A stretch of 64,000 nucleotides of DNA from the human T2T-CHM13v2.0 reference genome, Homo sapiens. Of this stretch, positions 1-64,000 are shown in pieces. The notes under the pieces were generated by a model. That model saw only the letters and a program-made list of their open reading frames with translations. It had not been told where the DNA came from and made no database searches. The stretch lies in NCBI RefSeq assembly GCF_009914755.1, contig NC_060948.1; one strand, written 5' to 3'. Made by a program: the position numbers and the translations under genes. The number at the start of each line of letters is the position of its first letter. Position 1 is the stretch's first letter.

Positions 1-215
1 ACATTTCAGAATCCTGGATGATTTGCTGCTAACAGCACTCTGAGGTCCTGCCATGGAACCTCCTATCTAGTGCAGCATTTGGGTTATTGAAGCCCTATCT
101 TTTCAGTGCATCTATTTCATTTAAGTTTAAACTGATTACAATGTACTGGAGGCAAAGACCTTTTTCTTCCCCTCCCTCTTTTTATCCCCCACTCAACAGC
201 TGATTGCAGTGCACT

Positions 216-230
216 ATGAGGACTGAATGA
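216..230 (+). promoter_or_regulatory. uORF MRTE* overlapping the ATG227 start (ATGA overlap)
   Basis: ATG AGG ACT GAA TGA; the stop at 228-230 overlaps the ATG at 227-229. Confidence 0.75.
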
Positions 231-258
231 CAGTGGGTTTTAATTCAGATATTTCAAG
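227..258 (+). CDS. PCDH11Y: PCDH11Y first coding segment (MTVGFNSDIS-S) within the 59-bp exon 200-258
   Basis: Polypyrimidine tract then caacag| acceptor (198-199) and AAG|gtgagt donor (259). ATG227 reads MTVGFNSDIS+AG (phase 2) and splices in frame to 24419 giving [17 protein letters not shown], matching the recalled PCDH11Y isoform N-terminus. Confidence 0.9.
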
Positions 259-3200
259 GTGAGTTTCATATATATTAAATATCATATACGTCTCCTTTCC
301 TCTGGGTCTTTTCAGGAGTAGTAATTTTATCTGAACTCCAATTTTTCATGTTTGAGGCTTTCATTTTCTTAAAAGATTTGTTTTGAGTTTAAAATGTTAA
401 CAGTGAGATTGGATGAGAGGAAGGGGAAGTCTATATTCCAATATACTGATATCATGTAGGGAGAGATGTAAAACAACAACAACAAAAATCCCACAAATTA
501 TAGTAAGCATAATTTACCTAGATTGGCCTGGATGGCCACACATGTTGTCCGTGGATTGACAATTTCTAAAGAATTGACAGTTTACTGACGGTAAGCAATG
601 AAGTTGTAAAGGCCCCTCTGGATCGTGCAAAGATGTCTTTAGGACCATGAGTTATCAGTGTACTGAAAAATTCCAGAAGTGCCTATTTTCAGAACAAATA
701 CTTGTTCTGAATACTACAAGCACCCTAGGTAGAGAGACTGTTCTTCCTCAGTTTTGCATTTCCAATGCGTGGTGTACAGAACATACTTTACAAATAGACA
801 CCAAACTAACAAACAAGAGAGTATTCTAATGAATAAATATATAGACTTTATTGCACTTGTAGGAATATGATTTGATTTAATAAACTAATAGGCTATCCCC
901 CCAAATCTCCATTTAGATGAATAAAAAATGTTTAGGATTCTATTTAATTAAACCAAATTTAGAAGTAGTGTTCAGTTTCTTGCTTGGGAGGTTTTGATTT
1001 ATTCAAAAATCATTTAAGTTTGTCCACTTAGTGATTAGCGTGTACTCCAGTGCACCCCCACAACTTTGTCACAATACTCCAATAATGTAATACGCTTAAA
1101 AATAATATATTTAAATTATTTGTCACAAATACTCATTCTCAGTTTCTCTTGTCCATGTGGCAGAAGATACTGAAATATGTTCCCCTTGACATTGCTCAAA
1201 GAAGAAATCTCTTAAAAGTTCTAATCACTGTTAAATTTCTCAGACATTTTAAGCTTTAGAGAAGAAAGGATTTAAACAACTTTTTACATGATTCTTTTTC
1301 TTGTTCCCTTCTATTCCCTCCATTACTCCTCTGTCACTTCCATCATTCTCTCCAAGTATATAAATCCACTCTTTATGGTGCCTGGGACCTCCCAGATCCA
1401 GTAAATCTTCCCATCCCCTCCCTGTACCTTTCATTCCTTCAAGTTTTCCGTTCATTGAAGTCACTCTCAGTTCTGTTAGTTTTCCCAGATTTCTCCCTGT
1501 TCTCTTTGTGTGTCTATAATTCTTCCAAGTCTCTACCCAGTTTTTAAGTTCTCCATCTTTGTTGTCACCATAGTTTTCCCCAGTTAAGTTTTCATAACAG
1601 CTTGTTGCTCAGACTCTATGAGTACTTCTTATTTTGTTAGTTCGTCTCAATGCTCAAAATCATTCCTTCCCTCTCAATCATCCCTTTTCTCTCTTTAACA
1701 CCTTCATCCTTTCCATGTTTTCTCTGCAGTCTTTTCCATATCCTCTGCCCCTACCAGTTTCCCCTTGTGCCTCACAGTTCTTCCCAAATTATTCAAGTCC
1801 CTTGCAGGTAGTTGGAATATAATTCATCACATTATTTCCATATTTAGGAACAGCTTAAATTTACAAACTGCCATGAATAAAACAGTCTGTAGCTTAATCA
1901 TTGACAGTTTAATATAATCTTATTCTTTATTGTGGCATTATATATACACCACATTTTATAGACCTGTTATTTGTACCAGGTTTGGTTTTAAGATAACTTG
2001 AGATAGTAGAGGGGAGATACAAAAAATTAACATTCAGGTAGTAAAGCCAAATTAGGCCAAGGTGAAAATTTCTTATTCAACAAGACATTCAGCCCATTCA
2101 GTTCAAAACAATATTCTGTGTACTTTTTAAGGAGTGGAAGAAAAATAGACGAGTAATGGAATATGCTAGTTGAATATTGATGAGATTTGTTTCCATTTTA
2201 AAGTTAAAAAAAACCAAAACTGATTGCTCTAAGACTTTTTCTTGCTGACTGCCATCACCTCAGTTGTCATATTTTAACCACAAATCCCGTAAGCACTTAC
2301 ATTTAACCTTATCGTTACTCTTATGCTTATTCAAATTTTCCCCATGTGATGCTAATCTGAAAATTTCTTAGAGGAAATGAGTTTTGAATTGCTCTGAAGT
2401 AGATGATGACCTTTGATGACCAGAGAAGATGTGGAAAATATTATGGCTAGAGAGTAGATGTTGGCTCGGCTGAAGAGGAGAGGTCATGGATTATAAATTA
2501 AAGAGAAAGATATTTCTTAGAAGCAGCTAATTGAGGACCTTGAATGCTAGGCCTCGGAGTTTAGATTCTATAGATTTCGAGAGGTAATAAACATAGTTTT
2601 TTTGCTTTCAGTTTTTGTTGTTGTTGTTATCGGTTTGGTTTGGTTGTTATATATAATGTTTATCAAAATAATGAATACTTATTTTTCAACACCATAAAAA
2701 CGTGGAAGTAGACCACAAAAAAAGTACTGGTTGGATAGATAATATATTTGGAAATGCTTTGTTTTAAAAAAAAAACCTTTTCTTCTGAATAAAAATAGAG
2801 AGGAGAAGCAGTTCTTACGTGAAATCTCTCTTTAACAGTTCCTCTTGAAAATTAGCAGCTGTACTTAGTGAAAAATTATGAAGGTGCAATGTTGTTGTCA
2901 GCTGTAACAGGTTTTAATTATCTTTTTTATTTTAAAGTCATCAAATTTAGAGATGTCAAATTTTTATTATTTTCAGGACAAAATCATGATGCCATAGTTC
3001 ACATATTTTAGTTGCAAATACTGTTTCAAAATGCACTTGATTTTGTGAGGTGTTTGCTTTAATATTTTCAACACGTGCTGGATTACAGAGTTTCAAGATA
3101 TATTGCACGTATCCAATTAAAATAACTCCCCACTTTCCCTAATTTATACTTGTTCTTTAAAAATTTAAATATTAATTAAGATCTTCTAATAAGTTAACAT

Positions 3201-3675
3201 GTTCCCTGTTTTATCAAAAACATTCATTGTTCAGTTTAAGCATTTGAAAACCAATCATAATAATATCTATAGATAAATGTCACTGGGATGTGTCTTTCTC
3301 AAAAATGTTATGAAGGGTTATAAAATTTTGAAAAAAAAATTTTATTACCAAAATATTACCAAACATACCTTGAAAGTTGAATATAATCATTCCTCTTTTA
3401 AAATAAGCTTTTTAATCTAAATTACATGAAAAAAAATTTGTTGCCAAGCTGGGAACAATTATAAAATCACTAACTACCTAAAACAGAGCACACAGTCTTT
3501 AAACCTTATAAACATAATTTTAAATCTGAAGATTATATGAAATATTCATTTGATGAAAAGACATTTTGACTTCGCATGTGGAATTGTGATGTAAGATCTT
3601 TTAAAGCTGTAGCATTGCTCATAATTGAGATCCATTATGCAAATGATTATGTATTTATGATTAAACCTTCTTTCA

Positions 3676-3825
3676 ATCACAGATGGCTAGAACAAGAAAA
3701 GATCTTAGAGATAAATCCCAACGCTACTCACCCTCAGTGAGTAAAATGAGGCACAGAATGACTAAATGACTTGTCCAAAGTCACAGATACCTAAAGGCAT
3801 AGTTAATACTAGAATTCAAGTCCAG
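3676..3825 (-). mobile_element. MIR-family SINE relic
   Basis: Core-like 'aaaatgaggcacaga..aaatgacttgtccaaagtcacag..ctagaattcaagtc'. Confidence 0.65.
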
Positions 3826-3909
3826 TTAGTTTTTCCCACAGGATTAGACTTGTCTTTGTGAGTGCAGGATATACAAATACCTTTGTTTATTATTTTTTTT
3901 AGTTTATAA

Positions 3910-4140
3910 TAACAATATCAACAATTACAAACACATGTAACATTAATGTTCCAGGAACTGTTCTAAGTATTTTACATATATTAACTCATTTAGTGCACAA
4001 TAACACTATAAGGTAGACACAATTGTTAACCCTGTTTTACACAAAGATACAGAGAATTTAAATAACTTGCATAAAGTCACACAGCTAGTGAGTGGTGGAT
4101 CTTGGATTTATTATAAAACAAGACCGTCTAGCTCCATAGC
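3910..4140 (-). mobile_element. MIR/MIRb SINE relic
   Basis: 'ccaggaactgttctaag..aactcattt..aataacttgc..aagtcacacagctagtgagtgg'. Confidence 0.75.
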
Positions 4141-4800
4141 TCATGCTAGGACTTCTTTAAAAAATTTAAATTTTTTAATGCCAGGATAGTTTATATTTGG
4201 ATATAATAACATTTTATGACTTTACTTTTTCAGTAGGGTATAAAAACATTTTTTAGTATTGGAAATTAATGACTGTCTCAATTTCCATAACATATACATT
4301 TTGCAATAGCTTTAAATGAATTGTCTTGCTACAATGGATGTGAAGCCCTGAATGAATGGTTTATCTGAAATCATCAATATTGTTCATTAAGACAATTGCA
4401 AAAAAATGATCTCTATGGAGTCTTTCGTTCATTCTATGTATGAAAAAATTTTTCATTTATTTTTAAAACTAGAAAATCAAACCAAAAGTATATTTAAATA
4501 ATGTCTCTATGAAATGTCTTCTGTGAGAATGGTAAAATGAGCTATCAACTAATTATTTTTTCATATACTTGGTAATGACTATGTGAACAAAATTGATTTT
4601 GCATTTTCTCATTAATGTGGCACACAACACAGAAATAAAAGTCCTATTTTTTTCTAGCTTGTTTTAGTCTGTGGGCTTAATTGCTAGTTTGAAAGTAATA
4701 TTAGGTAATATCTTACTCTGTAAGAAAGCATATTTTGACATGTTGACGTGTTAATATATTGACACATGGGAAAGGAATAAGTAAATGTAAATGAAAACTA

Positions 4801-5202
<402 letters not shown>

Positions 5203-6492
5203 TTAGAATATGAGATCTTCCATACATTGCCCCAATTTGTTTATTCCGTTCAAATAGAATGGAAAGACAAATTAAAATGGAGAAGGGCTGACTCGTAAGA
5301 AATAGCAATGAATTCCTTTTCTTTTCATTTTTTAGGGAAGAAAGGGATTGGGAACAAGACTATATGTTGTATAGGGAACATTGAAGGATTCTATTTCCAT
5401 TTCAGTGCTTAATGGCTTTTACTAGTTATTTAACTTTTTTCTCTACGTTTTTAAAACTCTCAAGAGTCTGTGGCTTCATTAAATATTATTTCTTTATAAA
5501 ACATATATGATAATACGAAAAGTGTTAAATCGGTGGTATTCATTAAGACTGTATCCAGCACTGTGGAGAACTTGGAGGTCAAGGGAAAGTCTGCACAAAA
5601 GTAGAAATATGAGGAAATTTGTGTGTGTTAGCCAATGTATATTAGTGCTCTGAGCATATATTTAAGGAAGGATGAGGCAATGTGGACTGAGGGACATTGG
5701 AGATGGATTAAGAGTGAAAGGGTAATTAGCTATGTTAGAAAACAGTGGCTTGCATTGCATGATTCTGTATCACAGGTACTTATTTATAGTGTGCATGCAT
5801 TTCTGATATTGCATAAAGCAAGACAGTGATGAAGTTACATAGTTGTCTATTAGGATATTTGCCCTATACCCTTCAGTTTTCTGTTTGAGGTTTTTGAAGG
5901 ATTCATGATTTCTATCATGCATCATATTCTTCATACTATCTGTATAAGGATTATGATGGTGATAAATGAGAAGAACATGGTGAGTATTCCAAACTCCTAT
6001 CGACCCTACCCAATATACTAAAGATTATCAAGTGGAGAGTTATTTTGGTGTATTACCACTTCATAATTTTTATGTCTCAGATACAGTAAATTTATTTATA
6101 TAGATATCACATAGGTTTTATTGGGATCATATAATGTTTTATGAAATAATTCTATTTTAAGATGCTATTTACTCATAACTATAAAACTGTGCATTTTTGT
6201 TCTCTCAGAGGATCTGGAACAGTGTGATTTCTAACTTAAAATGAGGGGAGATTTGATTGTTTCTTCTTGAGTTAACAAGTTACCAATATCTTAAAAATAT
6301 TCACTGCCTAATAGTTTCAAAATTTAGAATCATAAAATACTACTCATTCCTAAATGATTCAAGAATACATTTTACTGTACTATTTAATTTTATACCTTTT
6401 TTGTCCCCTGCCTATGAATTGGATATTCTAGCCATCATTTCACTGTCCTGGGTGCAGGCATAGTTGAAGGTTACTGACCTTCTGATCTAGAT

Positions 6493-6691
6493 TAGTACCG
6501 TCCAACAGAACTTTCTGTCATAATAGAAATATTCTATAATCTGTGCTGTCCAGTGCTTAAGTCCTTAGCCTTATTGGACAATTGAACACTTAAAATGTGC
6601 TTAGTACAACTAAGGGATTGAATTTTTAATCTGACTTAAATTTAATTTTAACAGCTACACACAGCAAGAGGTACTATATTGGACTGCACAG
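6493..6691. mobile_element. MER3 (hAT-Charlie MITE)
   Basis: gtccaacagaactttctg...atattggactgcacag termini; flanks atctagat/ctctagat fit an 8-bp hAT TSD (7/8). Confidence 0.8.
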
Positions 6692-7384
6692 CTCTAGATG
6701 CTTATAGTCTAAATATAACTATTGTATGGAAAAGAGAGTTCTTTTTTCAAGGCATAATCAATCACCTTTGTTTCTAATTTTGTTCTTGTGCTATCTATAA
6801 ATCAAGTCCTGATGCAAAGTAATTTCATCATGAAGAGCAATGGTCTTTATTTTCCAGGGTTGTCAGGTTATATAAAGAATTAATGTACCCTGTGATCACA
6901 ATTTCCTAGAGTGAGTGCCAGTTTTAGCAAGTGTAAAATAGTTGTGTTTGTTGTAGCTTCTTCTATGATATCTATTAAGGAGTTGGATATCTCTGAAAAG
7001 GAAATATAAAATATTTCAGCATTTCTAATATTTTCTGGAATAGGAAAATATTTTACATTTATCAGCTATAAAGAAATTATAATTTAAAATGAAATACTGG
7101 CCATTTTCACATATTTTGTACTCTGTGACAAACTGAAATCATTACAGAGTATGTTATAATTCTAAAAACCAAAAAGTCTCCCAAGTAATTGGAGCCTCTA
7201 GTACCTAATCAAAAGAATGGTGCCTTTATTTTCTTTTTTCATAATCTCTTTTTCTAAACCAATGTGAGATCAAATTACGTTTTTTATAAGCAGTGCAATA
7301 GCTAAATAAAAATAACAATAACCGCAAATGCATGAAGAATTTTTTTTTTATCTGAATGTATTACTCACTTAAAACTGCATTGGT

Positions 7385-7724
<340 letters not shown>

Positions 7725-8855
7725 TTAATGTGAGATTAACCCTGATCACACCACTTGCATTTCAACTATTGTTTAGTATGATGGCATTTCAATTGGCAGT
7801 TTTCCTTACAGTGATCTGTCTACACATGCACGCACATAAATGCACACAAGGGCATATGTTCACAGTGAAACACAAAGATTATTATTTTAAACATATAAAT
7901 AAAGCATCTCATGAATATTTCTCAGTTACAAGTTGGCTAGTGTTTGTTGGTCCAGCAAGCAATACTGCATCCAACTCTGTAGAGGCAGAACTTGTATATT
8001 CTTGATTTCCCATTTGATGGTTACTTAGAATTGTTTTGAGGTTAATGCACTTCTTGATTTATAAATAAAACGGGGGTTGCATTTCATTCTTCTTCCAATA
8101 TACTATTATATTACCCCTTTGAAGGCTTGTTCTTTACTTGTGGTGAGAAGGCATGGAATATGCTGAATGAAGGCTAATGATAAATCATTTTTCATTTCTT
8201 AATGAGTTGGAGTGGGGTTTGTGGTTGTCCTAAGTGAGAAACAGAAAAAAAAATTTAAAGAAGAGGAATCTAAAAATATTGTGAAAACATGTAGGATTAG
8301 TTAAATTAATTTAAATATTTTACTTACTAATAGTTTGAAAAACTGATTTCCTAAGAACCACTTAGTATAATTTGTAGTGAAAATAACTACAGGTGAAGGT
8401 CATGCATAAAATATACTCTTACCAGAAAACTTTAGGTTTTTGAATAAAATGGAATTCATAAAATAATGAACACTCCAAGTTATTATAAATCACTCCGATT
8501 ATTTCTTGAAGTCTTTGCTGGTTGTTGTAGTGATATATTCTTGGAGGAAAAGGTTTAAAACAAAAGAATTGGTGACCCGAATCTCCAGCAAGCATCTTTT
8601 TTTTTTTTCCTTTCTTTTTTTCATTTTTATTTTTATTTTTATTTTTTATTATTATACTTTAAGTTTTAGGGTACATGTGCACATTGTGCAGGTTAGTTAC
8701 ATACGTATACATGTGCCATGCTGGTGCGCTGCACCCACTAACTCGTCATCTACCATTAGGTATATCTCCCAATGCTATCCCTCACCCCTCCCCCCACCCC
8801 ACAACAGTCCCCAGAGTGTGATGTTCCCCTTCCTGTGTCCATGTGATCTCATTGT

Positions 8856-12682
<3,827 letters not shown>

Positions 12683-12745
12683 TATGATGTTAGCTGGTTA
12701 TTTTGCTTGTTAGTTGATGCAGTTTCTTTCTAGTCTCGATAGTCT

Positions 12746-13762
12746 TTACATTTTGGCATGATTTTGCAGTGGCTGGTACCGGTTGTTCCTTTCCATGTTT
12801 AGTGCTTCCTTCAGCAGCTCTTTTAGGGCAGGCCTGGTGGTGACAAAATCTCTCAGCATTTGCTTGTCTGTAAAGTATTTTATTTCTCCTTCACTTATGA
12901 AGCTTAGTTTGGCTGGATATGAAATTCTGGGTTGAAAATTCTTTCCTTTAAGAATGTTGAATATTGGCCCCCACTCTCTTCTGGCTTGTAGGGTTTCTGC
13001 CGCGAGATCTGCTGTTAGTCTGATGGGCTTCCCTATGAGGGTAACCCGACCTTTCTCTCTGGCTGCCCTTAACATTTTTTCCTTCATTTCAACTTTGATG
13101 AATCTGACAATTCTGTGTCTTGGAGTTGCTCTTCTCGAGGGGTATCTTTGTGGCGTTCTCTGTATTTCCTGAATTTGAATGTTGGCCTACCTTGCTATAT
13201 TGGGGAAGTTCTCCTGGATAATATCCTGCAGAGTGTTTTCCAACTTGGTTCCATTCTCCCCATCACTTTCAGGTACATCAATCAGACGTAGATTTGGTCT
13301 TTTCACATAGTCCCATATTTCTTGGAGGCTTTGCTCGTTTCTTTTTATTCTTTTTTCTCTAAACTTCCCTTCTCACTTCATTTCATTCATTTCATCTTCC
13401 ATCGCTGATACCCTTTCTTCCAGTTGATCGCATCAGCTCCTGAGGCTTCTGCGTTCTTCACGTAGTTCTCGAGCCTTGGTTTTCAGCTCCGTCAGCTCCT
13501 TTAAGCACTTCTCTGTATTGGTTATTCTAGTTATACATTCTTCTGAATTTTTTTCAAAGTTTTCAACTTCTTTGCCTTTGGTTTGAATGTCCTCCCGTAG
13601 CTCAGAGTAATTTGATCGTCTGAAGCCTTCTTCTCTCAGCTCGTCAAAGTCATTCTCTGTCCAGCTTTGTTCCGTTGCTGGTGAAGAGCTGTGTTCTTTT
13701 GGAGGAGGAGAGGTGCTCTGCTTTTTAGAATTTCCAGTTTTTCTGTTCTGTTTTTTCCCCAT
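12746..13762 (-). pseudogene. L1 ORF1p (MGKKQNRK...NHAKM), full span but with in-frame stops
   Basis: 1017-nt span equals canonical length; stops at 13433-13435, ~13373 and ~13187. Confidence 0.92.
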
Positions 13763-14049
13763 CTTTGTGGTTTTATCTACTTTTGGTCTTTGATGATGGT
13801 GATGTACAGATGGGTTTTTGGTGTGGATGTCCTTTCTGTTTGTTAGTTTTCCTCCTAACAGACAGGACCCTCAGCTGCAGATCTGTTGGAGTACCCTGCA
13901 GTGTGAGGTGTCAGTGTGCCCCTGCTGGGGGGTGCCTCCCAGTTAGGCTGCTCGGGGGTCAGGGGTCAGGGACCCACTTGAGGAGGCAGTCTGCGTGTTC
14001 TCAGATCTCCAGCTGCATACTGGGAGAACCACTGCTCTCTTCAAAGCTG

Positions 14050-14666
14050 TCAGACAGGGACATTTAAGTCTGCAGAGGTTACTGCTTTCTTTTTGTTTGT
14101 CTGTGCCCTGCCCCCAGAGGTGGAGCCTACAGAGGCAGGCAGGCCTCCTTGAGCTGTGGTGGGCTCCACCCAGTTGGAGCTTCCGGGCTGCTTTGTTTAC
14201 CTAAGGAAGCCTGGGCAATGGCGGGCGCCCCTCCCCCAGCCTCGCTGCCGCCTTGCAGTTTGATCTCAGACTGCTGTGCTAGCAATCAGCGAGACTCCGT
14301 GGGCGTAGGACCCTCCGAGCCAGGTGTGGGATATAATCTCGTGGTGCGCCGTTTTTTAAGCCCGTCGGAAAAGCGCAGTATTCAGGTGGGATTGACCCGA
14401 TTTTCCAGGTGCCATCCGTCACCCCTTTCTTTGATTAGGAAAGGGAACTCCCTGACCCCTTGCGCTTTCCGAGTGAGGCAGTGCCTCGCCCTGCTTCGCC
14501 TCGCGCACGGTGCGCGCACCCATTGACCTGCGCCCACTGTGTGGCACTCCCTAGTGAGATGAACCCAGTACCTCAGATGGAAATGCAGAAATCATCTGTC
14601 TTCTGCGTCGCTCACGCTGGGAGCTGTAGACCGGAGCTGTTCCTATTCGGCCATCTTGGCTCCTCC
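14050..14666. promoter_or_regulatory. L1 5'UTR CpG-rich bidirectional promoter (sense promoter with YY1 site; antisense promoter firing on + strand)
   Basis: High CpG density at 14200-14650; intact CAAGATGGCCG YY1 motif (minus strand, ~14648-14658). ASP position is from established L1 biology. Confidence 0.7.
14218..14526 (+). CDS. L1 ORF0 (antisense ORF of the 5'UTR), MAGAPPPASLPPCSLISDCC..., 102 aa here
   Basis: gcaATGg strong context; uninterrupted frame in the ORF track; donor-like sites after nt +106 (14323) and +191 (14408). Expression not shown. Confidence 0.75.
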   Translation: MAGAPPPASLPPCSLISDCCASNQRDSVGVGPSEPGVGYNLVVRRFLSPSEKRSIQVGLTRFSRCHPSPLSLIRKGNSLTPCAFRVRQCLALLRLAHGARTH

Positions 14667-15397
14667 CTCCAGCAAGCATTTCTTAAGCACTTACTGTGTA
14701 TTTGGTACAGTGCCCATGAACTGCTAAGTTAAATATAATGTCTTAAAATTGTTGGTATATATTTGGAATGATTCATTTGCTTTGAGTTGAGATTCATAAT
14801 ATAAAATATTATGGATCTATACAGTTGTTTACATTTAAAACTGATATTTATAGAGAATAAATTTTATATCTAAATTGTTATTTTTGAAGAGCTCAATCTT
14901 TGTGTATTACGTAGGGAGTTGTCTTGAGAAACGTCTAATTTTTACCGCTCATCTTTTTGCACTTTCAAATATACTAATACTTTTGAAGCAGGACCCAACA
15001 GGCCTTCTCTAAAATTAAATTTTCTCACATGTAGCAAGGTTATTTTGAATGCCCAAATTGAAGTTTAAATGGTTAATATTACATTTATATTTGGAGTTAA
15101 AATGTATTAAGACACAGTTGAAATAGTAACTCATTGTAAGTATAAAGAATATTGCTAAATAGAGAAAACATTTTCTTATGTATTTACCTAGATGAAAGAG
15201 AAAGGAAAAATTATACAAACACTAACATTTATACCTTATCTTTGTATGAACATCTTGTAAATACATTTGAATTTTCTCTTATAGATGCTATTCCTTCCTG
15301 AAAACCAGGCTGAACCCAGTACATGCTTTTATAGTGAAACTAAAGAACACACAAGAAGTAGGGTTTATTTTAACTTATAAATGCAAATTCCATTTTA

Positions 15398-17050
15398 CTT
15401 ATTTTTTAATGGGAAAAATATTTACTTTATTTCTTTAACTTTTATTTTAGGTTCAGGTATGCATGTGCGGGTTTGTTATATAGGTAAACTCATGCCACAG
15501 GAGTTTGCTATACAAATTATTTCATCACCCAGGTACTAAGACTAGTATGCAATTTTTTTTTTCTGCTCTTCTCCCTCCTCCCACGCTCCATGCTCAATTA
15601 GTCCCTAGAGTCTGTTGTTCCTTTTTTTGTGTCTATCAGTTCTCATCATTTACATCCCACTTAAAAATGAGAACATTCAATATTTGGTTTTCTGTTCCTG
15701 CATTAGTTTGCTGAGGATAATGGCCTCCAGTTCCATCCATGGTCTTGCAAAGGACATGATCTCCTTAGTTTTTATTGCTGCATAGTATTCCATGATGTAT
15801 ATGTACCACATTTTCTTTATTCAGTCTGTTATTGATGGACATTTAGGTTGATTCTATGTATTTACTATTGTGAATAGTGCTGCAGTGAACATTTGTGTGC
15901 ATGTGTCTTTATGGTAAAATGATTTATGTTCCTCTGGGTAGTTACCCAGTAATGGGATTACTGGTCAAATGGTAGTTCTAGTTTTACCTCTTTGAGGAAT
16001 CACTATGCTGCTTCCCACTATAGTTGAACTAATTTACACTCCCACCAACATTGTAAAAGTATTCTCTTTTCTCTGCAACCTCGCCAGCATATGTTATTTT
16101 TGACTTGTTAATAGTAGCCATTCTGACTAGTGTGAGATGATATCTCATTGAGATTTTGATTTGCATTTCTCTAATGATCAGTGATATTGAGCTTTTTTTC
16201 ATATGCTTGCTGGCCACATGTTACTGTCTTCTTTTGAAAAGTGTCTCCTCATGTCCTTTGCCTACTTGTTCATGGGGTTGTTTTTTTCTTGTAAACTTAA
16301 GTTCCTTATAAATGCTGGATATTAGACCTTTGTCAGATGCATAGTTAGCAAATATTTTCTCCCATTCTGTAGACCGTCTGTTTACTCTATTGATGGTTTC
16401 TTTTGCTCTGCAGAAGCTCTTAAATTTAATTAGATCCCATTTGTCAATTTTGCTTTTGTTGTGATTGTTTTTGGCATGTTCATCATGAAATCTTTGCCAC
16501 TTCCTTTGTCCAGGATGGAATTCCCTAGGTTGTCTTCCAAGGTTTTATAGTTTTGGGTTTTATGGATATTTAATTCATTTTGAGTTGACTTTTGTACATG
16601 GTGTAAGAAAGGGGTCCAGTTTCAATTGTCTGCACATGGCTACCCAGATGTCCCAGCCCGATTTGTTGTGTAAGGAGTCTTTTCCCTACTGCTTGTTTTC
16701 TTCAGCTTTGTGGATGATCACGTGGTTATAGGTGTGTGGCCTTTTATCTGGGCTCTCTATTCTGTTCTATTCGTCTATGTGTCTGTTTCTGCACCAGTAC
16801 CGTTACTGTAGCCCTGTAGTATAGTTTGAAGTCAGGTAATGTGATGCCTCATGTTTCGTTCTTTTTGCTTAGGATTGCCTTGACTATTTGGGGTCTTTTT
16901 TTGTTCCATATGAATTTTAACATAGTTTTTTTCTACTTCTGTGAAGAGTGTCATTGGTAGTTTCATATGAATAACAATCTGTAAATTGTTTTGGGTGGTA
17001 TCCCATTTTAATGATATTTATTCTTTCTATCCATGAAATAGTGTTTGATT
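15398..17050 (-). mobile_element. 5'-truncated older L1 (L1PA13-16-like) 3' end
   Basis: 3'UTR 'tttattttaggttcagg..gtttgttatataggtaaact' plus ORF2 C-terminal homology; flanked by a 25-bp direct repeat. Confidence 0.9.
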
Positions 17051-17078
17051 ATACTTATTAATGCAAATTCCATTTTAA

Positions 17079-17346
<268 letters not shown>

Positions 17347-18154
17347 AAAAGGCAGAATTCTTTATCATTTTTTCTACTCTAAGTGTATCACAACTGAAGA
17401 TTCGAAATATGGCTTGTGTGTGTCACATTTATGGTTCAGTTGTTTTTCTATTCATTTATTAATTAATGTTGTCATTTTTAATTGGTTATCCATTTTTTTG
17501 GTTTTGAGGTGACACAAAACAAAAATCACAGAAATAATATTAAAATATGTGTAAAAAACTGAGAACTAAAAGGATAAGGAATATTGTTGAACCTTTAGGC
17601 TGAGGCATCTGTTATTAGGCAGTTGATAAACCAAGTCTTAAGATTGGTTTTAAAAGGTTGCTATGTCATTTTTCCTTAGCGTTCTAAGATGTGTAGTTAC
17701 TGATTATGGATTGTGCAACTCCAAAGTCATCTTAATAGGAAGAGCTTCATTGTCTCACGGGGTGAATGAATGCAACTATTAAAGTCATTTCTCTGTTCCT
17801 TGGAACAATAAGTTGATGGATATAATTCATTTTCTGACAACTAATATCTTACCTTGATTTGTTTTACAGACCATCAACTTGGATCTTGTTTTTAGCCATC
17901 ACTTCCAAGATTCTGGTGCTATATCTCATTTGCTTTCAACTGTTGATTTTACTGCATTGTAATTTGATAATTTAGACCCCAACACAAAAAATAAATTAAG
18001 TCATGCTAGAATATGCACCATACGTATATAGGGGAGTAATCTGATAAAATGCTTTGTGCAGATATTGCAATTAGTACTGAAGTTTGGGGAGGTGTGCAAT
18101 CAATAGTAAAATATTAATTGGTCTTTGTACATAGATAATTTAAACACTAATATG

Positions 18155-18336
18155 ATAGATATATTACTACCTGTTTTCCTGTACTGTTTTATTAATTCAT
18201 GGAATAGTGACTAATAGAAGTATTATTTAGCCTTATATATAAAACTCATAGATATAATACTGTTTTGTGTACTGTTTTATTAATTCATGGAATAGTGACT
18301 AATAGAAGTACTACTTATCCTTATATATAAAACTCA
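18155..18336. repeat. Tandem duplication, 2 copies of ~88-92 bp
   Basis: gtactgttttattaattcatggaatagtgactaatagaagta at 18181 and 18269. Confidence 0.95.
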
Positions 18337-20732
18337 AAATAGCCTTTTCAGCAAATACCCAGTGAAGACACAAATATATATATTACACACACACACACAC
18401 ACAATTATATATATATATGAAGAAACCACATTTGTTAACAAATGACTAAAATTGTCATGCCTGAACCCTCCATTATTGAACATCACCTCTCCATACCCCT
18501 TGATCTCTTTAATTTTGTGATGCTATACCACCTCCATAATTTCACCCATGAATAATAGATTCCAAGCCCATCACTTTCTGTTTCTTTCTCTTTTCTTTTG
18601 CAAACACTTTTCCTTTACACGAGGGACCTTTGGTTACCTTCTTAAAATGTGATTATCTAGAAAATTTACAGAATGTGAAATTAATGCCTATTTGATAAAA
18701 AATATTTAATATATAAAGCAATGCCTACAGATATGTATATATATCACATAGTTGTTATACAGATTAAATGAAATAACTGATTTAAAATCACATAGAGCAA
18801 TTCAAATACTACACCAAGTGGAAATTATCCTTTTTGATGAATTTAGGACTTATTTATTATGATAATCTGGTACTTGTTGACAAAGTACAGTAAAATAATT
18901 ATTAGATACTGAAACAAGCAATATTACATTCACCCTGAGGCAATAGAAGAATGTGTGATGATAGACAAACGTTATATTTTTGCCATGAAGAATGTGTCTC
19001 TTGCTTGATTATTCTGTAAAGCCATGTTTCAAATGTTCCCTAAATCATATATCAAAAATCCAGAAAAATTAATATAGAAGAGAAACCTTTAGAATTTGTC
19101 TTATTAAGTGCTATTTGAGCTTGATTATTATCAGATTTTGAAACCCTGTTAGAGAACACCACACTAACTGTTGTTGGAATGATAGAATGAATCAGCAAAC
19201 AATAAATAATTTGGAGAAGGAAGCAGCATTGATGGAATCCACTTCTCAGAGAAGTTTAGACCCAAATGTGAAAAATTAGACATGTACAATAAGTACAGTA
19301 AGCAAGCTGTTTGTGGAATAAAATTTAACAAACCAGTTATATAATTACTGTGCCTTATTAAATTTTTTATTTTGACATCTCAAGTTTCAGAATACACAGG
19401 AAATAATTACATAAAATTGGACAGCCAATGCCCTTGCCCGCCTCTGCTTGCTGTGGTCAGTTCCTCTGAAAATACTAGGTTTATCGGTTGCTCCAATTTG
19501 TCTTTCTCCCAGTGTGGTTACTTTTATTGCAATGTTCTAGATTCCTGTCAACCTCAAGAACTACCTTATTGTTTACCCAGGCTGTGAAAGAAGCTTTGCT
19601 TGTATTTGAGACCAAGAACACAACAGTAGTGACCACCTAACATATTATGGCTGTTAAATGGTGTATTTTTGACTTAATGAAACATTGAAATAATTGGAAT
19701 GATGAGATTTAAGTGGAGTTAGGATAATGGGCAGCAGATAGATATTTCTTATCTTCATGTAATACTTAAATTTGTACTATTGTAGAAATTGTACAAAAAT
19801 TGTAGCATATAAACCATTCACTCATGTGTTTGTTGTTGTAGCATATGATCCAGTAATTCACATAGAATTCATTTAAATATATTACAAATGAAACCAGCAC
19901 TATAATGCAGAAAAAATTTAAAAAATATCAAGGAAATTATGCCTTGAAATTCTTCTGACAAAGCATTTGAACATTAATTGTGTGGTTTGAAATTTCTAGA
20001 ATTGCGTATAGTAGATGCCTAGCTCCCTTACCTACTCAGAGATGATAAAATGAACTTCCATTTTTGCTTTATATATCTTTAAATTTTCAGAGATGCTTAT
20101 TTTATTTCTGCTTTTGCTTTCTCTAATTGTCATTATTGTGTCCCTCTAAATACAACTATTGCTTACCCAACCGTGATGTCTTGCTGATAAAGGGCATCAC
20201 TTAAATAGCATGGGCACTACTGGAACTTGTCAAAAATTTTAGTTCTTTATATCTTCTTTTGTGTTGTTTCCTTTATCAATTTCCAAACTAACATTAATCT
20301 ATAGTAGGAGTGGGTTGTAGGAGAAGGGCAAAGAAATTTAAGGTTACCTTGTCACATTTTTCATGAGACAGAAAAATTAGAATGTAATTTACATACATTA
20401 AGATACGTATGTAGGCATATTTTCCCTGGATATCTGAGTTAAATGTGCCATGCTTCCATAAGACTAAGCAGTGATTATTTATATCCATATTTAGTAGCTA
20501 AATTTCTGTACTGTTCATTCAAAGAATTAAACTCAGCATTTTCAAAGAAAACTTAATAAATTTTAAAGATAATAAATTTTCAAGTGGCAAATGTGAGAGT
20601 TGAAATCAAAATCTGGAGATTGAGGTTACTTAAACATGCATGTTCACATCCTGGTAGAAGCAGAGATGAGTTCATTATACAGTAATTGAACACTGAATTA
20701 AAGACATACTAGAATATATTATCAAATATAAA

Positions 20733-20818
20733 CTCTGTTTTGTTCACTGATGTACCTTCAGTGTCTAGAACTGTGCTTGACATATAAAAATTGCTTAATA
20801 AGTATTTGTTGAATAAGT
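20733..20818 (+). mobile_element. L2 3' end relic
   Basis: 'tgttttgttcactgatgta..gtgtctagaactgtgcttgaca..aataagtatttgttgaata'. Confidence 0.7.
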
Positions 20819-21017
20819 GGCTAAACCTCCATGAGTTCATTTCATCTCAAACTCTTTATTAACTAGAGGGTGAATATTCCTTCTAGGTTGGCAACATATA
20901 TATTCACTTAAGCTTTAGAAATGGTATTTTTTCTCAATATTTCTTCCCTGTTTTTAAAACCACTGAATGAATTTCCGGTTATGAAACACATTTTAAAATG
21001 TTTTATATGATGATGGT

Positions 21018-21612
21018 ATTGTGGAAGACAGTGTGGCAATTCCTCAAGGATCTAGAACTAGAAATACCATTTGACCCAGCCATCCCATTACTGGGTATAT
21101 ACCCAAAGGATTATAAATCATGCTGCTATAAAGACACACGCACATGTATGTTTATTGTGGCACTATTCACAATAGCAAAGACTTGGAACCAACCCAAATG
21201 TCCATCAATGATAGACTGGATTAAGAAAATGTGGCACATATACACTGTGGAATACTATGCAGCCATAAAAAAGGATGAGTTCATGTCCTTTTTAAGGACA
21301 AGGATGAAGCTGGAAACCATCATTCTCAGCAAACTATTGCAAGGACAGAAAACCAAACACCACATGTTCTCACTCATAGGTGGGAATTGAACAATGAGAA
21401 CACTTGGACACAGGGTGGGGAACATCACACATCGGGGCCTGTTGTGGGGTGGGAGGAGGGGGGAAGGGTAGCATTAGGAGATATACCTAATGTTAAATGA
21501 CGAGTTAATGGGTGCAGCACACCAACATGGCACATGTATACATATGTAACAAACCTGCATGTTGTGCACATGTACCCTAGAACTTAAAGTATAATTAAAA
21601 AAATTAAAAATA
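21018..21612 (+). mobile_element. 5'-truncated L1PA4-6-like 3' end, sense orientation
   Basis: ORF2 C-terminus (..TKHHMFSLIGGN), G-rich 3'UTR, aacttaaagtataa then A-rich tail. Confidence 0.93.
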
Positions 21613-21797
21613 AAGATAGAGTAGAACAGATTTAGAATGGATTGAGGGAGGGTGACTTCTTGGAACTAGATCACTCTATTAATTATTTATGTTGTGTAGA
21701 GATATTGCGACATGCATGCAATGCTTTTATTTCTTTATTTTGCTTTATTTTGTTTTTCATTTTGGGCGGTTATCCCAGGAATTCAAGGTGGTTTTAT

Positions 21798-22052
21798 CTT
21801 TTTTTTTTTTTTAATTTAACTTTTATTCTGAGTTCAGGGGTACAAGTGTAGGTTTATGTAAGTAAACCTGTGTCATGGGGGTTTGTTGTACAGATTATTT
21901 CGTCACCCAGGTATTAAGCCTAGTACCCATTAATTTTTCCTGATCCTCTCCCTCCTCCCATCTTCCAACCTCCAATAGGCCCCAGTGTGTGTTGTTCCCC
22001 TGTATATGTCCATGAGTTCTCATCATTTAGCTCCCACTTATAAGTCAGAATA
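21798..22052 (-). mobile_element. L1PA13-16-like 3'UTR fragment
   Basis: T-run then 'ttttattctgagttcaggggtaca..catttagctcccacttataag'. Confidence 0.85.
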
Positions 22053-24353
22053 TCCTGCAATGTTTTTAAAAACAGTCTGTAGTATTCTTCTGCCAGTTGT
22101 AATAATGTGTAATACCTAAGGGTAAGATAAGAATAGAGCGATAATTTTAATTCCAATTGTCACTGCCCCATTTTTATTTCTGCTTATGTTTGCATGACAT
22201 TTATAAAATCACATAAGCATCCAAAACGTCTTAGATATGCTAGATTCACAGCATATAGAACACATATATGTGTGCATATTAGCTGGTAGTATCAATGGGG
22301 TATTTTTAATCTCACCTTCATAACAGAGTATAAAACCAAAAATTCACAAGACTGAATTTTGAGCGAGTTTTTATATTATGTAATCCCAATGCACATCATT
22401 GTACAAATGATGCTAAAAATACTATACCACAGGCAACAGTGTTTTTATGTTGTTTACTAGGATAAATAATGTCTTCACCTCTAGCATTACTCACTATCAT
22501 AACTAACATATTTTATATATGATACCAACTGCTTAACATAGGAAAGTCATTGAATTCATAATATATATTTTTAAAATGTTGTGATAAAAATTAATGAGAT
22601 ATTTTAAGTCTACTGCTGACCTAAACTATCTTGATTGTTGCAACAGATGCATTTATTTGATTATTGATTGTAAATAGAAAGATTTCTTTTTTTCCAATTT
22701 TGTGTATTCCAACATTGGCATATGCATATTTTAAAAAATGCAGATGTGCAGCTATGCAATGGGACAGTTATTTCATATAACACATTGCTTGGCATAACCA
22801 GAGCACAATATCCATAACAAGTTATTTATATCATATGTAGTCCTCCTGTTTTTAGAACAATTACTAAAACTTGTTGATGTTATCGATTACCAATAAATAT
22901 TGAGAAATTCCTTAATTGGTTACCTATATGCATTAATACATTTCTGGAATGGAATTTTAAATAACCACCTGAACACTGAGTTTTCAAAACTGCTAAATAC
23001 CTTAATAGTTGCATTAACCTTCATTTAATTATAAAAGTATGACATCTGATAGGCTTTAGCTCAGTGTGATACAAATTTAATTTTGTTTATATAATATATC
23101 ATCTACAAGTACTATCCAGAAGAAGCACATTAGAATGTTTAATTATACTAGAGATTAAAAGATATTTAATATATAAACTTGAGAATAAATAAAATAGAGA
23201 ATAAGAATTGAGAATTATGAAAGGAAACTGAAGGTAAAATTTGCAGATTTTAAGAAAATCAAAATCCCTCATTGAATTTTGTCAGAAGAGTTCAAGAACT
23301 GAAATAATTTTAAAGCTTTCAGTGAGTGAAAAATAATAGGGAGAAGTAGCAAGAGAGATTGATTTTTGACTCACTTTCAACTCGGTACTGTTTTTAAATG
23401 CCTTTCTTATTTTCAAGCCCTTCTCAAGCTGTTCCTTGAAGTTGTATAATTCCTGTTAGTCTATAGATGTGAAAACCCATTTTTATATGAACTACCTTCT
23501 GCGTTCTATAAACATAAATTCTCAGGGTTGGGATGTCTTCTAGTCTAACTCTCCCATTGAATGTTTGGACGTCATCTACCAAATCCGTGTATCTAAAGCA
23601 AATATAGTAGATCTAATCTGGTGGTCCAGTACCTCCAAAGATATGGAATACACTCCTGAAATATCCTGAAACCTTTTTTTTTTCAGAATCCTTTAATAAG
23701 CAGTTATGTCAATCTGAAAGTTGCTTACTTGTACTTTATATTAATAGCTATTCTTGTTTTTCTTATCCAAAGAAAAATCCTCTAATCCCCTTTTCACATG
23801 ATAGTTGTTACCATGTTTAGGCGTTAGTCACATCAACCCCTCTCCTCTCCCAAACTTCTCTTCTTCAAATCAAACTTTATTAGTCCCTCCTTTATAATGA
23901 TTCCTTGCCTCCTTTTATCCAGATCAATTTTTTTTCACTTTGATGCCCAGAGCTGAAGAAATGGACTATTGTATAAATTATTCATTGCCAAGAGAATAAT
24001 TGCATTTTAAACCCATGTTATAACAAAGAATAATGATTATATTTTGTGATTTGTAACAAATACCCTTTATTTTCCCTTAACTATTGAATTAAATATTTTA
24101 ATTATTTGTATTCTCTTTAACTATCTTGGTATATTAAAGTATTATCTTTTATATATTTATCAATGGTGGACACTTTTATAGGTACTCTGTGTCATTTTTG
24201 ATACTGTAGGTATCTTATTTCATTTATCTTTATTCTTAATGTACGAATTCATAATATTTGATTCAGAACAGATTTATCACTAATTAACAGAGTGTCAATT
24301 ATGCTAACATCTCATTTACTGATTTTAATTTAAAACAGTTTTTGTTAACATGC

Positions 24354-24418
24354 ATGTTTAGGGTTGGCTTCTTAATAATTTCTTCTTCCTCTTCTCTCTC
24401 TCCTCTTCTTTTGGTCAG
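24354..24418 (+). CDS. PCDH11Y: Alternative N-terminus [21 protein letters not shown] of PCDH11Y isoforms with a 5'-extended exon
   Basis: ATG at 24354 is in frame with the cadherin ORF (ORF track 24342..25052) and matches the recalled PCDH11Y long-isoform N-terminus. Confidence 0.85.
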
Positions 24419-24989
24419 TGTTGTGCGGGTTAATACAACAAACTGTCACAAGTGTTTGTTGTCCGGGACGTACATTTTCGCGGTCCTGCTAGTATGCGTG
24501 GTGTTCCACTCTGGCGCCCAGGAGAAAAACTACACCATCCGAGAAGAAATTCCAGAAAACGTCCTGATAGGCAACTTGTTGAAAGACCTTAACTTGTCGC
24601 TGATTCCAAACAAGTCCTTGACAACTACTATGCAGTTCAAGCTAGTGTACAAGACCGGAGATGTGCCACTGATTCGAATTGAAGAGGATACTGGTGAGAT
24701 CTTCACTACCGGCGCTCGCATTGATCGTGAGAAATTATGTGCTGGTATCCCAAGGGATGAGCATTGCTTTTATGAAGTGGAGGTTGCCATTTTGCCGGAT
24801 GAAATATTTAGACTGGTTAAGATACGTTTTCTGATAGAAGATATAAATGATAATGCACCATTGTTCCCAGCAACAGTTATCAACATATCAATTCCAGAGA
24901 ACTCGGCTATAAACTCTAAATATACTCTCCCAGCGGCTGTTGATCCTGACGTAGGCATAAACGGAGTTCAAAACTACGAACTAATTAAG
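24419..24989 (+). CDS. PCDH11Y: PCDH11Y exon encoding hydrophobic signal-like segment, cadherin repeat EC1 and start of EC2
   Basis: Acceptor tcttcttttggtcag| (24417-24418) and donor AAG|gtgcgt (24990). Translation has cadherin motifs PEN, IDRE, C-x8-C ([10 protein letters not shown]), EDINDNAP and AVDPD. LLVCVV, EEIPEN, IGNLL and TTTMQ match my recollection of the Y copy (X: LLACVV, EEMPEN, IGDLL, TTAMQ). Confidence 0.95.
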
Positions 24990-26244
24990 GTGCGTTTTAA
25001 AATCACTTTGTTAAAGATATCATCTCATTTTTTAAAGAGTAAAATAAAATGATATTAATGTATTTCAAATTTTGAGTAAGCCATCACCCCAATTTTTCAA
25101 AATTTATGTAATTTAAAGCATAGTGGAGAAAATTCATCAATGCAGTTTTTGCAATTACATGTGGATTATGAATTTTCATGGTATGTATATTCATTTTCAA
25201 ACAGTTGTGTTTCCATTAATCTATAAAGGGATCAGACAAGGAGGTTAGCCCTGCTACTTACAAATCAGTAGTTTGCCCAGCTTCATTCTTTTAATCTGTC
25301 CAGTCATGCTTCTGCCAAAAACTTGATATAAGCAAATCATTAAGAATGAATCCATAAATCTGATTATCAATTTTTCCTAGTGATTACTTTAGATACACAA
25401 ATTTTATCTTGCCATTTGATATGGTGCCAAATAAATCTATTTGAGAGGTGACTAGAACAATTTAATTTATTACTAGCATTTCTGAACATATATAGATAAA
25501 TATTTTTCATGAGGATTTCAAGGTAAGGCAAGGTCTTTAGCATATCCTGAATCATCAAATTGAGATTAAATTTTAGTCAATGTTCTGTTAATGTTAAATA
25601 TTTTCTTTTTTTACAATTATTTGAAAACAGAGTGTTCATTTGTTGTAAAGGGTAAGTAAGCCTTTTAACAAAAAAGAGTCAATCAGTTAATTTGAATAAC
25701 CTATTCTGGCTTGATTTGGGTCTTAGGATGGAGAAGTTAGAGAGAAGAATAGATAGAATATTTGGTATTCTTCAAAATATGTGCAGAGGGGGCACATTTA
25801 TCAAGTTAATGATCAATTCTTTTAAATTACTTATATGTTATAAAGAGAAATAGATAACTCAGATTTGGGTATGTGAAATAGTACAATGCACTTGAATGAT
25901 CTTGGAAAATATATGTTAATGAAATAACTAATGTGCATGTTTCAGATAGATATGTTCAGGGGATTTTCACACTTTTATAAATATTCTGCCAAACTATGAT
26001 CTATATAATAACTAGTGTTAAAAATATGCCCCAAAACATATAAATAAGACATTCTGATATATATCATCTGAAGGTTTTGACCTGGAGGATATATAATATG
26101 GGAAAATTTCTCAACTAATGCTGATCTATTGTAAAGATATATTTATTTATAAATTCATTCAGGAATGGAAGGCTACAAACCTCTTGAGCAAATTTCGGTG
26201 AAATGCAGATATGTTTGAGTATATGAAGTGAAAACAGAAAGAGA

Positions 26245-26345
26245 AGGATTTGGAAAACAGGGAACTCTTGAATACTGTTGGTGGGAATGTAAATTAGTAC
26301 AACCACTAAGGAGAACAGTTTTGAGGTTCCTCAAAAAAACTAACA
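26245..26345 (+). mobile_element. L1M ORF2 3' fragment
   Basis: 'gggaactcttgaatactgttggtgggaatgtaaattagtacaacc..gaggttcctcaaaaaaactaa'. Confidence 0.75.
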
Positions 26346-26424
26346 TTTAGATGATTTTTAAGTGAGCACTTTGGGGTGAAGTTCCTGCAATGACATCTCC
26401 TTATCTGATGAAATGGAAAAATAT

Positions 26425-26590
26425 TCAGGAGTCAGATAGATATGGATCACAGTTTTATGCTTACCTCTTACCAGACATGCTACTTTCAGCTTAATCTTTT
26501 TGACCTTTAATTTCTTCAGTCATAATATGAGGATGATAATATCACAGGGGCAGAATTGGGAAGAATAAGCACTTAGTATGGAGTAGACAT
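26425..26590 (+). mobile_element. MIR relic
   Basis: 'ggagtcagataga..tttcttcagtcataatatgaggatgataat..agcacttagt'. Confidence 0.5.
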
Positions 26591-26705
26591 ACCTGCATAG
26601 AAGATTTTTGAACATGCTTTAAAACATTTAAGTACTTATAGAAATGTGAGGCTTATCACTTGACATAATAAATTGAGTAACAGAGTGGACAGTCTCTCTC
26701 TAAAG

Positions 26706-26899
26706 CAACACTTCACAACAGAATTTTCTGCAAGGACGGTAATCTGTGTGAGAACAATGCAGTAGCCACCAGTCACACGTTGCTGTAGAGTCCTTGAAAG
26801 TACTTAGTAGCTAGTGCTACTAAGGAACTAAATTCTTAATTAATTCCATTTTAATTTTAATAGCCACGTGGTTAGTGGCTATCATACTGCACAGCACAG
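26706..26899. mobile_element. MER3 (hAT MITE)
   Basis: acagaattttctgca..gtagccaccagtcaca..tagccacgtggttagtggctatcatactgcacagcacag. Confidence 0.75.
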
Positions 26900-28049
26900 C
26901 CTAAACAAATAAAAAACGTTTATTTGGACAATAAAAATTAATAGATAAAATCAAAATGAGACCTTACCAAGTTTAAATCAGATATTAGCAATAGGGTCTC
27001 TTCAACTGACCATCTTGACAAATGTGTTGTTTTAAAACGTAGTGCTTTATTCAAAGAATAATTTTGTCATGTCTCCCTTAGGGCAGCTTAATGAACTTCC
27101 AAGAAATTTCTGATTTGTCTTGAAAGCTGCTTAACTAATTCAGATAAAACAAATAAGCCTGCTGGCATAATTTTAGCTTTGTTAAAATGTGCTTTCATTT
27201 GACATTCTTTGAAAGATTGTCAGCAAATGACAAAAAGTCTCACTACAGGTTCTTAGATGAGTCTTAGAAATGCTCTAAAATTTCTTTCTGTTTTAGAATG
27301 TGTGATAAGCCTAAAGTAACTATATGATGTGCCTAAAGTACTGAGGCATTTGTATGGCCCCGTGGACAAATACTGTTTTGACTGCTTGTTAAAAATAATG
27401 AGAATGGAACACAAAGCATAGCCCCAGGCATGCAGACAGCCATGACATGGGCGACTTTAACTGAATGCACTTTGACTCGCAAAAAGTCCCTGTCATGAAA
27501 GTGGCATATATGCTATGGGAAAGGAGACTTAAAGAAAAACAGAGAAAAGAAGCATGTGTTGATTCATCCATAAACTTTAGTAAATTTTACAATGTGAAAT
27601 AAGTAGGCCAACCATAATAATTTCTTTTAAAAATCCCTTTGTCCTGCAGAATAGGATGAGAATTTAATTAATATTAATTGGCTCTACTTTTGTTGAATAG
27701 ACAAGAATAGAAAAATCACCGTTTATCCTAACTAGGCTAATATAAAATGTATATGAATAGTTCAAATAGCAAAGGGAGAGAAGGGAGAAATATAGAGAAA
27801 AATTCTAGGAAAAAAGCTCAATTTAAATATTTAAATAGGTCAATTTATACATGAAGGTGTCCTATTTACTATTTGATATTAATTAACTGAAATTAAAGGC
27901 ATTGGTGGAAAATATTTATTAAATGTTTAAAATGTATGTAGTATAAAATTTCATAAGACTTAAAACTTAGAATATTTATTTCTAAAACTAATATATACAT
28001 ATATTAATTTAGCTTACCTTTTGATGACTTTCAGTATACCTTGGCACAA

Positions 28050-28180
28050 ACAGGGAAAGTATTATTTCACATTTTAAATATTTGGAAAATGAGTTTCAGA
28101 GTGATAATGTATTATGCTTATCATCATATGACTGGTAAATGATAGAGGTAGGAACCAGAGTGCAGTTCCTGACTCCTAAT
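28050..28180 (-). mobile_element. MIR relic
   Basis: 'attatttcacattttaaat..ggaaaatgagtttcagag..ggtaaatgatagaggtagga..cctgactcc'. Confidence 0.5.
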
Positions 28181-28271
28181 CAACAGACAGATTGTAGATG
28201 GATAGATAACCTTCAGAGCAGGATCACTGCAAGTTCATGATACAAAACGAAAAGAGTGAAAGAAAGAAAAA

Positions 28272-28579
<308 letters not shown>

Positions 28580-31500
28580 GGGAAAAAGTGGGGGAATGAA
28601 GTGATTACCAAGTAATTCTGCTTGTTTAAAATATAAGTAAAAATAAAACTTATTTATGTGACTTTGATGCGATTAATTTTCAACTTTTTAATGGATCATG
28701 TTACTCTTTAAAGAAAAAAAATCATCTATAAGAGTTCTTGATGTTATTAATAGTTGCCACTTAAAAAAGAATCCAGATTTGAAAGCTTCTCTTTTCTCTC
28801 TTTCAAGTAAAATCATACTGCAATGCTAATTCCCTATATACATTATAGCTATTTACATACTCACACACATCGTACTACACATTGCAGTATTTGGAAGAAC
28901 TGTTGTTCAGGAGTAGGAAATCACAGATCTCTTTAACTTTCACTTTTTAATTCAGATGGCCTGTTATTTATAAAGCTTTTTAAAATATTGTAAGTATTTT
29001 TTGACAGGGAAGCCAACATTTTCACAAATAGAAACATCCCTCAAGCACCCAGTCTGACTCAGAATATGTATATAAACCACAGGGACTTCCTTCTTTTCTC
29101 ATGGTAGGAACTCAGGGGAAATTAGTTTATATAATGATGTTACGGTTATTTTTATTTTCTGCTTCAAATTTCCATCTTCCGTGGCATATATCAACAGTCA
29201 CATTTCTGTACTAGCCCAGTGACAGTGTGCTGATTGATTTCCTTAAGGCAGGCATGACAGTGTTTCAAAGGTTGACAATTTTTGTTGACAGAACATGAAG
29301 ATCAACTTTTTCTCAGATTAGTGATCCTACTCAAGGCCTTCCCTTGTTTCTACCCATCCCATAAGGCATCCTCATCTGTTCCATGAATCTCAAAAGATCA
29401 TTTAAACTGGGGTAGTCTTTTAACATAGTCAAGATGTTTGGGCCCTTGTTTTTATTTTAAGTAAACATCTTCCCCATTGATCAAAAGCTGGACTGGATTT
29501 ATGAAACTAAGGTTAGAATTAGATTTGTTTTGCGATCTGGGGTTAGAAAATCTAAATTGTGAAAAATCTCACCTACCACAAGATTTAGAAATCTTGATTT
29601 AAAATTGCCAAGAATGAGACATCAAATAATACATTGTGAAGACAAAGAGCAAGCAAACTTTGTTGTTCTGAAGAAATTAATATTTTTTAACATTATGTAA
29701 CCATAACTCAAAGTGATGTGTAACATTAGAAGTGAGTAAAGATTCATTGATGTCAGTGCAGAGAGAATATACTATAACAATGAGTATAACAATTTTAGAA
29801 AACTTACTTAGTTTATTTGCCTCCAAGAGGCTCAGAAGAGTTTGAATATAATGATTTCCTCATTTTTTCAAATATAAAATGAAGTTTCACTTAAAATTTC
29901 TCCATTTCAGCTTTAAGTTTACTTGATTTTATAGTCTCTGAATTCTATAATTTGCATATTAATATTTTTGATCTAATGTTAAAAAGCAAAAGAGATGACA
30001 ATCAAATGCTAACGACTATGAGGTTTCTGAAAGCTGGGGTTATTATCAAAGTACACTTCCACTGGGGAAAAAATGACAACATAAAACTCACTGTCTTCAT
30101 AAATGAATCTTTATTAATGCTGTCAGGTCTTAACAAATGAGAGTGTGACACTAATAGGATTAAGTAACTTTTGACTTCATTACTATTATCAGAGTCTTGG
30201 TTAGTGTTCATCGTCCACTAATGCCTTTTGTTAAATATATCTGTTATTAAAAATCCCACAGTATGGATGGACACTTATGGAACATAAGTTGGACATCGTA
30301 AATAGTTCAATTCTGGAGTTTATAAATTGAGGCTCTGAAGAACAAATGTGTTCCCAAATCTGAATGATCTACTCACATCATGCCTCTTAACTTAATATTA
30401 CCAACTAACTATAAGAAGCACCACTAAATTTTATGTTATTAGATACAGATTTATTGATCTGTTATTTCATTGTCCACTGTATCTAAGTAAAAATAAATTT
30501 GAACTTAATATTATTCTTGCCAAAGGAAATGACTTAAATCCTAAAATAAAAACATATTTTTATAAGACAAAATTAATTGGTATAGAATTATTTAATGAAA
30601 ACATGAGGTTGTATTACACAGATCTAATTGTCTTTAACAACTTTGATCAATGCTAATAATCTAAGATTATAAATATCCCAATGTGGGTAGTTTTCTTGGC
30701 ATAAATTATTCTTTTTGTCTACACTGATTTATATTGATTATATAACAACACTGCTGTGGAGACACTCTCTTAGTGAACTGAAGTGTGATCTTTCAATCTT
30801 AGATAAAATAAATTGATGGATTGGTAAGATTTCTGTATCAGAGGTGATGACACCTTGTATGAGAAGTGATGATAAAAGCAATAAGGTCATTCTGCAGAAA
30901 ACTTTCTGAGTTTGTTTGAGTTTTATCTATAAAATAATGTATCTATCTTCATGATTTTACCAGGGTATGAGTTTGGACCAGTTTTTGATGGAATTGGTCT
31001 TTAGCAAAAACTATAAAGTGCAGATGAAAACTAATTCTCACTTAAAAATCAAATACTGAAGAAATTAATATTCTCCCTTTTGTATTTATCAGTGTACAGT
31101 CATCTTCACAAAACTAATCAAGAATGAATAAATAATCTAGTAGCCTAATAGACCAAATAAATTGCTTTGACCACAAATTAAATTTTAGCCGATTGTTATT
31201 CAAGTGTCTTTCAATTTCCCAGTGCAGGTAGATGTCACTGGAGGAAGGAAAATATTGAGTCTAAGTTAATTAAATAACGCAGAACTTAATTTTCTTAATT
31301 ATTTTTGAAATGTCCTTTTTTCATTGGTCTTTTGCTTGCACAAATTATATCTTCACCAATCTATTCTACAAATAGGTAATAAAGTGTTTTATCCATAAAA
31401 TGTTAAATATCTATTACTAGAGCACTAAGGGCATCAAAATAGAATACATGTGGACACACACGTTTTAGCAATTAAAACTATAAAAATATCGCTAGTTATC

Positions 31501-32123
31501 TATTTTGTATTTCCTTTGAAATAGAAGAGGTACTTCTAGGTGAACAATCATAAGAAACCTATTGCTTATTATTTATACATTGGAAGAGTATTTAGTGGTA
31601 GCATGTTTTAATTGCTGCATGCACATATCTCTATACTTGCTGGTAAACTGAGGAAAGTAGTATAACGTCATATATAGGAAACATATTTTAAAAGACATAT
31701 TTTGCAAAGTAAGTGTGAATTTTGTTTCATTAAGCAAAACAAAGGATTTTAAAAGTTGAAAATCATAAAATGAAGTTTTGGATTTTCTAACCTAATTTAC
31801 ATTTGTCTTTGCGATCTCACTTAATCTGGAATTTTATTTTATGTAGAGTATTATCATGAATATTTCTCATCCTTTTACTTATTTTATATATAGAATTTCA
31901 TTATTTTAAGCTTCTTCAATACAATGAAGTGAAATTCTAAAGAATGAAAGGCTGTTCTATTAAATTTTGTCTAGATGTAACAATAACTGACTGCTAACTA
32001 ATATCTTAGTCTAATTCCAGTAATCTAAATTTAACACATATTTAATGAGTGCTCAATGTACAAAGTCTTGAGGGATAAAAAATGTGTTTGGAAAACAGTC
32101 AGTGTCCCCAAGGAGATTAATAA

Positions 32124-32550
<427 letters not shown>

Positions 32551-35264
32551 ATATTTATTATGTTGTAAGAACATTTTATCTTAAATTGATCATGCTGCCA
32601 TTAAGAAAATGGAATTATTTAAAGTTTTATTGTCTCAGAAAAGTTAAAATTTTATATCTATTTTTAGTAGATTTTTACCAAGCACTCTCATTAACTTATG
32701 ATATCTTATTTTGTTACTAGGTTTGCAATTATGGCAGTAATACTTTTTGCCAACATTTATCTGTACAATCATTTTGAGACTGGAAATAAAACGTTTTGAT
32801 GACAATGGTAATTCTTGTGCTAGTTGTGGTAATTACCTAAGTCTTTCTATTATCTTAATTCTCAAACTTGTTATCTGTGCCTACAATTCCTCTCCTATAT
32901 AATAGAGAAAATTAAAATTATCCTTATGTAGCATGCAGGGATATTATAAAAGCTAATGATATAAGTAAAATCTATAAAGTTTGCTGAGTACCCTGAAGAA
33001 AACTGTTCTGTAAACAATAGTTATGGGTTTTACTCTGTAGGTTGAGGTTAATTATAGTCTTTCACAATTTTTCTAAGACTTGATGCTTCATACTCCTTAA
33101 AAAGCCTATTTTACGACTTAAACTTAGTTTTCCATACATGTTTTATGTATGTATACAGAGAAAAATATGACAACATTAATCTATTTCTTGATCAGTGCCA
33201 CTGGCTCTACATTTTTTTCTGGACCTAGTTCAGTTTTTGTTTTGTTTTGTTTTGTTTTAAGTCTTCCACTTACCCTCTTTGGCTTATCTTTTGAATCAAA
33301 TGTCTCCTCTTCATTTGCCTTTGTCTCCTCGTGGCCCTCCATATGACAGTGATACTGCTAATATGAGTACTTTCTCATATACTGCCTCTACCATCTGGAA
33401 TTGCTTTATTTACATCTCATTCATATGACCTTATTTTTTTAAAAAAGATTTCCTCTCTTCTTTTCTTTTTTCAAGCTGAGAACTTATTTTCCTATCCCCT
33501 TTCTAAGACAATCACGACTGTTTTTTTTTTCCAGTAGATTTTGTAGAAGAGGTGTGTAATAACGTACTTGAACTTTTTTATTTTTAATTATTCTAAATTA
33601 AATAGGTCTTAAAATATCCTTTTTCAAGCAGAAGATTTGCTATAACAAGCCTTTCCTGGATGCTAGTATGTTTTTCTGGCTTATAAGAGAGCCAAGATAT
33701 CCTCTGAGGACAAGAGTTGTTTAGAAGAATTCATTTAAAATAGTTTGACCAGGGAAATATAGCAGAATAAACAGCCTGCATCCTAAGGACAGTGGAACAA
33801 GGGGAGCATTGCTGTCAGTAATGCAAATAACAAAGTAAATGGTTAACAGAAGAACGAAGTTGTGTTCTAGATAATCATACACTGCCTCTACGGTCTGGAT
33901 GCATGAATTCTAGAGAAACAATTTAATGGACTATAAATAAATTAAGAAGTTTAATACTTTATAGATTACTTTTAGTTGAACAGAGTGCTTTATTTAAGTC
34001 ACTGAATGATTATATGCATGAATTTTAGATTGCATATAGATATCAAAAAGCCAAAGAATATGATCATGCTTAGCTACAAGCTAATGCATATTCAATTAAC
34101 TCCCATTAAACTACCTTCAATAAATAAGTAAATATAAAATGAAGGCTACTTACATTGTTTGAATACACAATATAATAAGATTCTGATGCTGATTATTTGA
34201 TTTTGTGTTTAGTGGTTTCATACTGCTTTTGCTTGGAGGATGTAAGTATTTAACAGATCCTGTGTGTTTCAGGAGGCATTTAAATCTTTTAATTTTGCTG
34301 TGAGGAAAGTTATTCCTAAGGGATCAGTCACAGATAGCTATATTACCCCCATCAAATGCATCATTTTCCTAGATTCCAAACCCTATGTAGAAATCTCCAA
34401 GTTGAAGAAGTAACAATGACCATGCTATCAATGTTTAATCCTTTGGAAACCATAGTAATGGTATAGGAATGCACCTTTTTAACTAGAAGTACTCATGGGC
34501 CTGGAAAAGTGAAGATGACCTCATGGGGGAATGGATATATGGCCCTAAACTGGAAAATCATTGGCTGGCTTCTGTATAGGCTATTTATAGCCCATTTATT
34601 CATCTGCAGCTTTTAAGATTCTAAACATTTCTCTATAATCTATTTTCCCTATAGTTTGAGGTTAATTATACTCTGTTTATCTATATGTTTAAGATCAATT
34701 ACCTAACTGCTAAAATGAAAGCATTTTCATATAGCTAGAGCTCTCACACAGAAAACTAGTTTACGTGTAAGGTAACCAGTTTAATAAAACTGATAATCTC
34801 TTTAGCTCTTAGAAATTGGATTTTAATTATTTATCTAATAGACAAGACTTCTTAAGCTATATTTTCTACTCAAATATACTAATGGAAATGTAAGTAATTT
34901 AAAATTTTTCTCCAACTGTTTTGTGGATGTTTTGTAAACTGTAATCTCATTGTAACTATGTCTGGTGTTCTACAATCTAGACTATAAAGGTGTGAAGCAA
35001 AAAAAAAGATTTCTTTCTGAAATAATGTTTTGCATTACTATTTTACACCACAAAATAGTGACTGGCCTTATTTAGGTATTGATTAATGTAAAAAATGGCA
35101 TTTTACCCAATAACCTTCCTGTTATTACCAGGCAACTATGAAATTTAGTGACACAATTATTTTTGTTTCTTTTTTTCATCTTAAGGAACAAGTTCTTAAT
35201 TAGATTCGATACAGCTATAAGTAAACATAAACTATGTTCTTATGTAACCTCAAGAGTTATTTTA

Positions 35265-35578
<314 letters not shown>

Positions 35579-36073
35579 TTAAAGTGTCTCCATGCCTTGT
35601 TACACAGTTCATTGACAATTGTTTAATCTGTTGCTGCTAAGTTTCCTTAAATTTGTGATTATTTCAATGAGTTAGTGATAGTTTATTCACCCATATTTGT
35701 GGTGCATTGCCACAAGGAATTATTGACACTTCTTTTTACTGACAACAGCTTTTTTGTTTTGTGTTTACAGTGTGATGTTGAGAGTTTTGTTGTTTCCTCA
35801 CAAATAACTGACTGCATAACTCTATGCTTTCCTACATGGTTAGCAATTGCTATTTCATGAAAAATTGGATTTGCTTTCCTAGTTGCAGTTATCAGTCGGT
35901 GCTTCTTAAAAAGATAGCTGTTTATTTTGATGACTGCTTAGGCAATATTTATTATTAAGTATTGCTTTCTCAAATGATTTTTCACAGAGGCAGTGGACAA
36001 ATGGTTTGACCTGTACAGTGTACAGTGTACAAAGATTCATTTTGTAGCTTAAAGAATGAATTATCTTTGTGTC

Positions 36074-36076
<3 letters not shown>

Positions 36077-36117
<41 letters not shown>
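36077..36117. repeat. (TG)n microsatellite, ~20 units
   Basis: Direct. Confidence 0.97.
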
Positions 36118-36119
<2 letters not shown>

Positions 36120-36121
36120 TA

Positions 36122-36280
36122 TAGAGACAGGGTCTCACAGTGTTACCCAGGCTGGAGTGTAGTGGCTTTGCACAGGCACAACCATGGCATGCTACAGCCT
36201 TGAACTCCTGGGCTCAATCAATTCCCCTGCCTCAGCCTCCTTAGAAGCTGAGACTACAGGCTAGCACTACCAGGCCCAGC
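36122..36280 (-). mobile_element. FAM (fossil Alu monomer)
   Basis: Single monomer retaining the 7SL-like 'gtggctttgcacaggcacaacc..ctacagccttgaactcctgggctcaa' segment. Confidence 0.75.
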
Positions 36281-37147
36281 GTTTTTTGTACATTTTTTAA
36301 TCTGTATTTTATCCTCATATGAATTTTTGTTATCTATTTGCCTTGTATAATATTAGGATGGGTATATCATTTATCCTCCAAATTAAGATTAAACAGGGAC
36401 ATTAAATTAAATTAAACAGGGACAACCAGAATATATAGTCACAATATTTAAAACCCCAAATTTCTACAGTAATTCCTTCTTTTCCATTTTACATCCTTCT
36501 TCTCAAGGTCTGGTCTACCTTGAGCCAGAGAGCTGCCATCTTCTGCAAAACATCAATGGGGTCAACTATTATTTGCACAAACTTGAACTTCACTCTGTTT
36601 TAATTTAGCAGAGCGACTCTCAGGCTGACTTGGTTCTGTTGGCAAAAGACTAGCTTCTGAAGAATTGTCTAACAGCAGAAACGCTGTCATCAAGCTTGTA
36701 CATAGGGTGAATTTTTTTCTGAGCTGGCATTGTTCATCTAATGTAGTGTTTTCTAAAGCTAAATTTTACACACACACAAAAAAAACAGACATGGAAAACG
36801 GGCATAATTGCATTTAGAATTATGTTACTTTTGGACATAAGATTTCTATTTCCTTTGATACTATTCAAATAGATGAAGACTATGTCGTTTGCTTCTATGC
36901 ACTGATCCACAAAATGTAGGAGGTATTAAATGTCTTGCCAAGTTACTAAACAAGTAAAGTTTTCAGAAGCTCAATGTGTGACCGAGTTTCTCCTTTTCTA
37001 CACATATTTCCCTAAATAGCCATTTGTCTACAGGCCATTTGAGTATAGCCTGAAGACAGGATGAGATACAGAACCACTTAAGCAGCTTTCCAAAATGAGG
37101 TTTTAGATTGTAGAGCCAAAGCTCTGAGTGGTTTTTGTAAGAGAGGA

Positions 37148-37303
37148 ATTTTTTTTTTGTTTTTTTTTTTTCTTGAGACAGAGTCTCGCTGTTGCCCAGG
37201 CTGAAGTGCAATGACGCGATCTCGGCTCACTGCAGACTCCGCCCCATGGGGGTTCACTCTATTCTCCTGCCTCAGCCTCCCGAGTAGCTGGGACTACAGG
37301 CAC
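37148..37303 (-). mobile_element. Alu right arm only (AluY-like, 5'-truncated)
   Basis: T tail, gagacagagtctcgc..gggactacaggc, then unique sequence. Confidence 0.9.
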
Positions 37304-37357
37304 ATTCTTTATGACTTTATCTCCATGGACATATTCTTCATAAATATTTAGAACAGC

Positions 37358-37610
37358 TTATACTGTCTTCTATTATACTGGCTTGAAGATAATTGATACC
37401 ATTGATGCAGGATCAAGTGTTGTCTCTTTGTTCATCTACATTACAAAACATGGTGTCACCAATAATCTAATTGTTTTTGTTATACTTTCCTATGTTACTG
37501 GTTTGAAGATAATCGATACCATTGATTTGGGATCAAATTTGTATTTTGCTGTTTTTCTCCATTCATCAACAGTACAAAATGTGCTGTCACCCATAATAGT
37601 TTATTTTTGC
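37358..37610. repeat. Diverged tandem duplication, 2 copies of ~120-130 bp
   Basis: tactgg(c/t)ttgaagataat(t/c)gataccattgat..ggatcaa at ~37376 and ~37496, and tgtcacc(a/c)ataat in both. Confidence 0.85.
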
Positions 37611-38234
37611 ATCGTATGTTTTGGATTTCTACATTCATTTGCCTGAATTTTTCACTCAGGGTTTTGGATATTATATATTTCATATGCAGCATGTATCATT
37701 TGTTGGTGACTTAAATGCCTGTATCCTATTATAACAGAACTAATCACTTTTCTAAAGATAAGTATAAGTTTGGTCCACAAAAAAATTTCTATGTGCATTG
37801 ACTCATTGAACCTGCTACGATGAAGACTTCTACTTTACAATTCAACTATGCATATCAGGATTACTGATTTCTTTATATGACATTACTTATGAAAAGAAGT
37901 AATTTTATGAATTACTAAACACTTTCCAAGTATGTTTATTTTGAAACTTGCCTTTAATTAATAGAGATAGCTTGAATATTTAGCATAGTCCCTAATAAAA
38001 ATAATTGAATTAAATTTAAGTATCTAGTCAATAGAATTAATAGCAATTGCTATAAACCTAAATAATTATGGTGATAATAAAAATCAAGTTAAATACAAGA
38101 TGTGGTATAGGGGTTCAGTTAGCTTAATAATCTAATGTTTTACTAGTCCACATTCAATTTTAGAGTAATGATGTTGAAAATGCAAATTACTTATTATTAG
38201 GTTCCTTAACTTTACTATTTATTTGCTTTTTAGT

Positions 38235-38452
38235 TTTTTTAAAGTTTTATTTTAGGTTTAGGAGTACATGTGCAGGTTTGTTATATAGGTAAACTCCTGT
38301 CTTGGGGGTTTATTGTACAGATTAATTCATCACCCAGGTACTAAGACAGGTAAGTACCCAATAGTTATTTTTTTCTGCTCCTCTCTCTCCTCTCACCCTC
38401 CACCCTAAAGTAGGCCCAATATCTGTTGTTCCCTTCTTTGTGTCCATGAGTT
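38235..38452 (-). mobile_element. L1PA15-16-like 3'UTR fragment
   Basis: 'ttttattttaggttt..gtttgttatataggtaaact..gtgtccatgag'. Confidence 0.85.
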
Positions 38453-40427
38453 ATCTTTATATTAATTATTTTTATTTCACTACTTGGCAGTTTGCCAAAT
38501 CAGAAACTTGATTTTGATAAGAGAAAAATGTCTATTTCAGAAGTTAAAAATCCGTATTTACCAAATGTTTACCAGTCTACTATCATTGATAGGGTTCACT
38601 ATATTTCAATACATATATCCCAGTGTTGTCAAATTTTTGAGATATTGTGATTTTATTAGTGTTTGATAATGAAAACATAACTTCAAAGTCTATTACCTGA
38701 GCATTGCTTTAATATCCAGGATTCTTTGTACCTGCCATTATGTTCCTGAAAGTACATTTAGCATAATATGTATAGCTAATTTATTTGAAAACATAGCCAA
38801 TTCTTCATTATTCAGAAGTTAATAATCAAATTTCATGAATCATATCCCTCCCCACTACATCCTACTACATTTCATTTTCCTTCAAAATACTTTAAAAATA
38901 CTTCCTAGAAATTATCTACTTTAGCAAATGCATTTCAAGATTCTCAGAAAATATTTTTTAATAGTCCAGAATTATTCATAGGATTAGATAAGCTCAAATC
39001 TCCATTAGATGTTCTTTTCTGTTATTAGTAAACTCCCCTCTTTAGTTTAGATCAGTGTTGTAGCACCCTTATTCTTGGTTTCTATTACATTTACAGTATC
39101 TTACAAGGAGCAGCATCTGTTACTGTTCTAAGAGATTAAGTCAAACCAAATAGGTGTGTCTATTTAGAATAATAGGGATTTTTAAGAGAATTATAATTGG
39201 ATCTTGTAGGTGTCACAAACCTCAGTGTAATAGGCATCATTGATAAGAGATTCCTCTTTTAACTGTTTATTTTGGCATTGCTACATTCGTTTTGAAGATT
39301 TTCTTGGTAGCCTTGCATACATGTCTTTAAACCATTTTTCTTACAATTAGATGCTGTGATAACATATAGAGGCTGTGGATACCTACAATTTTAACTTCTG
39401 CTTTGACTCCCAGAAGGAAAGTATAAATATTATACTGGCTCTGATATATTACAACTTTACATTAATTTTTAGACAAGATAAAAAGTATTTTTAACATATT
39501 TTCTACCATATTGCTCAATTATCATCCTTTTATCATAGTAACTTATCAATGTTACAAAACGTTTTTGTGGGCATTATAGTTTGGAACTCAATTTTGAGAA
39601 CATTGTTTTAAAAATCTTATCAAGATATGACTTTCCAAATACAACATTTGTATTACAATTAGATGTATACCTTGTTCTTTTTTTCACTTTTAAATTAAAA
39701 CATGTGGCTGCTCACGGATTGAAAACAGGTTTACCTATATATGTCCTTACCAATTGGTAAGCATTATTCAAAGTAGATCATAAAAAGGAGACAAAAGCCT
39801 TGATATTCCCAATTAAAAAGATTTAAACTAAAAACTCCTTCTGCTAACTGTATACTGTTGAAGCATTTATTGTATAACCCTTAACTATCAAGAACTGCCA
39901 CATCTTTTGATATTTGTGACAGCTATTTTAGGAGAATAAGGGAGATGCAATGTTATAATAGGTAAGGGATGAAGATCAGCTTCCTGGTAGATTACAAAGT
40001 AGTGATAATTCTGCTTTCATCCTATTGTGTTTTTTTTCTGCACTATAGATTGAATTACATATTATTGCTCAATGTGATGCTGATTAATTAAGATGTAGGG
40101 AGCTGTGGAAAATTATCCATATTTTGTCATAAACTTATGTTTACTGACTGTACATCAGAAAATCACTAAATAATGCATGAAATTATAAAAATTACATTAA
40201 AATATTAAAATTACCTGTAAAACCTAGATATTTAAACCACTGTAGTTTTTCATATGATATTGTCAGATCAAATACACTTGCCACTTTCATTTAAGAAATA
40301 ATTACCAATATTAGATGTAAGTTAAAATAAACATAAAATAAAAAGAGTTGGACATTTATTCATATCAAATAAATAGACTAATGTCTTCTATGGATACCTA
40401 CTCTTTTCCATATTTTTAGTTGTTCTT

Positions 40428-40540
40428 CCATTTTTAATTTTTATGACTACATAGTAGGTGTACGTATTTGTGCGGTACATGAGATATTTTGATTCAGTCA
40501 TACAATGTGTAATAATCACATCAGGGTAAATGGGGTGTCC
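40428..40540 (-). mobile_element. L1MA 3' terminal fragment
   Basis: 'acatagtaggtgta..gtacatgagatattttgat..aatcacatcagggtaaatgggg'. Confidence 0.8.
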
Positions 40541-40965
40541 TCAGTTCTTTGTCACCTGTGGTTTTAGCTCTGATTAAGAACTTGTCTTGGAACCTAAGTC
40601 AAAGTTTGATTTTAAATTTTTCATTGAAATTGACAGGTCGGCTGAGGAAATCAAGATTTCTCCAGTTCTGTAGTCAGGTGGTCTGATCGTTAGACTAATT
40701 GGATTTACATAAACCCAAGTATTACATTTTACATATGCATTGATTTTTATCACCTCTATTTTCAAGCTGTTGTATAAATGTTGCAGCTTTCAGGCCCTAC
40801 TTCCATTGGTAACAGATAGAAACTGGTTTGCTGCTATTCTGTCCTGGCATACAAATAATCTAAGTCAAAAGCTTCGCTTTTCATGTTTTTCTAGGATAGT
40901 GAGAGGAAAAAAAAAAATTTCTCCTACTCAAAGCATTTATTTCATTTCTATTTTCATAAAATTAG

Positions 40966-41360
<395 letters not shown>

Positions 41361-41577
41361 TAGTCAGTTTAATGCCCTAAAAAAATGATGTTTGCACAAA
41401 TGATTCTAATGCACAAATGTTATTAGTTTCTATACATTTATATTTTCTCAGAGTCTTTTCTGATTATTTGCTGGACCCTACATTTATAATTCTATTTATG
41501 CCGATTTCAGAGTAAAATTTCTATTGGGGTACAATTTAGTCTTTTTCTTCTAGGATTGCAATTTTCATTCTGTTGGC

Positions 41578-41818
41578 CTAGGGCTTCTCAACCTTGGCAT
41601 TATTGACATTTGAAGCTAGATAATTCTTCCTTGTGGGGTGGTGTGAGAGCTGTCTTATGTACTGCAGGAAGTTTGGCAGCATCTCTGGCCTCTACCAAAT
41701 AGATCTTAGTGGCACTCTCTTGCCTAATTGTGACAAGCAAAAATGTCTCCAGAGTTTGACAAATGTTTTCTCGGGTTGCGGTGGGGGCCCCAGGAATTTC
41801 AACAATAGAAAACCATTG
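41578..41818. mobile_element. MER20 (hAT-Charlie)
   Basis: ttctcaaccttggcattattgacattt..gcagcatctctggcctctac..aaaaatgtctccaga..agaaaaccattg. Confidence 0.85.
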
Positions 41819-42794
41819 CTTTAGCTCACCCTTACACATATTCATAAGAGAGGATTTTGTATTTTATAGAAAGATTTTATTAACTCCAAAAAGGAGTCAG
41901 ACTTGAAAACCTTCAAAAACCTTCAAATGATGAGCATTCTCAGATAAAATATTTCAGAAATGTTGAAACAATAAATGCTATTTGAATAACACATACTTTA
42001 GTGGTCATAGGTGAAATAGTATTAGGACATATATCAAGTCCTTTGATAAAAAGATATTTTATGAAGTAATAGTGCCTTTTAACAAATTCATAATATGTTA
42101 TAATTTATCGTAAATGTAGAAGTTACTTTCTTATCTGGTGTGACTGAAGGGGAACACAGTGCTAAATGATAAAACAGAGTAGCCTGAGGTGGTTTTCTTC
42201 TAATTTCAGGTCAGATTTACATTTCACTAATTGCACAAAAGTTTTTCAATATTAATTTTGTTTTGTATATACAGAAAACATATTTATTATTAGCACTAGC
42301 AAAATCTTATGTAATGAACCCACTTCATAAATAGAATATTTATGTTAATCAAATATGAATGTTTTGCCAACCTAATTTCAAATCTTAACATAAAAAATTG
42401 GAATGAGAAAATTGATACATATGAGTATATTGGTATATGTATTATAAATGATTCAACCTCAGCTAGTAAAGGAAGTTTTATTATTTTCAACAGTAAAATC
42501 ATTATTTTTCTAATTTGATTTCATAGTTATGTAAGAATTATTAGCAATGTTAAAATAATAAACTTTGAGCAAAACTATTTCCTGATTGTTAATGGATAAG
42601 AAAAAGATAAAAATTGACATCTAGAATTAGGCAAAGGAAAAACTAATGGAAGATTCAATATATGAATGAGACACAAAAGTTGATAGTGGTGTGTGATAGA
42701 ACTAATTACAAGCGTTTTTTAAGCTAATGTTTTTAGTTATAGATTTATTTATGAAAAATTGTTCTTAGCTCTTGAATTTTATAGTGTTTTTAAA

Positions 42795-45415
42795 TTTTTA
42801 ATGTATTTACTTTTTTCTTTTTAATTTTTGTTAGTACATCATAGGTGTATATATTCATGGGGTACATGAAATACTTTGATACAGACATGCAATTGTCATG
42901 ATCACATCGTGGTAAATGGGACATCCATTCCCTCAAGCATTTATCCTTTGTGTTACACACAATCCAATGATACTTTTAGTTATTTTAAAACATATGATTA
43001 AATTATTATTGACTGTAGCCACCCTGTTGTGTTAGCAAACGCTAGGTCTTATTCATTCTTTCTTTTTTGGTACCCATTAATCATCCCTACCTCCCCTGCC
43101 TACCAACAACCCTTGCTAGCCTCTGGTAACCACCTTCTACTCTCTGTCTTCATGAGTTCAATTGTTGAAATTTTTAGCTCCCACAAATATGTGAGAACGT
43201 GTGAAGTTTCTCTTTCTGTGCCTGGCTTACTTCAATTAACATAATGATCCATGCATCCATGTTGTTGCAAATGACAGGATCTCATTCTCTTTTCTGAATA
43301 GTACTCCATTTTGTATATGTACCAGATTTCCTTTACCCATTCATCTGTTGATGAACACTTCAGTTGCTTCCAAATCTTGGCTACTGTGAATAGTGCTGCA
43401 AAAAACCCTGGGAGTGCAGATATCACTTTGATATACTTATCTCCTTTCTTTTGTGCATATACCCAGCAATGGGATTGCTGGATTGTAATGGTAGCTCAAT
43501 TCTTAGTTTTTTGAGGAACCTCCAAACTGTTCTCCAAGTGATTGTACTAATTTATATTCCCACAAACACTGTACAAGGATTCGCTTTTCTCCACATCGTT
43601 GCCAACATTTGTTACCACCCGTGTTTTAGATAAAAGCCATTTCAACGGGGGTGAGATAATATCTTATTGTAGTTTTGATTTGCATTTCTCTGATGATTAA
43701 TTATGTCAAACATCTTTTCATATGCCTGTTTGCCATTTGTATATCTTATTTCGAGAAATGCCTATTCAAATCTTTTGCCCATTTTTTATTACAATATTAG
43801 ATTTCTTTTTCTCTAGAGTGATTTGAGCTCTCCATATATTCTGATTATTAATCCTTTGTCAGATGGGTAGTTTGCAATATTTTCTCCCATTCTGTGGGTT
43901 GTCTCTTCACTTTGTTGTTGATTGTGTCCTTTGCTGTGCAGAAGCTTTGTAACTTGATGTGATCCCATTTGCCCATTTTTGCTTTGGTTGCCTGTGCTTG
44001 TGAGGTATTGCTCAAGAAATCTTTGCCCAGACCAATATCCTGGAGATTGTTTCCAATGTTTTCTTGTATGGTATAATAGCTTGAGATCTTAAATTTAAGT
44101 ATTTACTCCGATTTGATTTGATTTTTCTATATGGTGAGAGATAGGGGTTTAATTTCATTCATCTGCATGTGGATATCAGGTTTTTCCAGCACCATTTATT
44201 GAAGAGATTGTATTTTCCCCAATGTATGTTTTTGGCAACCTCGTCAAACATTATTTCACTGTAGTAGTGAGGATTTGTTTCTGGGTTATCTGTTCTGTTC
44301 CATTGGTATATGTGTCTGTTCTTATGCCAATACCATGCTATTTGGTTACTATAGCTCTGTAGTATAATTTGAAGTCAGGTAATGTGATTCCTTCAGTTTT
44401 GTTCTTTTTGCTCAGGATAACTTTGTCTATACTGGGTTTTTTGTGTGGTTCTATACAAATCTGAGGATTTTTTTTCTATTTCTGTGAAGAATATCATTGG
44501 AATTTTTATTGGGATTGCATTGAACCTGTAGATTGCTTTAGGTAGTATGGACATTTTAACAATTTTGATTCTTCTAATCTATGAACATGGAATATTTTTT
44601 CCCTTTTTTGGTGCCCTCTTCAATTGCTTTCATCAGTGTTTCATAGTTTTCATGATTGAGATTTTTTACTTCTTTGGATAAGTTAATTCCTAGGTATTTA
44701 ATTTTTTGTGTGGCTATTATAAATGGAAATAATTTTTAAATTCTTTGTCACATTGGTCACTGTTGGCATATAGAAATGGTATTGATTTTTGTATGTTGAT
44801 TTTGGATCCTGCATCTTTACTGAAATTGTTTATCAGTTCTAATAGTTTTCTTGTGGAGTCTTTAGTTTTTTCCAAATATAACATCATATTATCTGTAAAC
44901 AATGATAATTTGAATTCTTCCTTTCCAATTTGGATAACCTTTATATCTTTCTCTTATCTGATGGCTCTAGCTAGGACTACCAGTACTATGTTGAATAATA
45001 GTGGTGACAGGGGGCATCCTTGTCATGTTCCAGATCTTAGAGGGAAGAATTTCCATTTTTCCACATTTAGTATGATACTAGCTGTGGATCTTTCATATGT
45101 GACTTTAATTGTGTTTAGATATGTTCCTTCTATCCCCAGTTTTTTGAGAGTTTTTGTCATGAAGGGATGTTGAATTTTATAAAATGCTTTTTCAGCATCA
45201 ATTGAAATGATCATATGGTTTTTATCCTTCATTCTATTGATGATATCTCACATTGATTTGCATATGTTGAACCATCCTTGTTTACCAGGGGTACATCCCA
45301 CTTGGTTATGATGAATGATCTTTCTAATGTATTGTTGAATTTGGTTTGCTAGTATTTTTGTTGAGGATTTTTGCATTAATAGTCATCAAAGATATTTGCT
45401 TGTAGTTTTCTCTTT
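42795..45415 (-). mobile_element. L1MA (MA1-4-like) 3' half; outer element of the nest
   Basis: L1MA 3'UTR plus degenerate ORF2 ([17 protein letters not shown]..); breaks at gtagttttctcttttt. Confidence 0.9.
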
Positions 45416-45417
45416 TT

Positions 45418-50995
<5,578 letters not shown>

Positions 50996-53315
50996 ACCCA
51001 GTTTTCTTTTTTTGATGTGTCTTAGTCTGATTTTTGTATCTGGGTAATGTTGGTCTCATAGAATGAGTCTGGAAATATTCTCTCCTCTATTTTTTGCAAT
51101 AGTTTCAGTAGAATTGGTATTAGTTCTTGTTTGAATGTTTGGTAGTATTCAGCAGTAAAGCCATCGGGTCCCAGGCTTTTCTTTACTGAGAGGCTTTTTT
51201 ATTACAGCTTTGATCTCACTACTAGTTATTGGCCTGTTCAGGATTTGAATTTCTTCCTGGTGAAATCTTGGTTGGTTCTATGTGTCTAGGAATTTCTCTA
51301 TTTTCTTCTAGGTTTTCCAATTTATTGGCATATAGTTGCTGATAGTAGCCACTAATGAGCCTTTGCATTTCTGCAGTGTCAGTTGTAAAGTCTCATTTTT
51401 TCATTTCTGATTTTATTTATTTATATCCTCTCTCTTTTTTCTTAGTTCATCTGGCTAAGAGTTTGTCAATTTTGTTTAACTATTTTAAAAAGCCGCTTTT
51501 TGTTTCTTCAACAATCTTTTTTCATTTTCTTCATTTCAATTTCATTTTATTCTACTCTAATCTTTATTATTTATTTCCTTCTACTAATTTTGGGTTTGGC
51601 TTGTTCTTGCTTTTCTACTTATTAAGATGAATTGTTAGATTCTTTATTTGAAGGTTTTCCTCTTTTTTGATGTAGGCACTAATAGCTATAAACTTCCCTC
51701 TTGGTACTGCTTTTGCTCTACCCCATAGGTTTTGGTATGCTGTGTTTTCTTTATTATTTGTTTCAAGAAACTTTTCAATTTACCTCTTAATTTCTTTATT
51801 GACCCACTGATCATTAAGCAGCATATTATTTAATTTCCGTGTATTTGTATAGTTTCCAAAATTCCTCTCTTTATTGATTTCTAGGTTTATTCTATTGTGC
51901 TTAGAGATGAGGCTTGATATTATTTCAATTTTTTGAATGTTTTAAGACTTGCTTTGTGACTTAACATATGGTCTATTCTTGACAATGATCCATGTGCTGA
52001 GGAAAAGAATGTGTATTCTGCAGCCGTTGGATGTAATGTTCTGTAAATATCTATTAGATGCATGTGGTGTATAGTACAGATTAAGTCTGATGTTTCTTTG
52101 TTGATTTTCTGTTGGGAAGATCTGTCCAGTGCTAAAAGTGGGGCATTGAAGTCTCTAGCTATTATTGTACTTGGGACAATCTCTTTTTAGCTCTAATAAT
52201 ATTTTCTTTATATATCCAGGAGCTCCAGTGTTGGGTGCATATATATTTAAAATTGTTATATCCTCTGACTGAATTGAAACCTTTATCATTATATACTGAC
52301 TTTCTCTCTTCTTAATTGCTTTTGTCTTGAAATTTACTCTGTTTGATATAAGTATAGCTACACCTGCTCTTTTTTGTTTTCCATTGGCATGGAATATTTT
52401 TTTCTCTTTTTCATTTTCAGTCTATGTGTGTCTTCATAAGTGAAATGTGTTTCTCATAAGCAACAGATCACTGGTTCTCAGTTTTTTCATCCATTTAGCC
52501 ATTCTTTGTCTTTTAATTGAAGATGTTAGTTCATTTACATTGAATAATATTGATAAGTAAGGACTTACTCCTGCCATTTTATTATTTGTTTCCTGGTTGT
52601 TTTGTGGTCTTCTCTTCCTTCTTTCTGTCCTTCCTGTCTTCCTCTAGTGAAGGAGATTTTCTCTGGTGATATGTTTTAGTCTCTTGCTTGTCATTTTTTG
52701 TGTTTTCATTTTATGTTTTTTGGTTTGAGGTTATTTTGAGGCTTGCAAATACCATCTTATAATGCAGTATTTTAAGCTGATAATAGCTTAACATTGTTTG
52801 CATAAACTGACAATCAAAAAGAAAACTAATAAAAATTCTACACCTTAACTTGATCCCCAAGATTTTTAACTTTTTGTTGCCGTACTATGTCTTGAAAAGC
52901 GGTTGTAGTTATTACTTTTGATTGGTTCATTGTTTATTCTTTCTACTTAGGATAAGAGTAGTTTACACATTACAGTTACAGTGTTATAATATTCTATGTT
53001 TTTCTGTGTACTTGCTGTTACCAGCGACTTTTGTACCTCCAGGTGATTACTTATTGCTCATTAATGTCTTTTTCTTTGGGTTTGAAGTACTCCCTTTAGC
53101 ATTTCTTGTAGGGCAGATCTCGTGTTGATGAAATCTCTCAGCTTTTGTCTGGGGAAATGTTTATTTCTCCTTCATGTTTGAAGGATATTTTCACCAGATA
53201 TACTATTTTAAGGTAAAAGTTTATTTTCCTTCAGCACTCTAAATATGTCATGCCACTCTCTTCTGATCTGTAAGATTTACACTGAGAAGCCTGCTTCCAG
53301 ACGTATTGGAGCTCC

Positions 53316-53317
<2 letters not shown>

Positions 53318-53350
<33 letters not shown>
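53318..53350. repeat. (TG)n microsatellite inside L1MA
   Basis: Direct. Confidence 0.95.
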
Positions 53351-53352
<2 letters not shown>

Positions 53353-54401
53353 TTTCCCTCTCTTGCTGTCTTTAGGATCCTTTCTATATCATTGATCTTT
53401 AGGAGTTTAATTATTAATTACCTGAAGTAGTCTTTGCATTAAATCTTCTTGGTGTAAAACTTCCTTTTACTTTGATATTGATATATTTTTCTAGGTTTGG
53501 AAAGTTCTCTGTTATTATTCTTTTGAAAAACTTTCTACCCCTATCTCTTTCTCTACCTCCTCTTTAAGGCCAGTCACTCTTAGATTTGCCCTTTTGAGGC
53601 TACTAATATTTCTTAGATCCTGTGGGCATGCTTCGTTGTTTTTTATTCTTTGTTCTTTTGTCTCCTCTGTGTATTTTCAAATACCCTGTCTTCAAGCTCA
53701 CTAACTTTTTCTTTTGCTAGATTCATTCTGCCATTAAAAGGCTCTGACACATTCTTCAGTGTATCTATTTTATTATTTAACTTCAGAATTTCTGCTTCAT
53801 TATTTTTAGTTATTTCAATCTCTTTGTTAAATTTCTCTGATAGAATTTTGAATTCCTTCTCCACATTATCTTGAATTTCTTTGAGTTTCTTCAACACAGC
53901 TATTTTGAACTCTGTTTGAAAGGTTGCATATCTGTTTATCTAGGCTTTGTCCTGGGTGACTTATTTAGTTCATTTGGTGCGATCACGTTTTCCTGGATGG
54001 TGTTAGTGCTAATAGATGTTCTTCAGTGTTTAGGCATTGAAGAGTTAGGTATTTATTGTACTCTTCACTGTCTGGAATTATTTATACCCATCCTTTCTGG
54101 GAATGCTTTCCAGGTATTTGAAAGGGCTTTGGTATTGTGATCTAAGCTGTATGTGCTTTAGGGTACACTCCAAGCCCACTAACACTGTGGTTCTTGCAAA
54201 CTCACAGAGGCACCACCTCAATGGTTTGGACAAGATCCAAGGGAATTCTCTGTATTACCAGGCAGAGACTGTTGTTCTGTTCCCTTATTTTTCTCAAGCA
54301 GAGTCCCTCTCTGTTCTGAGCCACCTAAGGTTGGGGATATGGTAACACAAGCACCACTGTGGCTTTCACCACTATGACTGCACCTGGTCAGACCTAAAGC
54401 C

Positions 54402-54459
54402 AGCTCAGCACTGGGTCTCACCCAAGTTCAAGCTCAGCACTGGGTCTCACCCTTGTTCA
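54402..54459. repeat. 29-bp tandem duplication in the L1MA 5'UTR
   Basis: agctcagcactgggtctcaccc(aa/tt)gttca x2. Confidence 0.92.
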
Positions 54460-57400
54460 AGGACCTGTGGCTCTACAGTCAGCCAGTGGCAAAGCCAGCT
54501 AGGTCTATGTCTTTCATTTCAGGGTAACAAGGTCTCTCTGGGACCAGGTGGGTACAGAGGTGCCATCTGGAAGTGAGGGACTACAGTCAAAAACCTTAGA
54601 AGTCTCCCTGCTGTTCTATTGTACCACGACTGAGTTGGCACTCAAACCACAACATGCAATCCTTCCCTTGCTTCCCTCTACTTTCCAAAGGCAGAGAAGC
54701 CTCATCCTGTAGCCACTGCCATCCCAGGCCACAGGGAGTCCTGCCAAACTACTGCTGATATTCCCTTAAGACCCAAAGGCTCTTAAGTCAGCTTGTGGTG
54801 ATTGCTTCCTGGCATGGGACTCACCCTTCAGGGTAATGGGCTCCCCTCTGTTCCAGCACAGGTCCAGAAATGCTACCCAAGGGTCGTGTCCTGGAATTGA
54901 GGACCCCAAAAGCCCACTTGGTGCTCTGCTCCCCTGTTGCCATGCTGGTACCTGAAGCCAGCTGTCTAGAAATGTCATCTGGGAGCTAGGGCCTGGAATG
55001 GGGGCCTCATGACTCTATCCAGTGCCTTATCCTGCTGTGGCTGAGCTGGTATCCGGGATGTAAAAGAGAGACATCCTCACTCTTCCCTCTCCTTTCCCTA
55101 AGTAGAAGAAAGGTGTCTCTTTTGGAGCCATGAACTGTGCAGCCTTGGGTTAGGGGACAGGGGATGCTTCCCCAGCTGATGTCTCAGTATGCTGCATGCC
55201 ACCCTAGTCCACTGTCCTATGCCCAGTTCTGCCTTAGGCCTTGCCTAAGAATTGTAGTCCTTATGGTCTAGGCTGCCTTTTAAGTTTACTTAGAGACCTA
55301 GAGCACTTTGGCCCTTGGTGGCAAGGTTTGTGAGAATTCAAATTTGGACCACTGGGATCAGTGGTTCCCCACCAGATAGGGCTGGTTTAAATGCTCCCTC
55401 TGTGGGCGATTGTCAGCTGCGTTTGGTCTGGTATTTCTTTCTGCTCTAACAGAACAGCACTGAGTTCAGTGGCTCACAATTGCTGTATTCTTCCTCCCCC
55501 AGTGCCCAGAGAAGCTCTCTGTACCATGAGGCCACTGCAGCAGTTGGGGGAGGAGAAGTGGCTTCGGTGATTCAACTTTTTTTTTTTTTCTTTTAATCTC
55601 TTCAGTGCCTCTTTTGGGGTATGAGGTTCAAACTAAGTACTATGAGTGCTCATCTGATTTTTTCATTCCTATGAAGGTGTTTTTTCTTTGTAGATAGATG
55701 TTAAATTTGTGTCCTTGTGGGGAGGATGATCAGTGGAACCTTCTATTCTGCCATCTTGCTCTGTCTTTCATTATGGTATTTTTTTTCTTTTAGTATTGTG
55801 GCATATGAAAAAATATTTCTGACCAACCACCCATAATCATTTTTATCTAAACTGCTATCAATCATTAAAAATGTCTGTGTTTCATTGAGCAAAACTGGGA
55901 CCAGTGTCTTTAAGCTTGTCACTTGCTGAGTCTGTAAAGAATTGGTTAATTGGATATTAATGGAAATTTTAGTTATTCGAATGACTTACATGGTTGCTGA
56001 ATATTGTGCCATAAAATACTGGTTCTGACTTTCAATACATCATTTTAATTAATGTTGGTGTAATTTCATACATGTTATTAATCTCTGGATGGAGGTTAGA
56101 GATTATATTGTATTGATGCCCTGATTAAAGTGTGTTATATTCACGGCACTTGAAGAAAAAAATCACTAGTAGTACAAAAATATCATTGTTTCTCTTAATT
56201 CAACTTGATACCAAACATAACTTAAATCACTCCTAGTTTCGTTGCTATGGGGCATAGTATCTTAACTAGAAATATGAAATACTTCTAGTAAATTTGAGTA
56301 GGTAAAGACTCCCTAAATATATAAACAGTAGTTATGCTTACAGAAAATTGGTGGCATTTTTCCTATCAATGAGTTGTTTTAAGATGAGTCAGAGCTAATG
56401 AAGAGTCAGAAATCATCTCAGAAGACATGGTACTTTCTTCTAAAACAGAAACAGAAACTATTAGGACAAATGGCAATGAATTCTGCCTCCCCCTAAATTA
56501 AAGCAGGAAAGTATGAGTCAGAGGTAAGGCCCTTTTAACATCTCCAGATATATCCCATGGTGTCAGGCCAACTGGATAGACCTTATAAATGGACTTACCT
56601 GAAGCTTTCTTTAGCCCCTCTGTGCATGGCCTCGTATTTTCTGCCCTAAACTTTTCTCTTTTTACTTCAATTATCACTTATCCCGGAGACATATCACGAC
56701 TATCCCATACTCCCCATTCCTTGACTAGTCTTACCTCCAACAAAGAAGAATATGCATTTTAGTTAAAATCCAGATTTATAAAAAAAGACACGTCTATGAT
56801 TCCCAGTCCTTTGCCTCCACTGGGAAAAAATTTTTGATCTGTTTGAAATGTTCAAGGGAAAAAAGACCCAAGTTTGCTGCCTCTCCCATGCCATCCTTCA
56901 GCTTCCCAGCCCTGCCTGTGGAGGTTTGATTCTACTTGGGCTACATCCTACTTCTCAAAAACCAGGTCACTGAGAAATCTGGGACTTTCATTCATATATG
57001 TGTCCAATGTTTTAGTGACCAAAAATAACAACAACAACAAAAAATCTACCACAAGATTCTGTCATTCACCCACTATAGCATTAATGACTTCCAATTATTC
57101 ACCAGGGACTTGATTAGAATGAGCCATCTCTGACTCGTTACTGCCAATTTGAAAGTATTTGCATTAAAGAGCAAAAGATACGAACTATTCTTACAATGCT
57201 TACCCATTTCCAAAAGAATGTGATCCACAGACAAATTTGTCATTTACCAAACTTCTCTCACCAAAATTTGCCACCATCTTTATTATGACGTCCATTTAAT
57301 CAATAGTCAGAGGCCATGAGACACAGAAGAAATGGCCTTCTTATGTGATAGAGAAACTGAAATCTTCTTTTGGAGAAAAGGAGATTTCTGGACTTTGATG

Positions 57401-58299
57401 ATAGTAGATCCAAAAGAAACTGGTTGAGGTCTTTTATCAATTTAGAAGGTAGAACCAATCAGAGTTAGAAGCACCCAAGAAGTCCTGAGACTTAAAAGAT
57501 AAAACACCTTCATATGATCTTAAATGTTTAGCACTATTTTCCCTTCTTGAAGTTGTATTATTACTGACTTCCTTTACCTGAGGTTTTCGCTGACATACAA
57601 TGAACCAGAAGCAACTTTAGTTTTATTTTCCTGATATTAATAAGCAATCAGTTAGGTTTATAGCAGTGTCTATTAGTGAAAGATCATATTTTCATTTTTG
57701 ATTACTGATTTTTTAAAGTTTAAGCTAATCACAAGTTTTCATTAAAATTTACCATTAGATCATTACCCTGCTTCTTTAAAACAATAGTTCAGATAAAGTA
57801 CACCTGCAACATAAAAAGCTTTTGGACTTTTCTTACAATGTTCTTAAAGGACCTTTTTACAAGAAATTTTTAAGAAAATCTTCTAAGAAATGTAAAATAC
57901 TTTATACCAGCTATTGAAGAATAGTAACGGTGAATTTTATTTTGAGAACCTGACTCAATTTATACATAGAAATAATAGCACTCAATATTTATTCATATTC
58001 TTAAATGGGCAAGTTAAAATTGTATTTAATTATATACTCTTAAAATTTTAGATGGTATTTCTTTGGTTTCTTTTTTCAATAAACATTACTTTTAGGGGTG
58101 GTAGTTTTGAAGGGAGCAGGGAAGAAATCTTTTTATCAGTAGCTCAATATTCTGGGATCAGAAAACACAATAGTTTTTGTTTTGCTTTTGCTCTTTTTGG
58201 GCAGTAATTACCTGATAAGTTTCTCATACTGAGAGCTCTGCAGAATACAGAGTTCTTGCCAGCATCAAAAGGACTTCCTTTTGAGAAGTAACCATATTT

Positions 58300-58470
58300 C
58301 AGTGAAAAAATCCTTGAACTAAAAACTAAGAGACTTGGCTTTCAAATCGGGTTCTGTAATAAACCAGCTGTGTGATCACGGGCAAGTCACCTAACCTTAC
58401 TGTGTCTTAGTGTCCTTTTCATAAGAGGAGAAGTAAGGCTAGATGATATCTGAAGTCTTTTCTAGTACTA
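58300..58470 (+). mobile_element. MIR (MIRc/MIR3-like) relic
   Basis: 'ccagctgtgtgatcacgggcaagtcacctaacctt..tgtcttagtgtcc..ctagatgatatctgaagtc'. Confidence 0.75.
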
Positions 58471-59625
58471 GTATTCAGTGGTTGAATATCCTATATTTTT
58501 GTTATGAATGCAGCTCATCTAACTTAAGCACAAGAGAGCAGCTGCTAAAAAGAGCTGATTAGCAACAATTAGGAGTGGCATTTCATTTGTATTGCATATC
58601 TTCCCAATTAAAAGCATTTAGTGATTAAAATTACATGCTTGAAATACAGTCTTTAAAAGGAAATATTTTCAAATAAATGAAATCTCTGGGTCAAGGCCAA
58701 TTTGTATTTTAAACATTTGCATAATATTAAAGAGTTTTGCTGTAGTATAAGGCATGCTTAGCCATTGCAGGTTTTAGAATCTGAAGCGAGACAGAGATAG
58801 AGTCAAAGAGCGAGATAGAGAATGCAAGTGCACATGTGAGCACAAGCAAATGAAACAAGTAAAAAAGAGAATTCTGAATTATTATGCATGCTAGTAAAAA
58901 ATGATTGGTTCCTCCTAGGATGTTTACAGAATTAATCAGATTATATCTTGTGTTTCATTTCTATACTTCACATTAAGTCATATGTTTAAGATTTTCCTTT
59001 CTCTCTGAAAGCCAAAAGCTGACTTTTCAAAATCAAGGGAAGAATAGACTAAAAAAATGGAGACCCGAAAAATAGATGTGCTTCACTGTTCTCGTGGATA
59101 TAACAACCCTGATGTCTTCAATTAAATCTCCTTTGTTCCAGCTTAAAACATTGTGAATTTAAATTAACACTTTACGACATTTCAATCTGAGTGCATATTT
59201 CAAATTTTAACGTAATAAAATCATTTGATTGTTCTCTCAGATGGAGAAACCAGAGTAGTGATAGTGAACACAAGGCCAGAAAAAATGAAATGGTATTTAT
59301 TATATATTTTCTTATAAAAACAAAGTTGGGGGAAGTACACATTAAAACAGAACTTAGTACAAAAATTCTATCATTTTCAAGAATCTGTTCTTAATTTTGA
59401 AATCTGACAAAATAGGGAAAAAAAATCAATCACAGAAATTCCTATTCTTTGGACTACCATTTAAAAAAAAGAACCACATGCTATGAATAGTACTGTTCTA
59501 CAAAATAGGTTTTGCTAAGTCCTAGTGGGAAAAAAAATCCATGTATAATATCTTAAACCTTGTATGTGGCTTTATCAAAATTAACAATACTATTATTAAT
59601 ATTTTAATGTAAACTTATTTCTTCC

Positions 59626-59823
59626 TAAGAGACATAGTGTTTTCTTACCCAAAGGGAGATGGTGTTTTCTTACCCAAAGAGAGATGGTGTTTTCTTACCT
59701 AAAGAGAGATGGTGTTTCCTTACCCAAAGGGAGATGGTGTTTTCTTACCCAAAGAGAGATGGTGTTTTCTCACCCAAAGAGAGATGGTGTTTTCTCACCC
59801 AAAGAGAGATGGTGTTTTCTTAC
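59626..59823. repeat. Minisatellite, ~8 x 25 bp (aaagagagatggtgttttcttaccc)
   Basis: Units start at 59626, 59651, 59676, 59701, 59726, 59751, 59776 and 59801. Confidence 0.97.
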
Positions 59824-62150
59824 ACATCACTCTCCTTTCCTTAGTATGACTTTAAAGTAGCGAGGGACTGGCTGACATTAGGGTTATCGGCAGATATGTG
59901 ACTAACGGCTTGGGACATTTTATTGTAATCCATTTTTTATTGTATTTCCCTTGACAAGGCTACAAATGAATTCTGAAATAAATGTTCTAGAAGTAGTGCA
60001 TAGACTCTAAAAGGCACCACAGTATTGAATATATAAGCAACAGTTGCTTTTCCCCCTAATAGTTTTAGACAGCCTATAGCAAACCAAGAATTTTTAGTGG
60101 AATGAAAGTGAATTTATGATAATACTTATTATATCTGTATTGAGAATATTCAATGTGTATTAAAGTATTTCCTTAGTGTTTTCTAAAACAGCCATTTTAT
60201 TGTAGTGTTATCCATTTGAATCTATGTTCTTGCATTCCTGTGGCCCAAAGATGTATCAGTAATACTAAGAGAAAAGTGAAAAAAAATTAAATATCAGGTT
60301 AGTTATTGATAAATCAAGCAGTGGTGAAAGTCAGAAATAAATTTTGAGTCTTTCCACCAGCATTCCTCGATCTAAAGAGTAAATGGCTTTTAATCAGTTT
60401 TAGAACTAGATCTCTTTGGAACTATTTTTAGTACTTACTGGCACTGTATGCATTTTCTGGGCAACTGTACCAGATTTATAGCTCTAAAAGTGCTGTGTTA
60501 TTTATTGCCTTCCAATAGGCAATGAAGTGGTGTCTTGCACATGCATGTGTCAAAAATGTTAAAGTTTTCTCCAGTTGTCTTGTTAATTCTTTCCCAGGAC
60601 AATAGACAAAATATATGGCTCTCTATTTGGCAATGAATATCCTTTATCAATTTTTTAAAAGAAAAAAAAACTTCTCTTGCAAATTTCACATCCAACATCA
60701 ACTTTCTCTTTTTTGATTTTACAAATCTCCACAAAGAATTAAAGTCTCAGAAGGGCTTTATCTTGTTTATTTTAGCAGTTTTTGTCTTGGGTTTGCAATC
60801 CTAAAGCTTATTTTTGAATTTAGGAAGAAATATCACTCACAAATGAAGGTTATTAGGATGAGGTTATTAGAAAGTCCATACATTTTTCATGACCTCAACC
60901 TGAATTGGCACTTTTGTATACTAGAGATCAATGCCATTTCAGATATCAGAATCCAAAAATCAACATATCATGTGTAAATGATTCTTGCATGCAGTTCTTA
61001 TATATTATTTTCTTCCCTGATTTTTGTTTTCTTTGTTGATCACACGTATCCGTGTTTGACAGATGTAGGGTTTTGCATCTTTTCAATAATGCACTGGCTA
61101 CATACCACACTTAGTATTTGTCATAATTTATTCTGAAAATCAAGTTTTACAACTAGGTTGTAAAATTTTACTAGCAATTGACACTTTGGCTTTTATTACA
61201 TTTTTGAACAGAAAAGAAGTAGTTGTTTCAGGAAATAATTTTGAAATTGTTTTCTGGACAGTTTTATTAAAATAAAAGACAAAAAAAAAAACCCAAGTCA
61301 ACAATTATAGAGTATTCCTGTGCCTATACAGACTGAGAATTAACAACAACCAAATTCTGCTCTTCTTTTATCTTTTAAAATAAGAGCCACTACTTTAATT
61401 CGTGCATTTATTTATCTAACAAATGTTTTCTGAATGTGTTCACATATGCCAGGTGCTATATCTTTAGATATTATACATTTAAACAAAGCTTCATGCCATA
61501 TTACTTAGTATATGAAGGCGTACCTAGAGATATACACATAGAGAGTTTGCCCCTATACACAGAAATAAATAATTTTAAGTGGATTTGGAATTCAGGGTAG
61601 TGCAGGTCAATTCTTCCAAACTTTTAACTTTTTTGTATATAAGGATGTGTCGATGCTGAAGATAGGGAGATGATGAATTAAGGAGCCATATGTTTTATCT
61701 TCTTTTTCATTTTTCTCACTGTCCTGCTGTCATGGTCAAACATATGGCAAAAGGCTTCAGTTTTTTAATTGCTCATGTGGATGTGAGCTCAGTTGAACTA
61801 ACTACATTTGGGGTAGGACTGATGTTGGATTCATGTGTTAGTTATTCTTTATTCCTGAAGGAGATTGAACAGAAAACAGTCTTGGAATCATCATTCAGTA
61901 ATAATAGTAAGCTCATGTTGGTACTATACTTTGACGTCAACTTAGATATCTCACCAAAATTTTGTTGAAAATTATTTATGTCTTAACCTGTGGGCAACTC
62001 CTGTTCAAATCCCGTGGACAATATTAAGTTTAAATATGTTTGCTCAGCAAGTCTTTGTAGAACTCTAAAAATCTGGAAAAATGGGGGTTATGCATGCAAT
62101 CACCTGGCTAATCATAGATTCTTTTTAAAGAAAAACATGATGTCTTAGGA

Positions 62151-62362
62151 TAGTACAGTTGAATAGAATTTGTGCAATAATGAAAATGTTCTACATCTGC
62201 AGTGTCCAACGTAGTAGCTACTGGCCACATGGAGCTGTTGAGAACTTAAAATATGGGTAGTGCAAGTAGGAACTGATGTTTTAAATTAATCTAATTCATT
62301 TAATTTAAATCTAAATTTAAATGCTCCTTTGGGGCTAATTACCATCATATTGAACAGAGTAG
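62151..62362. mobile_element. MER3 (hAT MITE)
   Basis: aatagaatttgtgcaataatgaaaatgttctacatctgcagtgtccaacgtagtagctactggccacatg. Confidence 0.8.
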
Positions 62363-63976
62363 TTGTGAAACACAGAATAGCAATGGTGACATTATCCATT
62401 AACTAATATGTACATTTCATTATCACCTTGAGAGTTAGAAAAATATATTTTTAAGATTATTGCCATTTCACATAAAGTAATTAAAAGACAGTGAGTATGC
62501 TGATCTTGGATTTTTCATCTGACACAAGCTTGCCTTAATTTGCTTTGGAAAGCAAAGGCCAACTCAAAATTCAGACAAACACATAAAAGTAAAACCTAAA
62601 TATATAAACAAGAAATGCACAAACATAAATACATAAATTTTAAAATTAAAACTTACATATTCGTTTTCCCAGATGTATTGTATTCATAAATTGGATAGTT
62701 GGCTCCGAAACTTAAGAACTTTGGAACATTTTCCTTGTTCTTTTTATATTATATTATCTTTGTTTCTGTTTATGCAACCTCTAATAATAACTTACAATTT
62801 CCCCTTATAGCTCTTATTAAAAATGTAGTGATTCTCTTAATGTAAATCCGTTAGTGTCAATACCATCATTAAATCCATAGTTATTGATTTTTCTTTCACC
62901 TTAACTAGAACTTACCTTTTATCACATTAGTAAAATATGTTTACTCACCACCATAACCTTGGCATCTAGGAGAATGCTCTCACTATATTAGCCACTCAGT
63001 ATTGGAATGTCAAGGATTAAAAGAATAGTATTAAGTGCCATGGATTTTATGAAGTACAATTTAGAAACTATTTTTTCTACCCATAAATAGACATTTTGGA
63101 TTTGAACCTTCCTAAAAACCTCTTAGAATATCATTACAAAAATTAAATTATCATTAATCACTAAATTTGTTTAGATCAAATTATAGTAGTATGTTATGGT
63201 ATTTACTTACATTCAATGTTGTCATGAAATTCTATTTTTTCTTAAAATATGCAGTATATCAAATAATAGATTTTGCTTGCTAATTTTCAAATATAAATAC
63301 GTATAACATGAAAATGTTTTTCTTACTATATAATCAAGGAAAAGCCAGGTTGATTATTGCTCTATCTGAGTAAAATAGGAATAGAATGCTCACGTTTATT
63401 GTATGAATTAAAAACAAAATAACTAATATACTTTGGTTAGCTCTTGTGAAATGTTTTTTTAAATAACGTTGGAACAAACTAATGATTTTAATTAATATTT
63501 CTGAAATGCCATCTTAAATTTTGTAATAAACATCTAATTCCTCCACAAAGATATATTATGGCACTGCATTTGAATAAAAGTATAAGTGAATCTCAGCACC
63601 CCCCCAAAATCTGAAAGTTTGCAGAAATATCTTCAAGTAATTCATAAGAGGAAAAAATGAGATGCATTTGGATATTGTTTAAGACTATATATAGGCAATT
63701 ATAAGACAGGTAAATTTTTTAAAGATAATGTGATTGAAATACATTTATAAACTGATCATATATTCTAGCAGTCTCTGAAAACCTGGTATTATTTATTAGG
63801 TTCTAATTTTTAGGATCTTGTTTTAGACAGTGGTATGACAAAACTATAACCTCAGATCTTATCCTGTTCTTTTATGATACAGCACATAAATGAGAGATCA
63901 ATAACCAATCCATGCCACTTGTCCAGAACATGTATGTTAAAAATGTAGTAGAGAATTAAAAATTATTTAGATGTAC

Positions 63977-64000
63977 GTGTGTGTGTGTGTGTGTGTGTGT
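63977..64000. repeat. (GT)n microsatellite running off the window end
   Basis: Direct. Confidence 0.93.

What the first reader, a model, noticed from the sequence alone, without database searches (positions are those of the whole stretch)
14218..24989. Candidate L1 ORF0-PCDH11Y fusion, with a reading-frame switch between Y and X copies
Seen: the intronic L1PA2 is antisense, so its ORF0 (strong gcaATGg at 14218, no stops) runs in the PCDH11Y direction 10 kb upstream of the 24419 acceptor. Donor-like sites fall after ORF0 nt +106 (CAG|gtgtgg, 14323, phase 1) and +191 (CAG|gtgcca, 14408, phase 2). SD2->24419 reads ...[20 protein letters not shown], in frame with the cadherin ORF, adding 63 ORF0 residues. 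SD1->24419 reads [24 protein letters not shown], out of frame here but in the ancestral X frame. Established: the L1 antisense promoter and these two ORF0 donors make fusions with neighbouring exons. Inference: the Y-specific 13-bp deletion swaps which donor is productive. An L1-driven, methylation-sensitive transcript could give PCDH11Y a better start codon than its own weak ones. Caveat: SD2 here lacks +5G and is likely weak.
Basis: partly seen in the sequence, partly recalled or inferred. Interest (0 to 1): 0.85.

Follow-up and report, generated by a model that had tools for sequence, protein, structure and literature searches.

The report
Intronic L1 ORF0 upstream of PCDH11Y exon
An old, dead LINE-1 element in a PCDH11Y intron carries the usual antisense mini-gene (ORF0) that could on paper be spliced in frame to the next protocadherin exon, but the fit is about what chance gives, the in-frame splice site is weak, and nothing shows that such a transcript exists.

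Summary
Joining 14408 to the annotated acceptor 24419 is in frame with the cadherin ORF; 14323 to 24419 stops after 24 codons. The same L1 lies at the orthologous place in PCDH11X (17.1 kb colinear, 98.4%). There the 13 extra bases make the phase-1 donor the in-frame one.

None of this exceeds chance or family habit. ORF0, its ATG and both GT sites are standard L1 5'UTR features (ATG in 30 of 30 closest copies). With donors of phases 1 and 2, an in-frame fit is expected for 2 of 3 acceptors. SD2 here matches the donor consensus at 6 of 9 positions, a level that 9% of all 3633 + strand GTs reach. A Y-specific change made a better, out-of-frame donor-like site 23 nt before it.

No RefSeq exon lies in the L1. 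PCDH11 is absent from one EST catalogue of L1 antisense transcripts, and this L1 from a brain and glioma catalogue.

Verdict: ordinary intronic L1; the fusion is an untested, low-odds hypothesis.

The parts
8587..14672 (-). Full-length but dead L1 (L1PA2 or young L1PA3 grade), antisense to PCDH11Y
   Evidence: Masked block in the hub table. Pfam RVT_1, Exo_endo_phos, Tnp_22_dsRBD and Transposase_22 on separate minus-strand ORF pieces, so ORF1 and ORF2 are broken. Poly-T run from 8597. Present at the same place on X.
8583..8595 (.). Left copy of the direct repeat flanking the L1 (target-site duplication; its first bases may overlap the L1 5' end)
   Evidence: Read by eye: the same 13 nt occur at 8583-8595 and 14667-14679.
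14667..14679 (.). Right copy of the flanking direct repeat
13763..14672 (-). L1 5'UTR, 910 nt, the short type without the 129-bp ZNF93 site
   Evidence: A minus-strand ORF starts with ATG at 13762. The 129-bp deletion is described for L1PA3 and younger lineages in PMC7110667 (passages).
14072..14272 (+). Expected place of the L1 antisense promoter (L1 nt about 400-600); placed by position only
   Evidence: The position rule comes from PMC4908685 and PMC9396940 (passages). The Y copy differs from the majority of 28 other copies at 4 of 201 positions; those copies have a median of 3 and a range of 0-9. No activity data.
14218..14526 (+). ORF0, long variant of 102 codons plus stop
   Evidence: No Pfam family. 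The 102-codon form occurs in 19 of the 30 closest copies and the 71-codon form in 4 of 30.
14321..14329 (+). SD1, CAG|GTGTGG, exon end 14323, phase 1; out of frame with 24419 on Y
   Evidence: 7 of 9 consensus matches, +5G present. X has CAG|GTGCAG.
14383..14391 (+). Y-specific donor-like site CAG|GTGGGA, exon end 14385, phase 0; out of frame
   Evidence: 7 of 9 matches, +5G present. X has G at the place of 14384.
14406..14414 (+). SD2, CAG|GTGCCA, exon end 14408, phase 2; the only in-frame donor on Y, and weak
   Evidence: 6 of 9 matches, no +5G. An extra base after GTGC is shared by 24 of the 30 closest copies.
24399..24419 (+). Pyrimidine tract and annotated acceptor; the exon starts at 24419 on the third base of a codon
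   Evidence: hub table.
24419..24989 (+). PCDH11Y exon with the signal-peptide remnant and the first cadherin domain
   Evidence: Hub table; Pfam Cadherin_2; translation.
24455..24456 (+). Site of the 13-base X/Y indel that removes the X start codon
200..258 (+). Annotated alternative exon whose ATG at 227 joins 24419 in frame through a strong phase-2 donor
   Evidence: the join reads [23 protein letters not shown].... The donor AAG|GTGAGT has 8 of 9 matches.
23618..24418 (+). 5' part of the long first exon of other transcripts. There is no AG before 23618 or 23620, so these are start sites. The in-frame ATG is at 24354.
   Evidence: hub table.

Best explanation
This is an ordinary retrotransposon remnant. 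A full-length L1 of the short-5'UTR type inserted antisense into the intron upstream of the signal-peptide exon of ancestral PCDH11X. It was copied to the Y with the whole X-transposed block, and on Y its ORF1 and ORF2 are now broken into pieces. (The X copy's ORFs were not examined.) Like thousands of its relatives it keeps the standard antisense module of the L1 5'UTR: the promoter region, the ORF0 start codon and two internal GT sites.

ORF0 points towards the next PCDH11Y exon because of the insertion's orientation. One of its GT sites has the phase that the exon needs, which is a coincidence of about the expected frequency.

Most likely (inferred) the 5'UTR is methylated and silent in most tissues. 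If its antisense promoter does fire, the expected products are unspliced read-through RNA and the free ORF0 peptide, here a 102-codon variant. Any splicing to 24419 would favour the stronger, out-of-frame GT sites. No meaningful ORF0-PCDH11Y fusion protein is expected.
For: L1 identity and decay.

Orthologous copy on X: 17,129 aligned columns at 98.4%.

The module is family-typical. The sample is the 30 best-scoring of 40 scored hits, out of 4743 first-look candidates, and includes the Y copy and its X orthologue.
- The ATG context is kept in 30 of 30.
- There is no stop before the SD2 place in 28 of 30.
- The SD2 variant with an extra base is in 24 of 30.

The copy is neither unusually conserved nor unusually damaged.
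- It differs from the sample majority at 26 of 894 5'UTR positions; the other copies have a median of 20.5 and a range of 13-48.
- In the promoter region it differs at 4 of 201; the others have a median of 3.

Ongoing decay since the X/Y split:
- There are 7 differences in the 191 nt from the ATG to SD2 (3.7%), against 1.02% in the flanking intron.
- Four of the 7 are scored as CpG transitions.
- A further two, at 14327 and 14328, fit decay of one ancestral CpG, because GTGCGG is the commonest state among relatives (14 of 30).

Weak in-frame donor:
- SD2 has 6 of 9 consensus matches and no +5G. A fraction of 0.09 of all 3633 + strand GTs in the window reach that level.
- SD1 and the Y-specific site at 14385 each have 7 of 9 with +5G and are out of frame.

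Literature:
- Only 57 of about 3200 genic ORF0 loci were seen fused to an exon (PMC4908685, passage citing Denli 2015).
- PCDH11 is absent from the supplements of PMC4908685 (0 of 10 files).
- The supplements of PMC9396940 hold no PCDH11X entry. Their one PCDH11Y entry, with a count of 1 in one sample column, belongs to another L1HS.
- 0 papers hold both PCDH11* and ORF0.
- 3 papers hold PCDH11* and L1PA*. Two were listed. The one I read (passages) is unrelated, the other seems so from its listing only, and the third was not listed.

The hub's RefSeq table lists no exon inside 8587-14672 among 8 transcripts.
Against: No expression, CAGE or methylation data could be consulted, so silence is inferred and not shown.

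The module is intact. The ATG has a strong context, there is no upstream ATG between 14072 and 14217 (read), ORF0 is open, and 15 CpGs remain in the 191 nt (CpG observed/expected 0.90).

The target acceptor is a real, strong, annotated acceptor only 10 kb away. The Y gene already uses the same trick: an upstream exon with a phase-2 donor supplies the ATG.

Young L1s act as alternative promoters of neuronal genes in demethylated neural progenitors (PMC6639357, passages). PCDH11Y is cited among protocadherins whose ectopic expression in cancer is correlated with hypomethylation (PMC7339444, passage).

The catalogues I checked are EST-based or come from 11 brain and glioma samples, and they handle X/Y near-identical reads poorly. 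The primary ORF0 paper and its fusion list could not be read.
Confidence: 0.8

Rival explanations
1. In hypomethylated male cells the L1 antisense promoter fires and ORF0 is spliced from SD2 (14408) to 24419. The product is a PCDH11Y with a strong start codon and a 63-residue ORF0 leader ahead of the signal-peptide remnant.
For: The frame arithmetic holds. The ATG context is strong. ORF0 fusions through two internal donors are an established mechanism (PMC4859970 and PMC5554003, passages). The annotated exon 200-258 shows that a phase-2 upstream exon can supply the Y start codon.
Against: SD2 has 6 of 9 matches, lacks +5G and is at background level among GTs. The extra base that destroys the GTGCGT form is shared by the sublineage, 24 of 30. 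A stronger out-of-frame site lies 23 nt upstream, and SD1 is also stronger. No catalogue entry or RefSeq exon exists (hub table). The hydrophobic core would lie more than 80 residues from the N-terminus, so its use as a signal is uncertain (inference).
Confidence: 0.04
2. The L1 serves as an alternative, methylation-sensitive promoter of PCDH11Y and/or PCDH11X, but the transcripts do not encode an ORF0 fusion on Y. On Y, splicing from SD1 or from 14385 gives a short ORF0-derived uORF. The cadherin is then read, if at all, from the downstream ATG at 24630 and lacks a signal peptide. On X, SD1 would be in frame.
For: SD1 is the better donor on Y, with 7 of 9 matches and +5G. The X phase-1 join is open into MDLLSG.... 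L1 antisense promoters drive neuronal genes after DNMT1 loss. RefSeq's selected Y transcript is annotated to start at 24630 (hub table).
Against: The catalogues are silent here too. The SD1 join on Y stops inside exon 24419-24989 with exon junctions downstream, so nonsense-mediated decay is expected (inference). X SD1 has lost +5G and reads GTGCAG. Most L1 chimeric transcripts are unspliced.
Confidence: 0.1
3. The promoter is occasionally active but gives only unspliced read-through RNA into the intron, plus free ORF0 peptide. There is no link to PCDH11Y coding.
For: [quoted passage not shown] There are 10 AATAAA and 12 ATTAAA hexamers on the + strand between 14409 and 24418. ORF0 is open for 102 codons.
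Against: This L1 is not among the 1571 chimeras of PMC9396940, as far as gene names show. X/Y multimapping may hide it.
Confidence: 0.25

Closest known systems
ORF0-exon fusion loci of primate L1 (Denli et al. 2015, Cell 163:583; known to me only through citing papers)
   Same: Antisense ORF0 with a strong ATG in the 5'UTR of an L1PA-type element, two internal GT donors, the same direction as the host gene, and a proximal annotated acceptor downstream.
   Different: No transcript evidence here. ORF0 is the 102-codon variant. The second donor carries an extra base and lacks +5G. Only 57 of about 3200 loci were reported as fused, and I could not see whether PCDH11X or PCDH11Y is among them.
L1 antisense-promoter chimeric transcripts and alternative promoters (988 EST-supported cases in PMC4908685; brain and glioma LCTs in PMC9396940; DNMT1-knockout neural progenitors in PMC6639357)
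   Same: An intronic full-length young L1, antisense to a neuronal gene, with its promoter region no more diverged than its relatives.
   Different: Not listed in the supplements of the first two. The supplements of the third were not consulted.
Annotated PCDH11Y isoforms with variant N-termini (hub table; Blanco-Arias et al. 2004, title seen only in a reference list)
   Same: An upstream exon with a phase-2 donor (200-258, ATG at 227), or the retained sequence from ATG 24354, reads through 24419 in the cadherin frame and replaces the start codon lost with the 13 bases.
   Different: Those are annotated exons with a strong donor (8 of 9 matches). The L1 exon is hypothetical and its in-frame donor is weak.

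Membership tests
LINE-1 (L1PA lineage), full-length genomic copy | ORF1 and ORF2 (endonuclease and reverse transcriptase) domains in order on one strand | tested here: met
   RVT_1 (E 1e-44), Exo_endo_phos, Tnp_22_dsRBD and Transposase_22 on minus-strand ORF pieces. The frames are broken.
LINE-1 (L1PA lineage), full-length genomic copy | Poly-A tail and flanking target-site duplication | tested here: met
   a T run from 8597, and a 13-nt direct repeat at 8583-8595 and 14667-14679.
   No repeat library is on hand. The 5'UTR is 910 nt, the short type, which fits L1PA2 or young L1PA3. ORF0 residues differ from the 71-codon group among the relatives, which I recall as L1HS-like. The copy differs from the sample majority at 16 of 894 non-CpG positions.
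L1 ORF0 locus | ATG with a strong context on the antisense strand of the 5'UTR, and an open frame of about 70 codons | tested here: met
   The frame is 102 codons here, because one extra base after GTGC shifts it past the stop that ends the 71-codon form seen in 4 of 30 relatives.
L1 ORF0 locus | Two functional splice donors inside ORF0 | tested here: inconclusive
GT sites exist at +106 and +191. SD1 has 7 of 9 matches with +5G; SD2 has 6 of 9 without +5G. Function was not tested.
ORF0-exon fusion transcript or protein | Observed RNA junction between an ORF0 donor and a host exon, in frame | not testable with these tools
   No RNA data. The frame is compatible only in silico. The locus is absent from the catalogues searched, and 0 papers hold both PCDH11* and ORF0.
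L1 antisense-promoter chimeric transcript (LCT) | Transcription start within L1 nt about 200-600 on the antisense strand | not testable with these tools
   The region is present and typical. There are no CAGE or 5' end data.

The most novel reading that the evidence does not exclude
The shared L1 is a methylation-sensitive alternative promoter of both protocadherin-11 genes, and the 13-base loss on Y re-assigned the productive ORF0 donor from SD1 (X) to SD2 (Y). In demethylated male cells, such as pluripotent cells, germ cells or androgen-deprived prostate tumours where PCDH11Y becomes ectopically expressed, a Y-specific ORF0-PCDH11Y protein with a strong start codon would then be made alongside out-of-frame SD1 products. 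This would be a human- and male-specific transposon-gene fusion.
Probability: 0.04. Interest if true: 0.6.

Novelty: new member of a known kind. Interest (0 to 1): 0.2.

Why it matters
PCDH11Y is one of the few human-specific, male-specific brain genes, and how it is translated after losing the X start codon is still described only through variant N-termini. A transposon-supplied start codon would be a neat case of ORF0 exaptation and would link L1 demethylation to PCDH11Y expression in stem cells or prostate cancer. As it stands, the locus adds one more in-silico candidate to some 3000 ORF0 loci. Its main use is as a cheap, well-defined junction to look for in existing male RNA-seq data.

Tried and rejected
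- U1 pairing energy. I computed ViennaRNA duplexfold of each 11-mer against the U1 5' end. The fold is not held in register and did not discriminate. The annotated donor at 24990 scored -6.3 and SD2 scored -6.8, so I used plain consensus matches instead.
- MaxEntScan and SpliceAI are not available.
- Papers not held: Denli 2015, Blanco-Arias 2004 and Speek 2001. The published donor positions, the list of 57 fusions and the original description of the Y N-termini were therefore not seen.
I asked for no further supplements, so the L1 promoter tables of PMC6639357 and PMC10619931, and Table S1 of PMC9396940, which would give the RepeatMasker name of this L1, remain unseen.
- Selection on ORF0 since the X/Y split: only 7 differences, too few to test.
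- I looked for a gene-conversion tract as the cause of the higher X/Y divergence inside the L1. The differences are spread evenly, with no tract.
Full report
1. THE OBSERVATION

Reading the window and translating confirms each sequence statement.

- The ATG at 14218 lies in TGGGCAATGGCGG, with G at -3 and G at +4.
- The frame runs 102 codons to a TGA at 14524-14526.
- CAG|GTGTGG ends an exon at 14323 (nt +106, phase 1).
- CAG|GTGCCA ends one at 14408 (nt +191, phase 2).
- The annotated acceptor at 24419 starts the exon on the third base of a codon, so it needs a phase-2 donor.
- The join 14408 to 24419 reads ...[35 protein letters not shown]... and stays open to 24989.
- The join 14323 to 24419 stops after 24 codons.

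2. WHAT THE ELEMENT IS

The block 8587-14672 is an L1 on the minus strand.

- Separate ORF pieces carry RVT_1 (E 1e-44), an endonuclease domain and the L1 ORF1 domains, so both L1 ORFs are broken.
- There is a T run from 8597, and a 13-nt direct repeat flanks the element.
- The 5'UTR is 910 nt (ORF1-piece ATG at 13762). That is the short form, which lacks the 129-bp ZNF93 site. This deletion is described as fixed within L1PA3 and kept by later lineages (PMC7110667, passages).

The label L1PA2 could not be checked. L1PA2 or young L1PA3 is as far as the data go.

3. THE X COPY

The window's assembly holds a colinear match on contig C23: 17,129 aligned columns at 98.4% covering 8000-25100. The same L1 therefore sits at the orthologous place in PCDH11X and predates the X-to-Y transposition.

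- X has the same ATG.
- X has CAG|GTGCAG at SD1 and CAG|GTGCCG at SD2.
- X has 13 extra bases after the place of 24455, and these hold its ATG.
- On X the phase-1 join reads ORF0(35 aa)[25 protein letters not shown]... and stays open. The phase-2 join runs out of frame.

The polarity, deletion on Y rather than insertion on X, was not tested here.

4. IS IT MORE THAN CHANCE OR FAMILY HABIT?

A search of the assembly with 14150-14672 gave 4743 first-look candidates. Forty were scored, and I examined the best 30, which include Y itself and its X orthologue.

- The ATG context is kept in 30 of 30.
- There is no stop before the SD2 place in 28 of 30.
- SD1 reads GTGCGG in 14 and GTGTGG in 11.
- At SD2, 24 of 30 carry one extra base after GTGC. 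That removes the +5G and +6T of the GTGCGT form (5 of 30; a sixth copy without the extra base reads GTGAGT) and lengthens ORF0.
- ORF0 is 102 codons in 19 of 30 and 71 codons in 4 of 30.

The weak SD2 is therefore a sublineage trait and not a private lesion.

The Y copy is an average member.

- It differs from the majority of the 28 other copies at 26 of 894 5'UTR positions. Those copies have a median of 20.5 and a range of 13-48.
- In the expected promoter region it differs at 4 of 201, against a median of 3.

The frame fit is also unremarkable (my reasoning).

- With donors of phases 1 and 2, two of three acceptor phases find an in-frame donor.
- A 13-base shift leaves both chromosomes with a productive donor in one of three cases.
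- The X case also needs 15 stop-free codons, which has odds of about one half.

5. DONOR QUALITY

By matches to CAG|GTRAGT:

| Site | Matches of 9 | +5G | Phase |
|---|---|---|---|
| SD1 (exon end 14323) | 7 | yes | 1 |
| CAG|GTGGGA (exon end 14385) | 7 | yes | 0 |
| SD2 (exon end 14408) | 6 | no | 2 |

- The site at 14385 exists only on Y, because 14384 is A there and G on X.
- A fraction of 0.09 of all 3633 + strand GTs in the window reach 6 of 9; 0.0165 reach 7 of 9.
- The annotated donors at 259 and 24990 have 8 and 7 matches.

Of the three best GT sites inside ORF0 on Y, only the weakest is in frame. On X the in-frame SD1 has itself lost +5G.

6. DECAY

- X and Y differ at 7 of 191 positions between the ATG and SD2 (3.7%), against 91 of 8945 (1.02%) in the intron after the L1.
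- Four of the 7 are scored as CpG transitions.
- The pair at 14327 and 14328 fits two independent decays of one ancestral CpG.

This is what a germline-methylated L1 5'UTR is expected to show (inference). It gives no sign of constraint on ORF0, though 7 differences are too few for a test.

7. THE GENE'S OWN SOLUTIONS

- Exon starts 23618 and 23620 are not preceded by AG, so they are transcription starts. From there the ATG at 24354 reads MFRVGFLII... through 24419 in the cadherin frame.
- The annotated exon 200-258 has a strong phase-2 donor. Its ATG at 227 reads [23 protein letters not shown]....
- Both ATGs have T at -3. The ATG at 24630, which RefSeq's selected transcript uses, has A at -3.

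Reading through 24419 from an upstream exon is already how annotated Y isoforms work.

8. LITERATURE

Established, from passages only:

- ORF0 has two internal donors and can fuse to downstream exons (PMC4859970, PMC5554003, PMC13517631).
- 57 of about 3200 genic ORF0 loci were seen fused (PMC4908685).
- 2.9% of 1571 brain and glioma L1 chimeric transcripts are spliced at their 5' end (PMC9396940).
- Demethylated young L1s act as alternative promoters of neuronal genes (PMC6639357).

For this locus:

- PCDH11 occurs in 0 of 10 supplementary files of PMC4908685.
- In the 3 supplementary files of PMC9396940, PCDH11X occurs 0 times. PCDH11Y occurs once, for a different L1HS far downstream, with a count of 1 in one sample column.
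- 0 papers hold both PCDH11* and ORF0.
- 3 papers hold PCDH11* and L1PA*. Two were listed. The one I read in passages is unrelated, and the other seems so from its listing only.
- Among 46 papers holding at least two of PCDH11* and four L1-antisense phrases, the 40 listed all have 0 PCDH11 occurrences.

The primary ORF0 paper, the Y isoform paper and Speek 2001 are not held. Supplements closed. Lists in those files may bear on the claim.

9. VERDICT

The sequence features are real but ordinary. The in-frame fit is at chance level, and the in-frame donor is the weakest of three. No annotation or catalogue that I could see shows use of this L1.

- Best reading: an inert or at most weakly read-through intronic L1 (0.8).
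- A real in-frame ORF0-PCDH11Y fusion: about 0.04.
- Some L1-promoted, non-fusion PCDH11X or PCDH11Y transcript: about 0.1.

The decisive test is a junction search in existing male RNA-seq and long-read data.

Noticed in passing
window 8587-14672 against 14673-23617: X/Y substitutions are twice as dense inside the L1 (124 of 6086, 2.04%) as in the intron after it (91 of 8945, 1.02%). They are spread evenly along the element, and only 29 of the 124 are CpG transitions. Ectopic conversion with other L1 copies or higher mutability are possible causes; neither was tested.
   Followed up: partly
window 14383-14391: A Y-lineage change at 14384 (G on X) turns CGG|GTGGGA into CAG|GTGGGA. This is a donor-like site with 7 of 9 consensus matches and +5G, 23 nt before SD2, in phase 0.
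   Followed up: yes
window 200-258: The annotated alternative exon gives MTVGFNSDISS... in frame with 24419 from ATG 227. A 4-codon upstream ORF from ATG 216 overlaps that start codon.
   Followed up: partly
window 8628-9228 and 21018-21618: An inverted pair of L1 3'-end-like segments about 12 kb apart in the intron. They are about 91-92% alike, judged from X/Y cross-matches. They could pair in the pre-mRNA.
   Followed up: no
window 8806-10271 and 15600-17036: A direct, roughly 77-78% similar L1 ORF2-like fragment lies just downstream of the full-length element, as judged from X/Y cross-matches. It is an older L1 remnant.
   Followed up: no
loci L005-L034 (closest L1 5'UTR copies): A 102-codon ORF0 variant, caused by one extra base at the second donor, is the commonest form among the 30 closest copies (19 of 30). 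The 71-codon form is in 4 of 30. I do not know whether this variant is described in print.
   Followed up: partly
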